Positions 1-64,000 of a stretch of 64,000 nucleotides of DNA are shown piece by piece (positions within the stretch are counted from its first letter, which is position 1; each line of letters starts with the position of its first letter). The translations under genes were made by a program, and so were the position numbers. Source of the DNA: a virus; the IMG/VR virus record IMGVR_UViG_3300009130_000011, positions 38,755 to 102,754 of that record. One strand, given 5' to 3'. Under the pieces are notes generated by a model that was not told the DNA's origin, ran no database searches, and was given only the letters and a program-made list of their open reading frames with translations.

Positions 1-326
1 CTTTGTCATATCGACAAATATGGTTTTCAATAATTTCAAGATCAGCAGAAATGCAAGACAAGCGATGTTTAAGCTCAAAGTTTTCTTTAATTAATCTTTC
101 TAAATTATCTTTAGTTATCTGTTGTTCTGCTTCTGTCATATAAGCGTAGGTTGAATCTTTCTTATTGCAAACATTATGGTTGCCATCTAAAACATTTGCT
201 TCTGTGCAACCACATTCCATTCTCCATGTATTTGTCTCGTCCAAGTACATTCCTTCCTTTTCTCTTTCTGCAAGCGTTTGCTTGACTGAATCTTCGTAAG
301 TTGGGTAATCGTCTCCTATAATTTCT

Positions 327-512
327 TTATTCATAAACTTTTTCGTGTTCAATTATCCCTTCGATATGATCTCTAAGTATTTCGTGCATAAGTTCAACAT
401 CATAAACTCTTTTACCTTCATCTGTCAAGGAAAAAAGAACAGGAATTAAAATCTTATCGTGATGGGGATAATCGTTATCCTTATGTATTTGAATTGTGTG
501 TGAATTTCTCAT
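327..512 (-). CDS. hypothetical phage protein
   Basis: ORF in co-directional small-gene array; no motif recognised. Confidence 0.6.
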   Translation of the reverse strand: MRNSHTIQIHKDNDYPHHDKILIPVLFSLTDEGKRVYDVELMHEILRDHIEGIIEHEKVYE

Positions 513-632
513 CGTTAATTAATTCTATTAAAATTTCTTGATTATTAAATATTTCCTCTGCTAAAGTATTTATTTGGTCATCACTTAAAATAGAGTCTAT
601 TTCATAAAGAAAGTTTTGTATTTGTACTATTG

Positions 633-818
633 TCATTCGCCATGCCCCTCTGTATTTATAATAATATTTATGTGATCTAGCGCCCTCTCGATAGCTAAGT
701 CTTCGCCATGCTCTTCTGACTCTTTATCGTAATCATCAAGCATTTGTTGCGCTCTTTTGCTAGGAACGAGTTTATTTGAAACTAAATCTTTAAGTTTTGC
801 TATGAGGTAATCTCTCAT
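633..818 (-). CDS. hypothetical phage protein
   Basis: Start moved to ATG 818 (TAATG overlap with upstream stop). Confidence 0.6.
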   Translation of the reverse strand: MRDYLIAKLKDLVSNKLVPSKRAQQMLDDYDKESEEHGEDLAIERALDHINIIINTEGHGE

Positions 819-1000
819 TAGAATATGCTTTGATTTTGACAAAATTCATTGAGATAAATTCCTTCTTGAATTAATTCGTCTTCGGTAAACTCCATAGGTT
901 CTTCCCATTCTTCATCATGGAGAAAGTAAGTGCCTGTGTAGGTATCGTAATAAAATTTTTCTTCAACTGAATCGTCTTCGTATATATAATTAATGTTCAT
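818..1000 (-). CDS. acidic hypothetical protein
   Basis: ORF in array; D/E-rich. Confidence 0.6.
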   Translation of the reverse strand: MNINYIYEDDSVEEKFYYDTYTGTYFLHDEEWEEPMEFTEDELIQEGIYLNEFCQNQSIF

Positions 1001-1017
1001 ATTCGTACTCTAGTATA

Positions 1018-1218
1018 TTAAAATGATTCTGTCAACACTAAATCTCCTGCTTCCCACATATCCCAATGAGATTCATAAGCATGATGCCAATCCTCATACT
1101 CTCCATTTTCTACGGAAATGGTTGCTTCTCGTTTAATTAACTCGTCATCAATTTCTTCCCAATTAAAATCGAGAGACATTTGATCTTTGTGGTAAACTAT
1201 TTCTTCTGTATCATTCAT
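1018..1218 (-). CDS. hypothetical phage protein
   Basis: ORF directly downstream of a sigma70-like promoter. Confidence 0.7.
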   Translation of the reverse strand: MNDTEEIVYHKDQMSLDFNWEEIDDELIKREATISVENGEYEDWHHAYESHWDMWEAGDLVLTESF

Positions 1219-1224
1219 GCGTAA

Positions 1225-1253
1225 ACTCTATTCTAATTCTGATTCTTTGTCAA
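1225..1253 (-). promoter_or_regulatory. sigma70-type promoter, leaderless geometry
   Basis: TTGACA-N17-TAGAGT-N6-ATG(1218). Confidence 0.7.
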
Positions 1254-1406
1254 GCCCCAATTTTTTTACTTGTTCTTCAAATTCTTCACTATCTTGGTCA
1301 AATCGAAAGAAGTAATCCTCGCATACATACGCTTGCAAGTCTGCTAAAGACATATTTAAAACAACTTTTTCTGCAACTAATTGCATATTGTCATCTGTAT
1401 ATTCCA

Positions 1407-1634
1407 TTATGCTATCTCCAATCTATAATATCCATTCTCTATTTGCTCTACTTCTGTGAGAGTTTCAAGACCATTGTAATCTTCATAAACTTCACGAATG
1501 TAATCTAAATCCTTACCAATGTAAAAAGTGGGTTGATATTCCTCTGACGCTCTTCCATTTGCTTTGTCTGCCTCAAGAATATAATCTAACATTTTTTGTG
1601 GCTCAATATTCCAAACTTTTCTTACATATTTCAT
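1407..1634 (-). CDS. hypothetical phage protein
   Basis: ATGA overlap with upstream gene. Confidence 0.65.
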   Translation of the reverse strand: MKYVRKVWNIEPQKMLDYILEADKANGRASEEYQPTFYIGKDLDYIREVYEDYNGLETLTEVEQIENGYYRLEIA

Positions 1635-1909
1635 TGTATATATTCTCTTTCTCTTAGGTTTTCTTCAAATTCTTTGTTAAATTCATTTAGCCAATTAGGA
1701 TTAGTTGCAACTTGTGCGACAATCTCCCAAGGATCGACCATCCATCCATCGGGAAAAAACTCTTCAAGGTCTACATCGTAATGAAATTTTATTTGATCTG
1801 TCAATGACATATCTTTCGTCCATTCTTTAAATGTTGGTAAGTCCATGATTACATTATCATAATATTCGCACTCATCTTCGTTTGTGCCATCGTATATAGG
1901 TTGTTTCAT
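1631..1909 (-). CDS. hypothetical phage protein
   Basis: ORF behind promoter. Confidence 0.7.
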   Translation of the reverse strand: MKQPIYDGTNEDECEYYDNVIMDLPTFKEWTKDMSLTDQIKFHYDVDLEEFFPDGWMVDPWEIVAQVATNPNWLNEFNKEFEENLREREYIQ

Positions 1910-1916
1910 ATTTTCT

Positions 1917-1945
1917 AAACTAGGTTAATTTGCATGGTATGTCAA
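1917..1945 (-). promoter_or_regulatory. sigma70-type promoter, leaderless geometry
   Basis: TTGACA-N17-TAGTTT-N7-ATG(1909). Confidence 0.7.
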
Positions 1946-2085
1946 GCATTTTGTTGTGTTTTCGATAAAAAAATAGTATTTATATAGTTAAACAATTATT
2001 TTGCATCTTTTATCATGCGTTGTGAGTCATTTTTGCAACTTTTGATTAACAATTTGATTTATTCATCATCCATGATGCACAAAAT

Positions 2086-2319
2086 TCATTGCAATCTACC
2101 CCCTGCATCTAATACATTGCGAAGGCAACTTGATTGACCTGCTCTTGCGGTAACTTTCTTAGCATACTCAAATGAGCTTGGATCACTAAAGGTTTGCATA
2201 ACCATAGTTGATTTGTCAAGATAGACATTAAGACCCTTCTTGGGAATGGAATTTGCTATCTTCTCTGCGCTTTTGATTGATTGTTCTATATCTGCTAAAA
2301 ATGCTTGTGCGGTATTCAT
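2086..2319 (-). CDS. hypothetical phage protein
   Basis: ORF behind promoter. Confidence 0.65.
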   Translation of the reverse strand: MNTAQAFLADIEQSIKSAEKIANSIPKKGLNVYLDKSTMVMQTFSDPSSFEYAKKVTARAGQSSCLRNVLDAGGRLQ

Positions 2320-2328
2320 ATAAAGGGA

Positions 2329-2357
2329 AGACTAATTTCTTTTTCCGTATTTGTCAA
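2329..2357 (-). promoter_or_regulatory. sigma70-type promoter
   Basis: TTGACA-N17-TAGTCT-N9-ATG(2319). Confidence 0.7.
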
Positions 2358-2360
2358 GAA

Positions 2361-3581
2361 TTATTTGAAAGGAGTATTGATTTTTCTCGCAATATATTTC
2401 GTGTACTCACGCTCAACAGGGTCTTCTCCGTTTTCGCCCAACACTTTAGGGTAATAATATTTCTTACCCTTCTCCATGTTCACATACCTGTCATTTTTAT
2501 AGATGCGGAAATAAGGTAACTTGCCTAAAAATTTTCGTTTTTCTTTTGAAGTGTTATTTGAAGATGCGCTATTCTCATATTGGACTTTAGGTACATAAAT
2601 AATTTTATTCACTTCGCCTTTTGGTCTGCCCTTTATCTTTGCTTTGCCATCTTTTAAAGTGGATTGGGGTACATCATGTCGAATATGCGTAGGATCGCAA
2701 TGAGCATAAACCATAGATTTCAAACAAGTAACGACTCCACTAACTAAATGAGGAATTTCCTCTTTCGTAAGTTCTGCGCCATCTTTTGAGTTAAGCGTTA
2801 ATTTGGAAGTTGTGTCGGAATTTACAACTGAAAGTAATTCATCATAATTTCTTGAGAATAAGAATGGTAAAGTCTCATTGTCAACGCTGAATAGAACTGA
2901 GCCTAGAGTAGGAGTTTCTGCAAAAAAATGAATTCCTTCTTCTCGCTCACCAAGAAATTTATATGGGATGTTGAACTCATTTACTAATCCATCAAAAGAA
3001 CCTCTGTAAACTAAAAAAGTAGGCAAATCCGAATCTTCAAAGAAAAATTCAATAACTTTATGATGAAACCAAGGTATATCTGAAACGCTAGTTATTTGAG
3101 AACTATCACAAAACAAAGCATCTCTTGAGACTTCTTTCTGAATTTGAAATTGACAAGAGTTTCGCAAGTGCATTATTTTTGATAAAATAAAATAGAAATC
3201 AATCTCCCCCATAAACTTATTTAAATCTAAAGCAAAATTTATGAAATCTTTTCTTGTATGCTTCTTTGAAAGATTGTCAGCAAAATTTGCAAAATAAAAA
3301 TCTAAATGCTTTACTAGAGGCTCAATCCCATCGTAAGTGGAATGAGAAACATAGGTTCTGTTGTCTATTGGATAATAGTTTCCGTTTTTTTGAATGCCAT
3401 AATTCTTGAAGGGCTTTTGTATTTTCCCGCACTCTTCAAAAAATTTTATGCTAATTGGATTATCTGTCATAATTTTTGTATCTCTCATCCATTGTGTTCT
3501 AGTTTTACCTTGGTATAGCGTCTTGTCTTCGTAAACAGACCTATCAAACCCAAACTCTTTGTAGAAATCTTCGTAACTCAT
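2361..3581 (-). CDS. hypothetical protein (406 aa, basic C-terminus)
   Basis: Long ORF with its own promoter; no family recognised. Confidence 0.85.
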   Translation of the reverse strand: MSYEDFYKEFGFDRSVYEDKTLYQGKTRTQWMRDTKIMTDNPISIKFFEECGKIQKPFKNYGIQKNGNYYPIDNRTYVSHSTYDGIEPLVKHLDFYFANFADNLSKKHTRKDFINFALDLNKFMGEIDFYFILSKIMHLRNSCQFQIQKEVSRDALFCDSSQITSVSDIPWFHHKVIEFFFEDSDLPTFLVYRGSFDGLVNEFNIPYKFLGEREEGIHFFAETPTLGSVLFSVDNETLPFLFSRNYDELLSVVNSDTTSKLTLNSKDGAELTKEEIPHLVSGVVTCLKSMVYAHCDPTHIRHDVPQSTLKDGKAKIKGRPKGEVNKIIYVPKVQYENSASSNNTSKEKRKFLGKLPYFRIYKNDRYVNMEKGKKYYYPKVLGENGEDPVEREYTKYIARKINTPFK

Positions 3582-3588
3582 AACCTTT

Positions 3589-3616
3589 ACAATAACATTG
3601 TTTATCTAGTTGTCAA
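3589..3616 (-). promoter_or_regulatory. sigma70-type promoter with extended -10
   Basis: TTGACA-N16-TATTGT (TGn extension)-N7-ATG(3581). Confidence 0.65.
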
Positions 3617-4130
3617 GCCCAAAAAGTTCTTCCATTAAATAATCAGCAGTAACCTTTGCTGATAGCCATTCCTTTTTTCTTTTGGAATTAAAAAGAGGTT
3701 CTCTGCATTTTGGGCAACGATATTTTACCCCTTTTCTTATTCTATGCCTTTTGTAGGTAATCTTGCACCCACAAGTATCTACATATTTGTGATGATTGTC
3801 GGGGTATTCTACTATTCCCTTATGCAATCTTTCGGGAGTTGCGCCAATCTCTATGCAAACTTGTTTCCATAGCTTGCCATGACCCTTGGCTTTTTTGCCA
3901 TATCTTGTCCACGATAAAGCGTGAGCAATTTCGTGTAGGATGGTATCCTCTACATCTTTTTCATTGTTTAACTCTACATACCACTCGGACAAAGAAATCT
4001 TTCTTTTTGTATAATGACATCGACCAAGAGAGCGTTTGCAATCTTCAAAACCAAAATGCCAAAGTTCATCAAAAAGCCCATGTTCGTCCATGTGAAGTAG
4101 GGCAAGTGCTTTTGCGTCATTTGTGTCCAT
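3606..4130 (-). CDS. SprT-like zinc metalloprotease
   Basis: DTILHEIAH (HExxH), GHGKLWK third ligand, C-terminal CGC...CPKC zinc ribbon. Confidence 0.9.
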   Translation of the reverse strand: MDTNDAKALALLHMDEHGLFDELWHFGFEDCKRSLGRCHYTKRKISLSEWYVELNNEKDVEDTILHEIAHALSWTRYGKKAKGHGKLWKQVCIEIGATPERLHKGIVEYPDNHHKYVDTCGCKITYKRHRIRKGVKYRCPKCREPLFNSKRKKEWLSAKVTADYLMEELFGLDN

Positions 4131-4137
4131 GCTTAAA

Positions 4138-4166
4138 ACACTAGACTAAATCTTGAATTATGTCAA
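4138..4166 (-). promoter_or_regulatory. sigma70-type promoter, leaderless geometry
   Basis: TTGACA-N17-TAGTGT-N7-ATG(4130). Confidence 0.7.
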
Positions 4167-4172
4167 GAACTT

Positions 4173-4385
4173 TTAACCATAGCTATTGGAAATTTCTTCA
4201 AGTATAAAATCTATATGACCATTCTTCATTGGAAACCCATGCCTGTTTTTGACGACATGATATTTGTCGCCTTCAACAACAATGACTTTTTGCATAGACC
4301 AAGTTAATTTCTCAACCAAATCTTTTGGTAGATTATTGTCTTTTTCTAAGATTAATGTTGACACTCTTCTTCTAGTCTTCTTCAT
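4173..4385 (-). CDS. hypothetical phage protein
   Basis: Overlapping array ORF. Confidence 0.6.
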   Translation of the reverse strand: MKKTRRRVSTLILEKDNNLPKDLVEKLTWSMQKVIVVEGDKYHVVKNRHGFPMKNGHIDFILEEISNSYG

Positions 4386-4587
4386 GCACTTCTTCTTCCA
4401 TTATTTTGTTAATTGCTCCATATATTTCATAGAGAAAATCTTTTTTAATATTATATAAATTAGATTTGCCTACTTTATATATATCTTCACCTTCGCAATC
4501 TGATAGTTGCCTATCAATATCTCTTAATGCAAGTTTTGCCATGCAGAATCCATGCCTTGCCCCACTATTAAATTCATCGTGCGCCAT
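4372..4587 (-). CDS. hypothetical phage protein
   Basis: Array ORF. Confidence 0.6.
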   Translation of the reverse strand: MAHDEFNSGARHGFCMAKLALRDIDRQLSDCEGEDIYKVGKSNLYNIKKDFLYEIYGAINKIMEEEVHEED

Positions 4588-4695
4588 TACTTCTTAAATT
4601 TATTATCTATCCAAACCTTGTAAGTATAAAGCGCCATCAACATAAATGTCAACAATAAACCATCAGTCCAAGATAAATCCCATAACTCTTTTATT

Positions 4696-4878
4696 TCACT
4701 CATTGTTATTTGACTCTATTTTTTCTGCAATTAATTCCATTGCTTCTTTAAGGATTTCTTGTTCGCAGTCCATGTTGTTATATGCCCTCTGTAAATGCCT
4801 AATAAGGACGATAGACTTAGTGTATCCATCAAGCAAGCCTTTCTTGTAACCTGCATCATAATCATCCATTATCGGCAT
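4696..4878 (-). CDS. hypothetical protein with GxxxG helix
   Basis: YDAGYKKGLLDGY. Confidence 0.6.
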   Translation of the reverse strand: MPIMDDYDAGYKKGLLDGYTKSIVLIRHLQRAYNNMDCEQEILKEAMELIAEKIESNNNE

Positions 4879-5125
4879 ATTTAATTATTTCTCCATTTAA
4901 ATTTAATTCTCTTTCAATTTCCTTGGCAACATTTTCACCAACAGATATTTCATGGTCTTTCGATAGGGTATCTAATAATTCAATTAAATTTTTTCCTGTT
5001 TTATCTCTACCTTCTTCTCCTACTAGGAATAAATTCTCAGCAGTTATTAACATAAGATCATCTATCTTGATGATGATATGATTGATTGCATCTGTGTTTC
5101 CTCGTATTCCTAATTTTATTTTCAT
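4862..5125 (-). CDS. hypothetical phage protein
   Basis: Array ORF. Confidence 0.6.
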   Translation of the reverse strand: MKIKLGIRGNTDAINHIIIKIDDLMLITAENLFLVGEEGRDKTGKNLIELLDTLSKDHEISVGENVAKEIERELNLNGEIIKYADNG

Positions 5126-5330
5126 TTTTTACTTTTAAAATTAAATCTGTTCTTAAACTTTCTTTAGTTTCTACATTCTCCCATACAATGTAATCTTTGT
5201 CAAGACTAATACTAACTAGCATTAACCATCTATATATCGGATAAAAAATTACCCCTGTTAAATTATACCGCAAAAGATGAGAAATTAAGTCTCCTAAAAA
5301 ATAGAAAACTTTACTCAAATATGTTTTCAT
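5058..5330 (-). CDS. hypothetical protein, hydrophobic N-half
   Basis: Array ORF; long overlap with next gene lowers confidence. Confidence 0.45.
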   Translation of the reverse strand: MKTYLSKVFYFLGDLISHLLRYNLTGVIFYPIYRWLMLVSISLDKDYIVWENVETKESLRTDLILKVKNENKIRNTRKHRCNQSYHHQDR

Positions 5331-5601
5331 TGATTTCTTCTATCTGTCTGTTGCTTAATTAACTTAGATATATTTTTAATAAAATTAATTTGTTGTTGCA
5401 TTGGTTGGCTCATGTCAATATTTGATTCCGATACTTATACACCATGTTTACCACTAATCCTAGCAATATCTCGCAAGACTTTTTCGTGATCTTTGATGTA
5501 TTGCAACATCGGAAGCAACACATTATTTATTAGATTAATAGTTTCTTCGCTATGGTCACTACTTAATCTTTCAATTTCTTTTTTAATTTTATTTTCTAAA
5601 G

Positions 5602-5787
5602 TCATTCTTTCTTTTTAATTGGCGGGAATCTGCCCCAATCTCCCATACCATCATAATCTGCTTCGTCACCCAACTGAACCAATACATCTTTATTTATTTC
5701 AATTAACTCATCTATTTGCGCAACTGACAATTTAGATTGTTTTTCCCTGCGAAATAAACGCACTAATCTTTTTACAAAATTAATCAT
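5602..5787 (-). CDS. hypothetical phage protein
   Basis: Array ORF. Confidence 0.55.
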   Translation of the reverse strand: MINFVKRLVRLFRREKQSKLSVAQIDELIEINKDVLVQLGDEADYDGMGDWGRFPPIKKKE

Positions 5788-5871
5788 GCGAAGAGATCAT
5801 CAATAAAAAAACAACAACTAATGCAATGGTTATTGCGGTAAAATTCATCTGCAATATGTCAAAGACATCCA

Positions 5872-6492
5872 TTATGCAACTAGCGCTAAATCTTGTGATA
5901 GAATACCTCTTTTGAGTGGCAAGACTCTATCTACAAGAAATTTTCTGACTGATTCAGTAATATCAGCAATCTCAATCAATTCTCTATGGGTTAGATAATT
6001 ATTATCTCCTTGACCCCCATAGGCAATTCTATAACCTTCATCATCAGCAAGAGAGACTTTATTTGTCTTTTTCATGCTATAATTACCGCTTGAGTCCTTT
6101 ACCCACTCATGCCTATCATGGAAAGAACCAATGTAAACTAAAGCGTCAAGAGATGCAAGGTGATTACCTTGGCTATCTTTTTTTTCTAGGTAATTAATGA
6201 AATCTAAATTCGCAGTAACATATTCTTTCTTAACATTCGTAAGTTGAACAAAAACTCCTTTGTAGCTATTTCTAGGGTAGTAAGTATAAACTTGCCCATT
6301 CCACCTCTGAGTATGGTGAGGAGTTGCGCCTGTTTTCTTTGCGATTGCCTCATGCCTACTCGTTTTGGTCGTCCAAGACAAAACATTGTCTTCGGGCAAT
6401 AGCTTTTTGGTTATAGCATTGCTTTTGAAAAAGATGTCTTTAGGACTAAATTGATTCCAATGAATTGGTTGATTTGCGAAATAATTATTCAT
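5872..6492 (-). CDS. hypothetical protein (206 aa)
   Basis: Long ORF; no motif recognised. Confidence 0.8.
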   Translation of the reverse strand: MNNYFANQPIHWNQFSPKDIFFKSNAITKKLLPEDNVLSWTTKTSRHEAIAKKTGATPHHTQRWNGQVYTYYPRNSYKGVFVQLTNVKKEYVTANLDFINYLEKKDSQGNHLASLDALVYIGSFHDRHEWVKDSSGNYSMKKTNKVSLADDEGYRIAYGGQGDNNYLTHRELIEIADITESVRKFLVDRVLPLKRGILSQDLALVA

Positions 6493-6657
6493 TTTTTTTC
6501 CTTTAATGTTTGATTGATATTTTCTGTAATAAGTTTCTCTATTTCAAGATCACTATACCCATCTAATACTAAATCGTAAGCATAGTCAAGAAAAATTTGC
6601 GCTTCAGAGTAAGAAAGTTTATTTTCTTCTAGTAAATCTGATATATATACGCTTGCT

Positions 6658-6876
6658 TCATTCATTAGTTTCCCAATTTTTTAATTGACCAAAAGTTTGC
6701 TCCCATTCATCTTTTACTTGAAGGTCGGGACATTCATCAAGTGGCTCAACTCCATAGATTAGCATTTCAATAATATTTGAGACACTCATGTTCATCGCTT
6801 CATATTCTGCGAGGTCATATCGCATTTCATCAATGGTAGGATTGCCTTCTCTTATTTCTCTTTGTGTAGTTCTCAT
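6658..6876 (-). CDS. hypothetical phage protein
   Basis: Array ORF. Confidence 0.6.
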   Translation of the reverse strand: MRTTQREIREGNPTIDEMRYDLAEYEAMNMSVSNIIEMLIYGVEPLDECPDLQVKDEWEQTFGQLKNWETNE

Positions 6877-6879
6877 ATT

Positions 6880-7185
6880 TTAAGTTCCATTGTTATGGGG
6901 ATGCTTTAAAGCGAAATCCCTAACTTCTTTAAGAGCTTGACAGAACTCATCTACTTTGTCAAGAGGAATATCAAAATTTTTCCAATAAGACTCTCCATCC
7001 CTTGAGTGAGCGGTGCATTGAACTGAGCCTTCAACTAAAGAATCATTGTATTGCCCTAGATTTGTAATGGTAAACCCGCCAAGACGACAAGAATCCTTGC
7101 TACTACTCCAATAAGTAAAATGGGGGGCATCTGCTTTCTTGCGCCCCTTTGCCCAAGACACTTCTCTGCGAATTATTTTTGACAT
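6880..7185 (-). CDS. hypothetical phage protein
   Basis: Array ORF. Confidence 0.7.
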   Translation of the reverse strand: MSKIIRREVSWAKGRKKADAPHFTYWSSSKDSCRLGGFTITNLGQYNDSLVEGSVQCTAHSRDGESYWKNFDIPLDKVDEFCQALKEVRDFALKHPHNNGT

Positions 7186-7187
7186 AA

Positions 7188-7511
7188 TTAATCTTCCCCT
7201 CTTTCTTTTTGTTTGCTTCTTGTCGCATTATATTCTAGTTCTGTAAGGTAAGAATAACCCGAAAGAAATTCTTCTTTACTTAAAGTATTAAAATCTTTCA
7301 TTTTTTCTTCGTCATCGCAAAAGTCACCATATTCAACAGGAGCATATCTTTTAGGAGTTTCGTCTTTAGTAAAACCTTCGGGTAAATATTTTACAAATTG
7401 ATTAACTATCTCACACGCTTTTAAGATTCGCAAATGTTCGTCTGTGCGCTCACCGATAGCAGAAACTTCTGCTTCGTTTACGACTATATTCAATGCTTCT
7501 TTAAAATTCAT
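7188..7511 (-). CDS. hypothetical phage protein
   Basis: Start moved to ATG 7511 (MNFKEAL). Confidence 0.65.
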   Translation of the reverse strand: MNFKEALNIVVNEAEVSAIGERTDEHLRILKACEIVNQFVKYLPEGFTKDETPKRYAPVEYGDFCDDEEKMKDFNTLSKEEFLSGYSYLTELEYNATRSKQKERGED

Positions 7512-7719
7512 CTTTATTATCTTCTGCGGTAGCAACAACCAATAGCTTTACATCTTTCCCATTGCCTGTCAACCCTAAAGTTTTTACAACTTCTCCAAAA
7601 ATTGATCCATCTTCGGGGCGAATACTTACCCAAGCACAATTTTGCTTACCATCATCGGTAGTATAAACATCCCATTCATGTTCAAGCAATCTAGCTTTTT
7701 GATATTTAGTTAATCTCAT
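7501..7719 (-). CDS. hypothetical phage protein
   Basis: TAATG-coupled array ORF. Confidence 0.65.
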   Translation of the reverse strand: MRLTKYQKARLLEHEWDVYTTDDGKQNCAWVSIRPEDGSIFGEVVKTLGLTGNGKDVKLLVVATAEDNKDEF

Positions 7720-7946
7720 TATTCAATTTCTTTAATCGCAAGAAATTCAACATCTAGTTTTGTAACTCTTGCATATTGTTCATCTAAAACTTTTTGTAGC
7801 CTAGCAATGTATTCTACTTCATCGGGTTCTCTTGAGTGCATCCATTCCAATTCTGCTTCCAAGTCTTTAATGTGAGAACAGGCATCTCTTATTTCGCTCT
7901 TTAAATCTTCTTCTTTCTTTAAACCTTCCATAGCTTTTTTATTCAT
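7719..7946 (-). CDS. coiled-coil hypothetical protein
   Basis: TAATG-coupled; heptad pattern. Confidence 0.65.
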   Translation of the reverse strand: MNKKAMEGLKKEEDLKSEIRDACSHIKDLEAELEWMHSREPDEVEYIARLQKVLDEQYARVTKLDVEFLAIKEIE

Positions 7947-8203
7947 TATGTTTCGTAAGTAGGATCATCACCATAAAGATCATCTATGCGTTTGTCAAGC
8001 CAATTACATTCATCGGCTTTTATTTTCCATGCAATCTCTCCATTTGTAGGATCAGCATATTCAATATTAAAATCACAATCGTCAAGAGTTTTGTATGGGT
8101 CATACTCTCGCACTATTTGTTCTGCCTCGTCTCGACTTTCTGCCTCGACATAAAAGCAATTAATTATTTTAATTCCAACACAATATTCTCTTTTTTTACT
8201 CAT
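7946..8203 (-). CDS. small protein with xEAxSxDEA motif
   Basis: FYVEAESRDEAEQ. Confidence 0.65.
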   Translation of the reverse strand: MSKKREYCVGIKIINCFYVEAESRDEAEQIVREYDPYKTLDDCDFNIEYADPTNGEIAWKIKADECNWLDKRIDDLYGDDPTYET

Positions 8204-8486
8204 TATTAAATTGTTCTATTCTTTCTTTTAATGCTTGCTCTACAAATTGATTAAAACTTAAATTTTGTTCGTGTGCGCACATCATGTATAATAACAACTC
8301 TTCTTCGCTAAAGTCAAGCTCAATCGTTTCATATTTAACTTTTGTTAAGAGAAATCCACCATCTTTTTCTATAAATTTAATTTCATCGCCCTCTTCCCAA
8401 CCTAAGCGATTTAAAACATCATCGGGGATAGTAAAATATAAATCGCCATCCTTATTTTCTTTTATTTCTAATTGTGATAATTTCAT
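8196..8486 (-). CDS. AbrB/MazE/SpoVT-like DNA-binding protein
   Basis: LYFTIPDDVLNRLGWEEGDEIKF swapped-hairpin pattern; C-terminal AHEQNLSFNQFVEQAL is RHH-like. Confidence 0.75.
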   Translation of the reverse strand: MKLSQLEIKENKDGDLYFTIPDDVLNRLGWEEGDEIKFIEKDGGFLLTKVKYETIELDFSEEELLLYMMCAHEQNLSFNQFVEQALKERIEQFNNE

Positions 8487-8689
8487 TTTAATTCCATTGA
8501 ATCTTCTTTAGATTCTTTTTCTTGTTCTTCTATAAAGCTAACTTCAGCATTTTGTTTCCACGCTTTACTTATTTCCCAATCGGCATCTAATTCTTCAAAT
8601 GCTCTTTTCTCTGCCTCGTCTTGCGATTCTGCATCAATAAAATAAGTGCGATAAGTTGTGCTTGCTATTTCTATTTCAAATGTTTTCAT
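8483..8689 (-). CDS. small protein with xDAxSxDEA motif
   Basis: YFIDAESQDEAEK. Confidence 0.65.
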   Translation of the reverse strand: MKTFEIEIASTTYRTYFIDAESQDEAEKRAFEELDADWEISKAWKQNAEVSFIEEQEKESKEDSMELK

Positions 8690-8692
8690 TAT

Positions 8693-8986
8693 TTATTCCT
8701 CGTACATATAAATTGGAGTGTATTCGCCAAGATAAGCGCACTCCATATTAAAATTAAAATAATCTATTGCTTCATCGGGAGTCATACCATCTCTATTAAC
8801 AAGAGTTCCTACGATCATATCAACGGAATAAACGACTTTCCCATCACTAGAATACCCCATAATCGACTCATCAAAACCATCAGCGAATAATGCTTCGGGA
8901 TTATGCTCAGAAATAGTCTGCCTTAATCGTTCCGCACGATCAGCACGAATTTTTCTAATTTTATCTATTGTATCTTTTTCACTCAT
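8693..8986 (-). CDS. conserved-type hypothetical phage protein
   Basis: ADGFDESIMG...DGMTPDEAIDYFNFN...GEYTP pattern recalled from aquatic phage ORFs; start set by promoter geometry. Confidence 0.75.
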   Translation of the reverse strand: MSEKDTIDKIRKIRADRAERLRQTISEHNPEALFADGFDESIMGYSSDGKVVYSVDMIVGTLVNRDGMTPDEAIDYFNFNMECAYLGEYTPIYMYEE

Positions 8987-8993
8987 ATTCAAA

Positions 8994-9022
8994 AGACTAA
9001 AGTAAATTAATTAAAGAGTCAA
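8994..9022 (-). promoter_or_regulatory. sigma70-type promoter, leaderless geometry
   Basis: TTGACT-N17-TAGTCT-N7-ATG(8986). Confidence 0.7.
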
Positions 9023-9029
9023 GACTTTT

Positions 9030-10028
9030 TTAGGCGAAAGCTAAGTTTTTTCTCATTAAGCGAATAGCTTTGTCTTTTTGCTTTACTTCGCACTCCCACT
9101 TGGCTTCCTTATTTGGCTCGATAGCAATAACAGGTGGAATATTACCTAGAGCAAAATACTCTGCATGAGAACGAGGTTTTTCGGGAGTGCCTTCAGACCA
9201 ATGAAAGACAGGAGCAATAAAGTTATGATCTCCTTCTCCTTGGTTGACCCATGTATAAGCGCAACGCTCTGCTTGAAATACGACATTGTGATCTTCTGAT
9301 GGATTGCAAAAATCATGTAAGTTGTCGTAGCAAACAGGAATACCTACCCCGAATGCATTAAATAAATGGTCGCTAAATTTAATACAATTATCTACATTAA
9401 AGAAACCTTTGTCTTCGTTCTCGATAGTCAAGCGTTTGTAAACACCTTTATCGCACATAGAAAGATTGCGAAAGAATCTAGTAGCAACTAACTCTAGCGT
9501 TTCATCTGCTTTTGGAGTATAGTTTATGTGAATGTTCATTGGTGCAGTATGATCTTGTGGAAGACCTAGCATATCAAGAACACTTGCTTGAAAATTTAAC
9601 TCATTAATTGTGCGAGCGACCTTATCTCTATCGGGAGACGCAAGAACATTGAACTGATCGGGGTGAGAGCCGATAGATATATTAAAATCTTTAGCGATTT
9701 TACCTGCAAATTCTAACTCTTCTTGTATAAGAGTTTTATCGGGTAAATCATCGAAAGTAACTTCTGTCTTTTCGTCAGTAACAAGAGGAAAGAGAGCAGA
9801 ACTAAGACGATAATGTAGGATGTTATTACTAATGCAATGGCGAATAATGTAGCGAGTAGTGCGAGCATTATGCAGAATCCTTTCTGATAGTTCTTTAATA
9901 GCTTCATCTTTGCCATCTCTTACACAAAGGTCGTTAAACCTTTTGCGAGTCATAGTTTTAAAAGAATACTTTTTCTTATCCTTCTGTTTTAATTCTTCGC
10001 TAATACAAGTTAAGCCTAATATTGTCAT
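9030..10028 (-). CDS. uvsE: UV damage endonuclease UvsE
   Basis: YRLSS, HPDQFNVL, TIENED, YDNLH, FHWSE, RSHAE, ECEVKQKD motifs. Confidence 0.92.
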   Translation of the reverse strand: MTILGLTCISEELKQKDKKKYSFKTMTRKRFNDLCVRDGKDEAIKELSERILHNARTTRYIIRHCISNNILHYRLSSALFPLVTDEKTEVTFDDLPDKTLIQEELEFAGKIAKDFNISIGSHPDQFNVLASPDRDKVARTINELNFQASVLDMLGLPQDHTAPMNIHINYTPKADETLELVATRFFRNLSMCDKGVYKRLTIENEDKGFFNVDNCIKFSDHLFNAFGVGIPVCYDNLHDFCNPSEDHNVVFQAERCAYTWVNQGEGDHNFIAPVFHWSEGTPEKPRSHAEYFALGNIPPVIAIEPNKEAKWECEVKQKDKAIRLMRKNLAFA

Positions 10029-10036
10029 AGAGTATA

Positions 10037-10065
10037 ATTATCTTACAAAACAAAATAAATGTCAA
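10037..10065 (-). promoter_or_regulatory. sigma70-type promoter
   Basis: TTGACA-N17-GATAAT-N8-ATG(10028). Confidence 0.65.
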
Positions 10066-10067
10066 GG

Positions 10068-10370
10068 CTAATCCCAAGATTGCCTTTCTTTTTCTGCAAT
10101 AAAGTCGCATAACCAATTTGCAAAATCTTTTAAGTCGTAATAAAATCTTTCTCGATTATCCTTGCTCATCCAAAACAAAGCATTATTTAAAAAACTTTTC
10201 ATTCTTCTTTGGACTATAATTAAATCCTTCGGCTCTAATTTCTTTAGACAATTATCAACCAAATGCGAAACATTGTTTACCAACTTATTTATCTCTTCGT
10301 CATCGCTATGCCATTTTTTAAACATCTTTAGGATAAGCGTATGGCTTTTGTGGGGTGACAATCGCTTCAA
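10068..10370 (-). CDS. hypothetical phage protein
   Basis: Array ORF; start uncertain. Confidence 0.6.
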   Translation of the reverse strand: MKRLSPHKSHTLILKMFKKWHSDDEEINKLVNNVSHLVDNCLKKLEPKDLIIVQRRMKSFLNNALFWMSKDNRERFYYDLKDFANWLCDFIAEKERQSWD

Positions 10371-10515
10371 TTAAATCAAGAAAGTATGGTTGGAGTTTTT
10401 CTTCTACTTTATCTGCAACCATTTGCCTACCCGCTTCAGCGCCAAGATTGATCTGCACCTCTGATAGAGACTCAAGAGACTCTAAGATTGCCTTATTTAA
10501 ATCGCTCTTTTCCAT
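10318..10515 (-). CDS. hypothetical phage protein
   Basis: Array ORF. Confidence 0.6.
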   Translation of the reverse strand: MEKSDLNKAILESLESLSEVQINLGAEAGRQMVADKVEEKLQPYFLDLIEAIVTPQKPYAYPKDV

Positions 10516-10693
10516 TAATCAAAAATCCTCTCGTATTCTTCATTAAATTCTTCGTCTGATAAACTCATCAACCATGCCTCAACCTTATCTAAGGCATATT
10601 CCATTAGAGTTTCCATGTCCCATGAGTTTACTATTTCGTTAGATAGTTTTTCTAACTTTTCTGTACTAATATTTTCGGTAATCATTTCTATTT

Positions 10694-10722
10694 ATATTAC
10701 TATTTGTTTTTTATATAGTCAA
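10694..10722 (-). promoter_or_regulatory. sigma70-type promoter
   Basis: TTGACT-N17-TAATAT-N8-ATG(10685), ahead of a short ORF below the track cut-off. Confidence 0.65.
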
Positions 10723-10724
10723 GC

Positions 10725-11270
10725 TCAAAATGGAACTTGATGCGCAGGGTCGTCCTGCTCAGATTCTTCTGCTTTATAAGCAACACCTTGACCGCCATTA
10801 GGAAAAATTACTTTTGCTTTCTTTGTTTGAAATGGGTTTTGAGATATGATTGTTTCATTTGTTCCGTATAAATCATCTAGCGCAAGAGTCATTGTCTCTA
10901 AAGCGTAGCGAGAATGTGTCATACTGCCATAAACACCCTTATTATCACAAAGAGTATATATTTTCATTAGATATTCTTTTGCGTCAATATGATTGCCTAT
11001 TTTTGACGCACACAAAAATTCTTTCCAAAAACGATAAGTTTCTCTTTTTCGGTAGCGTTTTTTTATTTGCTCTTCAATATTTTCTGATGGTGGATTAAAG
11101 TCTAATTCAGTTTGAACGGATTCAAAAACTTTTTTAGGAATTTTATAATTGCCATCTTTTGTTTGCAAACAATTCATGTAAACTAATTGTAAGACATTCT
11201 CAAACCTTCTTAAAATTTTATCTTTATCTATATTGCCTTGGAGTCTTGCTCCGCTCATTGTCATACTCAT
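10725..11270 (-). CDS. hypothetical protein (181 aa)
   Basis: Long ORF. Confidence 0.75.
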   Translation of the reverse strand: MSMTMSGARLQGNIDKDKILRRFENVLQLVYMNCLQTKDGNYKIPKKVFESVQTELDFNPPSENIEEQIKKRYRKRETYRFWKEFLCASKIGNHIDAKEYLMKIYTLCDNKGVYGSMTHSRYALETMTLALDDLYGTNETIISQNPFQTKKAKVIFPNGGQGVAYKAEESEQDDPAHQVPF

Positions 11271-11497
11271 ATTAAATTAAATATTTTTAAAAGAATAATA
11301 ATTTGCAAAAACATTGTCATTGCAATCATTATAGTTTTTGCTTGCTCTGTGTCAAACTTTTTTTTGGATTCCACTACAACTTCTTTCGGCTTTGGGTTAT
11401 CTAAATGCTTTCCGTTTATATCTTTCCAATTTGCTATTGCTTGATTTTTTTTGCTTGGCATAGCATTAGTTCCAATCAAAATCTGCGGATATTGCAA
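11267..11497 (-). CDS. small membrane protein
   Basis: C-terminal hydrophobic helix; start uncertain. Confidence 0.55.
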   Translation of the reverse strand: MQYPQILIGTNAMPSKKNQAIANWKDINGKHLDNPKPKEVVVESKKKFDTEQAKTIMIAMTMFLQIIILLKIFNLI

Positions 11498-11744
11498 AAG
11501 CTAATCTATCTTTCCAAGGATTGCCGTATTTATCGAACTGAGTTGGATCACTAATTTTTACTATAATATTTGCGCCCCAAGCGTTTAGTTCTTCTCCATC
11601 GGTGCAATAATCGCAATCAATATTTAATGAGGGAGTGTCTTCTACATGAGTATCTTCTTGGTAATCAAGAAACCAAACAGGTACAGACAAACCTTCTTCT
11701 ACTAAATCTTCTCTAATTGTTAAATGACTATCTTTTACGCTCAT
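11466..11744 (-). CDS. hypothetical phage protein
   Basis: Array ORF. Confidence 0.65.
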   Translation of the reverse strand: MSVKDSHLTIREDLVEEGLSVPVWFLDYQEDTHVEDTPSLNIDCDYCTDGEELNAWGANIIVKISDPTQFDKYGNPWKDRLAFAISADFDWN

Positions 11745-11745
11745 A

Positions 11746-11937
11746 TTACTTTTTGTTTAAATTATTTAAGGTTAATCCAAATTCTTCTCTTACATACCTT
11801 TTACTTTCGCCATTCAAAACCAACTGCTTATTTAAATTAAATGCTTCAAATTTTGTAAGAAGAATTGGTCTTTTGGGTAGAATTGGATTTGGTTTATCCC
11901 AATTAACCATGATGTAAGGTTTTAAGCTCAATTCCAA
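11746..11937 (-). CDS. hypothetical protein, paralogue of 11928..12104
   Basis: LTKFEAFNLNKQLVLNG..KRYV. Confidence 0.6.
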   Translation of the reverse strand: MELSLKPYIMVNWDKPNPILPKRPILLTKFEAFNLNKQLVLNGESKRYVREEFGLTLNNLNKK

Positions 11938-12104
11938 TCTTTCTCCAACACATATTTTTTTCTTACTCCATTTAATCCGAAAGCATAGTTTTTTGTTTTA
12001 GCTTCATATTCTGTTAGCTTTGCTCTCTTGAGAAAAGCGTAGCATGACTTTAAGTTTAAGTCGATTAAAACATAAGTGTGTAATGATGAATTATCTAAGT
12101 GCAT
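11928..12104 (-). CDS. hypothetical protein (58 aa, not in track)
   Basis: Hand-translated; LTEYEAKTKNYAFGLNG..KKYV matches its neighbour. Confidence 0.6.
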   Translation of the reverse strand: MHLDNSSLHTYVLIDLNLKSCYAFLKRAKLTEYEAKTKNYAFGLNGVRKKYVLEKDWN

Positions 12105-12115
12105 AATATAAAAAA

Positions 12116-13309
12116 TTATTCATAGTTTCTAAATCCGATTGCATACGGAAATCTAGGTATCCCATCGGGAGTAAGCTGAAAAAATTTGATAGTCGCTAAC
12201 TGACCAATATAATTCTTGCGATTATCATAAATTTCTTTAAGGTAATCGAATGAACCTTTAATATTTGAATTGAAAGTTTTTTGAGTATTCTCGCAAAAGC
12301 ATACTAGGTGCTTTGCAGTCCCACTACGATTACCATTACCTACATCAATGTCGATAACTCGATATTCTGCATCAATAAATTCTTTGCGTTTAAGAAGAGT
12401 TTTACTGCGCTTGTTCTCATAGCCTTCGTCCTTGCGAACCATTTGACCTTCGTAGCCTAAGTCGATATACTGACCATATAAATCGTCAAGCTCATCTTCA
12501 CTATCAACTTTAGATGTTTCTACAAGCAACACATTATGTTGAATAATGTTTGCACTTTTGTTGAAAGCGTTTTTAAGTTGATTAAAGCGCATATCGAATG
12601 TAGTATTCTCTGTGCAGTAATGATTAAGATAAGGTGCATCATACACATGGTACTCAATAGTCTCTTCTGCCTCTGCAAGCCTCTCTTCATAATCAACGAC
12701 TTTTTTTGCAAAAACATTGTCGCTCATCTTATCTGATTGAGTTGGTTTTTGTTTGCGAACAAGCGAAGTAATCTTATTGAAATTATCCCTCAAATCGTGA
12801 TTATACAACTCTCCATCAAGAATGGCATTTGGGTAGTCAAGAAAGAAGCTATTGAGGCTTTTGAGAATATGAGGAATACACTCTATCTCCTTGCCGTTAC
12901 GAGTGCGTCCTACGAGCGCATCATCTTCCATACGAACAACGCAACGAATACCATCAAGCTTTGGTTGGGAGTATATTGGATACTCAAGTTCACCCTTGCG
13001 ATCTTTATAATTATGCGCAAGCATTGGTTCATAAAACTTCTTCTCTTGCGCATCTATTTCATTGAACGCATAGCCCGAATCTAATTTCTTCTGAAACTTT
13101 GCTTGAGCCTCAAGCTCCGCTTGCTCTTCGGGGGTTGTTTCATTTGACCTACCGACATTTTTAGCGATTGTAGTCGTAGCCTTGTCTTGAGTCTTTTTGC
13201 CTTCGACAAGACCTTTGACTGCATAGAATGAATTGCCATCAATGTGCATAGTCCACTCACGCAACTTGCCTGTTGAATCTACTTTATATAGTGTGTCTAG
13301 TTTTTTCAT
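12116..13309 (-). CDS. lig: ATP-dependent DNA ligase
   Basis: QPKLDGIR (motif I), LDGELY (III), EGQMVR (IV), LLKRK (V), C-terminal OB domain with GIPRFP. Confidence 0.95.
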   Translation of the reverse strand: MKKLDTLYKVDSTGKLREWTMHIDGNSFYAVKGLVEGKKTQDKATTTIAKNVGRSNETTPEEQAELEAQAKFQKKLDSGYAFNEIDAQEKKFYEPMLAHNYKDRKGELEYPIYSQPKLDGIRCVVRMEDDALVGRTRNGKEIECIPHILKSLNSFFLDYPNAILDGELYNHDLRDNFNKITSLVRKQKPTQSDKMSDNVFAKKVVDYEERLAEAEETIEYHVYDAPYLNHYCTENTTFDMRFNQLKNAFNKSANIIQHNVLLVETSKVDSEDELDDLYGQYIDLGYEGQMVRKDEGYENKRSKTLLKRKEFIDAEYRVIDIDVGNGNRSGTAKHLVCFCENTQKTFNSNIKGSFDYLKEIYDNRKNYIGQLATIKFFQLTPDGIPRFPYAIGFRNYE

Positions 13310-13318
13310 TACTCAATA

Positions 13319-13347
13319 ATATTGACATAGATTTAAGGTGATGTCAA
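13319..13347 (-). promoter_or_regulatory. sigma70-type promoter (weaker -10)
   Basis: TTGACA-N17-CAATAT-N9-ATG(13309). Confidence 0.5.
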
Positions 13348-13351
13348 GATA

Positions 13352-13600
13352 TTATTTAAAATAATCAAACCTCTCAAGCTCATCTTCAGCCTCTTTCCCA
13401 AGATGAAAGAGCGCAACTGAAATTCTGTTATCATGGTTACTAATCATTAAAGAATATCCATCTATTCTAAGCCAAGCGTTGTGACCTGTCAAGACAAAAT
13501 CTTCTCCACCAAAAGAACCATCATCGTTCCCTACCGAATCATGTTTAATGTCGGGTTGGATGTTCATTTCAAAATTTACTGATTCAGATACAACACTCAT
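13352..13600 (-). CDS. hypothetical phage protein
   Basis: Array ORF. Confidence 0.6.
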   Translation of the reverse strand: MSVVSESVNFEMNIQPDIKHDSVGNDDGSFGGEDFVLTGHNAWLRIDGYSLMISNHDNRISVALFHLGKEAEDELERFDYFK

Positions 13601-14177
13601 TTTTATGCTCCATTATTTTTTTAATTTCATCTCTAGCTTGCTCCCAATAGAAGCGTTTCATTTCATCGGTTTGACCAAATTGCTCGGCTCTAACCATGCA
13701 CATTCCATAATGATGCCATATTTTGCATATCTTGTCAATGTTTTTATCATCGGGTTTGACATTAAAATGATTCCAACAATTTTCTCCATCAATAGTTTCT
13801 GTTTCTATCCATTCAGCAGGAAAACCTTTAGCAAAATACATAAGACCATTGTGGTCTGCAAACTTTCTAGCAAGAGAAACAAAACTATCTTCTACTTCAT
13901 GTGACTCGTACAAGTTTGCATCCTCATACCAAGACTCGTAGACACTAATTTCAAATTGAAAAGTATCTTTAATTGCAACATATTCTTGTTGAAATTTTGG
14001 TCGATTGTCGTCACCATGCTCTAGTATGTCAACACTATGAAGTTTGCCATACCATTTCATGTGCTTCATTACTCGACTACTATAAATAATCTTTTGGAAC
14101 TCTTCAAGGAGTTCGCTATTAGACTTCGTAGTCGCTTGCGTTCTTCTAAAACTTACTGATAAACCTTCTCCACTCAT
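13584..14177 (-). CDS. hypothetical protein (197 aa)
   Basis: Long ORF behind promoter. Confidence 0.8.
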   Translation of the reverse strand: MSGEGLSVSFRRTQATTKSNSELLEEFQKIIYSSRVMKHMKWYGKLHSVDILEHGDDNRPKFQQEYVAIKDTFQFEISVYESWYEDANLYESHEVEDSFVSLARKFADHNGLMYFAKGFPAEWIETETIDGENCWNHFNVKPDDKNIDKICKIWHHYGMCMVRAEQFGQTDEMKRFYWEQARDEIKKIMEHKNECCI

Positions 14178-14207
14178 AATATAATATATAATAAAAAACT
14201 AAGGGTG

Positions 14208-14236
14208 AGTATATTGATAACAATAGCGTATGTCAA
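14208..14236 (-). promoter_or_regulatory. sigma70-type promoter (with short leader)
   Basis: TTGACA-N17-TATACT, 30 nt before ATG 14177. Confidence 0.7.
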
Positions 14237-14292
14237 CAAAAAAATATCTTTTTTGCTCCAAGAGTTATCTTTTGGATCGTGAAATTGATTCA

Positions 14293-14361
14293 TCAAAATG
14301 CTGAACACCACAAGGTAATGGTGATTGTTGCAATGATGAGTAATTCAATAAAAAAATTCAC
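14293..14361 (-). CDS. putative 22-aa membrane peptide
   Basis: GTGTA-N9-GTG start; MNFFIELLIIATITITLWCSAF. Confidence 0.3.
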   Translation of the reverse strand: MNFFIELLIIATITITLWCSAF

Positions 14362-14380
14362 ATCATTATGTACACTATAT

Positions 14381-14605
14381 TTATTCACTTGTCCAAGTTT
14401 CTTCAAGGGTAGCGTTCATATAATCTTTATGAGTGATTTCTCCAAGAGTACCCATAATGTCCATACCGCCCTCTTCTTCCAATAGCTTCCTTGCTTCATC
14501 TTCGGAATCTGCATCTATTTCATAAAAATAAGTTGCAGGGACGCTGAATACATAAGTATTTTTTTTGGTTAAATCCATTCTATCGTAATAATTGCCATGA
14601 CTCAT
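14381..14605 (-). CDS. small protein with xDAxSxDEA motif
   Basis: YEIDADSEDEARK. Confidence 0.65.
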   Translation of the reverse strand: MSHGNYYDRMDLTKKNTYVFSVPATYFYEIDADSEDEARKLLEEEGGMDIMGTLGEITHKDYMNATLEETWTSE

Positions 14606-14991
14606 TTTTCAAATTCTACCTCTTTATTTCCTTTTTTATTATAACTAAATAAATATTGTTCTCTATCTGTATCAATCTGATGATAGGGATTATCTTTAGT
14701 TGGTGGATCAACTGCATAAGCACAAACATCCCAAGACCATGTACTAGGGTCAGTATATTCATACTCTCCCGAACCATCTTGCTTAACTACGCACCACTCG
14801 TCTCCACAATGAATATTATAATCTATATAATTACCATCTCCTAAATCATAGCTATTCCAATAGTCAAAGTTATCTCCTTCGGTTTCAATTTCGGGATTAA
14901 GCTCAACTTTTTTAATGTGAGTTAATGCTAAATCAATAATCGCTAGAGCGACTTCTTGAGGCGCTTTCCAAGTTTCTATTGTATTAATCAT
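14602..14991 (-). CDS. hypothetical phage protein
   Basis: ATGA-coupled ORF. Confidence 0.7.
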   Translation of the reverse strand: MINTIETWKAPQEVALAIIDLALTHIKKVELNPEIETEGDNFDYWNSYDLGDGNYIDYNIHCGDEWCVVKQDGSGEYEYTDPSTWSWDVCAYAVDPPTKDNPYHQIDTDREQYLFSYNKKGNKEVEFEK

Positions 14992-15941
14992 TTTGTTTCT
15001 CCTTCTAATATTCTTGCTATTAATTTTCTGCCATTTGGGGTTAGCTTTCTTTTGCCATCAATCTCAATAAAAGACTTTCTCAATAAGTACATTTCGTGAT
15101 CTTGCATTAGCGCAGTCTTGCTTAAACCTGTTTTTGCTGATAAAGATGTTAATGTGCAACACCCATCTTTGTGTAATATTTCTAAGATTTCCTTTTCTGT
15201 TCTTGATATTCCAAATGGAAGAATATCTAAAGTATCTCTTAAATCTTCTAAATCGTCAAGAGAAAAATTATCTTTTCCTTTAGCTTCGCAATAAAGATGG
15301 ACTTCTTTAGCTCTCTTTACCGCATTTCTCGCGTTGCCCCTAGTCGTCTTACTAAGTTTTTCTAAAACCTCGTCATCAATATTAATGTCATCACTAATAT
15401 TCAAAGCCATAATATTTGAAAGCTCATTGTAAGAATAAGGCTCAAAGTCTATTGGGGTCAACCTGTCTTTTAAAGGTGGAAACAACTTATCTGTTTCAGT
15501 CGTTGCAAACATATAGGTTTGTCTTGTAAAATCAAAATGACAAACAGACTCTTGCCAAATAAATTCTTTATTAGCGCTACTTTCAGTATTAAAAATAGTC
15601 AAAAAAGCATTGGTTAAATCTTTAGGTAATTCATGCGCCTCGTCAAACAAAATTGAAACTTCATTATTATTAATAACAGGCAAGAAGACTTGCTCAAAGA
15701 ATGTGTCCACATTAGACAATGTAGAACAATTCAATTCTAGTAATGGTCTTTTGCTCCCACTTTGATTGTGAAGCTCATTAGCAAACGCTTTAGCAAACTC
15801 TGTCTTGCCCAAGCCTTTCGCACCTGCAAAAAGCAAAAATGGGCATAAGCTAGTTTGATTGAAAGCCGATTTGTAAAAAGCTAATTTTCTTTTGACGCTT
15901 GATTGTCCTACCAAGCCACGAAACATTGTATCTGATTCCAT
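14988..15941 (-). CDS. ruvB: RuvB-like AAA+ ATPase
   Basis: FRGLVGQ, GAKGLGKT (Walker A), LFDEAH (Walker B), ATT...PLKDR, RGNARNA, C-terminal winged helix (HEMYLL...RKLTPNG). Confidence 0.8.
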   Translation of the reverse strand: MESDTMFRGLVGQSSVKRKLAFYKSAFNQTSLCPFLLFAGAKGLGKTEFAKAFANELHNQSGSKRPLLELNCSTLSNVDTFFEQVFLPVINNNEVSILFDEAHELPKDLTNAFLTIFNTESSANKEFIWQESVCHFDFTRQTYMFATTETDKLFPPLKDRLTPIDFEPYSYNELSNIMALNISDDINIDDEVLEKLSKTTRGNARNAVKRAKEVHLYCEAKGKDNFSLDDLEDLRDTLDILPFGISRTEKEILEILHKDGCCTLTSLSAKTGLSKTALMQDHEMYLLRKSFIEIDGKRKLTPNGRKLIARILEGETK

Positions 15942-15976
15942 AATACCTTTCTATATTGAGCGAAAAAAAATAATTG

Positions 15977-16246
15977 TCAAGAACTTTCGTCTCCAAATAA
16001 ATCGTCCATGACATTTATGCTAAAATCTTCTACGGAGTGACCTTTGGGCATGAGGGATTGTATGTACGCTACAACTTTCTTGCCTACTTCGTCATGTATA
16101 GTAGAAAAAGTATAAGTAGTCATATCTTTATCACTACCATAACCAAACTCTATTACGATATGACAATCATCAAGCACATCTTTATTTGTTATTGGGCAAG
16201 TCAAATTTAAATCCTCATCGTAGAATGGATCATTTTTTTTACTCAT
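15977..16246 (-). CDS. hypothetical phage protein
   Basis: Array ORF. Confidence 0.65.
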   Translation of the reverse strand: MSKKNDPFYDEDLNLTCPITNKDVLDDCHIVIEFGYGSDKDMTTYTFSTIHDEVGKKVVAYIQSLMPKGHSVEDFSINVMDDLFGDESS

Positions 16247-16506
16247 TTTATAATTTTATTTTTAATTAAATCTTCAAAAACATGAAAAAGTTTTTCTTGC
16301 CTAGATTTATGCAACTCTTTCGCCCCAATTAACATATTTAGTATTTTGTCTTCAGAGGGATGCCCCACAAAAGCCGTAGGCGAGTCGGAAAAAGAATACA
16401 TTATTGTATCTATATCATCCTCTACCATAGCCATTTTCTGAATTGCTTCCTCTAAATCAAACCTGTCATATAATCCATTTTCTTTCATTTTAAATAAGAC
16501 TCCCAT
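16243..16506 (-). CDS. hypothetical phage protein
   Basis: Array ORF. Confidence 0.65.
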   Translation of the reverse strand: MGVLFKMKENGLYDRFDLEEAIQKMAMVEDDIDTIMYSFSDSPTAFVGHPSEDKILNMLIGAKELHKSRQEKLFHVFEDLIKNKIIK

Positions 16507-16868
16507 CTATTTTTCATTAAGTTAATTGTTTCTTGTGGTACTCCATGTATATTTTGAAAAGAGTTTTGACACTCAATAACAAAAGGGGAATAATTAAATT
16601 CTTTAGCTAAAATAAAATATGGCTCTGCTTCCCACGCTTGAGAAAAAGTATTTGCTACTGCAATCACATTAGCTTTTTGGGTCATAGCATATTTAACATT
16701 TCTTTGGCAATTCTCATGTGCTATCTTTAATTTGCTTGCATCAAAGTTGTAGTTACCTGCTTGATCTGTAAACCAATCATCCGCAGAGTAAACCACAGGA
16801 GATAGCTTGTGGGCAAGGGTAGTTTTACCACTCCCCGAAAGACCTCTGATTATGTATAAAATGTTCAT
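16485..16868 (-). CDS. P-loop kinase (AAA_33 / polynucleotide-kinase-like)
   Basis: IRGLSGSGKTT, SADDWF, VANTFSQAWE, NIHGVP; start moved to ATG 16868. Confidence 0.85.
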   Translation of the reverse strand: MNILYIIRGLSGSGKTTLAHKLSPVVYSADDWFTDQAGNYNFDASKLKIAHENCQRNVKYAMTQKANVIAVANTFSQAWEAEPYFILAKEFNYSPFVIECQNSFQNIHGVPQETINLMKNRWESYLK

Positions 16869-16878
16869 TACGCTATAT

Positions 16879-16907
16879 AAACTAAGAAAAAAAAATTTAA
16901 ATGTCAA
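16879..16907 (-). promoter_or_regulatory. sigma70-type promoter
   Basis: TTGACA-N17-TAGTTT-N10-ATG(16868). Confidence 0.6.
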
Positions 16908-16914
16908 GCAAAAA

Positions 16915-16999
16915 TGGTGCGGATGGTGGGAATCGAACCCACACTCCCAAGGGAAACGGATTTTAAGTCCGTAGCGTCTACCAATTCCGCCACATCCGC
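16915..16999 (-). tRNA. trnL: tRNA-Leu(UAA)
   Basis: GCGGATG/CATCCGC acceptor stem, CT-TAA-AA anticodon loop, long variable arm, GGTTCGATTCC T-arm, encoded CCA. Confidence 0.97.
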
Positions 17000-17521
17000 C
17001 TACGCTAAATCAAACTTAACTATATAGCATTGTATCGGAGAGTCAAGAAAAATATCTTCAATCATTGCTTTTATAATGCCCCAATTTCCCCCCGCTAAAC
17101 CGCAAGAAATTCCGTATGGCAATCCAAGAACAGGGGGTGGACTTCCATCGTATTCATGTTTATTTACATTCATCTCAAAAAGGTCTTGCTCTACTTTTTT
17201 TAATGCTTGCCAAAACTTTTCGTAATGAACTTGTCTTGAGCCATCTCCAATACTTGCTTGGTTATACATATTGTATATATATTTGTCGCCATTTATTTTG
17301 GCTTTTGAGAATTTTCCGAGCCAATGAACATATTGTCCATTGTGGTCGTACTCTTGGTTAAATGCCTTCCAATCTGCTTCGTATGCTTCGGGATAGCGAT
17401 CTTTAATCTGTTTAGCTATACCTGCTCCCATGATGTGCATAGTATTGCAGGAATGGGCGATAGTATTAATATCGTTTGGAAAATCGAGGAGATTGCCTTC
17501 TATCTGTGTTACTTCTGCCAT
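17000..17521 (-). CDS. macrodomain (ADP-ribose-binding/hydrolase) protein
   Basis: EGNLL, IAHSCN..MGAGIAKQIK, PYGISCGLAGGNW; start moved to ATG 17521. Confidence 0.88.
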   Translation of the reverse strand: MAEVTQIEGNLLDFPNDINTIAHSCNTMHIMGAGIAKQIKDRYPEAYEADWKAFNQEYDHNGQYVHWLGKFSKAKINGDKYIYNMYNQASIGDGSRQVHYEKFWQALKKVEQDLFEMNVNKHEYDGSPPPVLGLPYGISCGLAGGNWGIIKAMIEDIFLDSPIQCYIVKFDLA

Positions 17522-17530
17522 AATTGCTCG

Positions 17531-17559
17531 ACTATACATGAAGAAGCAAAGGATGTCAA
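17531..17559 (-). promoter_or_regulatory. sigma70-type promoter
   Basis: TTGACA-N17-TATAGT-N9-ATG(17521). Confidence 0.75.
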
Positions 17560-17566
17560 GAACTAT

Positions 17567-17797
17567 TTACCAACTATTTATTGAGATGTTTTCTCTGTTG
17601 TCCTTATCTCTCTCCATTTTATTCAAGAGTCTTTTGAGAGTTCCTTCCCCCGACTTTAAGTAGTCTTTGCTATTAAGCATATCTCTAATCATCTGTCGGT
17701 AATATCTCCCTTTATAAGACCAACCTAAATCAAAGCCTCTATGCAAGCCTTTCTGATGAGCTTCTTCAAACTCATTACTTATACCGCTATCAAACAT
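17567..17797 (-). CDS. hypothetical phage protein
   Basis: Array ORF with GxxxG run. Confidence 0.6.
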   Translation of the reverse strand: MFDSGISNEFEEAHQKGLHRGFDLGWSYKGRYYRQMIRDMLNSKDYLKSGEGTLKRLLNKMERDKDNRENISINSW

Positions 17798-17829
17798 AAT
17801 AAATTTATTTAAATTAATTTTTCTACATA

Positions 17830-18093
17830 TTAATCTTTTTCAAATTGTTTTAAAACTTCTAATCTCCCCTGCGCATCATCGAGCAAACATAGGGCTTCTT
17901 TGGCATTGTTGTAAAAATCTTCTGTCGAATGATCTCCTATGCCAACTGCTTTTTCTCCGAGTAAATGGAGACTTAACTTCGCTTTATCTACATCTGCTTG
18001 CGCAGAGTTTTTTAACATATTGTATAATAATTTATTCATCGTTTGTAAATAATAATATAAAACTAGCAAAAATGCAATAACAAAATACCCCAA
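17830..18093 (-). CDS. hypothetical phage protein
   Basis: VGIGDHS motif; start may be an internal ATG. Confidence 0.65.
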   Translation of the reverse strand: MGYFVIAFLLVLYYYLQTMNKLLYNMLKNSAQADVDKAKLSLHLLGEKAVGIGDHSTEDFYNNAKEALCLLDDAQGRLEVLKQFEKD

Positions 18094-18129
18094 TCACACA
18101 AATAGTATCCCATGCCCATTCTAAAAATT

Positions 18130-18549
18130 TCATAAGTTGCTTTGTGCCTCAGCGATTCTTTGCCTTAATTCTGTGCTTGAGAACTCATGTGATCTTTCGT
18201 TGTAATAAATCTCAATGCCTTTTGATTGACAAATGTCAAGCCCCGAAAAATTATCACCTTTATAGTCAGCGCCAATAATTCTCACATCAATAGGGTAAGC
18301 CCATAAAATATCATGCAAATCTTTTTCAAGATTATATGGTATAACTTCATCAACATATTCTACTGAAGATAATTGAATATAGCGCTCAACCACACTTTGA
18401 ATAGGTTTATTTTTCTGAGGGCGCTCGATCTGAGGGTCAATGTGAAGACCACAAATAAGATAATCGCAAACAGATTTTGCTTCTTTTAGCATTAAGATAT
18501 GACCTGCATGAAGAAGATCAAAGGTTGAAAATGTAATTCCTGTTTTCAT
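18130..18549 (-). CDS. glycerol-3-phosphate cytidylyltransferase-like (TagD family)
   Basis: TFDLLHAGH (HxGH), YVDEVIPY, RSHEFSSTELR. Confidence 0.88.
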   Translation of the reverse strand: MKTGITFSTFDLLHAGHILMLKEAKSVCDYLICGLHIDPQIERPQKNKPIQSVVERYIQLSSVEYVDEVIPYNLEKDLHDILWAYPIDVRIIGADYKGDNFSGLDICQSKGIEIYYNERSHEFSSTELRQRIAEAQSNL

Positions 18550-18827
18550 CGCTTAATTTTTTTTATGCACTCTATATTTGATTTGTACATTTCTTTTTGT
18601 CTTCTTAGTTCGTTCCCTGCTCCTTGCAAGGTGCTAATGGCTTTATTTTCGGTCATTCTACCATCAAGCACCATGCCGACACAAATTGTCACCTCTCTTG
18701 CATTAACTCGATAAGGGAAATTCCTGCAAAGAAATTTATAAAAGCGACCGCTTATTTTCCCATGCTTTAATTTTTTATGCAAAAATCTTCTGTAATTGCA
18801 ATTTTTAGTATTATGTAATGTTTTCAT
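18546..18827 (-). CDS. basic hypothetical protein
   Basis: Coupled ORF. Confidence 0.55.
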   Translation of the reverse strand: MKTLHNTKNCNYRRFLHKKLKHGKISGRFYKFLCRNFPYRVNAREVTICVGMVLDGRMTENKAISTLQGAGNELRRQKEMYKSNIECIKKIKR

Positions 18828-19122
18828 AACTTATAGGCTTTTTTAATTTATTTATTTGAAGTTTAGTTTCTTCAAAAAATTCTCTATCTGCGTCAACTCT
18901 CCACTCTGCACCTTCACCTTCGGGGTAATCAATATAGCAATAATGAGTGACATCTCCTGTTAAGAACCCTGCATCGCTACCAAATACATGGTTATTTGAA
19001 TCGTGATAATCTTCGTCTCTACCATAGTAAAAACCTGTCCACACTCCTGTTCCCTCAAAGAAGTAAAGCAATCTTACACCTTCTTCGGGAATCTCGTCTT
19101 CAATTTTAATCCAATTTATCAT
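18811..19122 (-). CDS. DUF551-like protein
   Basis: NWIKIEDEIPEEG...VTHY pattern. Confidence 0.6.
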   Translation of the reverse strand: MINWIKIEDEIPEEGVRLLYFFEGTGVWTGFYYGRDEDYHDSNNHVFGSDAGFLTGDVTHYCYIDYPEGEGAEWRVDADREFFEETKLQINKLKKPISYENIT

Positions 19123-19321
19123 TTTCTTCTTCTGAGAACCATTCGTATTCTGTGTTAAATAATTCGTCTACATTTTTAGGATGAAAGCCCATGCTTACCA
19201 TTAAGCCCTTAAACATATCTGCCAAGCCTTCTGCATCTACATCTTCATTGGATTCAACGCTATAAGTTTTATTATAATTAGTAATTGATATTTTCATTTT
19301 TTCTGCCCCCAAAATCCGCAA
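19106..19321 (-). CDS. hypothetical phage protein
   Basis: Array ORF; start uncertain. Confidence 0.6.
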   Translation of the reverse strand: MRILGAEKMKISITNYNKTYSVESNEDVDAEGLADMFKGLMVSMGFHPKNVDELFNTEYEWFSEEENDKLD

Positions 19322-19506
19322 AGACAGGGTTGGTTATCTTTCTGATTTGCGCCTTCTTTGTAGCCCTTATCGTACGCCTCTGTTTGATTTTTTAGCATAC
19401 TTTTTTCAAAATTTTTAGCAAGATATTCTTGTGCATCTGCCCACCCTTTATCGTAGCCTTTTTGATAGTTTATTTCTTCGCTTATTTGTTCAATCATTTT
19501 TTTCAA
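19294..19506 (-). CDS. hypothetical protein with YxKGY repeats
   Basis: YQKGYDKGW...YDKGYKEGA. Confidence 0.6.
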   Translation of the reverse strand: MKKMIEQISEEINYQKGYDKGWADAQEYLAKNFEKSMLKNQTEAYDKGYKEGANQKDNQPCLCGFWGQKK

Positions 19507-19507
19507 A

Positions 19508-19699
19508 TTATTTTTTTATAGAGCGTATAATTTGCTCTATTCCATGTGAATTTTTTGTAACAATAGATTCCCCATTTGATAAAGCTATTCTGTAGAAAAT
19601 AGAGTCTCCATGCGCTTTTTCTTTTACATACATAACCTGCTTTGGATTTATATGGTACTTTTCATTATTTGAATCTTCAACTTGAATAATATTTTTCAT
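19508..19699 (-). CDS. hypothetical phage protein
   Basis: Array ORF. Confidence 0.6.
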   Translation of the reverse strand: MKNIIQVEDSNNEKYHINPKQVMYVKEKAHGDSIFYRIALSNGESIVTKNSHGIEQIIRSIKK

Positions 19700-19716
19700 A
19701 ATATTTTTTATTTAAA

Positions 19717-19905
19717 TTAATTTTTAAGTTCTTTAAATTTTAAAATCCATTTCTCAACATCTTTAATTTCTGAAAATATTTCATTTAAATTTTCTTTCTT
19801 TGGCTTATTTACGCAATGTAAAACTTCTACCGATAGCTCGTTCAATTCTTCCGCAAGTTTAAGTAGGATATGCCTTTCTCTGCGCCTGTTTTCAATTTCT
19901 CTCAT
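19717..19905 (-). CDS. small protein with MazG-like helix pattern
   Basis: LAEELNEL...EIKDV resembles ExxE...ExxD. Confidence 0.45.
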   Translation of the reverse strand: MREIENRRRERHILLKLAEELNELSVEVLHCVNKPKKENLNEIFSEIKDVEKWILKFKELKN

Positions 19906-20275
19906 TTAAATCGTTAATTAGTTGTTTGATTTCTTCGCCTGTAACCCTGTGGTTTTCTAATAAATCGATAGTAGCAACCCTCAAAGCGTAAAGTGTATTA
20001 ATGTCAATTTCTCTTTCTGGTGGAATGTCTATATTTTCTTCATGCAAGGGGATTATGTCATCCAAGCAAACTAATTGCTTGCCGTAGAATAAATCTAAAT
20101 CTTTGTTTATTTGCAAAAATGCCGTTAGTAATTTATGTGGATTGTTTACTTCCTTTTTTAATTGTTTAATGTTCTCGTAAAGTATTTCGTTTTCTTGCTC
20201 AAGAGGATATATTTTCTCTAGTAAAAAATCATGGGTCATCCATAGCAGTTCTATCTGTTCCTTTCTGCTCACCAT
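19892..20275 (-). CDS. hypothetical protein
   Basis: TAATG-coupled ORF. Confidence 0.7.
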   Translation of the reverse strand: MVSRKEQIELLWMTHDFLLEKIYPLEQENEILYENIKQLKKEVNNPHKLLTAFLQINKDLDLFYGKQLVCLDDIIPLHEENIDIPPEREIDINTLYALRVATIDLLENHRVTGEEIKQLINDLNERN

Positions 20276-20526
20276 TAAAAAGCTCCGTACACCTCTTGTC
20301 GATCTTCTTCTGTAAAGCCAAAATCATTTTCATGCAAATTATTGTGGGCTTGATATGCCTTTTGAAGCTTTACGCGGAAATCGTCTAATGTTTCATTATT
20401 TATGTAATGCTTATTTGTAAATTCAGCAATCGCTTCCGCAACCAACTTCATTTCAAATGGGCTGGATATGAAATTGGCTTCCATGGTTTGGTGCGCAGAA
20501 TTTATATAAATAACTTCGGTTTTCAT
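20275..20526 (-). CDS. hypothetical protein
   Basis: TAATG-coupled ORF. Confidence 0.65.
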   Translation of the reverse strand: MKTEVIYINSAHQTMEANFISSPFEMKLVAEAIAEFTNKHYINNETLDDFRVKLQKAYQAHNNLHENDFGFTEEDRQEVYGAF

Positions 20527-20702
20527 TATAAAAATTTATATAGTATATTTAGCTGAGAAGTACCAAGATACCTTGTAACATAAGCGCAAAATTCTGCGAC
20601 CCTAGAAGCGCTCCACTTCTCTTCGTTAATAATATTTCCGACTTCAGAAAAGCCGCCGTCTTGCCATAGTTCTGTAAGTTGTACAAACGATGTATTATCC
20701 AT
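20526..20702 (-). CDS. hypothetical protein (58 aa, not in track)
   Basis: Hand-translated MDNTSFVQLTELWQDGG...; TAATG overlap with next gene. Confidence 0.6.
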   Translation of the reverse strand: MDNTSFVQLTELWQDGGFSEVGNIINEEKWSASRVAEFCAYVTRYLGTSQLNILYKFL

Positions 20703-20815
20703 TTTTTTATATATTTGAGTTTTTATTGTTTTGCTTTTGAGACTTTTATCTCATTGACTAAGAACAATAATGCATATTCGGCAGGCAAAGTCAAGCTTTT
20801 TGTGTATTTTTTTAT

Positions 20816-20992
20816 ATGAGGAACAGGATAATCGATTATTTGACTGTGGAAATTATGGCTGACAAAAGCTTTAAAGTCCATTACGCGGTAAGGGTTAGAG
20901 CTGCTTGGGCGCTTGCTGAAAAAAAATATGAGACGCTGACTGAAGAAGAAAAGGAGGAAATTATAAAAAAAATAAAACAACAGGGCGGTTAA
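20816..20992 (+). CDS. hypothetical protein (58 aa, plus strand, not in track)
   Basis: MRNRIIDYLTVEIMADKSFKVHYAVRVRAAWALAEKKYETLTEEEKEEIIKKIKQQGG; preceded by GTGTA-N9. Confidence 0.65.
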   Translation: MRNRIIDYLTVEIMADKSFKVHYAVRVRAAWALAEKKYETLTEEEKEEIIKKIKQQGG

Positions 20993-20993
20993 A

Positions 20994-21069
20994 TGGAGCC
21001 ACCTGTCAGGATCGAACTGACGACATCCTCATTACAAGTGAGGTGCTCTACCATCTGAGCTAAGGTGGC
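20994..21069 (-). tRNA. trnT: tRNA-Thr(UGU)
   Basis: GCCACCT/AGGTGGC acceptor stem, CT-TGT-AA loop, GTTCGATCC, encoded CCA. Confidence 0.97.
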
Positions 21070-21075
21070 AATATA

Positions 21076-21321
21076 TTAATCCAAAACTTGCTGGACATCT
21101 TCTAGAACCCATTTATCTGCATAGGGATCTTTTCTTTCCACGCTAATGGTTTGGCTAATGAAATTCTTTCTTTCCATCATTGCAAAATGAAATTCTAAGG
21201 CTTGCTCGGCATTTATTGCTTGAAAATAATGAAACGAATCATTCGCTTCATGACCTGCACCTGCGTTATATTTGACGCGAAAGGTGTAGAGCTTTGGTTG
21301 TTCATATTTCTTTTTTTTCAC
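21076..21321 (-). CDS. hypothetical protein
   Basis: GTG start; YFQAINAEQA motif. Confidence 0.65.
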   Translation of the reverse strand: MKKKKYEQPKLYTFRVKYNAGAGHEANDSFHYFQAINAEQALEFHFAMMERKNFISQTISVERKDPYADKWVLEDVQQVLD

Positions 21322-21352
21322 ACTATATTATAAAATTTTTAAGAGAAAATTT

Positions 21353-21538
21353 CTAAGTAAATGACTCGTCTTTATGCCCTTTATTAGGGCAAGTTGCATC
21401 ATGAAACCAAACTGAAGCCACACTAGCTTTTGTGGAATTAAACGGAAGAATCACCCAATAAAGCATTTCTGAGACAGGATGCCCGATGACATTATGAATA
21501 AACCAATTTCTGAATATCTTGTTTGTTATAGTTTTCAT
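21353..21538 (-). CDS. hypothetical protein
   Basis: IHNVIGHP...WFHDAT. Confidence 0.6.
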   Translation of the reverse strand: MKTITNKIFRNWFIHNVIGHPVSEMLYWVILPFNSTKASVASVWFHDATCPNKGHKDESFT

Positions 21539-22157
21539 GTTTGTTTAATAATTTAATTATATTTACTAAAGCTTTGTCTGCAATTTCGTCTTTTTGTTGG
21601 CGATTGCAATTTGGAAAAGCGCAATTATATATTAAAATATTTTTTGAATTGTAAGTTTTACTAAGCTTAAAGCAGAGAGAGCATAGCAAAATTAATACGA
21701 TCTTAAATTTTAATTTAGGGTGTTTTATTTTCAGGTAAGCACTTAACTCTTCGCATTCATGTATATCATTTTTTATCGACCAATCATGTTTTGTCGCATA
21801 TTCTGCATTATGATGAGATTCTAGATGACCCCGTTTAAGGAAAATTAATTGATCATCTTTCAGTTCAAGCAATTCCATAAAACGGACAATTCTTCTTTTC
21901 ATGGCTTGTTCGTCCTTAGGAAACGTATTATGAGGAAAAATTAATTTAGACTCTAAATTCATCGGATGCTCATCTCCGTGTGAATTTATAAATTTATCTT
22001 GAGGTAAAAAATTTTTAAAATTATTTTTAATTATGTTTGAAACTCCTCCGTGTGGTATTACCCAGTCGAAGGGCAAAGAAAAATTCCTTAAGTTTAAATC
22101 TCGAAGTTTTTCAGCTATTTGACATCCATAGCCCAAAGAAATGTAGATATTTTGCAT
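21492..22157 (-). CDS. DUF1796-like putative papain-type peptidase
   Basis: ISLGYGC, LRNFSLPFDW, FPH, KRRIVRF. Confidence 0.75.
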   Translation of the reverse strand: MQNIYISLGYGCQIAEKLRDLNLRNFSLPFDWVIPHGGVSNIIKNNFKNFLPQDKFINSHGDEHPMNLESKLIFPHNTFPKDEQAMKRRIVRFMELLELKDDQLIFLKRGHLESHHNAEYATKHDWSIKNDIHECEELSAYLKIKHPKLKFKIVLILLCSLCFKLSKTYNSKNILIYNCAFPNCNRQQKDEIADKALVNIIKLLNKHENYNKQDIQKLVYS

Positions 22158-22159
22158 AC

Positions 22160-22951
22160 TTATATTGAGTAGGGAAACCCCTGATAGTTAATAACTCTCC
22201 TATTTGGGTCGTTAGGTTTATCTAATTTTGTTGGAAATGTTGATTTATTAAGATTCGGCTCGCCTTTTATGTCTGCCTTCCTTATGTATGTCATTTCAAA
22301 ACACTCGGCAACTCTTGTGGAAACTTCATCATTAACATGATAGCAAACAGAACCACAATTATTGGGGTTAAAATGAATTGCCCAATGGCTTGAAGATAAT
22401 CTTTCTAAGCACCTCCATTTGTATCGCTCATATGGCTCATGGAACTCAATGGCGATTTGCTTGAATTTAGATAGCTGGTCATCATCAAGGCTATTTAGCC
22501 AAATATATTCGTCTCCTTCTATGTCCATCTTTAAAAAAATGTCATCATAGTCTTTCAACAAGTTAGATAAATTATCTTCTTTTTTAGAGTTTTTATCTGA
22601 GATATTCTTGCTGTAGAATTTTATTCTTCTATCTTTTGTAGGCATCTTCTCTATAGAGCCATCAAAAGCGTAAGCTGGAACATCATTGAGAGATAGAAAA
22701 TCTTGCTCAAAAGAGTCATCGTCATTGACTCCTGCACTAATTAAGCAATCGTAAGTCAAACCCTCTGCAATTACATAGCCTCCATCTCCATCTCTGCCAA
22801 CACGAATTTTATTGAAAGGTGATTCATGTATTAAAATAGAAGCTAATGGAAAATCTTTATTAATGAACTTAAACTTGTCTAGCCTAACAATATCTGCCAC
22901 ATCTATACCCATTTGTTGAGCAAAAGATAGATAATAACTTGGTAGATTCAT
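22160..22951 (-). CDS. FkbM/Methyltransf_22-like SAM methyltransferase
   Basis: GRDGDGGY, SAGVNDDDSFE, LKMDIEGDEY, QIAIEFH. Confidence 0.85.
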   Translation of the reverse strand: MNLPSYYLSFAQQMGIDVADIVRLDKFKFINKDFPLASILIHESPFNKIRVGRDGDGGYVIAEGLTYDCLISAGVNDDDSFEQDFLSLNDVPAYAFDGSIEKMPTKDRRIKFYSKNISDKNSKKEDNLSNLLKDYDDIFLKMDIEGDEYIWLNSLDDDQLSKFKQIAIEFHEPYERYKWRCLERLSSSHWAIHFNPNNCGSVCYHVNDEVSTRVAECFEMTYIRKADIKGEPNLNKSTFPTKLDKPNDPNRRVINYQGFPYSI

Positions 22952-22953
22952 AT

Positions 22954-23514
22954 TTATTTAAATATATTAAAAAATTCTTTTGGATGAATTAATTCTGAAT
23001 AAGGAAGGTTATACATGTCAACTTTTGTGGTAAAGTCATTGCTATTGTCCACATCTCCTTTCTTCCATAGTTTAGCTTTTTTAAAATACTCGTCTCTTTC
23101 CATGAAGCCACAAAACCATACGCTTAATGGGTTGTAATACTGCCTAGGATGTTCTTTTGTTGAGCGTTGAAAGGTTATACTTAAAAATAAGTAATAATTA
23201 GGTTGTTGGTGCTTGCTTGTGTCTGCTATAGAAGCATCGTAATAAGACTTAGGATTGGCAGTCCTGCGCTTAGTCTTTACTTCAAGATCAATCTCTGTAG
23301 AGCCTTTGTATTTTATTAAATCTCTGTCATATTTGGATCTACCAAGTTCGCAACTAACATTATTTGCCTTAATATGTTTTGCAATTGAAAACTCCCCTAA
23401 ATATCCAGCCCTATTACCCCCACCTTTAGTTATTGAATTATTTATTTCTCCAAGTTCTTCAGCCTTTTTTTTGGCTTCTGCGATCATTGCGTGAGTAAAT
23501 GGTATTTCAATCAT
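22954..23514 (-). CDS. PD-(D/E)xK-like protein
   Basis: GYLGE...YDRD...EVKTK. Confidence 0.55.
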   Translation of the reverse strand: MIEIPFTHAMIAEAKKKAEELGEINNSITKGGGNRAGYLGEFSIAKHIKANNVSCELGRSKYDRDLIKYKGSTEIDLEVKTKRRTANPKSYYDASIADTSKHQQPNYYLFLSITFQRSTKEHPRQYYNPLSVWFCGFMERDEYFKKAKLWKKGDVDNSNDFTTKVDMYNLPYSELIHPKEFFNIFK

Positions 23515-24392
23515 AAATCTTTATGCCATGTCTGTAGGCTTTGGTGAATGAAGAAAGTATTCGGATGGTCTTCTGCTTTAACAGTAAAGGGTAGAAATCT
23601 TGACCAAGCTGCAGAAGCTGGGTTGTCATTATCAACTTTACTTAGATTTTTTGGATGAAAACTATCATAAACCACCCAAGGGTTTTCTTTGTCAATACTT
23701 GGAACTCTAGGCAGATTAACGCAGAACCAAGGAAATACATTAACTCCGTTTCCTGTTGCTAAATTTTCTGTTGCGTTTTTATACTTTATGTACGCTTCTC
23801 TTAGAAATCTTGGGCCAGTACTCCTTAATACGTTTTGGGTTTTAGGGTTCACATGAGGATTTGCTTTTAATTTTTTTTCTTGCTGAAATTGATAAGCTTG
23901 CAAACAAAAATGAACGAAAGGCCAAAACGGATCGCCTTTTGAAGAAACCATAATCCCGTTAAAAATTGTTTTTTGCAGGAAGAAAGCATTAGGGTATTCT
24001 TCAAAAAGAAATACTGATTTAGCACCTGCCCCAGATCTGTCGAGCGGCTGAATGACCCCTTTGTCTAGAAAATTAATCATTCTAGCAATGGGCTGAACTG
24101 CCTCCATGTCTAAGTCTAAATAAATGCCTCCATAGCGGTGCAAATAAAAATATCTGCAAGCATCAGCTTTTTGCACTGGCCATTTATAAGAATCATATGT
24201 GGGGAGAAACCAATTATAATGATCTTTAATTAAATTGTAATTATCTTCGTCGGACCAAAACTTATATTCAAAATTAGGATTAATTTTTAACAAGCGTTCG
24301 CGGTAAAGGCTTTCTTCTTTAGTTATTGAGTCTTCATCCTTCTGACTCTGGTGAATAATTTTTGGAATCATCTTATCTTTTTCTCGGGCCAA
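23511..24392 (-). CDS. GT32 (Och1-like, DxD) glycosyltransferase
   Basis: [32 protein letters not shown]. Confidence 0.9.
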
Positions 24393-24657
24393 AACTTCTT
24401 TTTGGAGATTGTTTGTTTGAGACGGGGTTTCTGAGTCGATATATGATTCTGGCTTTGTCCAGATCTAAGGGGCTCATCTCCATCTTAACAAGATCGCCAA
24501 CAGTAATCTTAATAAAATGTTTTCTAAGTTTTCCAGATATGTGAGCTAAGACCTCATGACCATTTGAAAGCTCTGCGCGGAACATGGTGCTCGGTAGAAC
24601 TGCAGTTATTTTTCCCTCAACCTCCACCATCCCTTGACTTTTTTTATTCGGACTCAT
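24373..24657 (-). CDS. infA: translation initiation factor IF-1
   Basis: [62 protein letters not shown] plus basic tail. Confidence 0.96.
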
Positions 24658-25174
24658 TGTATTTATTTAAAATTTTTTTAGCTTTATGAATGGTTCTTCG
24701 TCGATAGCTGTATATATTGCGCATTGAATACCCTGTTTCGTGAGACATTTGTTTTGGACTCTTGCCTTCCAGCATTTTATCAAACATAATTAAAGACTTT
24801 GAAGAAAGATTTGACCTAATTACTTCTATCAAGCGCATTCTCTCCATTTTTATTTCATGCAAAATTTTCTCTTCAAGTTTTTCATCCGCCAAGAATTCAT
24901 ATAGAGGCTCTGCTCCATACGAAACTCTTTTCAATTCTCTAGCCCTCTTTTTTTTAAAAGCCATGAGAGTGAAACGAGCTACAGAAAAAGCCCAAGGCAA
25001 AAAGTCTCTAGAATCGTCAAAGTTATCCCGTTTTTTGATGAGAGTCAAATTAGTCTCTTGTAAGATGTCATTAACTTCGTCAGCATAATAATGCATTGAA
25101 GATAGAAAGCTTTTTAGCTTAGTCTGGCTGTCAGACATATTTTTGAAATAAGCGTCTTTAACTAACTTGGACAT
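24644..25174 (-). CDS. ECF-type RNA polymerase sigma factor
   Basis: Region 2 DILQETNL...[12 protein letters not shown]; region 4 [21 protein letters not shown]. Confidence 0.82.
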
Positions 25175-25177
25175 AAA

Positions 25178-25591
25178 TTAATGGATGCAAGCTCCTCCTT
25201 TTTTTAGAAAAGCCATAAAATCCGATAAAAAAGTTTTGTTACCGCTAAAGTGCATCATTAATGTATTGTGATCTTTGTTGCGAAGCGCATCATAATAATC
25301 TTCATAACCGTCATCATCATAGCCAAAGTGTTTGAAAAAATCTGTGATCTGCTCGTCTGGAATGTCCTCATATGCCACTTCAATTGCTTGAAATAATTTC
25401 TCACAATCTCCTTGAGTTATTTTTTGACCATCATTGCTGAGATAAGAGCCGTCCCAAGATTCATCATTTTCTAGAAGTGTGCCAGCAGGTTCCCAGCCGT
25501 ATGCTTCGCCTAATAAAAGCAAAGGCCTCCACTCAAAAAAGTTTATATTAAACTCTTCGCTATCTTCTATGCTAACTAAAGTGAAGCCCAT
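25178..25591 (-). CDS. hypothetical protein
   Basis: YGWEPAGT...YLSNDGQ. Confidence 0.75.
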   Translation of the reverse strand: MGFTLVSIEDSEEFNINFFEWRPLLLLGEAYGWEPAGTLLENDESWDGSYLSNDGQKITQGDCEKLFQAIEVAYEDIPDEQITDFFKHFGYDDDGYEDYYDALRNKDHNTLMMHFSGNKTFLSDFMAFLKKGGACIH

Positions 25592-25711
25592 TATGGATTT
25601 ATCGTTTCAGAATTAGACAAGATTAAATCTAGCTTTTCATCTATTTTTAGAAGCTGACTTTGAAAATAAAATACAAAAATAATAGCTATTAAGCTCCAAA
25701 TATACTTTTGT

Positions 25712-25984
25712 TTAATCCTCATATTGAGGATTCCAGTAAACATTATCAAAAAGAACTAGTTCTACTTTTTCCCCGTGATCAACTTCAAAACCTACGGGGT
25801 CACCTTCTCCTACGGGAAAGTCACTATCCTTATAAAAAAATTCTAAAAAATCTGTCGCGAAAACAATGTCTTCGCTATTTAATGCTAATCTAGATTGGCT
25901 AGTTGTGGTAGAGAAAGATTCCTCTGTTTGACCAATTAGCTTTTCTCTAGAACCTGTAACAAATGATGCTTTAATGCTTTTCAT
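25712..25984 (-). CDS. hypothetical protein
   Basis: Array ORF. Confidence 0.6.
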   Translation of the reverse strand: MKSIKASFVTGSREKLIGQTEESFSTTTSQSRLALNSEDIVFATDFLEFFYKDSDFPVGEGDPVGFEVDHGEKVELVLFDNVYWNPQYED

Positions 25985-25988
25985 AAAA

Positions 25989-27149
25989 TTATTTCAAAAG
26001 CCCCCAATGAAAGTTTGTTTTAGCCTTTCCTCTTTCTTTGTATTCTTCCTCTGTAACTAGACATCTTTCTTTAAGACGAGACACTCGAGTTTTATTATGA
26101 TAGCACTGTATCACAAATAACATTTCTCGATAAAAAGAACTAAAAGCTCCCCCTCCATGAGATTTTGCCCCTCGTTTGATCTTTATTCTGTCAGAATATC
26201 TCACTCTTGATACTTCTCGAAATTTACCTACCACAACATTTTCATCTGGGCAATCTTCTCCTTGCATTGCAATATTGACCCCTTCTTTTTGGAGATTTAG
26301 AAAACCATCGCTGTCCGCAGTAAGCATTTGCCAGAGAGTTTTTGCTTTCTCGGGGTGGCGTTGCCAATATTGGAAAAGAGCTACGTGATGCCCATCAAAA
26401 AGAGGTCTCGTTTTGTCTTGGTTGTTTATAATCTCCACAGCTTCCCTTGCTACTTCATTATAAGTTTTCCCCTGCTCTGACGGAAAGTCTTCTCTCATAA
26501 TTTCTTGAGCTTCTTGTTTGGTGCATAAACCCTTGTCCATGCCGTCGCCACTAAGAGTCTTTCTAAACGAATTATATATAAGTTTAAGAGCTTTTGCTCC
26601 GACTTTGTCGCTTTTCTTAATGCACCCATTAAGAATTGCAGTATCAACTAAAGATCTTGATGCTCCGCCATCTACGATGTCTGCCATTTCGGGCGGCTGG
26701 CCTTTTAAGACAAGAAAGGGGGCTGAAAATTCTGCAAGGTTATCGGGGTTTCTTAGTTCGGCAGTTTTAACAACCGCCCTAAGTCTATGCTCTCCATTAA
26801 TACGAGTTCCGTCTTCGGTGAACATTAAGCAATCGTTCCCAGATTTCCACTCACCTCGATCCATTGATCTGGAGTATTCTGATACAAAAGATTTCCTGAG
26901 AGTTCGATTGTAACCATTGTGATGGTCCAAAATGTGCTTCGCTTCTTCGCCATTAATATAAGCTAGGACAGGTATTGGATCATAATGCGCAGATATAAAA
27001 CGATGAACAGGTTTAAGATTGCCATCTACCATTTCCCAATATGGTGAATGCTGCTTTCTTGAAGCTTCTGTAATCATTTCTGAGTTTGAATTAATTTGAT
27101 TGCGATTTTTAACTTTCGTCTTCATTGTTTTGTAATAACTTATTGACAT
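25989..27149 (-). CDS. ParB/DGQHR-like N-terminal domain protein
   Basis: YNRTL...YSRSMDRGEW...DGTRINGEHRLRAV; start may be ATG 27125. Confidence 0.65.
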   Translation of the reverse strand: MSISYYKTMKTKVKNRNQINSNSEMITEASRKQHSPYWEMVDGNLKPVHRFISAHYDPIPVLAYINGEEAKHILDHHNGYNRTLRKSFVSEYSRSMDRGEWKSGNDCLMFTEDGTRINGEHRLRAVVKTAELRNPDNLAEFSAPFLVLKGQPPEMADIVDGGASRSLVDTAILNGCIKKSDKVGAKALKLIYNSFRKTLSGDGMDKGLCTKQEAQEIMREDFPSEQGKTYNEVAREAVEIINNQDKTRPLFDGHHVALFQYWQRHPEKAKTLWQMLTADSDGFLNLQKEGVNIAMQGEDCPDENVVVGKFREVSRVRYSDRIKIKRGAKSHGGGAFSSFYREMLFVIQCYHNKTRVSRLKERCLVTEEEYKERGKAKTNFHWGLLK

Positions 27150-27396
27150 TTAAAGCTTCATCGAAAACGAATTGACCGCTTTCGGCTAGGCTATCTAAAT
27201 CTTTTTGTTTTATTTGGGTTTTTTCTGTTTTGCGAAACCAATTTCTTTGCGCCATACTTGTGACAAAACGCATGAAAGAAAAGGCATAAACTTTATTTAA
27301 GCAAACTTTATTGCCGTCTGCTTGGGTGATTGTAAATGTTTTATTCTCATCGTCCCATTCAAATTTTGCGTATTTTAGAGATCTTTCAATTTTCAT
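27109..27396 (-). CDS. hypothetical protein
   Basis: ORF behind promoter. Confidence 0.7.
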   Translation of the reverse strand: MKIERSLKYAKFEWDDENKTFTITQADGNKVCLNKVYAFSFMRFVTSMAQRNWFRKTEKTQIKQKDLDSLAESGQFVFDEALNVNKLLQNNEDES

Positions 27397-27405
27397 TATT
27401 CTTTA

Positions 27406-27434
27406 ATGTTAGCACAAAGAGGTTTAATTGTCAA
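27406..27434 (-). promoter_or_regulatory. sigma70-type promoter, extended -10
   Basis: TTGACA-N17-TAACAT (TGn extension)-N9-ATG(27396). Confidence 0.7.
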
Positions 27435-27589
27435 GATTATTTTTGACGAATTTTTCCGCTTCATCAAAAGCTTCTGGATGATATTTCTTGCACCATTTCA
27501 ATACCCATTCTTTAACATAGATATTAACTAAATCTTCTTTATCGAAATTAATCGAATACTTCCCGCATGGAGTTGGCTCTCTACGCTGT

Positions 27590-28414
27590 CTAACTCGCAT
27601 TGAAACACCTCTTCAACCCTTCTTCAATGCTTACCTTTGGTTCCCATCCTAAAGCTTTTAGCTCTGATATATCTGCAAGAGTATTTCTCGCATCACCTTT
27701 TCTCGCTGAAGCGTATTTCCAAGACACGCCTTTATTATGCTCGTCAATATAGTTTTTAATATAGTTCATTGATACGGCTTTTCCAGATCCAACATTAAAA
27801 TATTTTCCATTAAATTTTTGCTCGCTGTTCATCACAAAAATATTAGCAGATACAATATCCTCAACATGAACTAAGTCTCTGGTCTGTTCTCCGTCTCCGT
27901 CCATTCTTAATTGATCGCATTTCCTTATTTTTTCCATCCAAGCTGCAATTGCAGTAGTATAAGCTCCTCCATATGGCTGGTCTTCAGAATACGCATTAAA
28001 ATATCTCAAGCAAACTGTATCCATCCCATATAAGCGAGAATAAAGCTCACACTCCATCTCTGACATTAGTTTATGTAATCCGTAGGGAGATAAGGGAACT
28101 CCGTCTCCATGCCCCATAATTGCAGAAGAAGAAGAGAAAATAAACCTTTTTACCCCATGGTCTTTACTCCACTCTAGAAGTCTAGAGGTCGATAAAACAT
28201 TTTGTTTTAAAGTATAGCTCGGCGACTCTACAGACATTTCAACTCTGGGAAGCGCCGCAAAATGAAATACAAAATCGAAATCGCCGTCAGGTAATCGTTC
28301 ATTCAAATCTTCTCCATCTTTTAGGTCAATTCCTACTACAGGCTTACCTAGCATTTTAACTTTTTTGTATAGGTGTCCACCTATATACCCTTTATGGCCA
28401 GTTACTAATATCAT
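27590..28414 (-). CDS. NAD-dependent nucleotide-sugar epimerase/dehydratase
   Basis: ILVTGHKGYIG, FSSSSA, YGLHK (YxxxK), LRYFN, RDLVHVED; start moved to ATG 28414. Confidence 0.92.
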   Translation of the reverse strand: MILVTGHKGYIGGHLYKKVKMLGKPVVGIDLKDGEDLNERLPDGDFDFVFHFAALPRVEMSVESPSYTLKQNVLSTSRLLEWSKDHGVKRFIFSSSSAIMGHGDGVPLSPYGLHKLMSEMECELYSRLYGMDTVCLRYFNAYSEDQPYGGAYTTAIAAWMEKIRKCDQLRMDGDGEQTRDLVHVEDIVSANIFVMNSEQKFNGKYFNVGSGKAVSMNYIKNYIDEHNKGVSWKYASARKGDARNTLADISELKALGWEPKVSIEEGLKRCFNAS

Positions 28415-28730
28415 TTTTTTTATTACTATTATATGGATAAAGCCAACCTCTGCCAGAATGAATTTCTTCTGTATCTGGAGGTTGTTCAAATTTTAAATTA
28501 AGAGACTCTACTATTTTATTCGCTTCCTCAGATTTTAGTGGAAGCATTTCTCCGTCAACCCACACTGCATAAGGTAAAGACCCATTAAGATTGAATGGAT
28601 GGGGCAATCGGTTTACTTCGACTACAGGCTCAACAGCAAGATTGGGAAAAGGTTCGATGTCCTTAGTCACGCTAGTAAAGCATCCAGACATAAAACTGAG
28701 GTATAAGAATAATCCCGCTTTTTTTATCAT
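28392..28730 (-). CDS. putative lipoprotein
   Basis: MIKKAGLFLYLSFMSGC lipobox-like N-terminus; start from promoter geometry. Confidence 0.6.
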   Translation of the reverse strand: MIKKAGLFLYLSFMSGCFTSVTKDIEPFPNLAVEPVVEVNRLPHPFNLNGSLPYAVWVDGEMLPLKSEEANKIVESLNLKFEQPPDTEEIHSGRGWLYPYNSNKKNDISNWP

Positions 28731-28737
28731 TAAAAAT

Positions 28738-28766
28738 ACTTTAGCAGAAAAACAATTTTCTGTCAA
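28738..28766 (-). promoter_or_regulatory. sigma70-type promoter, leaderless geometry
   Basis: TTGACA-N17-TAAAGT-N7-ATG(28730). Confidence 0.7.
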
Positions 28767-28967
28767 GTGTTAAAAGGAAAAAATTTATGCGGAGCTATTT
28801 CCACTTGCAATAATTTGGGTCTTCGAGCCTTTTCCTTCGCATATAGTCCCGCTTTTGCTGCCTCCGTTTTTCTAGATTCTCTTCATCATACTTCTTACGC
28901 GCGCGCGTAAGAGCTTTTTTCCCTGATTCTGTCGAGGCGTATTTCTTTTGTCTATCGTCCACTATGA

Positions 28968-29156
28968 CTAATCTCTCTGTCGAATATTTTTTTTGGTTTT
29001 TGGTTTTTTGCTGAAGATCGCATCAAAATTTTCTCTATATTGCTCCGAAAAAATGTTTCGAGGTTGATCTCCTTTTCCTGCTTGAGTATTATATTTATTG
29101 TTAAAATCTCGAACGATTTGTTTCTCTGATTTTTTTTGTTTAGGTTTTGATTTCAT
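28968..29156 (-). CDS. basic hypothetical protein
   Basis: AGKGDQPR...YRENFDAIF. Confidence 0.65.
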   Translation of the reverse strand: MKSKPKQKKSEKQIVRDFNNKYNTQAGKGDQPRNIFSEQYRENFDAIFSKKPKTKKNIRQRD

Positions 29157-29395
29157 TTTATACTAATCGGTTCGAACCAAACTGTGCAACTATCAAGCCG
29201 CAAATCTTTTTGAACTTGAGTGCAACAATAGCCAATTTGAGCCATTCTTTCTGTTAGCGTAGTTAAATAGTTGATGTCTAGTTTGCATTTAATCTCTTCG
29301 CATTCAATCTGCGCATCGCTTTCGGCTTTATGCATAATAGTCGACACACAAATGTCGCTAGAGAATTCTTCGCACACAGAAACACCTATAGTCAT
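29153..29395 (-). CDS. hypothetical protein
   Basis: Start moved to ATG 29395. Confidence 0.6.
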   Translation of the reverse strand: MTIGVSVCEEFSSDICVSTIMHKAESDAQIECEEIKCKLDINYLTTLTERMAQIGYCCTQVQKDLRLDSCTVWFEPISIK

Positions 29396-29402
29396 ATCAA
29401 CT

Positions 29403-29431
29403 ATATTAACACGATCCAAGACAAAAGTCAA
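29403..29431 (-). promoter_or_regulatory. sigma70-type promoter, leaderless geometry
   Basis: TTGACT-N17-TAATAT (TGn extension)-N7-ATG(29395). Confidence 0.7.
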
Positions 29432-29449
29432 GGATAATATACTCAGCTC

Positions 29450-29605
<156 letters not shown>

Positions 29606-29684
29606 TTTAAATTTAATTAAATGTTAATATAATTTATTATAAAATATAATCGGAAATATTTACACAAAAAAGTAATTTAAGAGA

Positions 29685-30050
29685 TTACATATCTTTGGGC
29701 CACTGAATTGAGCCTAACCCCTCATCTCTTTGAAGGTCTATCCCTATGGCTCTAGCTCCCGGCTTTGCAGGATCCATATCATTAACCAAGAATCTCGGGC
29801 CTCTTTCAATTTCCATTATAAGCCTATCATAAGGAAGATTGTGCTCGGCAAGCTCCTTAACTGTGTGATCTCTTAAGTATTCTGGGCGAGCTGTAGTTAA
29901 TATAATCATATGCCCGCACTCGCGCCAATAATCTAATTTTTCTTTGACTCCGAATAAAAGCTCTGGCTTGGAGCTTAAGTAAGTCTCAAATTTTCTATAT
30001 TTAAATAGAGTGCCGTCAATATCGCAAAAAATTGTGTTTTTTTTCTGCAC
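29685..30050 (-). CDS. small HAD-superfamily phosphatase
   Basis: FCDIDGTL, LTTARP, LVND. Confidence 0.85.
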   Translation of the reverse strand: MQKKNTIFCDIDGTLFKYRKFETYLSSKPELLFGVKEKLDYWRECGHMIILTTARPEYLRDHTVKELAEHNLPYDRLIMEIERGPRFLVNDMDPAKPGARAIGIDLQRDEGLGSIQWPKDM

Positions 30051-30056
30051 GAAAAT

Positions 30057-30725
30057 TTATTTTTTGCTATCTGCAGAAGGCTTTGGTACGCACTCTCCGT
30101 CTTTTTCGACATAACCCGGCTTGCAATTAGGTGGGTAACCTCCTTCATGCTCCGCCTTAGACTTTTCTTTCTTTTTCTTCTTCTTTGAAGACTCTTGAGC
30201 CTTTTTTAAAGATTTGGGGTCTGGATAGTCTTTGTCTCCCGGTTTTGCAGGTCTGTAATTCTTGCCTTCTCTCTTCTTTTTTTCTCGGATATTATGCCAC
30301 AAGCCTTTTCCTTTAGCGTCTGACTCGTCAAGAAACTCAACCATTTCGTCTTCGTGGTCTTCTTCCCCTTTTGTAACTTTCTTTACGCTATTCTTGCTCC
30401 ACATTTTACAACTCCAATAGCGAGCTTTAGTCTTAGGGCCGGGATTGTCGCAATTATGCCTAGCTCGGAAACTTTTTCTACGTTCAGGACTATCGCGCTT
30501 TATCTCCATATTCGGATCGCCAAAATTAACTTTAACTACGTTGCCTTTTTCATTTTTAACGTATACAGAAAATTTCTTTGGGCCTTTGGGGGTTCTAAAG
30601 GGTTTATTAAGCTTTTTGCCTTTATTTTCTTCGGCAGCCCAAGCTTCTTGCGTTACTTCTTCTTCAGTGCCTTCGGCATCCCTGAGTTGCGCTCTAATTT
30701 CTTGACTAAAGTCTAATTCTTTCAT
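30057..30725 (-). CDS. conserved-type phage protein with charged modules
   Basis: VNFGDPNM...RRKSFRARHNC...ARYWSC and GLWHNIR modules recalled from large aquatic phages. Confidence 0.75.
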   Translation of the reverse strand: MKELDFSQEIRAQLRDAEGTEEEVTQEAWAAEENKGKKLNKPFRTPKGPKKFSVYVKNEKGNVVKVNFGDPNMEIKRDSPERRKSFRARHNCDNPGPKTKARYWSCKMWSKNSVKKVTKGEEDHEDEMVEFLDESDAKGKGLWHNIREKKKREGKNYRPAKPGDKDYPDPKSLKKAQESSKKKKKKEKSKAEHEGGYPPNCKPGYVEKDGECVPKPSADSKK

Positions 30726-30737
30726 ATCAGCTTATTA

Positions 30738-30742
30738 TACAC
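30738..30742 (-). promoter_or_regulatory. GTGTA motif (putative phage-specific promoter)
   Basis: GTGTA-N12-ATG(30725); the same motif precedes about 10 other starts. Confidence 0.55.
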
Positions 30743-30765
30743 AAATTTGTGAAAAATTAAACTAT

Positions 30766-31218
30766 TTATTTCCTGCTTTTTACAACTTTTTGATAGTACT
30801 CTTTGTCCCAGAAGCTATAGTAATTAGTTTTACTCAATCGATCTGCATATTTGTTTAATTCTGATAAAGGTTGTATAAAAAGGATTGCATATTCATTATT
30901 GCTGGTTTTTATGCCGTTAATTTTATTGATTTGATCGGGGTGATCCCAAATTAACCAAAGATCTCTATCCCTAGAATATTTCTCATGAATGGAGCAGAAC
31001 CAATCTAGCCAATCTATATCATATTTATCCTTATCTGCATACAATAGATAAAGCATTGGATGTTCTGTGTTACTCATGCATCTCACCGCATCTGCCCAGA
31101 TGTCAGCCGATTCTATTATTTCAATTTTATCGAGAAAAGGTTTTGCAAAAGGGCAAATTGCATGGCCTCCAAGCTCTTTTCTTTTTAGTGAAACATATTC
31201 TATGTAGTCATCAATCAT
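30766..31218 (-). CDS. DUF1415-like protein
   Basis: ICPFAKP...WDHP...FIQPL. Confidence 0.5.
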   Translation of the reverse strand: MIDDYIEYVSLKRKELGGHAICPFAKPFLDKIEIIESADIWADAVRCMSNTEHPMLYLLYADKDKYDIDWLDWFCSIHEKYSRDRDLWLIWDHPDQINKINGIKTSNNEYAILFIQPLSELNKYADRLSKTNYYSFWDKEYYQKVVKSRK

Positions 31219-31991
31219 TTAAAAAAATTTTTGTCATCATGCCTTTTTATTTTATCTAGGTCTTTTGTTTTTTCTATTTTTGAATCTCTCTCGCATAAAA
31301 ACTTGTAATGTTCTATATCATTAGACCATTCTGCGCCCGTCCAAAATTCAAACCCAGAATAGTCTGACTTATATATGCAGCAATTTTCATAACCCATTCC
31401 TAGATACATATAATCCTTGCTATGGTCAATGCAATAATCTATCTCTGCCAAATTAGCATATTTGCCTAGATATAGTTTTGGATTTTCATAATCCCATGCG
31501 AACTGAGTAGAGAAAACACTATTCGAGCCAACGTCTCTTAGGAAAGTAAATGCAATGGGCGATCCGTCTACATAATAAAGAATAAAATATTTTTTATACT
31601 TTTCCCTTTTGATTAAAGGTTTTAAATCCCAGCTTTTAAAACCTCTATACTTAGTATATTTCTCAAATATGGAAGCTAGAATATTCAAATTAATGTCATC
31701 CGCTTGGACCACCTCCGTTGTCACCTCTTTGCATTTTTTTCTAGCTTTCTTTGTTCTCCTAGTGTCTTTAAATAAACTTAAATCAATTCTTGTTTGTCTG
31801 GCTTGATACCAATCTGACTTGTCCTCTTCAAAAACATTAGATATCGTCTTGGGTTCCGAATAATCATCGGGCAGCCAACCTTCTTGTAGAGCTATATCTT
31901 CTTCATGTTCTCCGACCTTAGCCATGCAATCAAAAAATAAATAATCATGTTCTGCTATGGCTCCCGAATAATGCCTAAAGTAAACCCTCAT
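31215..31991 (-). CDS. ATE1/Bpt-like aminoacyl-tRNA--protein transferase (GNAT)
   Basis: RIDLSLF..TRRTKKARKK; AWDYENPKLYLG...EID...YMYLGMGY...YKSDY resembles the ATE_C domain. Confidence 0.7.
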   Translation of the reverse strand: MRVYFRHYSGAIAEHDYLFFDCMAKVGEHEEDIALQEGWLPDDYSEPKTISNVFEEDKSDWYQARQTRIDLSLFKDTRRTKKARKKCKEVTTEVVQADDINLNILASIFEKYTKYRGFKSWDLKPLIKREKYKKYFILYYVDGSPIAFTFLRDVGSNSVFSTQFAWDYENPKLYLGKYANLAEIDYCIDHSKDYMYLGMGYENCCIYKSDYSGFEFWTGAEWSNDIEHYKFLCERDSKIEKTKDLDKIKRHDDKNFFK

Positions 31992-32392
31992 GCCAAGTCT
32001 TCGTCAAACATTCTCCAGTCTTTTGTGTTTTCGATTTCTCTGTCAAGAAATTTGCAACCCAAAGATAGAGGCTTGAATTTATTTAATTCATCTAAAACAG
32101 AGTTTCGGTCGAATTTCTTGCAGCTATAAACATCAAGTTGGACTAAATTTGGATTAGACTTTTCCCAAGAATGTAAACTTATATGGCTAGTTGTAATAAG
32201 GCAAAATGCACTTATGCCTTCATTGCCTTTTTTGTCGCACCCCACCGCTTTGGGTGGACAAAGCATTTCCATGCCTATCTTTTTGACCAATCTCTTAATC
32301 CAAGATTCAGTAAAATCGACACAAACAAAAGGTGTCTTTTCAAAAGTCGCGTTTACTAATAAATGTTTATGTTTTAATCTTTTATCTTCCAT
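31988..32392 (-). CDS. speD: pyruvoyl-dependent decarboxylase, AdoMetDC family (copy 1)
   Basis: KHLLVNA, GISAFCLITTSHISLHSWE, QLDVYSC. Confidence 0.85.
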   Translation of the reverse strand: MEDKRLKHKHLLVNATFEKTPFVCVDFTESWIKRLVKKIGMEMLCPPKAVGCDKKGNEGISAFCLITTSHISLHSWEKSNPNLVQLDVYSCKKFDRNSVLDELNKFKPLSLGCKFLDREIENTKDWRMFDEDLA

Positions 32393-32401
32393 GCATCAAT
32401 T

Positions 32402-32406
32402 TACAC
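32402..32406 (-). promoter_or_regulatory. GTGTA motif
   Basis: GTGTA-N9-ATG(32392). Confidence 0.55.
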
Positions 32407-32599
32407 TAGATCTGAGGTTCTGACAAAATCTTTATCGATATCAATATACCTATTACGACTAAAAAATATACAGCGATAAGCCCTAAAAAGCATATAATTG
32501 GAAAAACCATATCAATGATCTTTTTCACTTTAAAATCCTCCTCCTAAAAATAAGCAAGCGCAAGCCATCCACGCTAAAACGATTTGACTTTGCCTAAAA

Positions 32600-33832
32600 T
32601 TACTTGCTCGGAATCTCCATCAAGCGGAGATCGTCTATAATTTTTTTGTTAAGGTCTGATTCTTTGGCTGAAGGATCAGAAATTAAACTATATATTAACC
32701 CACCAATAAAAGCAAGTGCAAAAATGCCTACAACCACCCACGCTATATTGTTTTTCCAAAAGGAAGGCTTTCGTGGTGAAGGAGGGGGTTTTACAGGCGA
32801 GGGTTTTGGCTTTAAAGGCGGAGGCGAAGGAGGCTCGGGCTTTGGCTCGGGCTTTGGCTCGGGCTTTGGCTCGGGCTTTGGCTCGGGCTTTGGCTCGGGC
32901 TTTGGCTCGGGCTTTGACTCTCCTTCTGTGATCATTTTTTTAACATCTATAACTCCGTAACCCCAATCATTGTCTCTACCTATAGTGCCTTTATCATTGG
33001 TATATTTTAGCAAATGCTCTTTAACTTGAGCTACTGTTTTGCAATCGTTTTTCCCTGTTTCTTTTTCTTGCTTTCTATGTTTGGAGATCATTAGAGCAAT
33101 AACTCCAGCGATAAAGGGGCAAGCCATTGAGGTTCCACTAAGCGATGCATAAGAATTATTCAAAAAAGTGCTAGATATATTAGAGCCGGGCGCTGCCCAG
33201 TCTACTTCTGGACCACGGGAGGAAAAAGAGGATACTCTTCCATATTTGTCATAGGCTGCAACAGCTATAGTAGATTCAAAGGCTGCTGGATAATTTACCC
33301 CGCCAGACCCAGAATTACCAGCCGCGCAAACGACAGGAATGTGCATATCATTGGTTAATTGTTTTATAATTTTTTCCATTTTTGGAGATGGAGTTGAGCC
33401 GCCAAGAGACATAGATATAATATCTGGCTTGAGTCGTTTTGCAGCCTGAAGCGCATTGACTAAACCTTCATAGCTACCTGAACCACTTTTGCTTAAAGCT
33501 TTTATACATATACATTTAGCTTTAGGCGCTACACCTACATAACCTTTTTTATTGTTCTTTGCGCAGATTATTCCTACGCAATGAGTTTGGTGTCCGTTAT
33601 AGTCAAAAATGTCTTCTCCTTGTATGAAATTTTCGCCTTCTATTGCGTTATCTCCTATGTCTTCGTGATCAGGCATGCCTGTATCTATCACGACAATAGT
33701 TACTCCTTCTCCTTGAGTTACTTTCCAAGTGTCTGGAATATTCTGATATTTCAAACTCCAGTCAAGAGATTGAGAAAGCGAAGTGAAGACCTCTTCGACT
33801 TTAAAGTCTGGGAGGAAGGTTTTCTTTTTCAT
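32600..33832 (-). CDS. S8 subtilisin-like serine protease with Pro-rich linker and C-terminal TM helix
   Basis: VIDTG, GHQTHCVG, AAGN, SGTSMACP triad; (KPEP)7; IAWVVVGIFALAFIGGLIY. Confidence 0.93.
   Translation of the reverse strand: MKKKTFLPDFKVEEVFTSLSQSLDWSLKYQNIPDTWKVTQGEGVTIVVIDTGMPDHEDIGDNAIEGENFIQGEDIFDYNGHQTHCVGIICAKNNKKGYVGVAPKAKCICIKALSKSGSGSYEGLVNALQAAKRLKPDIISMSLGGSTPSPKMEKIIKQLTNDMHIPVVCAAGNSGSGGVNYPAAFESTIAVAAYDKYGRVSSFSSRGPEVDWAAPGSNISSTFLNNSYASLSGTSMACPFIAGVIALMISKHRKQEKETGKNDCKTVAQVKEHLLKYTNDKGTIGRDNDWGYGVIDVKKMITEGESKPEPKPEPKPEPKPEPKPEPKPEPKPEPPSPPPLKPKPSPVKPPPSPRKPSFWKNNIAWVVVGIFALAFIGGLIYSLISDPSAKESDLNKKIIDDLRLMEIPSK
32832..32915. repeat. perfect 12-bp tandem repeat x7
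   Basis: (ggctcgggcttt)7, encodes the KPEP linker on the minus strand. Confidence 0.95.
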
Positions 33833-33847
33833 TTCGATTATTTAAGA

Positions 33848-33970
33848 TTAGCAACTGCAATTTTTGCAGTTATCACAATCGACGCACTCTTTGTTGCATT
33901 CGCAGCTAGCTTTCGGAGAACTGCATGCGGATACCAAGATGCCAAATAAAATAGCAATATATTTCTTCAT
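33848..33970 (-). CDS. 40-aa Cys-rich lipoprotein (not in track)
   Basis: MKKYIAILFGILVSA-CSSPKASCECNKECVDCDNCKNCSC; ATGA overlap with upstream ORF. Confidence 0.7.
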   Translation of the reverse strand: MKKYIAILFGILVSACSSPKASCECNKECVDCDNCKNCSC

Positions 33971-34113
33971 TTTTTTGCCTTATTTTTGTCGCAGCCACAC
34001 TTGACTGACGATTTTAAAATTAATAATTCGTTTTGGAGTTTTTTATTCTCATTTAATAGGAACTTAATTCTATCTTCAAGCTCCACTCTTTTTCTGTAAT
34101 CATAATTACTCAT
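33967..34113 (-). CDS. 48-aa coiled-coil protein (not in track)
   Basis: MSNYDYRKRVELEDRIKFLLNENKKLQNELL...; GTGTA-N9-ATG. Confidence 0.6.
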   Translation of the reverse strand: MSNYDYRKRVELEDRIKFLLNENKKLQNELLILKSSVKCGCDKNKAKK

Positions 34114-34156
34114 GCATATATATACACCAAATATTGCGAGCGACCCAAAAATCTAC

Positions 34157-35671
34157 CTAGTAATTCTTGGATTCTATAATCTCTTTACAGCTTACATTGT
34201 TCATCTCCATAGACTTATGAAAATCTTTTTCCATGGCTTTTGATAGATTAAGCTCCTCTTCTTCAAGGCTGGTATTGTATCCAGCATAATGAATTAAGAA
34301 ATCTCCATTTTTGTAAGCTTTGTCTCCTTTGTGGGCTATATTTTTAGGGTAACTGTTGATTAGGGACTGGTCAACTATCTTTACATGTTTTTTAAAATCA
34401 GTCTCATGAATCATATAAGATAAAGCGGGTTGGTCTTGATATCCTACATATTTATATTGACCTCCAAGTAGGTCTCGCCACCTGTTTAGATAGTAGTACA
34501 TTATTTGACTCCCTCCTTTAATTAAAACATTGCCACTGTTTATTCCATTGCGATCTTTTGTGATTAACATAAGTTTCTCTTCTGTAAATTCTTTCGCTAA
34601 CTCTTCAAGGTTAAAATCAAAATTCATAATACAAACATCTGCGTCGCTCAAAAAAAGAAGATTATATTTATGATAGTTTTCTATCAAGCAATCTACTTTA
34701 ACCCAGCCGGGGCGCTTATTTGGGTCTTGAATTTTTTCGTATTCTTTTTTTCTGGGGATGATTAATTCGTATTTATTTCTTTTGCAATAAATGTTTTTAG
34801 ATATCATGCCAAGCCTAACTTGACTGTCGTAGGCATCTCCAATGATGGGGGTTATTATGCCAGTTTTTTGGAAGTATTTGGACATTGAAATATCAAATTT
34901 GTTAAAACTAACTTTTCCCATGCGCCTGTGCGCTGGACCGCCCATTTTGATAGGATCTCCTCTATAATGGTGGTACCTTGCAACTTCAAAAGGTACCGCA
35001 ATGCTCTCTACGCATTCGCCCCCTATACTGTGTACATCGCAAATGTCATTACCGTCTCTAAATTTGATGCCCTTAATCATAGATTTAAATTGAGTCAAAT
35101 GATCGTAGCCCCAGTCGAATATTTTTCTAACCGATTTTTCTTTAACCCTTTTATTGAAGACTCTCTGAGGAAATTCTAATCTTAAGCTGTGGTTAGAATC
35201 TGGCTGATCTGATAAAAAACTTTTTATATTCTTATGTTTATTTAAAAATAAAAATTCATCTACATCCATGAATAGCCACCAATCCGAATAGTTATTTTCC
35301 GCGCAATTTTTGTAACCAGTAATTTGTGATTCTGGATATGCAGTAGAATGATCTTTGCCATATATCCAAGATTTTAAAAAAACTTTGCCTTTGTACTCTT
35401 CGAGTATTTTATTAAGTTGTTTTAGCGCTTCTTCAGAAGTAAGTTCTAAACAATATTCTGCGTCTGGTTTTTTTGCCCACTTAATATTTTTTTCTTGCCT
35501 TGATAATTCTCTAGCTCCAGCCTGTAGATATTCATCGCTATCAGAGGGAGCGTCGCCGTTATTGTAGATATAGATTTTATCTACCCCAAGACTTAGGTGA
35601 TGCTCAATCCATTCTTCGATGAATGGAAGCTCCATCCTTGGGATTAGCAGCGTATAGAGGGAAACATTCAC
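34157..35671 (-). CDS. bifunctional glycosyltransferase (GT92/GT2-like + GT34-like fusion)
   Basis: N-half EEWIEHHLSLGVDKIYIYNN...FMDVDEF; C-half WVKV...SDADV..INSG..QDQ..INSY..GDFLIHYAG. Confidence 0.85.
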   Translation of the reverse strand: MNVSLYTLLIPRMELPFIEEWIEHHLSLGVDKIYIYNNGDAPSDSDEYLQAGARELSRQEKNIKWAKKPDAEYCLELTSEEALKQLNKILEEYKGKVFLKSWIYGKDHSTAYPESQITGYKNCAENNYSDWWLFMDVDEFLFLNKHKNIKSFLSDQPDSNHSLRLEFPQRVFNKRVKEKSVRKIFDWGYDHLTQFKSMIKGIKFRDGNDICDVHSIGGECVESIAVPFEVARYHHYRGDPIKMGGPAHRRMGKVSFNKFDISMSKYFQKTGIITPIIGDAYDSQVRLGMISKNIYCKRNKYELIIPRKKEYEKIQDPNKRPGWVKVDCLIENYHKYNLLFLSDADVCIMNFDFNLEELAKEFTEEKLMLITKDRNGINSGNVLIKGGSQIMYYYLNRWRDLLGGQYKYVGYQDQPALSYMIHETDFKKHVKIVDQSLINSYPKNIAHKGDKAYKNGDFLIHYAGYNTSLEEEELNLSKAMEKDFHKSMEMNNVSCKEIIESKNY

Positions 35672-35675
35672 GCTA

Positions 35676-36497
35676 TTAAAGGGTTTTTATACTAAAGGCT
35701 TTTTTCACCCAAAATCCGCATTCATTTTTTGTCGAAAGGTCAATGTCTAAGGCGCGTGCGCTTCCTGAGTGCTGTTCATCGTGAGTGCAGTTATATACCG
35801 CAGCACGAAAGGGAATACTCTCGCCTTTGTAGCCTTTTTTACTAAAATATTGAAATGATTTTTGGTGTGCTCCAATAATATTATATAAATAGAACTTTGT
35901 TGTTGAGTTTATTATATCTTCCTGAGAGCAATTTAAATTAATCTCGTTAAAATTTATTTCTTTTTTTAGTATATTTAGTTTTGTTATATTAGAAGTTCCG
36001 CATGTCGCCGAAAAATTATTCATATCGGATAATTTATTTTGCTTCAAAAGCTTGTAGCCTTTTTTAACTTTTAAAAAATCTTTTTTAGAATTGTTGACAT
36101 ATCTTGCAAGTTTTTTATGAATAAAATCATCCGCGTCGACAAACATAACATAATGATTTTCTTTGTTTGCTTTTTGAATTTGACTTAAAGCAAGTGCGTA
36201 CTTCGTTCCTCTGTCCTTCTTGATTTGACTCATGCCTACACCGGGCTCGACTTGACGATGGCATTGCCAAGAATCAGTAGGCGCAGGCGGCGCCCAGTTT
36301 ACTTCAAGGAATCTTACATTTTTAATTTTTGGATGATTAGAAAAGTCATTTAATGTTTTGTTAGATACAACGATGACATTGAAATTTTTATCTGTTTGGT
36401 TGCAAACAGAAACAAGGGTGTTTTCCAAAAGTTTCCATGTTGTGTCATATGAATGACAATTTTTGTAATGTTTGACGGATATAATAAAAGTTATCAT
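35676..36497 (-). CDS. GT-A fold glycosyltransferase
   Basis: TLVSVCNQT..FNVIVV, MFVDADDFIH. Confidence 0.8.
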   Translation of the reverse strand: MITFIISVKHYKNCHSYDTTWKLLENTLVSVCNQTDKNFNVIVVSNKTLNDFSNHPKIKNVRFLEVNWAPPAPTDSWQCHRQVEPGVGMSQIKKDRGTKYALALSQIQKANKENHYVMFVDADDFIHKKLARYVNNSKKDFLKVKKGYKLLKQNKLSDMNNFSATCGTSNITKLNILKKEINFNEINLNCSQEDIINSTTKFYLYNIIGAHQKSFQYFSKKGYKGESIPFRAAVYNCTHDEQHSGSARALDIDLSTKNECGFWVKKAFSIKTL

Positions 36498-36500
36498 TTG

Positions 36501-37082
36501 TTATTCTCCAAATTTGTAACTGAAATACTCGATATCTTTTGCGTATTTTTCAGCAACGATTTGACGAGTTTCGTCATCATAATATTCAGTATAGTGTTTA
36601 TGTTTTGATTTGTTTTCATGAGGAAGTTTTTGGTATGGTATTCCGATTTTGTCGCAGATGGTGTTGAAGTCTTCTTGGAGGTTTTCAAATCTTCCGATGA
36701 AATCAACCAAGCAATTCCCACCATCATCTAAAATCCAAGGTAATTGTATGGGGTTAAACTTAACTGCAATACCTTTTTTATTTATATATCCACTTTCAGG
36801 ACACGATTGAAATGCTAAAATAAACTCACGAAATGTTAAGTTATATTTTCCATTTTTATTTCTTTGTATATAAAAATATTGAGATACCATTTTATCCCAC
36901 GGGTTTCTTACAAAAGTAAACTTAAAATAGTTGTTCCATTTTTTATTGTCTACTTCTTTTTTGTAATTTTTTGCAAATTTATGAATTCTCCCTTCTTGGC
37001 TTCCATGGAAAAATTTTACAATAGACGAACCACCCGTTTTAATGATGTGAATAAATATACATTTATGTTTATGACTTATCAT
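36501..37082 (-). CDS. sulfotransferase family 2 protein (ST1)
   Basis: FIHIIKTGGSS (5'-PSB), FVRNPWDKMVS (3'-PB), FIGRFENL. Confidence 0.9.
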   Translation of the reverse strand: MISHKHKCIFIHIIKTGGSSIVKFFHGSQEGRIHKFAKNYKKEVDNKKWNNYFKFTFVRNPWDKMVSQYFYIQRNKNGKYNLTFREFILAFQSCPESGYINKKGIAVKFNPIQLPWILDDGGNCLVDFIGRFENLQEDFNTICDKIGIPYQKLPHENKSKHKHYTEYYDDETRQIVAEKYAKDIEYFSYKFGE

Positions 37083-37085
37083 TTC

Positions 37086-37751
37086 TCATTCTCCAAATTT
37101 GTATCCGAAATACTCGATGTCTTTTGCGTATTTTTCCGCAATGATTGCTCTCGTTTCGTCGTCGTAGTATTCGGTGTAGTGTTTATGTTTGCTTTTGTTT
37201 TTGCGTGGAAGTTTCTGATGAGGTATTCCAATTTTGTCACAGACGATATCAAAGTCTTCTTGAAGGTTTTCAAATCTACCGATGTAGTCGGGTATTTGAG
37301 TTCCATCTTTTCGGAAAAGTTGATTGAATGGATTGAAGTATGGAGCGCAGTGATTTTGAACGGACTTTTTATACTGATCCTCGATGTATTCTTTCTGCTT
37401 TTCATTCGTAAATTCAGACTCCCATAGACGTAATAATTCTATCTGCGAAATATCTTCAGGGTCTACATCAAGCGCGAATCTTGTAAATTTTGAAAAGCTA
37501 ATATTTTTAACCCACCTCGGCTTCCTCCAACTGTTAAACATTGAATAACTTGAAACTATCCTGTCCCAAGGATTTCTTACGAATGAAAACTTGAAAAAGT
37601 CTGCATATTTATCATCACTAGAAAAACCACCATCGATAACTCTATTTACGCTATCTATTTTCACGCCAAATTTCGCCACCACATTTCCGACGCTACTTCC
37701 TGCGCATTTTGCCGTGTGAATAAAAATACATTTTTCTTTTTTATTTTTCAT
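37086..37751 (-). CDS. sulfotransferase family 2 protein (ST2)
   Basis: FIHTAKCAGSS, FVRNPWDRIVS, YIGRFENL. Confidence 0.9.
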   Translation of the reverse strand: MKNKKEKCIFIHTAKCAGSSVGNVVAKFGVKIDSVNRVIDGGFSSDDKYADFFKFSFVRNPWDRIVSSYSMFNSWRKPRWVKNISFSKFTRFALDVDPEDISQIELLRLWESEFTNEKQKEYIEDQYKKSVQNHCAPYFNPFNQLFRKDGTQIPDYIGRFENLQEDFDIVCDKIGIPHQKLPRKNKSKHKHYTEYYDDETRAIIAEKYAKDIEYFGYKFGE

Positions 37752-37754
37752 TTG

Positions 37755-38345
37755 TTATTCTCCAAATTTGTAACCGAAACACTCAATGTCTTTTGCATAT
37801 TTGTGAGCGATAAAATTGCGAGTTTCATCGTCGTAGCATTCGGTATAATGTTGATGCTTGCTGCTGTTTTCGCGAGAGAGTCTTTGGCGCGCAACTCCAA
37901 TTTTGTCACAAACAGTATCGAAATCTTCTTGAAGGTTCTCCGTTTTGCCTACGAAATCCATTTGATTTTTTCCGTCAATTTCTATGTAGTCAAACATGGG
38001 TTGAAAATGCATATATTCAAAAAAAGGAGCTTCAAAAACAAATTGTTCAAAAGAATTGTAGCTTTCGATTTTTTGTTTTAAAGAAAGATCTTGCTTATTG
38101 CCGAAACCCCCGGCTTTTAAGTAAGAATATGCGCTTAAAAACCTATCCCACGGGTTTCTGACAAATGTAAATTTAAAATACTTTGGCTTGCGAGCAATAT
38201 CCCCTTCTATACTGTCAACGTATTTTGCGTCTTTAATTTTACTATGGTCTCCGGGGAATCTAGGAATGCCCAGACACGGCTTAATAGAATTGCCTGCGCA
38301 TTTGGGAATATGAATAAAAATAAATTTGTTTTTATGGTGAATCAT
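37755..38345 (-). CDS. sulfotransferase family 2 protein (ST3)
   Basis: FIHIPKCAGNS, FVRNPWDRFLS. Confidence 0.9.
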   Translation of the reverse strand: MIHHKNKFIFIHIPKCAGNSIKPCLGIPRFPGDHSKIKDAKYVDSIEGDIARKPKYFKFTFVRNPWDRFLSAYSYLKAGGFGNKQDLSLKQKIESYNSFEQFVFEAPFFEYMHFQPMFDYIEIDGKNQMDFVGKTENLQEDFDTVCDKIGVARQRLSRENSSKHQHYTECYDDETRNFIAHKYAKDIECFGYKFGE

Positions 38346-38841
38346 TTTTAATACTTTCGTTTATAATTTGATATGCCATTTCTTTTTCGTGCCAATCAAA
38401 CACTTCAACCTTTTTCCCATTTAAATCTTTGTAATGCTGAAAGAAATTAGAACAAATTTTTAAGAATAAAGAGTTTACATCTTCTAGGCATGTATATTTG
38501 TTTACATGACAGGTGGGCGTAGCTAAAATTTTATAATCTTTCATACCATCGTCTTCCATGTCGAGCGCACCTATAGGAGTACACTCTACGAGAGTACCCC
38601 TGTCTATTGGGGAGTGATTGTATACCAAAACATCTAATGCATCTCCGTCTCCTCCAAGCGTATTTGGTATAAACCCGTAACTGCAAGGATACATAAAAGC
38701 AGAGGTTAAGCTTCTGTCATAAAAGAAAACTCCTAACTCGTTGTCGTATTCATACTTTGCGTTAGTGCCTTTAGGTATTTCTATAATACAGTTAATGATT
38801 TTTGGGGATTCTTTATGAATCGGTAAATTATATAAATTCAT
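38332..38841 (-). CDS. ppa: inorganic pyrophosphatase (family I)
   Basis: IEIPKG..KYEYD, YGFIPNT, DGDALDV, DDGMKDYK, FFQHYK. Confidence 0.95.
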   Translation of the reverse strand: MNLYNLPIHKESPKIINCIIEIPKGTNAKYEYDNELGVFFYDRSLTSAFMYPCSYGFIPNTLGGDGDALDVLVYNHSPIDRGTLVECTPIGALDMEDDGMKDYKILATPTCHVNKYTCLEDVNSLFLKICSNFFQHYKDLNGKKVEVFDWHEKEMAYQIINESIKNDSP

Positions 38842-38847
38842 TTTGTT

Positions 38848-39642
38848 TTAGATTATTTTGTTATGCCACAGCCCTATACCCCTGAAGAATGACTCAAGGT
38901 GATAAGGGGTGTCGTATAGTTTCAAAGTTTTAAATCCAGAATAAGGAGGGATTGGGTGAGATATAAAGCATTCTGAAATATTTTGATTGTGTCTGTTGAT
39001 AACTTTTTGCTTTAAAAGCCTAACGCTCAGATCCCCGCAAATAAAATCTTCTGCTTCTTGTATAGAGCGCTCATCTTTAACGACATGAATTAAAGTTTCT
39101 TGCTCGTCAAGGAGTCTAAAATTGAATGCAATTTGATCATCAAAAGCTCCTGACTTATGAAGTTTTGGGCGTTCCAGTATAGATTTAAAAAGTTTTATAG
39201 TTTTTTCGTTTGATCGTACACAAATCCAGCCCATGCATATTGAGCAGTGAAATTTTTTAAAAAATCTAGTATAATTTGGCATATTGCCCACAGATGCTAT
39301 TACATCATAACCTTCAATTATATAGTCTTTAGGATTTTTAAGCCAAACTGCGTCTAAATCTGAGTGAATAATATTTTTTCCTGAATCAATTAATCTTAAA
39401 AGCTCCTTAAAGCGCGCTCCCCAATCAGCTTTAAATCCATCAGAAAAAATTTCTTTTTTAAGAATTTTAGTTTTTATATTATGATCGATTAGGTAATCAT
39501 TTATTTCGTCATCCATACAAATAACTGAATAGTTTTCAATTCCGAGGTCTTCTAAATGAAGCGCCCAATTTAAGGCGATGCGTTTAAAGCGCCCGTCCCC
39601 AAAGCCAACTATCTCAAAATCATCTATCAAATTAGAACTCAT
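38848..39642 (-). CDS. nucleotide-diphospho-sugar transferase (GT77-like)
   Basis: HSDLDAVWLKNP, CMGW, DDQIAFN. Confidence 0.8.
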   Translation of the reverse strand: MSSNLIDDFEIVGFGDGRFKRIALNWALHLEDLGIENYSVICMDDEINDYLIDHNIKTKILKKEIFSDGFKADWGARFKELLRLIDSGKNIIHSDLDAVWLKNPKDYIIEGYDVIASVGNMPNYTRFFKKFHCSICMGWICVRSNEKTIKLFKSILERPKLHKSGAFDDQIAFNFRLLDEQETLIHVVKDERSIQEAEDFICGDLSVRLLKQKVINRHNQNISECFISHPIPPYSGFKTLKLYDTPYHLESFFRGIGLWHNKII

Positions 39643-40249
39643 ATTTTAAATGCTCTATATCTTTAGAGTAGTAATCTTGAACTATTGCCCGAGTCTCATC
39701 TGTATAGTGTTCTCTATAATCTTTGTGGTCGCTAGAATTTTTGTTGGGAATTTTAGAATAAGGGATGCCTATTTTTGAGCAGAGAAGCTCCCAGTCTGAG
39801 TTAAAACTCTCAATTTTTCCAATGAAATCAATGTGCTTCAGGTCTTTTTCTAGAATTAAATCTCCAACTATCTTACGAAAATGAATGTAATTGCATCCAC
39901 GCAGTTGATCTTTTACAAAATCAGTAAACTTTGTATCTGGAAGATTGTTATCTTTACAAAATTTTGAATCCATCTTATTGCCCCCTCCAGACTTTAGGTA
40001 AAAAAAAGCGCTAACCAGTCTATCAAAAGGGTTTCTGACAAAAGTAAATATTTTGTAGGAATCTTTGTTTATGTAAATTTCTTGCCCGCACGGCCTAATT
40101 AGATAGTAGTCATCCATTATGACTCTAAGCCTAGGGTGGCCCAACCCCATTTTTTCTTCGTCTCTATATGGCTCAAGAACTGAGCGCAAGGAAGTTCCTG
40201 CGCATTTTGGTAAATGAAGGAAGGCAAATTTTTTTGAGTGGCTAATCAT
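39632..40249 (-). CDS. sulfotransferase family 2 protein (ST4)
   Basis: FLHLPKCAGTS, FVRNPFDRLVS. Confidence 0.9.
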   Translation of the reverse strand: MISHSKKFAFLHLPKCAGTSLRSVLEPYRDEEKMGLGHPRLRVIMDDYYLIRPCGQEIYINKDSYKIFTFVRNPFDRLVSAFFYLKSGGGNKMDSKFCKDNNLPDTKFTDFVKDQLRGCNYIHFRKIVGDLILEKDLKHIDFIGKIESFNSDWELLCSKIGIPYSKIPNKNSSDHKDYREHYTDETRAIVQDYYSKDIEHLKYEF

Positions 40250-40250
40250 A

Positions 40251-40922
40251 TTAAAAAGAATATTTTAAAAAATCTATATCACATTCATATATTTTTTCTA
40301 CAAGCCTTTTGTCAGAAAGAGAATATATGTCTCTATAAAATGTGTCGTGGCTCTTGTTTGAATGAGGGAGTTTGCTAGATGGCGTGCCTATCATGTTGCA
40401 AACAAAATCAAAATCTTCTTGAAAACTGTCTAGCCTACCTACAAAATCAACCAAAAGATTTGGACCTTCAAAAATAAAATCACATTGAGGTTGAAATTGA
40501 ACATGATCCGGCGATGATATTATCGCATTAAGGTAATCTGTAAAGCCAAACTCGCCATTATCTGGAAGACTCATCCATTCGCATAAGTCAGGCCTGTGAT
40601 TTTTTGTATAAAAAAATTGAGATACTGCTCGCTGATATGGATTTCTAGCAAAACAAAATTTAAAATAAGAATCAAAAATATCTTTTTCTATAGCTTTTTT
40701 TATAGTTTTTGCAGGCAGATGTTGCATCCCGCCGGTAATGCCATATTGATTTCTGAAGCCGAGTCCCGATAGGCAATACTCTGGATTTTTACCCTCGCCA
40801 ATACCCATCCAAAAATTTTCGGTAATGCGATCTTCTTCTGGGAATAAAAGATCTTCAATGCTAGTGCCTCCACATTTTGGGATGTGGATAAAAATAGAAT
40901 TGTATTTATTTAGCAGGGGCAT
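40251..40922 (-). CDS. sulfotransferase family 2 protein (ST5)
   Basis: FIHIPKCGGTS, FARNPYQRAVS. Confidence 0.9.
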   Translation of the reverse strand: MPLLNKYNSIFIHIPKCGGTSIEDLLFPEEDRITENFWMGIGEGKNPEYCLSGLGFRNQYGITGGMQHLPAKTIKKAIEKDIFDSYFKFCFARNPYQRAVSQFFYTKNHRPDLCEWMSLPDNGEFGFTDYLNAIISSPDHVQFQPQCDFIFEGPNLLVDFVGRLDSFQEDFDFVCNMIGTPSSKLPHSNKSHDTFYRDIYSLSDKRLVEKIYECDIDFLKYSF

Positions 40923-40923
40923 T

Positions 40924-41403
40924 TTAGAATAAGTCTTCTAGATCTTCTAAACTAATGGACTCCCCAGCCTCATCTGAGAGATCGTCCAATGACTTTCTAA
41001 AATTTGCTATCGAGCTTTCACTAAACCCGTAAAAGGTTATTTCCCAAAGCAAATGAGCAAGCGCTTCTGCGTCACAAATTTGCGCTTTCTTATTAACTTC
41101 GACATCTATAAGGTCTTCCCAGAGTACCAAATCTATTGCGAAAGTATCTTTACTTTCTTGTAGGCAAACATCAATAAAGCTCTCACTTAGGTCGTCTTCT
41201 GGGTCGCTTGGAAACTCTCTAATTAAAATTTTATAATCTTTTTTTAAATTTAAATCTTTTTTAAGAAGGTTATTCCATACGTCAAGGTATGCTACATCAA
41301 ATTTTTCAACCTCGCTTGAATCTCTATCCTTATAGTAGATTTTATAGAGAAAATTAAAAACATTTTTGTATACATTTGAATTGATTAGCTCTCGTAGTGT
41401 CAT
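40924..41403 (-). CDS. hypothetical protein
   Basis: FAIDLVLWEDL...AHLLWEITFYGF. Confidence 0.75.
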   Translation of the reverse strand: MTLRELINSNVYKNVFNFLYKIYYKDRDSSEVEKFDVAYLDVWNNLLKKDLNLKKDYKILIREFPSDPEDDLSESFIDVCLQESKDTFAIDLVLWEDLIDVEVNKKAQICDAEALAHLLWEITFYGFSESSIANFRKSLDDLSDEAGESISLEDLEDLF

Positions 41404-41645
41404 ATTGGGGACTTATAAATTGGGTATTCTTCTGCAGGTGTGTTTGGAGGAATAATGAAACTAGGATAGTCAGCGCTGCTCCCATATTCTAAAAATTGAA
41501 TATAAACAGACTGCGCTTTAATCGCTTGGTTTTGTTTGTAAATCGTATCTTCGAGGTTTTTACACCGCTCGCTCTCTTCATACAAAAGATAAAGAAAGAA
41601 AGCACATAGAAAGCCTAGGAAATGTATTAACCTTTTATCGTTCAC
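41400..41645 (-). CDS. small membrane-anchored coiled-coil protein
   Basis: N-terminal TM helix; GTGTA-N9-GTG start. Confidence 0.65.
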   Translation of the reverse strand: MNDKRLIHFLGFLCAFFLYLLYEESERCKNLEDTIYKQNQAIKAQSVYIQFLEYGSSADYPSFIIPPNTPAEEYPIYKSPI

Positions 41646-41831
41646 GCAAATGTTTACACTAAATTCTGTTGTATCTAGAATTATAAGTGCTCATTCCGCA
41701 AAACATTGCCATTAAAATTGAGAAAATTGCTGCCAAATTTGAATCAAAAATAAAAACTACAGTAACTAATACATTTATTACAGCGCAAATAAAAAGTAGT
41801 CTACCCGTAAAATTTAAATCTGCCCAAGACT

Positions 41832-42971
41832 TCATTTTTTATTACCAATCCTAGGCAGCAAGCCTGTGGAGGTGAAATGCCCTCTTTTGGCTGCAACAGA
41901 CGAAATTGGCTTGCCAATAATCTCTGAAACTTCTTTGACAGAATATCCTTCTAGGAATAAATCTAGAATTTTTTGGGTTTCTTTTTTTGAATAAGCTGGC
42001 TTTGATTTAACTAAGCAAAAAGAAAGCCTATTCTTTACAGCAAAAGCCACAACTTGCCTTTTGGAGTATTTCCCATTTAAAAACTGCTTAGAAACTTCAT
42101 CAGATGTAAGTATTTTAGCATTTTTAAGTAGAAAAGATTTTAAAAAAGGCTTGTCCTTATCTTGCATGCTACAATATCCACTATCTGTGGAAAAGAAATC
42201 TTTTATCGACTGGTATCCTTTTGAAACGTTTTTAAAAGAATGATCATTAACTACAGATTTATCAAAATGATTCCTTATCTTTTCAAAAACAGTAATTTGA
42301 GTGATGGAAATTGCTTGGCGGGTCACGCCTAATGCCTCTGAGATTTCTTCTTGCTTCATTCCTTTTTCTAGCATAGATAAAACTCTAATTTCTTGATCCG
42401 TAAGAACCCCAGAGTACTCTTTGAGCATTTTTATTAAGTACTCGCATCGAGCATTTCTATCAAAATCTTCGAAAAAAGAATCCTCTTCCCCGTTGAAATC
42501 TACTGCAAGTTCAAAAGAACTTTTGAAGCCATCTTCGGTGTAATGAGTGTTATCTGTCCTTCTTTTTACATAAGATTGATTTGCTATTCTGCTGTATGTC
42601 CAGCGGCAAATGTTTTTTACAAAAGAAAAAGCTAACTTGCGAAAGCCTATGCAAGAGAAATCTCCATTAAATTCATGAATTAACTCATCTCTTTTTTTTA
42701 AGAAAGATAAATTTACTTCACTTACTAATTCCTCATGGCTCAGAAGATGATTCGCCCCCCTATACTTTCCTATAATTTTATTAATATCCTCTTGGTACTC
42801 CTCAAGGAAGGCATCAAATTTCTTAATATGAGCGGGGTGAGCTTGTGGGATAGGCTCTTTTTCTCCATAGCTGGCCTGAATATGCTCTTTTTGGCGGTCT
42901 TTAGTCGTCTTTATCCTGCCGTCAGTATTAATCGTAATATCATCTGGTAAGTAAGAGTCTTGGATCTTCAT
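41832..42971 (-). CDS. sigma70-like factor with extra C-terminal HTH
   Basis: Region-2-like EELVSEVNL...FSFVKN; region 4 LTDQEIRVL..GMKQEEISEALGVTRQAIS; second HTH GYSVKEVSEIIGKPISSV. Confidence 0.65.
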   Translation of the reverse strand: MKIQDSYLPDDITINTDGRIKTTKDRQKEHIQASYGEKEPIPQAHPAHIKKFDAFLEEYQEDINKIIGKYRGANHLLSHEELVSEVNLSFLKKRDELIHEFNGDFSCIGFRKLAFSFVKNICRWTYSRIANQSYVKRRTDNTHYTEDGFKSSFELAVDFNGEEDSFFEDFDRNARCEYLIKMLKEYSGVLTDQEIRVLSMLEKGMKQEEISEALGVTRQAISITQITVFEKIRNHFDKSVVNDHSFKNVSKGYQSIKDFFSTDSGYCSMQDKDKPFLKSFLLKNAKILTSDEVSKQFLNGKYSKRQVVAFAVKNRLSFCLVKSKPAYSKKETQKILDLFLEGYSVKEVSEIIGKPISSVAAKRGHFTSTGLLPRIGNKK

Positions 42972-44071
42972 AGGCCGTTTTTCTGATTAAGGTTTTTTAT
43001 GATTCGAGTAGGAAGGCGATCAGCTTCAAAAAGACGCCGATAAGGCTTTCCGCGCCCAAAAGGACTGGGGTATTCTTCCGACCAGTTTACAAGATGCTTA
43101 GTAGTGCGAAGAAACTTTCGAAGCGTAGCGATTTGCATCCCTAAATACTCCGCAGCTTTAACGCGACAATTAGAATGTCTATCCAGCGCATCCTTAATTT
43201 TTGGAATACGTTCTTGCCACCTCTTTTCCTTCTTAGCTTTGATAGCCTTCTTCATATTAGCCGCGCGTTTAGCTTCAGATTCGGGAGAAAGATTAAAAGG
43301 GCAAAAACCTGCAGTCATCCTTTTCTTCATAGCTTTTTTTTGGGCATCAGAAAGGGCTTTTCTGTCTGGCTTTCGGCATTCGGAAAAAGGTTTTGTTGGT
43401 GGATATTCTTTCTGCCAATCAATAGATGGAAATTTAGCCATAAGTTTATAAATTTTATGCCTACTAATTCCTAGTTCTCTTGCCGCCTTGCATCGATTCC
43501 CGTTGCATTTGACCAGCGCACTTATTAAAGAACTACGAGTCGAATCCATTGCAGCTTTATTCCACTTGACCCACTTGCCATGATATATCATTCCCTCTCT
43601 TTGTTCAAGAGGTAAAATTATGCCCTTTCGGTGTTTGGCAGACCAATTTTCTTTTCCTTTTTTAAAGCCGATTTTAGAAAGGTGTTCGTAGTCTGTAGCA
43701 TTAAAACGATTGCTTTTTTCGGGAGACCTAGGCACCTCTAATTTATAGAGCAAATTATTAGGATTTGGAAATGAGGCGTCCCTTATCTGCTCCCACTGTT
43801 TTATCCCCAGTCGAACATTATTTTTACTTTTATAGTTTTTATGAAACATAAAGCCATGTATGGCTTTGGCTACAGCGGGAGGATCTTGAAAGCTAAGCCT
43901 GTCTTGTAGTAAGCGTTTAGCCTCTTCATAAGATTTTGCTTTTATAAAAACCTTATAATCTTTTTGCGAGCCATTTTTTGAGTGTTCTGTATAATTTATA
44001 TTCCAATATCTATGCGTCGCAAAAGTTTTATTCCGAAATTTTTTTTGAGCGTTAGTCTTTTTTCTTGCCAT
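42968..44071 (-). CDS. basic protein with two Fis-type HTH domains
   Basis: ALVKCNGNRCKAARELGISRHKIYK and ALDRHSNCRVKAAEYLGMQIATLRK; start moved to ATG 44071. Confidence 0.75.
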   Translation of the reverse strand: MARKKTNAQKKFRNKTFATHRYWNINYTEHSKNGSQKDYKVFIKAKSYEEAKRLLQDRLSFQDPPAVAKAIHGFMFHKNYKSKNNVRLGIKQWEQIRDASFPNPNNLLYKLEVPRSPEKSNRFNATDYEHLSKIGFKKGKENWSAKHRKGIILPLEQREGMIYHGKWVKWNKAAMDSTRSSLISALVKCNGNRCKAARELGISRHKIYKLMAKFPSIDWQKEYPPTKPFSECRKPDRKALSDAQKKAMKKRMTAGFCPFNLSPESEAKRAANMKKAIKAKKEKRWQERIPKIKDALDRHSNCRVKAAEYLGMQIATLRKFLRTTKHLVNWSEEYPSPFGRGKPYRRLFEADRLPTRIIKNLNQKNGL

Positions 44072-44078
44072 GGGAGTA

Positions 44079-44107
44079 ATTGTATCATGGCTTAATGAAA
44101 ATGTCAA
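44079..44107 (-). promoter_or_regulatory. sigma70-type promoter, leaderless geometry
   Basis: TTGACA-N17-TACAAT (TGn extension)-N7-ATG(44071). Confidence 0.8.
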
Positions 44108-44113
44108 GTAAAA

Positions 44114-44341
44114 TTAAGAATCTTCTTCAATGAAATCATCAGAATCTTCTTCGTCAAAGTCAAATTCCCAAAACTCTGAGTCCATTTCAAATAAAATGGT
44201 TCCGCCTTGAGATAGCTCATATACTTTCTCTTGTAATGCCCCTATAATAGTTATAGAATTGATGTCAAATTCTTCAAGATACCTTTCAACCATAGAATCT
44301 AAATCAAACCTAAATGCGTCTGTCTGAGCGTCATAATCCAT
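44114..44341 (-). CDS. acidic hypothetical protein
   Basis: Start moved to ATG 44341 (GTGTA-N11); the track extension runs through a terminator. Confidence 0.7.
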   Translation of the reverse strand: MDYDAQTDAFRFDLDSMVERYLEEFDINSITIIGALQEKVYELSQGGTILFEMDSEFWEFDFDEEDSDDFIEEDS

Positions 44342-44357
44342 ATAGATATATATACAC

Positions 44358-44393
44358 AAAAAAACAAAGGGGGCTCGAAATGAGCCCCCTTTG
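44358..44393 (-). terminator. intrinsic terminator
   Basis: 12-bp stem CAAAGGGGGCTC/GAGCCCCCTTTG, 5-nt loop, followed by T7 on the minus strand. Confidence 0.9.
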
Positions 44394-44417
44394 CGCTTTA
44401 AAAGGCTTATTGAGCCT

Positions 44418-44651
44418 TTATTCGCCTTGCTTTTGTAGCAAGCCAACCAACAAAAGAAGTGTGATTAGACCTGCAAGGCTTGCACCTTCTCCGACAAATC
44501 CATTGATAATGTCTTGAAGGTTGCCGATTACATTCATACCGGCTGCTTCACCGAATACGACTTGCGCGAGGACAAGCAATCCGATGACTGACGTTAATAC
44601 TGTGAATAGCCCACCGATGGCAGACTTGACGGTTTCAGCGATGTTTTCCAT
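44418..44651 (-). CDS. small two-helix membrane protein
   Basis: Two hydrophobic segments; start moved to ATG 44651. Confidence 0.7.
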   Translation of the reverse strand: MENIAETVKSAIGGLFTVLTSVIGLLVLAQVVFGEAAGMNVIGNLQDIINGFVGEGASLAGLITLLLLVGLLQKQGE

Positions 44652-44653
44652 AA

Positions 44654-45322
44654 TTAGAACTTTACTTTGATTCCCGCTCCCCAAAAGACGTCGGAATCAG
44701 TTTGAGTCTCTGAATCGTTATAGCTCACATTTGCAAATGCAGTTGCGCTATCAGTGATAGAGCGGCTAGCTGTCGCGGAGATTTCGTAATACTCAACCCC
44801 ATCGTTAGCTGCAAGATCGGTAAGACCAGCGCCAGCCGAAAGATCAAGGTTTACAACATCAAGATCGAAGCTGTGGCCAACTGAAAATGCATATGTATAC
44901 AAGCTTTCATCGAGATTTCTGTATACCGAAGCGCTAGGCGAAAGTAATACATCAAAAGTTCCAGAAACAAATGCCTCTAATTCTGATGGTCCTGCTTCAA
45001 GCTCATAGTGAAGAAGCCCTGCAGCAATAGATAGCGAATCTCCAAACAAAGAAGCTGTCATGCCTGCAGAAATGTCATACTTGTCGTCTCCAGCTTCCAT
45101 GCTTTGGCTAGTAGAAAAGTCTACAAAAGAACTGAAACCAGCTAGGCCAAAATCAAGTCCTAGGTTAGCGGATAAAGCTTCTTGAGAAACTGTTTGTCCA
45201 CGAAAAAACACATCAGACGAGAATCCAAGTCCAACATCTCCTTGAAGCTTAGCTTCTTGGGCGAAGGCGGCGTTAATAATAGACCCTGCTAGGGTCGCGA
45301 GTAATAGTAGTTTTGTTTTCAT
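44654..45322 (-). CDS. outer-membrane beta-barrel, TorF/TIGR02001-like putative porin
   Basis: Sec signal (AFA|QE), SSDVFFRG motif, alternating beta-strands, C-terminal Phe (GIKVKF). Confidence 0.78.
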   Translation of the reverse strand: MKTKLLLLATLAGSIINAAFAQEAKLQGDVGLGFSSDVFFRGQTVSQEALSANLGLDFGLAGFSSFVDFSTSQSMEAGDDKYDISAGMTASLFGDSLSIAAGLLHYELEAGPSELEAFVSGTFDVLLSPSASVYRNLDESLYTYAFSVGHSFDLDVVNLDLSAGAGLTDLAANDGVEYYEISATASRSITDSATAFANVSYNDSETQTDSDVFWGAGIKVKF

Positions 45323-45345
45323 ATTTTAATTTTTGTTTTATGAAA

Positions 45346-45912
45346 TTATTTTATCCTAATCTCCTTCCAATAAACTTGTTTATCATTTACTAAGCTTCTA
45401 ATGTGTCTTTGTTTGGCGCTAAGCTGACTTTTGCCCATCTTGACTTCAATAAAAGTAACTCGCTCATCATCAAATGAAATGTAATCTATCGGCCTTCCTA
45501 AAAATACGCAGTTTTCTGGATCAAACTCAAATTGATCTAAGAAAGGAGCCAATGTCTCCGCAATATTTCCAAGTCTAACTTCACCGCTTTTCTTTTGAGA
45601 TAAAACTTTTTTACGTTGTTCTACTTCTTCTTTTAACTTTTCTTCTGTTTCTTCTAGCTGCTTTTCAAGATCTTTAGAATGAGTTCGCTCGTCTTCTAGA
45701 AATTGCTTTCTAATTTTTGAAACGTTTTCTGATTTTTCTTTTTCAAGTTCTTGGCTCATTACCTCTATTTTGAGGGAGCCAATTTCTTCTTTTAGTTGTT
45801 GTATTAAATCTGTATTAGGTTCAAGCTTTTTATTCTGACGCTTTAATCTGAAGAGGAAAAATAATAATATTATTATAACCCCGAGAAGAAAAAGTTCTAT
45901 AAAAAAATTCAT
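45346..45912 (-). CDS. membrane-anchored Holliday-junction-resolvase-like endonuclease
   Basis: N-terminal TM, coiled coil, GNIAETLAPFL..FLGRPIDYISF..FIEVKMGKSQL. Confidence 0.8.
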   Translation of the reverse strand: MNFFIELFLLGVIIILLFFLFRLKRQNKKLEPNTDLIQQLKEEIGSLKIEVMSQELEKEKSENVSKIRKQFLEDERTHSKDLEKQLEETEEKLKEEVEQRKKVLSQKKSGEVRLGNIAETLAPFLDQFEFDPENCVFLGRPIDYISFDDERVTFIEVKMGKSQLSAKQRHIRSLVNDKQVYWKEIRIK

Positions 45913-45917
45913 ATTTG

Positions 45918-46703
45918 TTATGAAGCAAAGTAATCAACTCTATTAATTTGATTTGTTGACCATAGAGATCTGTGCTCTGGGTCTGCATCTGTTATGCAAA
46001 GAAAATCTGGGTGGTGGTCTTGGTAAAAATTAGCAAAGATAACATTTAAATCTAGTCTACCGCTGCAATAGTGTGTCATTATCGCTCCATCTGGATTGCA
46101 GACTCTGATTAGCTCTTTATGAACTTCTGGATCATTAAATTTAAAAGCTCCTTTATCTGTTAGGTCTCCTATAATTATATCGAAAGAATTATCTTTGCAG
46201 GTTTTAATTAACTCAAAGCCGTCACCATATGTTATGTTAACATTTGGGTTATTCAAAGCTTTATTAGTAAAAGAAATGTATTCTGAAAGAATTGTAACTA
46301 ACTGATGGTCTAATTCAAAGCATTCAACCCCTGTGGCTCCATTATCTAAAAGCAGCGACGCTAATCCTAAGTCTCCTCCCCCAATTATTAATATTCTATC
46401 TAAGGGGATATCTCTTTCAAGCATTTTTAAGGCGCTTAAATAAATCGAATGGGTTTCATCTCCATAACATTCTTCTTCTTCGTTTTGAGAAACTCCCAGT
46501 TGGTATTCGTCATCTATAAAAACACGTAGATCTCCCATTGGAGACCTGTAAAGACTGAGCTTTTGGCCTGATGCAGTATTAGCATTAAGTATCAGCTTGT
46601 CATTATTTACGCAGTTTAATTGCAAAGGCATGCTTACCGAACGGCCTGTTTGCGTTTCCTCATTGAATCTCCAATGAGTAAAAAATGATGAAGGAGTATT
46701 CAT
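45918..46703 (-). CDS. speE: spermidine synthase-like aminopropyltransferase
   Basis: ILIIGGGDLG, FELD, YGDG, FDIIIGDLTD; adjacent to speD. Confidence 0.8.
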   Translation of the reverse strand: MNTPSSFFTHWRFNEETQTGRSVSMPLQLNCVNNDKLILNANTASGQKLSLYRSPMGDLRVFIDDEYQLGVSQNEEEECYGDETHSIYLSALKMLERDIPLDRILIIGGGDLGLASLLLDNGATGVECFELDHQLVTILSEYISFTNKALNNPNVNITYGDGFELIKTCKDNSFDIIIGDLTDKGAFKFNDPEVHKELIRVCNPDGAIMTHYCSGRLDLNVIFANFYQDHHPDFLCITDADPEHRSLWSTNQINRVDYFAS

Positions 46704-47117
46704 TTAAAATGAAGGGATCTTTTTTATATTTTTCCCAATTTTTCTGCGGAAGGTTTCTATTGTTACTGACACTTGGTGCTGGCCTTCTTCTACAAAACGA
46801 CCTAAAATGAGACTGGACAACAATCTTTGGTTTACTTTCGAGCAAGTGAATAGATCAAAAAACATAACTTTTTTCTCTGGCCAAGTATGAAAGCTTAAAT
46901 GAGACTCTGCAAGCAAAGCAAGAAGGGTAAACCCATAAGGGTCAAAGCTATGAGATTGGCACTTTAGAAGATTTAAGCTTAAGGCGCTGCATATGTCTTG
47001 ACAGAGAAGGGTATAGAATTCGTCTTTATCTTTTAACTTTTCCTCTTCTACATTGCAAACACATCCAAGGACATGAGTTTGACTATTCAAGTCAAGAACT
47101 TTAGTATCTATAGACAA
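46704..47117 (-). CDS. speD: S-adenosylmethionine decarboxylase (copy 2)
   Basis: HSFDPYGFTLLALLAESHLSFHTWPE..DLFTC, canonical E|SH cleavage site. Confidence 0.9.
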   Translation of the reverse strand: MSIDTKVLDLNSQTHVLGCVCNVEEEKLKDKDEFYTLLCQDICSALSLNLLKCQSHSFDPYGFTLLALLAESHLSFHTWPEKKVMFFDLFTCSKVNQRLLSSLILGRFVEEGQHQVSVTIETFRRKIGKNIKKIPSF

Positions 47118-47119
47118 GG

Positions 47120-47365
47120 CTATTTTTTTGTTAATGATATGATCCTGTCGTGCCTAAAAGACCTTACCGCTTTTCTGCCATAACAGTACGCTTTAAACCC
47201 TACATTGCTTCGCTCATCATTTTTGTTTCCAAAGGAGCTGTACAAATCAATCTTTCCTATCTGATATGTCTTAACTTTATTGTCGCTATTTTTATATACT
47301 ACATAGTATCTAGGTTCACTTGAGAGCGATTCTAAAGTTTTTTGTATGTACTTTTTGAGATTCAT
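47120..47365 (-). CDS. stand-alone WYL-like protein
   Basis: AYCYGRKAVRSFRHDRI; start moved to ATG 47365. Confidence 0.6.
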   Translation of the reverse strand: MNLKKYIQKTLESLSSEPRYYVVYKNSDNKVKTYQIGKIDLYSSFGNKNDERSNVGFKAYCYGRKAVRSFRHDRIISLTKK

Positions 47366-47374
47366 AAAGAAGCT

Positions 47375-47403
47375 AGTATAGCACAAAAATTTTTTATTGT
47401 CAA
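47375..47403 (-). promoter_or_regulatory. sigma70-type promoter, extended -10
   Basis: TTGACA-N17-TATACT (TGn extension)-N9-ATG(47365). Confidence 0.8.
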
Positions 47404-47408
47404 GCTTT

Positions 47409-47651
47409 TTAATCGTCTTTAGGAAAGAAGCCATGTTTTTCGCAAACACCTACGCTATAGCCAACCTTCCAATTAAAATGCTGGATGTACAAAACCAACC
47501 CCCCAATTACGTACATGCGCCAATCATCTATAGAAAACGATGTAAAAAGCAAAAGGGCAACTAGAAAAAGCGGGCAATATTTGTTTGCACAATAGTCTAT
47601 CACTGTATTGAATTGAGATTTTGATTCGAATATTTCTTGATTTTCTTTCAT
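47409..47651 (-). CDS. small membrane protein
   Basis: Two hydrophobic segments; promoter TTGACA-N17-TAATAT at 47670..47698. Confidence 0.65.
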   Translation of the reverse strand: MKENQEIFESKSQFNTVIDYCANKYCPLFLVALLLFTSFSIDDWRMYVIGGLVLYIQHFNWKVGYSVGVCEKHGFFPKDD

Positions 47652-47694
47652 AATTTTTATTTATGAAAGATATTAGCACGAGAATGCTCTAGTG

Positions 47695-48966
47695 TCAAGA
47701 CAAAATATCAAAAATCGGTGGCTCCCCATTGGAGACTTTAAATGGCCTTCCGCTGGGTGAGTATGTAATCTTCTCTATGCTTAAGCCCATCGCATGTGCA
47801 ATAGTAGCATTTATAGATGGCACATCAACGCCGTTTTCTTCTACATAATGAGCCCTGTCGTCAGATTTGCCATAAACGAATCCTTCTTTTACGCCTCCTC
47901 CTGCGAATAAAACGCTAAATGCGGAGGGGTGGTGATCTCTGCCGACCCTTCCAGCTTTAACTTCTGGAGTTCTTCCAAACTCACTTGCCACAACGACCAT
48001 TGTATCCGAGAGTAGACCTCTCAGGTTTAAATCTTCTAATAAAGAGCTCAAGCCAGCATCTAAAACGGTACCTCTTGTTTCCATGTTTCCAAAAACATCG
48101 TTATGCATGTCCCAGCCGCCATAAGAAACCTCAACAAATCTAACTTTATTTTCCACCAGCCTCCTTGCTAAAAGACAGCCTTGACCAAAATTATCTCTGC
48201 CATATTTATCTCTAAGCGACTCTGGCTCCTTGCTTAGGTCAAAAGCTTCAAGATCTTTGCTTTTCATTAGGCTAATGGCATTGTCATACAAATCTGAGTA
48301 AGCTCTAACTTGTTTTTGCGGAAAAGACTCTGTAAAATTTTTATTTAATACCCGTGAAGCATCTAGACGCTTGTGATATAAATTTTCTTCAACATATCCA
48401 GACTTTTTTACATTCTGTATGCCTGCATTTGGATTGCCTAGCGGTAATGGGCCATGCTTACTTTCAAAATAGCCTGCGCCTATAATCCCGCTACCCCCGT
48501 TGATTTTTACATTGTCAGGAAGGGTTTTGTTCAGCTTATCGCAAAGTTTACTAATCCAGCTCCCCATGCTTGGGTGAATAATTGTGCCCCTTTTTTGGTA
48601 GCTAGTATGAAGCAAATAGTTTGCTTGTTCGTGAGCTCCTTGATTACTATTAACCGACCTAACTAAAGAGGCAAGGTGCATCTGTTGGGCAGTTTTGGGG
48701 AGCCAATTGCCCAGCTGTATCCCGTCTGCTGAAGTATTTATAGCAGTAGTTTCTCCCATTACATCTTTATTTTCAGGCTTAGGATCGAAGGTGTCTAGAT
48801 GGGTCATGCCTCCCCTCATATTTAGAAAAATAACGTGACGAGCGGTTGGCATTTTTGTTGTTTTAGCCATGAGCTCCGAGCCATAAACCAGAGCGCTGAC
48901 GCCAAGATAGCTCCTAGCTATTTCTTTTGCAAATTGCCTGCGAGATAATTCATCTAACATTTTCAT
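47695..48966 (-). CDS. DUF1501 family protein with Tat signal
   Basis: SRRQF, IFLNMRGGMTHLDTFDPKP, FGQGCLLARRLVE, GWDMH, SEFGRTP, GRDHHP. Confidence 0.92.
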   Translation of the reverse strand: MKMLDELSRRQFAKEIARSYLGVSALVYGSELMAKTTKMPTARHVIFLNMRGGMTHLDTFDPKPENKDVMGETTAINTSADGIQLGNWLPKTAQQMHLASLVRSVNSNQGAHEQANYLLHTSYQKRGTIIHPSMGSWISKLCDKLNKTLPDNVKINGGSGIIGAGYFESKHGPLPLGNPNAGIQNVKKSGYVEENLYHKRLDASRVLNKNFTESFPQKQVRAYSDLYDNAISLMKSKDLEAFDLSKEPESLRDKYGRDNFGQGCLLARRLVENKVRFVEVSYGGWDMHNDVFGNMETRGTVLDAGLSSLLEDLNLRGLLSDTMVVVASEFGRTPEVKAGRVGRDHHPSAFSVLFAGGGVKEGFVYGKSDDRAHYVEENGVDVPSINATIAHAMGLSIEKITYSPSGRPFKVSNGEPPIFDILS

Positions 48967-48977
48967 GGTATAACTTT

Positions 48978-51005
48978 CTATTTAATAAATATAAATTCGT
49001 GTGCATTTAAAAGAATCCAAGAGACGTGTTTAAATCCATCCTTTTCATCGACATATTGTTTTAGTAATGTCGATTCGTTCGACATAGGTTTTCTTGAAAG
49101 AATTGAGAGAAAAGCATTTTCCACTTGTTTTTGTTTACTTTTTTCTGATTGCATTTGAACTATAAAGTCGGCATCTTTTTTATTTAAGATATTGGATTCG
49201 ACAAACCCGTTTAGCAAATTTAAAACTTGCGTAGTATTAGGCTCTGCGTTGCTGTTGTCTATCTGTTCTTTATCGCTGCCTCCAAACTGTCTAATTAAAT
49301 GGCCTCCCGGAGCAGGATAAGGTAGGTAGCTACTACGCACCAAGCTTCTGTCTTTGAACTTTTTATTATTAGCTTCGTAAGTGCTTAAAATCGCTAGGAG
49401 ATTCCTGTTCCCAGCATTTTCTTCTGCAAGTTGTTTGAAGTCTGCATAAATTTCTTCTCCTGTCATGTCTTTATATCGATCATAAATTACTGAATAGTCT
49501 TGCTGGTTGTATAAATAAACCCTGCCTGCGGAGTCTATGTCATTATAAACTAAAGTAACTAAAGAATCCCACAACTGCTCTCCAGTCATTCTTCTCAGGA
49601 TTGGGCCTTCGAAATTATATTCTTCAAGGCTTTTGTAGTCTTGTTTTTTTGCAGACCTTTGAAATAGTTTGGTATTTAAAAGAATTCTTTCGTATTCCCT
49701 TAAATCGTAATTCACTGAAACTAATAGACGCTCTAGATATTTCATTAGCTTTTGATTGCTTGCTACCGTATCGTCCATCATAGTGTCTATCGGTTCTATT
49801 AGCCCTGCGCCAAAAATTCTTTTCCAGATTCTGTTTGCAATCATGGTGGTGAATCTGGGGTTATCTTTGCTTGTTAACCAATCTGCAAAAACTTTTCTAC
49901 TACTACCTTGTGTGGTTTCTGTAGGTTTTGGAGTGAAAATTGCCTTGGCGAAAACAGTATCGCCCGGCTTGCCATCGTCCTCCGCAAAATCTCTAGGAAG
50001 TTTTATTGTGCCTGTTCCATTGTTTTCAATCCCTGATTGAATAGAATCTCTCACTACATTTCTCCAATTGTTAAAGAGGCCTGCGTTTGCATCCCCATCC
50101 GCATTAATTGCTCGGCTAAGTTCGCCTATTGATTTGCCTTGATTTCTAAGTCTAACGTTTCCAATGCCCGAAGTGAATGCAGTCATTTCGTAGAATTGGC
50201 GCTGGCTCCACTTGTCAAATGGGTGATTATGACACATCGCGCATTCAAGCCTAGTCCCCAAAAAGATTCTTATTGTATGTGAGAGATTATCTTCCTGCAT
50301 GCCTCGATCTCGCAGGTAATAACTTATAGCTTCTCCTCCATCCAGAAGCCTTCCGCTGCTTCCAATTAACTCCCTAACCATTTGATCGTAAGGTTTTTTA
50401 GATTCAATTGAATCTCTGAGCCATTTCCTGTATACCGAACCTACGTTAATGTTGGTTCCGTTGATTCTATCTTTCACCCTAAGCATGTCGCTCCACCAAT
50501 TCATTTGGTGATTTGTATATCCAGATGAATTTAATAGCTTTTGTATCAATTTATCTTTTTTAGAAGAGTCTCTATCGTTAACAAAAGAAAGTAATTCGTC
50601 TTGTGTTGGTATCCTTCCTGCGACCGTAAGATAAAGCCTTCTTGCATAAGCATAATCATCTAAAGGCTTAGTTTTATATAAGCGTTTGCTCCTTAAATTT
50701 TGCTCAATAAGCTCATCGATATATGCTGCATAGCCATTTAAGGTTCTTTGGTCTAGGGGTATTTTTGAGGGTGGGATGCTGCTGTATCTATTTTCCGAGT
50801 GATAAAGTTCAATTTGTTTTTGACTATCAATCGTAAGCGCTTCTATTTTAAATCTAAATTGCTGTAAATCTTTATCCCTAGCAATTCTAACATGAGTTTC
50901 ATTTGCATCCAATATTTTCGCCTCAAGAGAGTTGCCATCCTTGAAATAAAGGGTGGAGCCAAAACAAAAAGTAGTGGTAAGGAAGAAAAATAATAAAGCC
51001 TTCAT
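48978..51005 (-). CDS. DUF1549/DUF1553 domain secreted protein
   Basis: Signal peptide; RRLYLTVAGRIPT, FLGTRLECAMCHNHPFD, NRIWKRIFGAGLIEP, RRMTGEQLWDS. Confidence 0.92.
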   Translation of the reverse strand: MKALLFFFLTTTFCFGSTLYFKDGNSLEAKILDANETHVRIARDKDLQQFRFKIEALTIDSQKQIELYHSENRYSSIPPSKIPLDQRTLNGYAAYIDELIEQNLRSKRLYKTKPLDDYAYARRLYLTVAGRIPTQDELLSFVNDRDSSKKDKLIQKLLNSSGYTNHQMNWWSDMLRVKDRINGTNINVGSVYRKWLRDSIESKKPYDQMVRELIGSSGRLLDGGEAISYYLRDRGMQEDNLSHTIRIFLGTRLECAMCHNHPFDKWSQRQFYEMTAFTSGIGNVRLRNQGKSIGELSRAINADGDANAGLFNNWRNVVRDSIQSGIENNGTGTIKLPRDFAEDDGKPGDTVFAKAIFTPKPTETTQGSSRKVFADWLTSKDNPRFTTMIANRIWKRIFGAGLIEPIDTMMDDTVASNQKLMKYLERLLVSVNYDLREYERILLNTKLFQRSAKKQDYKSLEEYNFEGPILRRMTGEQLWDSLVTLVYNDIDSAGRVYLYNQQDYSVIYDRYKDMTGEEIYADFKQLAEENAGNRNLLAILSTYEANNKKFKDRSLVRSSYLPYPAPGGHLIRQFGGSDKEQIDNSNAEPNTTQVLNLLNGFVESNILNKKDADFIVQMQSEKSKQKQVENAFLSILSRKPMSNESTLLKQYVDEKDGFKHVSWILLNAHEFIFIK

Positions 51006-51030
51006 AAAAAGAAATACACTTCTTTGAAAA

Positions 51031-51428
51031 TGGTGGAGGTGGCGGGAGTTGAACCCGCGTCCTAATCGCTTTCAAGCAATCACTTCTACAAGCTTAGTTA
51101 GTTTCTTTTTGAGTTGTTGATACTAACATCGAACTTCCTGTTTCAATTATTTGCAGTTTATTAACAGGTAAACCTTTTCTGTTTTGCAGATCAATGACCC
51201 CTTATCCCTTTTATCTGCGTCAAAAGGTAAGAGGTTAGCAGGTTAAGCTGCTAAGGCGAGCTTACGGCTCTTGAAACCGAAACGCTTCGCAGCGATGCGG
51301 TTCTTGAAACCGAGAGCTCTAACACGGTTTTTAGCGCCATGTAAAGCTTTGCACATTGATAACGAAGCCAAGTGCATCTCCGGCTTGCGGTGAAAGAATC
51401 CAACGCTAGTCGAATCCAGAACACCCCC
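51031..51428 (-). ncRNA. ssrA: tmRNA
   Basis: 5' GGGGGTG..GGATTCGAC; 3' GGACGCGGGTTCAACTCCCGCCACCTCCACCA; G3.U70 pair; internal tag ORF ending LALAA-stop. Confidence 0.95.
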
Positions 51429-51452
51429 ATAAATTTTTCAAAGAACTATAGT

Positions 51453-51701
51453 TTATACACTAAAATTTGTAATTCTGAGCCTTATTTGCTCAAGATTTCC
51501 ACTCCTTACAAGAGTTCCGCTTAGGAATATGCAATCTTTGCCAAAAATACTATGCGGCTTTGCTATAACCCCTAGTACGCTCCCTTCTTTACTCTTAAAC
51601 TCAAGCATGTCTTGCTCAAGGCTGAGAATTGACGAGCCTTCGTAGAAATCTCCAATCATATCCTCACAATCACAGTCTAAAACTTCCGCACTGCAATTCA
51701 T
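51453..51701 (-). CDS. hypothetical protein
   Basis: Array ORF. Confidence 0.55.
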   Translation of the reverse strand: MNCSAEVLDCDCEDMIGDFYEGSSILSLEQDMLEFKSKEGSVLGVIAKPHSIFGKDCIFLSGTLVRSGNLEQIRLRITNFSV

Positions 51702-51926
51702 TCTAATTATAATACTTGGACATAACGCTTCTATTAAGCTTTAGTTGCTTAATCATATACCAAGCCTTAAATGGAACTGCAGCCGCCCACCCGAAGCTCA
51801 TAATTAACCCACATGTTCCAGACCAAGTCCAGAAACTTGAAAAAATAAATTCTAAAACTTCAGTCATTGTCTATCGTCCACTTGATTCCAAATTTTTTGC
51901 TGATATTTTTTTTATAAAAAATTATT

Positions 51927-52214
51927 TTAAATTTTTAATAAAAGAGATTCTATGCTTTTTATCTCTTCTATTTCTGAGCGAAGTTCTCGTAACGCTCTCT
52001 CCCTGTGCCAATCTAGATCTTCTTGTTTTGCAATTCCTACGCCGGGATTATATACGGGATTAGACCACCGTTCTACGGTGTGCTTTACATTTTTGAGCCT
52101 ATCTTCTAAGGATTTCTTAAGAATAGAAAGCTCCTCTTTTGTGAAATGAATGCCGTAGACAACTTCTCCCTCAATCGAGTTACCAAATTCCATTCTTTCC
52201 ATAATATCTGACAC
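51927..52214 (-). CDS. hypothetical protein
   Basis: Behind TTGACT-N17-TATCAT (52220..52248). Confidence 0.65.
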   Translation of the reverse strand: MSDIMERMEFGNSIEGEVVYGIHFTKEELSILKKSLEDRLKNVKHTVERWSNPVYNPGVGIAKQEDLDWHRERALRELRSEIEEIKSIESLLLKI

Positions 52215-52250
52215 ACCTTATGATAACCTCAAAAAAATAAAAAGTCAAGT

Positions 52251-52889
52251 CTAAAAAACCTTAAAGGAATCTCTTCCTAGAAAATCTTCAGCTAAATCAA
52301 TAAGTAAAAAATATAAATAATGAAAATCTTTACTCAAGTATTCTGGAGACATGCAAACAAATACTTCTGCAAAACTTTTTTCTTTTAATTTGGCGTCAGA
52401 AATTGTGTTGTAAAAATAAATCGATCTTTCTTGCTCTACCCTGCCATCTTTTAATACGTTAGAGTTGAATTTTCCGTAAGATAAAGATTGTGACTGCAAG
52501 GAAAGTAAATCTTGTTGAGGGAGAAGTTCAGAACTTCTATTTTTAATCCAATGGTATTCATTTAAAAGTCCAGATCTCATTGTCCATCCCACCCAATTGC
52601 TTTCGCATACTACCCCATCTTCGAAGCCAACCATATCTTCTGGTTCGTAGTAAATGTCGTGGTGGTCATCTATATTATATATATTAACTAAAGAGCGACC
52701 GCTTATACATGATAGTATATCGGAATGAGTTTGAGAAAAGGAAATATTTGGCAGATCTTTATGTGTCGAGCCGTATTGCTTGGAAATAATACCTGTAAAG
52801 AGCCTTATGATATCCCTCAGGCTGCGCTCGTCTTTGCAAAAATCGACATCTATAGATAGGATATTGAAATCCTCTGTATCATTGGTCAT
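52251..52889 (-). CDS. arginase/UPF0489-like fold protein
   Basis: LSIDVDF, NIDDHHD, ESNWV, CMSPEY. Confidence 0.6.
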   Translation of the reverse strand: MTNDTEDFNILSIDVDFCKDERSLRDIIRLFTGIISKQYGSTHKDLPNISFSQTHSDILSCISGRSLVNIYNIDDHHDIYYEPEDMVGFEDGVVCESNWVGWTMRSGLLNEYHWIKNRSSELLPQQDLLSLQSQSLSYGKFNSNVLKDGRVEQERSIYFYNTISDAKLKEKSFAEVFVCMSPEYLSKDFHYLYFLLIDLAEDFLGRDSFKVF

Positions 52890-53922
52890 AGATTGCGTTA
52901 TAGCGTTCCCTAGTTAGCCTTCTAAGCTCTTCTTCTGTTAGCTTTTCTTCTGGCTCTGGCTCTAGCATTTTTGCAATTGCGAGATCGCCTTTTCTTACGT
53001 CACATTCCCATTTAATTTGATAATCAAACGTAGGTATTGGAGTAGAAAGATAGTCTGCGTGCTTTGCAGTCCCTGCTACCCCTTCGCTCCAGCGAAATAA
53101 AGGAATTACTCCTCCCCACGTCTCATGAAAAGCCCCTATGTTAACTTCTTGATCTAAGGCTTTATCTATAAGCTCAGAGGGGTTGCATTTATCATGAAGG
53201 TTGTCATAAACCAATGCAAAGCCGTGTCCATGTTCTTCCAAGCAATAAACGTGAAAATATTTAAATAATCTATAGCAGTTCCAAGTTCCTTGATCGTCGC
53301 AATCAAGGGCAATCCTGCGTTGAGCGCCTTTATCTAATTTTTTAAATGAAGAATAAAATCTATCTACAAATTGTATGAAGTCATCATGATAATACTCGCC
53401 TTTATCGTTTACGCCAACCTGTTCGCCAATCTCAATACATATCGGCGAAGATAAATTTTGTTGACAGCCGAGAGTATCCAGAAACCAAGCATGAAAATTA
53501 AACTCTTTAATGGTTTTTTCAGATATTTCTTCAGCTTCGCTAGCCAAGGAGTTAAATCCATCTGGATGAATTGATAATGATATCCCCACGCTCTTGGCGC
53601 CTTTGCCAATATCTTTAATCTTATCAACTATAGAGTTATAGGAAGGTAAATCTCCTAGCGAAATATTTACAGTCGGGTCGGAAACTAGCGAAAAAATTGA
53701 ATTGCTGAGCCTGTAGTTTACGATGCCTAACTCTGCGCAATGAGAAATAATTTTTTTTGTGAGTGATAAATTATGATTTATAACACTTTCGAGCTTTGCA
53801 AGCGCCTCCGCATCGCCTCCTTCGCTTCCTAGCTCGTCAAACTCTCGACGAGTCATGCCTTGAAAAACATTAGAGGAGTCTTCTTCTAGAAGAATTTCGC
53901 TAGTTCCTATTAGTCCGTACAT
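52879..53922 (-). CDS. divergent UvsE paralogue
   Basis: YRLS, IHPDGF, YDNLHD and WSEG retained; several active-site positions changed. Confidence 0.8.
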   Translation of the reverse strand: MYGLIGTSEILLEEDSSNVFQGMTRREFDELGSEGGDAEALAKLESVINHNLSLTKKIISHCAELGIVNYRLSNSIFSLVSDPTVNISLGDLPSYNSIVDKIKDIGKGAKSVGISLSIHPDGFNSLASEAEEISEKTIKEFNFHAWFLDTLGCQQNLSSPICIEIGEQVGVNDKGEYYHDDFIQFVDRFYSSFKKLDKGAQRRIALDCDDQGTWNCYRLFKYFHVYCLEEHGHGFALVYDNLHDKCNPSELIDKALDQEVNIGAFHETWGGVIPLFRWSEGVAGTAKHADYLSTPIPTFDYQIKWECDVRKGDLAIAKMLEPEPEEKLTEEELRRLTRERYNAIYDQ

Positions 53923-53943
53923 AATATGTATAATACACCAATT

Positions 53944-54609
53944 TTATGATTTAATCAATTCTTTATCCCAAAAATTTAAATGTAAGGTAGCATTAATACT
54001 TGACCCTTGGTGCGGGTTAATTAAATATGGATAAGAAGAGTCAAAAAAAACTGCTCTATTGAATTTATGTGGAATGTTTATAGTATGTTCCGTAGGGTGT
54101 CCATCTTTTAAGCATTCAAAAGAATCGCATAAAGATATCCCTCCGCCTACAACTTCATCGGGAGTTATGAAGACGCAACAAGACCATAAAGGAAGCGAAG
54201 AAGCTATATCGATCTTGTTAAACATTGGTTCGCCATCTGGATTGGAAATATTCTTGCATAAATCGTCCCACGCCAACGTCTTCTCGTCAAGGTCTAATCT
54301 AAAATTTGGGGCAGGCGCATTTACAGTTTGAAAATTTATCCAAAATTCTATGCTTTTTATCTTTTCTACAATTGGATCAAACAAATGCTTCGCTCGATCT
54401 TTAATTAAATTAAAAATAATATTATTTAATAACTCTCCAGAATATATTCTCTCTGGCCTGTTTAGGGATTCTAAATCTGTTGCGCCTTTCATTATAGCGC
54501 CCGAATCTAAACCTTTGCGACGAGAGTGGTCTTTAGCCCAATCTTCAAACCACATTATCATTGAATCGCTTTGCGTTGCGTCGTCAAAAATGTTAATTGT
54601 ATTCCACAT
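53944..54609 (-). CDS. degenerate 2OG-Fe(II) oxygenase-like protein
   Basis: EFW..DLDE..P..C.F....GGGI...IPHKFNRAVFFDS scaffold without the HxD...H histidines. Confidence 0.55.
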   Translation of the reverse strand: MWNTINIFDDATQSDSMIMWFEDWAKDHSRRKGLDSGAIMKGATDLESLNRPERIYSGELLNNIIFNLIKDRAKHLFDPIVEKIKSIEFWINFQTVNAPAPNFRLDLDEKTLAWDDLCKNISNPDGEPMFNKIDIASSLPLWSCCVFITPDEVVGGGISLCDSFECLKDGHPTEHTINIPHKFNRAVFFDSSYPYLINPHQGSSINATLHLNFWDKELIKS

Positions 54610-54627
54610 TATGTGTATATAATAAAA

Positions 54628-54945
54628 ATGATTGTACTTATAGAAGGGTCATTAAGCGAACCTCCAAGCTCTGTCTATTGCTTTAGGGATTTAACTCTCT
54701 ATGCTAATGTATTCTTAGATGCTGATGTATTAGTTGAGTGTGATAAAGAAAATATAGATTTATATTGGGAGTGGTTAAGAAAAAGATGCGCCATGGACTT
54801 TATTAGAGATATTTTAGGATTTGGGGAGCAGGAAGGGATAAGAATTGGCTCTGGACAGGAAGGAGTTGCAAATATAATAATAGATAAAATAGATGAATAT
54901 TCTTTAAATGGAGTGATATCAAAATTAAATACTTTCAAGAATTGA
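54628..54945 (+). CDS. hypothetical protein
   Basis: Start moved to ATG 54628 (GTGTA-N10); divergent from the 54609 gene. Confidence 0.7.
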   Translation: MIVLIEGSLSEPPSSVYCFRDLTLYANVFLDADVLVECDKENIDLYWEWLRKRCAMDFIRDILGFGEQEGIRIGSGQEGVANIIIDKIDEYSLNGVISKLNTFKN

Positions 54946-55629
54946 TCTACCGCAAAAAAAGTTGAAGGTTTCTTTTTGCTCTTGAATTGATGGATACTGT
55001 TTGTAATGCATGTCAGGATTTACACAGGCACCTAGTGGACTAACGCAAAGCAGATTGAAGGCAAATTTATACCTTTGTATCCAATCCTCGAAGGAATTTA
55101 ATCTTACCCCTGTCTGTTTCATGGTTTTTATTATATCCTCTTTCGTTGAACCAACGCCTTCTATAAAAGGATACATAAAAGTATGGTTAAATCCTGCGCA
55201 GTAAACTGAGCAGCCACGTATAACGTGAACTAAATTATCAGTAATTTTTACTAAATTATCTTTGGGGTAAGTTCCGAGCAATATGGCTTCCCAATGGCTC
55301 CCTCGAGATAATCGAAAGTTTTCAGAAAGGTCATTTAACCCTCCAGTTATAGAAGATAGGTTTATAAAACTAGTGCTATCTAAAAAAACAAGGGCATTAG
55401 ATTTGCCGTCTCCGTAAGCCTTCTCTAGGAGGTGTCTATAAGAGTAAAAGATCTTCGCTTCACAAGAAGATATTTCATCAAGCCCAAACTCAGAAAAAGA
55501 TGGGGGAGAAAAAAACTCTACCCTGCTAGAGATTCCTAGCTTTTGACACTCAAGTTCAGCATTTTGCTTTCCATTCTCGGAAAGCGTTATGCAATAGATT
55601 CCTTGAAAGAAATCTAGAGGGCCATTCAC
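54925..55629 (-). CDS. degenerate GT25-like protein
   Basis: DFFQGIYCITL..LGISSRVEFF..NALVFLDS..WEAILLG follows the GT25 layout but lacks the SH/EDD motifs. Confidence 0.55.
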   Translation of the reverse strand: MNGPLDFFQGIYCITLSENGKQNAELECQKLGISSRVEFFSPPSFSEFGLDEISSCEAKIFYSYRHLLEKAYGDGKSNALVFLDSTSFINLSSITGGLNDLSENFRLSRGSHWEAILLGTYPKDNLVKITDNLVHVIRGCSVYCAGFNHTFMYPFIEGVGSTKEDIIKTMKQTGVRLNSFEDWIQRYKFAFNLLCVSPLGACVNPDMHYKQYPSIQEQKETFNFFCGRSILESI

Positions 55630-55884
55630 TTAGCTTTCTGGGGAAGCGCCTTCGCTACCCGCTTCTTCATACTGCTTTAAGAGATCGCGAATCTCTTCGT
55701 CAGAAGATTCATTGATTTTATCCCTCGCCGCCACAATAGACTGATCTCTTAGCACTTGAAAAGCTGCAGAAAGAGTAACGTTATTAAGGATGTTATTGGC
55801 GATAGGCACTACAAGCTTTTCTTTATCCTCGTCGAGGATTTTTTCTTCGCTTGCTGCTTCTTTTGTCGATGATGCTTCAGTCAT
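55630..55884 (-). CDS. hypothetical protein
   Basis: Coupled ORF. Confidence 0.65.
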   Translation of the reverse strand: MTEASSTKEAASEEKILDEDKEKLVVPIANNILNNVTLSAAFQVLRDQSIVAARDKINESSDEEIRDLLKQYEEAGSEGASPES

Positions 55885-56059
55885 TTTTATTATCTTTTAA
55901 TTGTTTAATAATGTTTTCGTAAATCTTACGAGATAGAATCTTTTCTCTGCCTTTTATTTCTACTAGAACGTAATTTACGCCCCAAGTTGAATCCATATCA
56001 TTAACGAGCTTGATATCATCAAGCTCCAATACGTCGTCTTCAACTTCTTCAGCGCTCAT
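55877..56059 (-). CDS. hypothetical protein
   Basis: Coupled ORF. Confidence 0.6.
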   Translation of the reverse strand: MSAEEVEDDVLELDDIKLVNDMDSTWGVNYVLVEIKGREKILSRKIYENIIKQLKDNKND

Positions 56060-56298
56060 GACTGAACAAAAGTTGATAAATTAGAAATAGGTTCATATGG
56101 TATAGGTCTGCCCGAAGGGTTTTTAATTACATGAAAAAAATTATCATTGCACAATATAATTATTGTAAAAGCAGAAGAGAAAAAGTCTACTCCAAATTTA
56201 GAAATAAACTCGTCCCTGAGGTTATTTAAAAGATCTTCAGTGGGTTCCTGTAATCTTTGGACATAATCAAGCTCATCTATGCTGCTTACTATTACCAT
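56056..56298 (-). CDS. hypothetical protein
   Basis: Coupled ORF. Confidence 0.6.
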   Translation of the reverse strand: MVIVSSIDELDYVQRLQEPTEDLLNNLRDEFISKFGVDFFSSAFTIIILCNDNFFHVIKNPSGRPIPYEPISNLSTFVQS

Positions 56299-56377
56299 TT
56301 GAAGCTATGTGTGCAAAGCCAATAAATTCCAACTGCGATTGATCCTACTACCCATAATAATTCCATAATTTTTTTCC

Positions 56378-56941
56378 TTATCTATATTTTTTTCTAAGCA
56401 ATCTCCATCTGTCGCTATCAATATCTTTTTCTCCATTATGTATAGCGTACAACATATCGACTATCTCGTCAACATTATTATAAATATATTTATGAGGGAA
56501 CATGCCTAGCATCCAAAGCGGGGTTTTTGCTTTGCCACCCTCCATGCTGACAAACACAGGTTTTTTCATTCTTACTGCGGTGACGATTTCTTCCGCAGAA
56601 CCCCACGAGGCAACATCTGGAACAAGATGGGCAACGATAAAATCGCTTCGATCTACTAAGTTTAGATCATATGCTCTAACTGTCTTCATCCTCTCTGTAA
56701 CTCTGTCGTACTGCTTTGTCTTCATCCAGACTTCCATCTCTTGTCTGGTAGCCTCATCCTCTTCAACATCTTTAATAAAAGGCTTGTCATAGGGGTTAAA
56801 GCATGTAATGTTTAGGGGTTCTAAGTCTTCGGTAATATCTTCCCTCCAGTCTCTACCGCTTATATATTGCATATGCCCGACTAGATAAGTTTTTGTCCCT
56901 TCTAGGGCTTTTGGCCCATTATTGTTTATAACTTTCCTCAT
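56378..56941 (-). CDS. nucleoside 2-deoxyribosyltransferase-like protein
   Basis: TYLVGHM..DWRE..FNP..DLNLVDRSDFIV..WGSAEEI. Confidence 0.8.
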   Translation of the reverse strand: MRKVINNNGPKALEGTKTYLVGHMQYISGRDWREDITEDLEPLNITCFNPYDKPFIKDVEEDEATRQEMEVWMKTKQYDRVTERMKTVRAYDLNLVDRSDFIVAHLVPDVASWGSAEEIVTAVRMKKPVFVSMEGGKAKTPLWMLGMFPHKYIYNNVDEIVDMLYAIHNGEKDIDSDRWRLLRKKYR

Positions 56942-56950
56942 AATGAATAT

Positions 56951-56979
56951 AATATATAATATTTCTAAAGATAAGTCAA
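56951..56979 (-). promoter_or_regulatory. sigma70-type promoter
   Basis: TTGACT-N17-TATATT-N9-ATG(56941), back-to-back with a plus-strand GTGTA motif at 56988. Confidence 0.65.
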
Positions 56980-57000
56980 GAAAAAAAGTGTACCATAAGT

Positions 57001-57189
57001 ATGGGCTTACAGGAAATTAATGCAAGATTTTTTGGAAATGATGATTCTGATTGTGGAGATCCTTTGTTATGCGATTTAAAGAATCAATACATAAAAGAAA
57101 AAAATTCTGGGGGGTGTTCTGGCTGCAAAGCCAGAAGATTAAGGGCAAAGTTTGAAGCGTTAATAGTTAAAAAACTAAACGAGAAGTGA
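57001..57189 (+). CDS. small Cys-containing protein
   Basis: GTGTA-N8-ATG; C..C..CSGC. Confidence 0.7.
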   Translation: MGLQEINARFFGNDDSDCGDPLLCDLKNQYIKEKNSGGCSGCKARRLRAKFEALIVKKLNEK

Positions 57190-57539
57190 CGAAGGATTTT
57201 CTTGAGTTTTACTTGTGGGGATTGCTCGTCTCCATAAATTTAATAATTACTTTTTACTCGAGCTCTATAAAAATAAAAGTTTTTGAAATGTTATACCTTG
57301 TTTTAAAGAAAAAACATCAAGTTATAACCTTAGAAGATTTTGACGACTACGTATTTCGAAACTGGGGAGCTTTTGGGGAGATGCTAACATGCTCTTTGTG
57401 CTTTGGGTTTTGGTTAAGTATTTTTATATCTACGGCAATGCAGCAATACTTTAATTTACCTGTTTACTACATAGTATTTTCAGCTTTTTCTTGGCCAAGT
57501 TTGTCTTCCATAGCTTTAAGAGCTTATATGCGTGAGTAG
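57186..57539 (+). CDS. DUF1360-like membrane protein
   Basis: GEMLTCSLCFGFWLS; GTGA overlap with upstream ORF. Confidence 0.7.
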   Translation: MTKDFLEFYLWGLLVSINLIITFYSSSIKIKVFEMLYLVLKKKHQVITLEDFDDYVFRNWGAFGEMLTCSLCFGFWLSIFISTAMQQYFNLPVYYIVFSAFSWPSLSSIALRAYMRE

Positions 57540-58280
57540 TATTCTCGCCTCTTTTGCAGGGATATCGTCAAAGGAATGCCAATCTTGAATTAAATCATTC
57601 TTATAGCGATTGCTCTTCCAGAGTTCTCTTAGCACATCTTTGAATTCTTCAAAACTACTGCAGCCAAGCTTATCTTTCGCATGAGAAGATAGAATTGAAG
57701 ATGGAGAGATATCGTTTACTTTAGAGGATGGCCTAGAGGATTCTTTGGGCGCATCCTTTGAAGAAGAATCTATTTCATCAACCCCTACAATGTGAATATT
57801 TAAAAAGTTTCTAACACATCTTACAAAAGCTCTGTTGCAAGCTATAGTCTCTAAAAATTTGGTGGCAAAAGAACTTGTGTTATCTAAAGTTGCATTTGCT
57901 GCGTCTTCAAAAATCACTGCACTACCTTCCGTTTCATAATTACCTATGAAGCGAATTTTACAAGAAACTGCTACATGATCATGTTCACATTTTATAAAGT
58001 TGTACTCCACTGAGTCAAAACCTCTGAGCCTTGCGAGTTCTTTAATCCCTCCAAGCTTAATTAGAAGTTTATTATCACTTAACCCTTCAATACTTTGGGG
58101 AACCGGCTTGTCATATGTTTCAAAATAACTTTTGTTTGGAAATAGGTGCTCTGGCTTTATCATTGCCCTCCAGTCTATAAACCCATCTTCTTGAAAAACA
58201 TGGTCTACTCCTACAATTAGTCCGTTTTCATCTCTCCCGCGTTTTAACGACGGCTCTGCTTTCTTTTTTGCTGTTGCCAT
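57516..58280 (-). CDS. possible Rad52/Sak-like ssDNA-annealing protein
   Basis: GIKELA...FEDAANA...ETIACNRAFVRCVRNFLNI..VGVDEI pattern; family call tentative. Confidence 0.45.
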   Translation of the reverse strand: MATAKKKAEPSLKRGRDENGLIVGVDHVFQEDGFIDWRAMIKPEHLFPNKSYFETYDKPVPQSIEGLSDNKLLIKLGGIKELARLRGFDSVEYNFIKCEHDHVAVSCKIRFIGNYETEGSAVIFEDAANATLDNTSSFATKFLETIACNRAFVRCVRNFLNIHIVGVDEIDSSSKDAPKESSRPSSKVNDISPSSILSSHAKDKLGCSSFEEFKDVLRELWKSNRYKNDLIQDWHSFDDIPAKEARILLTHISS

Positions 58281-58281
58281 T

Positions 58282-59472
58282 TTATTTAATGTTGAATAGT
58301 TTATAATGTGGAGCCCACTCCCAAAATAAATCTTGATTTAGTATTTCAATACCTCCGTTGAGACCTCTTGAGTCTGCGGCTGGCATTGGAATTTCTTCTT
58401 TTTGGTGAGCTTCGCTTGCATACTTATTTTGATTGGAGAATATAACTCTCGATGTTTTAAAGAGAGTAGTATCGCATATTTTCTCTGGTTTGTCAACACA
58501 TTTTTTAGAATATTTTTCTAAAGACAATACTTGCCAGTCAAAATAGTGCATCCTATAGGAAGATATTAGATCTTCATCTTCAGTCTTGAGTTCGAATGGA
58601 ATTCCGGCAGTCTGTAGAATCTTTAAGTAATCTATTGGAATTTTAACTTGCTGCCCAGATATAATAAAAATAATTTTTTTAATATTATTTTTAAAAGGAA
58701 AAATTGTTGCAAGATCTATCTGTTCTTTCGCAATAATATCACATTTACAGTAACTCAACCAAGAAGCTAAATTATTTGAGCTGTGATGCTTGTCCATTCT
58801 GACGCGGAGTTCAGAGCCAGAAAAATGTGCATTAGGTAAAAAATTTGGGATAACGTCAATGCTAACTTTGCCAAAATTAGAGCCTACATAAAAACAATCT
58901 AAATCATTTAAGTTATGATTTATGTTTAATAAATTTAAACCTTCGGACGCAATGTCGTCTGGGCAAATCATGTTGATCGTTTTAGGTGATTCATTATTTG
59001 AATAGCTCGGTTTTAAGCCCTTCCTGTCACTTTCCAGCAAGACTGTAGTTGAGTCGTCTCTCCAATAGGGCGCAGAGTGTTGTTTGTACATATTGGAATA
59101 AAGCCCTACGATAGGAACTTTAAAGTGGGAGGCAAGGTGTATTGGTAGGCTATCTATACCAATATGCAATGAGCTTTTTGAAAGAACATACGCAAGTTGC
59201 TTTAGATTTGTTTTTCCTCTCAAGTCCTTGCAATAAGGAACTAGCGGATCGTCTTTCATTCCAACTTGAAAAATAGAAATCCCTTCTTCCTTTAAAAAAG
59301 GCAGCATAGAGGAGACTGCATCACCAAAATAGTCATAGTTCCTAGATTCAAACTTTGCACTATTGTGAATTGTAATATACTTATCAACACCAGTTGGATA
59401 AAAAAGTGTTTCTATATGCGGTTTACCTATTTTTAGGCCGCAACTCAAGGCATACTGTTCTAAGATGTGCAT
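58282..59472 (-). CDS. GT9-like glycosyltransferase (nucleotide-binding lobe) plus unknown C-terminal domain
   Basis: DLRGKTNLKQLAYVL....LHIGIDSLPIHLASHFKVPIVGLY. Confidence 0.78.
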   Translation of the reverse strand: MHILEQYALSCGLKIGKPHIETLFYPTGVDKYITIHNSAKFESRNYDYFGDAVSSMLPFLKEEGISIFQVGMKDDPLVPYCKDLRGKTNLKQLAYVLSKSSLHIGIDSLPIHLASHFKVPIVGLYSNMYKQHSAPYWRDDSTTVLLESDRKGLKPSYSNNESPKTINMICPDDIASEGLNLLNINHNLNDLDCFYVGSNFGKVSIDVIPNFLPNAHFSGSELRVRMDKHHSSNNLASWLSYCKCDIIAKEQIDLATIFPFKNNIKKIIFIISGQQVKIPIDYLKILQTAGIPFELKTEDEDLISSYRMHYFDWQVLSLEKYSKKCVDKPEKICDTTLFKTSRVIFSNQNKYASEAHQKEEIPMPAADSRGLNGGIEILNQDLFWEWAPHYKLFNIK

Positions 59473-61373
59473 TCTAATTCGAGCTCTATTTTGTCTTTGC
59501 CATTATGCAAATAGTTCAGTTGTCTTTGAGTGCCTATGTGGGGTAAGTAAGCTACCTCAAAAAAACCTTTGTGCGCTCCCGCGCCTTCAAGGAAAAGAAG
59601 CTGCTCGCAGGATTCAGAATAAGGGATTACTTTATGAATATAAGGATTTCCATCTAACAAAGAAATGAATTGAGGTTTAGTGAAAAAATAAATGTTGTGA
59701 TCTGGGTATAAGTTTTTAATTCTGCCTAAAAGAGAAGTAGACATAAAGACATCTCCAGCGCTCTCAGGCATAACAAAAGCTATTCTCTTCCCCTCGTCAT
59801 CATCTAGAAAATCAGAAAGATCTTTTTTTCCAAAATTGTCTTGGTTTTCTTTTGCTGCAATTTTTTTAAAGTAAGAAAGTATTGTTTTTCTGTCTTTTCC
59901 TGCAGAAAACTGAGACATCCAGTACTTATGCCCTTCGTCACTAGCATCGACATCGGCATTTAAAATGTTTTTGTAAAGATCGAAGAGCCACTCGGCGTCA
60001 TCTTCTATGTCTGGTGGAATGTAGTCTGGATTGCGTTTTTTCTCAGAAAAATCAAAATCCCAATCACAAAATGGTAATTCATCTATAATTTTTTCTAACT
60101 TAGCGCCTATAACTTTTGTATCATAGCGTTCTAGTACAAATTTTCTAGCTTCTTTACCCATTTTAGACTTATCTTTTTTTGACATCTGAAAAACTTGAGT
60201 CAGCTTTCTTGATATGTCTATGTGGTCTGTCGTTGCTTTTATAAATTGCGTGCCGGGCTCTCTGTATGGTGACCAATTGAGGGCCATACCTCCGGAGCCT
60301 TCACCAACTGAATCTGTGCCACAGCTATAGTCCGTAACCAAAGTTATAAGCTCACAAAGTTTTGCTTCTTGAATTGGAATTTCTTGACCACCAGAAGTAA
60401 AAGGATGACAGTATACATCCATCAAATTATATATTTGATTTAATTGATCTTCCGAAACTCCACACTTGACATTTGATGTTTGCTGAGTTTTTTTAGACTT
60501 ACAGTAGGGACAGTCCTTATCTTGCCCAGAAAAAGGTTTTATTTCAAATCTTTTACATTTATTACATAAATAAGTTGTTAAGACTCTTTCTTCTGGAATG
60601 CCAAACTCTTTAATTAGCCTTGGAATTTCCCAGCCCTCAGACCAATGAGTGTGAAGAAGTAGTACTGCATCTGCAGACTTGTTTTCTTCGCAGAAATTTT
60701 TAAAACCTTCCAGTAGATTGGGGACGCTTTTGCGAAGCTGATTCCTAAAAACATACCCAATAACAAATTTATTATTATTTAAATTAAATTTATTTCTTAA
60801 TATTTCTCTCTCAGAATTTTTAATTTTAAAAAAGTGGTCGGTCTCGATGCTTCCATGAAGGGTTTTAACGTGGGAGTGTCCTAGGCTATTTAATTCATTA
60901 GACGCAAATGAAGCCCATGTATAAAAATTACTGATTTTAGGGGCTGCATTGACCGCCATGGGTAAAATAGGAGAACTGTCTAATGTAGTCCAGATCATGC
61001 AGCTTAATTTATTCCACCACTTTCTATCCCAATAACCATCAAACGCCCAAATATCTTCAGCCCCGATGTAAATGTCAGGCTTTACTTCTTTTATTATTTG
61101 ATCTATCATTTCTGATCCATAAGCCGCTCGTTTTGCTAGGCCGGGATCTTTGTTAATTTGCGCTCGCTGCGCTGGGTTGTTAGGGAGAGTGCCGATGGCC
61201 TCCCAAGGCATCAGCTCTAAAGAGGGCTCTCCATATGCAAATCCATTTGCAGCTTCTACTATTTCGTACTTTTCGGTATTAAATAAATGCTTTAAAATGT
61301 TTTTTGCGTTCTTGCCGAAGCCAGTAAATACCTTACTGTGATTGGAGTGGAAGAGAATTTTTTTCTTTCTCAT
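59460..61373 (-). CDS. GT4-like glycosyltransferase with zinc-ribbon insert and C-terminal GT9-like lobe
   Basis: TGFG, RNQLRK, YNLMDVY..TSGGQEIPIQEA; CNKC..CPYC; SAGDVFMST..LLDGNPYIHKVI. Confidence 0.85.
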   Translation of the reverse strand: MRKKKILFHSNHSKVFTGFGKNAKNILKHLFNTEKYEIVEAANGFAYGEPSLELMPWEAIGTLPNNPAQRAQINKDPGLAKRAAYGSEMIDQIIKEVKPDIYIGAEDIWAFDGYWDRKWWNKLSCMIWTTLDSSPILPMAVNAAPKISNFYTWASFASNELNSLGHSHVKTLHGSIETDHFFKIKNSEREILRNKFNLNNNKFVIGYVFRNQLRKSVPNLLEGFKNFCEENKSADAVLLLHTHWSEGWEIPRLIKEFGIPEERVLTTYLCNKCKRFEIKPFSGQDKDCPYCKSKKTQQTSNVKCGVSEDQLNQIYNLMDVYCHPFTSGGQEIPIQEAKLCELITLVTDYSCGTDSVGEGSGGMALNWSPYREPGTQFIKATTDHIDISRKLTQVFQMSKKDKSKMGKEARKFVLERYDTKVIGAKLEKIIDELPFCDWDFDFSEKKRNPDYIPPDIEDDAEWLFDLYKNILNADVDASDEGHKYWMSQFSAGKDRKTILSYFKKIAAKENQDNFGKKDLSDFLDDDEGKRIAFVMPESAGDVFMSTSLLGRIKNLYPDHNIYFFTKPQFISLLDGNPYIHKVIPYSESCEQLLFLEGAGAHKGFFEVAYLPHIGTQRQLNYLHNGKDKIELELECTS

Positions 61374-61378
61374 ATAGA

Positions 61379-61933
61379 CTAGGATTCTTCTCTCTCGTCT
61401 TTTCTTCTTTTTAAGTCTTTAATTTGCTTGCGGAGTCTTTGGTCGTAAAGCTTGCTAAAATAAAAGTCAATGAGCGCGCTTAAGGCTTCCACTTCTCCCG
61501 GCTCAAGACCTATTCTAAAGGAATTATTTCCATGTCTGGTTATGGTCAGGCCAAATGCAGGGAGAACTAAACTTTGTTCTTCTAGTTTTTTTGTCTTGGG
61601 ATTTAGGATTGATATCTTGGACGGTTTATCCCAAGGAGTAAAGCGAATTGTGGTTTGATTTGACTCGTGTTGATGGAAGGTCGAATAGGGCTGTCTATTT
61701 TTTATAGAACTTTTGATTGCACCCAGCTCAAATTCTCCAAGCTTTACATTGATAGACTTTTCTGGATTGCCAGCATTGCCTTTAAATGATCCAACTCGAG
61801 CCTTTTGATCCCATCCTGACTGTAGGATGGCACTTATAAAAAGAATGTGCTCTTCGTTTTTTTTGTCTCTACCTATTTGGAATTGAAACGCGCAGCCCGT
61901 GTTACTTTTGTTTGGTTTATATATTGAAAGCAT
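61379..61933 (-). CDS. hypothetical protein
   Basis: Behind TTGACA-N17-TATAAT (61956..61984). Confidence 0.8.
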   Translation of the reverse strand: MLSIYKPNKSNTGCAFQFQIGRDKKNEEHILFISAILQSGWDQKARVGSFKGNAGNPEKSINVKLGEFELGAIKSSIKNRQPYSTFHQHESNQTTIRFTPWDKPSKISILNPKTKKLEEQSLVLPAFGLTITRHGNNSFRIGLEPGEVEALSALIDFYFSKLYDQRLRKQIKDLKRRKDEREES

Positions 61934-61955
61934 AATTATAATTAAGTTACGCTCA

Positions 61956-61984
61956 ATTATAAACTATAATTTCTGTAATGTCAA
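61956..61984 (-). promoter_or_regulatory. consensus sigma70 promoter
   Basis: Exact TTGACA-N17-TATAAT. Confidence 0.85.
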
Positions 61985-62023
61985 GACTTTTTTAGTGGAA
62001 ATGGAATCTCTGCAGGCAAGCTT

Positions 62024-64000
62024 TTAGTGCAGCGCTACCCAGCTTCCGTTTGCTCGTCCGTAAAATTTGTTGTCAGTGGTATTATAGATCATTTCTCCAT
62101 TAGTGGCATTTTGCATGTTATTCATTTGAGCCGTTGTCATCCTAGGTAAAATAGATTGTGTCTCGAGAGATGATAAACTAAGGGAGTGGTCTTGAATTGT
62201 CTTTGAAGTGTTTTTAATGAAACTAGGTAGATCATAGTATTCGTTATTATCTCCCACAACAAACAAGCCATTTTGAACAATAAATGATCCGTCTTCTTTT
62301 ATAATTATATCTGATGACATCTCCTTCCAATTGCCATTAGAATCTCTTCCAATAAAATAAGTAGGCATCCATGGGCAATCTGATTTTGTAAAAGTTTGAG
62401 AAGGAGACCAGTATGTCGAACCATCAATAATTAAAATAGTTCTCCAGAAATAAGTTGTATCAGCTGCAAGCCCATGCGCTTGATATGTAAAAATTTGACC
62501 TGCAGTCTCAACCCATCTACCCGCAACAGGAAAAGAGCCAGCACTATCAAAAAATGAGACATCATCCCATTCTCCGTAATCTGCCGTGCCTTCGTCTGTT
62601 TCGCCCCATACAACTCCGAGAATGAAATCGGCTGAAAGGCCACCATCGACGGTAAAGTTTAATTGCTCTCTATCTGTATCAACGCAATCATTAGAGACCG
62701 CAGAAAAAGAATATGTTATTGAGCTCGGGTCAGAAGGTTCTGTAGTCTTTCTCGCATTTACAGGTGGCCATTGAGCGTTTGTTAGTGAAGGAATTTCGAT
62801 CCAAGTAATTGCATTTCCTAAAAATGTTGTTATTCCATCTTGAACTGGAGTTAAGCCATGATCCATTTGGTGTGCTGTATTTGGCATATGCCAAGTGGCT
62901 CCAGACGGATCGTCGTTATAAGTGTGCGTATGCGAGCCTCCAGAATTAGGGTTGCCTACTTGGTTTTCATAGTAATCTGCTTCAGCTTTAGTTGCAAATA
63001 AAGGGTATGAATAGTAGCCATCAGGACTTTCTATATACCTAAAAGTCATCGACGGAGCTGGGGTAGGCGTAGGCGTTGGAGTGCTCGGAGCTGGGGTAGG
63101 CGTAGGCGTTGGAGTGCTCGGAGCTGGCGTTGGAGTGGGCGTTGGAGTAGGTGTTGGGGTGGGTGTTATTCCTGCTGGCACATCGTAGTAAACCCAGTCA
63201 GACCAAGTATATGGCGAAGGGCCTGTTGATGCATTTCTGTACCTTGCACGAGACGGTCCCGAAACGGCGGCTGTCCACCCAAAGGGAGATGTTCCATAAT
63301 CGGTTGCTTGAAGACCCCCTTGGTAACTAGAAGTGGCTGGATCCCAATGCTCGACATCTATCGTATATTCTCCTCCGGCAGTATTATTTTGTAAAACTCC
63401 AAGCGTGAACTCGGCCCTGTTCATATTGGAGTTAAACCAAAAAACACGCACCGACATGCTGTGCCCTATGTCTTGGTTGCCCGAAATAGTTCCTCCTCCT
63501 GAATAAGTGTCTGTTGTACCCGGATCTGTTACAGCTGGGTCTGAAGGGTTAGGTGTTGGCGTGGGTGTTGGGGTTGGAGTTGGCGTTGGAGTGGGCGTTG
63601 GAGTAGGTGTTGGGGCTGTTATACCATTAGATGAATAATATACCCATTTAGACCATGTGCTGCTAGAGTCATTAAGATGTCTATACCTTGCTCTGTTGTT
63701 TCCGGGATTGCCGGGAGTATAAGCGGTTGCCCATCCGTAAACGGTTTGAGAAGTTACGTTATTATAGGCTCCACTTGCTTTATATTCATTATCACCAACC
63801 GACCAAAACTGTGTCTCTAACCTGTAATTATCTGTCGGATAAGCTGAAAGCTGACCAAGCGTATAAATTGCTCTATATGTTGGAAGAGTATTCCCGGGCG
63901 CATGGGAGTGCCACGAAACGGCAACGGATAAACTATGGTCTTGCGGGCCGCCAGTGTTAGTATCTTCAGGTCCAGTCTCAGTCCAAGTATGGGTTGTTCC
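62024..64000 (-). CDS. fibre/adhesin-like protein with repeated domains and Pro-Thr linkers (5' end outside window)
   Basis: Frame is open from 64000 to 62024; two related domains (..RARYR...TWS.WVYY) each followed by (PT)n; C-terminal LPRMTTAQ..GEMIYNTT..W motif recalled from fibre proteins. Confidence 0.7.
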   Translation of the reverse strand, partial: GTTHTWTETGPEDTNTGGPQDHSLSVAVSWHSHAPGNTLPTYRAIYTLGQLSAYPTDNYRLETQFWSVGDNEYKASGAYNNVTSQTVYGWATAYTPGNPGNNRARYRHLNDSSSTWSKWVYYSSNGITAPTPTPTPTPTPTPTPTPTPTPNPSDPAVTDPGTTDTYSGGGTISGNQDIGHSMSVRVFWFNSNMNRAEFTLGVLQNNTAGGEYTIDVEHWDPATSSYQGGLQATDYGTSPFGWTAAVSGPSRARYRNASTGPSPYTWSDWVYYDVPAGITPTPTPTPTPTPTPAPSTPTPTPTPAPSTPTPTPTPAPSMTFRYIESPDGYYSYPLFATKAEADYYENQVGNPNSGGSHTHTYNDDPSGATWHMPNTAHQMDHGLTPVQDGITTFLGNAITWIEIPSLTNAQWPPVNARKTTEPSDPSSITYSFSAVSNDCVDTDREQLNFTVDGGLSADFILGVVWGETDEGTADYGEWDDVSFFDSAGSFPVAGRWVETAGQIFTYQAHGLAADTTYFWRTILIIDGSTYWSPSQTFTKSDCPWMPTYFIGRDSNGNWKEMSSDIIIKEDGSFIVQNGLFVVGDNNEYYDLPSFIKNTSKTIQDHSLSLSSLETQSILPRMTTAQMNNMQNATNGEMIYNTTDNKFYGRANGSWVALH
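63054..63168. repeat. imperfect tandem repeats encoding a PT/PAPS linker
   Basis: Duplicated ggagctggggtaggcgtaggcgttggagtgctc unit plus 6-bp PT codon repeats. Confidence 0.85.
63551..63615. repeat. imperfect 6-bp repeats encoding a second (PT)n linker
   Basis: ggtgttggcgtgggtgttggggttggagttggc... Confidence 0.85.

Follow-up and report, generated by a model that had tools for sequence, protein, structure and literature searches.

The DNA analysed here is a stretch of 64,000 nt, hereafter the window, which covers positions 38,755 to 102,754 of the 102.7-kb virus record IMGVR_UViG_3300009130_000011. The record is about 76% complete, i.e. about 24% of the genome is missing from it. The window contains a tmRNA gene, for which the initial annotation had proposed an unusually long and strongly basic tag. 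Tags of tmRNAs are usually regarded as short degradation signals defined by the host, and the tmRNAs of phages as plain copies that keep the ribosomes free. The locus raises the question whether such a long basic tag is real, whether the gene belongs to the phage or to a bacterial host, and what a cationic tag body could mean for the proteins which receive it.

The tmRNA gene was identified by ARAGORN and by the Rfam family RF00023 as a one-piece gene of 398 nt at window positions 51031-51428 on the minus strand. The RF00023 match scored 135.1 bits (gathering score 47, E 1e-52) and covered the complete model (1-374), and in the Rfam alignment the tag region contained about 60 nt in excess of the consensus. 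The MFE z-score of the RNA was -3.8. Its CCA end is encoded, and the tRNA-like domain has a T-arm and an acceptor stem of 7 bp, the 5' strand of which (51422..51428, minus strand) includes the G3 of the G3:U70 pair. This alanine identity pair was kept as G:U in 30/30 family members (alignment columns 3/466). The pairs of the acceptor and T-stems covaried among the 30 homologues, the acceptor neighbours of G3:U70 changing GC/CG and UA/CG. RNAalifold predicted 72 pairs for the 30 members, and compensatory double changes were observed in 34 of the 72. Helix 5 (H5, 51235..51254, minus strand), located by the Rfam alignment, carries the stop codon of the tag in its loop, and the corresponding columns 208-229 of alignment A2 covary as well (AU/GC 14/12). 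Four features of RF00023 membership were present in the window tmRNA, namely the full-length model match, the tRNA-like domain, the U-A ruler and an ORF with a hydrophobic end and with its stop in the H5 loop. In three other members of the family (L213, L231 and L243) the T-arm was altered: a GAATCGAAG-type loop region replaced GGTTCAACT, with compensating changes in the stem (A2 columns 444-461). The T-loop of these three RNAs is unusual for a tmRNA.

The region upstream of the gene (51429..51473, minus strand) was examined by comparison of 28 distinct family members and by a consensus scan. A leader of approx. 18 nt (51429-51446), with a consensus close to GTTCTTTGAAAAATTTAT, abuts the mature 5' end in nearly every member of the family, and its conservation is independent of the sequence further upstream (it has the same position in L207-L246). 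In many members a TTGAC(A/T) box and an extended -10-like GTGTA/TATA box could be observed about 30 nt upstream; the window has GTGTA / TATAAA approx. 32 nt upstream and an ATTACA-17-TATAGT arrangement. The conserved leader together with the promoter-like boxes suggests that the tmRNA gene probably has its own promoter. The leader itself may be a determinant for RNase P or other processing, or it may belong to the promoter or the region of the start.

The tag ORF is located at 51243..51338 on the minus strand. It begins with a GGC resume codon (51336-51338), consists of 31 codons with 10 K/R and no D/E (net charge +10), and ends with LALAA followed by a TAA stop codon (51243-51245). The tag called by ARAGORN was identical to the one that had been read in the initial annotation, where the resume codon had been deduced. 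The assignment of GGC was borne out by several features. GGC sits on the consensus resume codon of RF00023, approx. 11 nt past PK1, and it is preceded by the frame-setting dinucleotide U86-A87 (51342..51343, minus strand), located 4 nt upstream. In the alignment of 30 homologues U86, A87 and G91-G92-C93 were invariant. The spacing from A87 to GGC is exactly 4 nt, as in E. coli, where the near-universal A86 acts as a ruler that places the frame 4 nt downstream (Miller et al., PMC2481249). The GGC frame was open to the stop codon in the H5 loop in about 40 homologues, with every indel a multiple of three, and an N-terminal motif G-x-K-x-R-V was common to the tag classes described below. No conservation was found in the other two frames.

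These observations bear on the alternative that translation really resumes at a more 3' codon, e.g. an internal GCU or GCG, which would make the tag a short and ordinary one. This idea draws on the unreliability of the automatic calls in the family. ARAGORN missed three clear homologous tmRNAs (131-133 bits in Rfam), and in the relatives with acidic tags it set the resume codon at an internal Ala codon, 13 codons too far 3' (the loci which posed problems for ARAGORN were L102, L103, L104, L084, L249, L251 and L252). However, a resume codon in a 3' position is hardly compatible with an invariant ruler exactly 4 nt before an invariant GGC, with a frame which stays open in every homologue, or with an N-terminal motif shared across classes. 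We consider the short tag extremely improbable, and the long tag read from GGC at 51338 stands. The missed genes and the misplaced resume codon also mean that tags of this type are under-reported in phage annotation. In sequence, the window tag has the C-terminal Leu-Ala-Ala carboxylate of the ClpXP-type ssrA degron.

The next question is whether the gene belongs to the phage. The record contains 156 ORFs, nearly all on one strand and tightly packed, with uniform GC content, and among their products are a large terminase TerL and a DNA ligase of phage type. A TerL about 70% identical to that of the record is encoded by more than 595 viral contigs, and a full-length tmRNA was found in five of the longer TerL relatives. 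The lineage is uncultured, with a size of approx. 100-200 kb; among cultured phages the best TerL identity was about 27%, thus there is no cultured relative from which host or function could be transferred. A 23-base motif of the tmRNA scaffold occurred in 39 viral contigs, as against one contig in the genomes of 185,579 prokaryote species. When the C-terminal half of the tag was used in degenerate and exact scans of the viral contigs no match was obtained, whereas the scaffold motif did match, and the blastn matches of the tmRNA among GenBank phages were confined to the T-arm and the acceptor end, in tmRNAs that are not related to it.

The single genome contig with the motif was JAYQMT010000004.1 (L246-L248), 210.8 kb in length and part of a 'Cellvibrionales' MAG. 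It carries the tmRNA and a TerL that is 64% identical, the TerL match being split by two in-frame stops, one TGA and one TAG. Since it encodes the same TerL, this contig is a phage contig too. Probably a phage genome was binned with the MAG, and the bin possibly gives a hint on the host.

The gene could nevertheless be the host's own ssrA, included in a 'viral' record through a flank of host DNA or as the site where a prophage attaches. Integration at ssrA is classic, and the two genes just 3' of the tmRNA belong, according to Pfam, to cellular PVC-type families. The first, a PSCyt2/PSD1 gene (48978-51005, minus strand), adjoins the 3' side of the tmRNA, and the second is a DUF1501 gene (47695-48966, minus strand); they form a cellular-type pair at 47695..51005. 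In two other phage contigs (L228 and L242), however, this pair is absent from the spot and homologues of 47122-47309 and 45267-45644 directly follow the tmRNA, which indicates that a cellular, Verrucomicrobiales-like module was inserted at the 3' end of the tmRNA in the window phage and its sister. The genes flanking the tmRNA on both sides have homologues beside the tmRNA in other phage contigs. No PF00589 integrase match was found in the record, the 3' 80 nt of the tmRNA occurred only once in the 102.7 kb, with no att-like repeat, and no terminal repeat was present either. The co-oriented, tightly packed genes with uniform GC, the scaffold on 39 viral contigs with the lone genome match carrying a phage TerL, and the quite different tags of Verrucomicrobiota and Planctomycetota also speak against a host gene. 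On the basis of TerL, the related viral tmRNAs, the distribution of the scaffold, the synteny and the lack of integrase and att repeat the host origin was rejected, and practically no weight can be given to it. The initial annotation, which had taken the tag for that of a phage, is in line with this; the scaffold was found on no bacterial chromosome searched. The window tmRNA is encoded by the phage and is not part of a host flank. The gene is intact and conserved, its reading frame is defined, and its long cationic tag, likewise conserved, leads into a hydrophobic end of host type.

As for the host, the nearest cellular homologues of the DUF1501 protein were found in freshwater Verrucomicrobiales, e.g. 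Prosthecobacter and Brevifollis, with 46-52% identity. The phage ppa gene, used as a second host marker, had no relative among the prokaryote genome contigs, hence the host assignment depends on one acquired module. From this we infer the order Verrucomicrobiales as a candidate host. The tags in Verrucomicrobiales genomes were ANSNELALAA or close variants, the last five residues of which are the LALAA of the phage tag; in this respect the degron is kept in the phage, as had been proposed. A further 29 genomes spread evenly across Verrucomicrobiota were included, and their tags were 8-10 aa long (e.g. ANEEFALAA) with one of 18 aa. In total, no basic tag was observed in 41 Verrucomicrobiota and 2 Planctomycetota genomes (the latter with tags of 9 and 12 aa). 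Thus the comparison with PVC hosts which the initial annotation had called for gave tags of 8-12 aa and one of 18, and none that was equally long and basic.

The same comparison with related phages gave a different picture. Tags were read in about 40 homologues from the resume codon defined by the ruler, and three classes could be distinguished in the same scaffold. The majority belonged to a short basic class of 20-21 aa (net charge 0 to +6), starting with G-(N/K)-K-x-R-V and ending with LALAA, FALAA or VAMAA. The long basic class of 31-33 aa (net +10 to +12) was found in eight contigs, the window included. An acidic class of 34-41 aa (net -10 to -11) ending with MVA or MAA was present in seven contigs, among them the sister phage. 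In alignment A2 the long basic tag corresponds to the 20-aa tag with 11 codons inserted in the middle. The aligned acidic members (L230, L235 and L209) have an extra insertion of approx. 30 nt between PK2 and PK3 (columns 313-346) which is absent in the members with basic tags. As this insertion is common to all aligned acidic tmRNAs, two separate features are linked in the acidic cassette.

The sister phage is especially informative. Its TerL is 95% and its UvdE 97% identical to those of the window phage, and 16.7 kb are collinear at 86% identity, yet it carries the acidic cassette and its tag region is only 28% identical. When the identity was calculated per 50 nt it fell to 32-60% across 51351-51152 only, with 78-98% in both flanks. 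The segment replaced in the sister (51152..51351, minus strand, approx. 200 nt) comprises the tag ORF, H5, PK2 and the site of the 30-nt insertion. In the opposite case, the phage G013 has a TerL about 70% identical and yet a tmRNA 92% identical to that of the window. A near TerL with a foreign tag in one phage and a distant TerL with a near tmRNA in the other indicate that the tag module has a history of its own, by transfer or by replacement, apart from the rest of the genome. Judged from these alignments, the tag body behaves as an exchangeable cassette within a constant scaffold. In addition, the sister and six other contigs combine this scaffold with an acidic tag of 34-41 aa, which means that the lineage does not strictly need a positively charged tag.

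The internal organization of the long basic tag was examined next. The 12-mer TCGGTTTCAAGA, said in the initial annotation to be repeated 33 nt apart, occurs exactly twice in the 64-kb window with this spacing, at 51302..51313 (copy 1) and 51269..51280 (copy 2), both exact matches on the minus strand. The chance expectation is 0.02, and 0/100 shuffles contained two matches. The two copies are the 5' and 3' arms, respectively, of a 62-nt hairpin within the tag ORF (51258..51319, minus strand; ORF nt 20-81), which has a GNRA-type apical loop and contains the 33-nt expansion by which the ORF exceeds those of the 20-aa tags. In six distinct sequences of the 31-aa class RNAalifold gave 21 pairs with 120/126 cells paired, and 4 pairs had compensatory changes. 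The members with short tags were gapped at the 33-nt expansion in alignment A2; they contain a smaller ORF-internal hairpin at the same place, which covaries between subtypes. The direct repeat of the 12-mer can be explained by the two nested, nearly identical helices of the hairpin. The three K(N/S)R units described earlier have to be read accordingly: an expanded, internally symmetrical hairpin within the ORF accounts for them better than three tandem peptide repeats do. The tandem-repeat model was rejected as a poor fit, the self-similarity of the DNA at offset 33 being only 40% overall, and the '33-nt duplication' is likewise better viewed as an expansion of the hairpin.

Since the additional 11 codons are a conserved RNA hairpin too, part of the sequence pattern may be RNA-driven. 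The 33-nt expansion may then have been selected mainly as RNA, for its stability, as a protein-binding site or for the control of resumption, and the cationic peptide would be largely a by-product. The GNRA-type-loop hairpin in all six sequences, the covarying hairpin of the short tags and the explanation of the 12-mer by the hairpin arms all favour this, as does the lack of an amphipathic-helix signal in the basic tag, whose moment of 0.30 was below the mean of the shuffles (0.44). (The basic tag as an amphipathic helix was rejected on this value; the acidic tag does give such a signal, with a moment of 0.52 that is reached by about 1.6% of the shuffles.) However, the variation in the 31-aa class does not follow the pattern of a constraint on the RNA alone. 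The variable columns by codon position 1/2/3 were 7/4/18 overall and 2/3/9 inside the stems, while an RNA-only constraint would accept wobble transitions equally at all codon positions. This excess of variation in the third position, also in paired sites, indicates selection on the peptide. In six related sequences, the pairs of which are not independent, pS was 0.38 and pN 0.07, i.e. pN/pS was 0.19. K/R richness is moreover found in the short tags and in the unpaired N-terminal part. Selection mainly on the RNA seems to us rather unlikely. These results agree with the view that the cationic body is a genuine conserved segment. As far as the comparison of homologues can tell, peptide and RNA structure are both under constraint in the 31-aa tag, and selection on the RNA does not exclude selection on the peptide.

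Taken together, we are fairly confident that the window encodes a functional one-piece phage tmRNA that adds a 31-residue cationic tail on a host-type end, and that the tail is an exchangeable, lineage-specific cassette. The working of the RNA can be outlined as follows. It would be transcribed from its own promoter with the short conserved leader and, G3:U70 being kept, it would be charged by the host AlaRS. It would then pair with the host SmpB and rescue ribosomes stalled in infection. Translation would resume at GGC, and the rescued chains would receive the 31-residue tail with its cationic body (+10) and hydrophobic LALAA end, the latter presumably still read by Clp-type proteases of the host. 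The cationic body probably arose from a mildly basic 20-aa tag by the 33-nt expansion of the ORF-internal hairpin.

A search for SmpB (PF01668) in the window record, itself 76% complete, and in four relatives, two of them with a completeness of 93% or more, gave no match, and no ClpP was found in the record or in the relatives searched. From this lack of SmpB and ClpP in the phages we infer a dependence on the SmpB, AlaRS and proteases of the host, with which the RNA would be active in trans-translation. The missing part of the record could hold a phage gene for SmpB, a Clp ATPase or a protease. The lack of a phage SmpB would also suit a tmRNA which acts mainly as a decoy, titrating host SmpB or blocking the trans-translation of the host, with an irrelevant tag. 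There is a precedent for this in the tmRNA of phage DS6A, which is reduced to the tRNA-like domain and for which SmpB titration was proposed (PMC4131195). In the window tmRNA, however, the mRNA-like domain is complete, with the ruler, the H5 stop and all pseudoknot helices conserved with covariation, and the tag ORF is under selection at the peptide level. We regard a decoy role as very unlikely.

What the cationic body would do to the tagged products is a more tentative matter. The cationic segment may plausibly reroute, delay or relocalise these products, as suggested in the initial annotation. That the tag body alters the fate of tagged proteins, by the choice of adaptor or protease or by binding to anionic partners, is possible, although we would not put it forward as the probable outcome. 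The same caution applies to the broader proposal that the mRNA-like domain is an exchangeable effector cassette, in which polycationic, short-basic or polyanionic amphipathic bodies would programme the fate of rescued polypeptides in infection; we see this, too, as a tentative reading. Should the cassette reading be true, the outcomes may include another protease or adaptor, hand-over to the Clp/Hsp100 ATPase of the lineage, or sequestration on nucleic acid or membrane, and the turnover of cassettes between sister phages would reflect host adaptation or an arms race. The ATPase in question is a Clp/Hsp100-type AAA_2 protein of 819-838 aa, present in 3/5 relatives (L254, at G011:80607-83072; L253 in G016; L255 in G018), 15-70 kb from the tmRNA; one of its bearers has the same 31-aa tag. 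No AAA_2 Clp ATPase was found in the parts present of the window record or of the sister, and glycosyltransferases occupy the syntenic spot in the window record. Since the ATPase is distant from the tmRNA in the relatives and absent here, a phage-owned reader of the tag is not supported for the window genome, which is 76% complete.

Two other loci of the window may be mentioned here. At 32600-33832 (minus strand) the phage encodes a 410-aa subtilase (Peptidase_S8, E 9e-47), which has an acidic repeat rich in proline at its C-terminus. Two adjacent 379-aa paralogues with HTH domains (Fis-type HTH_8; LuxR/sigma-70 region 4) are encoded at 41832-44107 (minus strand), and are possible transcription regulators of the phage.

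The window tmRNA can be compared with known systems on several levels. It is like E. coli SsrA (tag ANDENYALAA) in G3:U70, CCA, PK1, the U-A ruler, the xLAA end, the stop in the H5 loop and the downstream pseudoknots. Unlike E. coli SsrA, it is phage-encoded, its resume codon is GGC (Gly), its tag is three times longer and is +10 instead of acidic, and it has the 62-nt ORF-internal hairpin and no linked smpB. With the Verrucomicrobiales tmRNAs it shares the RNA family and the LALAA end of the tag, but Verrucomicrobiota tags start with Ala, are 8-10 aa long (one 18) and neutral to acidic, and the phage scaffold differs from the Verrucomicrobiota tmRNA in that the scaffold motif is absent from bacterial genomes. 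A 'works like' lead comes from Mycoplasma. Gur and Sauer in 2008 reportedly observed that long Mycoplasma ssrA tags switched the protease from ClpXP to Lon, a precedent for a long divergent tag body changing the protease that reads it. The Mycoplasma tag, however, belongs to a bacterial tmRNA, is not polycationic and ends differently from the window tag.

Phage tmRNAs as such are already known. They were described in mycobacteriophages and Bacillus phage G (PMC4131195) and in huge phages (PMC7162821), and a tmRNA occurs in 2.3% of isolate phage genomes, with a two-piece gene in Melnitz (PMC9004378). Streptomyces phages of approx. 131 kb have annotated short tags, e.g. ANSKFAFALAA (GenBank). 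The tmRNAs of the Streptomyces phages, the cluster C mycobacteriophages (Bxz1 etc.) and Bacillus phage G are like that of the window in being one-piece, mostly without a phage smpB, and carried by large virulent phages. Unlike the window tag, however, their annotated tags are short and host-like, and the similarity of these tmRNAs to the window tmRNA is limited to the T-arm. The Methylophilales phage Melnitz and the pelagimyophages (Buchholz et al. 2022, PMC9004378) are a parallel from aquatic habitats, with a lineage-wide tmRNA which is not of the host's tmRNA type. The Melnitz tmRNA, however, is a circularly permuted, two-piece molecule whose tag is short and which is linked to a glutamine riboswitch, while the window tmRNA is one-piece with a long charged tag. 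In full-text literature searches phage tmRNAs were found described, but nothing on the charge, length or exchange of their tags, an absence which is no proof in itself. What appears to be new is the long charged tag architecture.

Against the usual picture of short tags and plain phage copies, the family analysed here is a phage-only tmRNA lineage with a canonical scaffold, in which the tags are 2-4 times as long as those of the candidate host, have extreme opposite charges, are conserved as peptides and change places between phages that are nearly identical. If the choice of protease or adaptor, or the localisation, is altered by the tag body, these phages would use the tag itself to reprogramme the protein quality control of bacteria. 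The tags found in nature (10 aa in the host; 20, 31 and 34-41 aa in the phages) form a series that offers a panel for finding out which parts of an ssrA tag decide the fate of the tagged protein.

Finally, a different type of tmRNA was encountered, only in the phages found via the UvdE homologue (L111-L113). These phages, up to 163 kb in size, are unrelated to the window phage; they carry circularly permuted two-piece tmRNAs with the tag ADESLALAA, which adjoin a tRNA-Glu(UUC).
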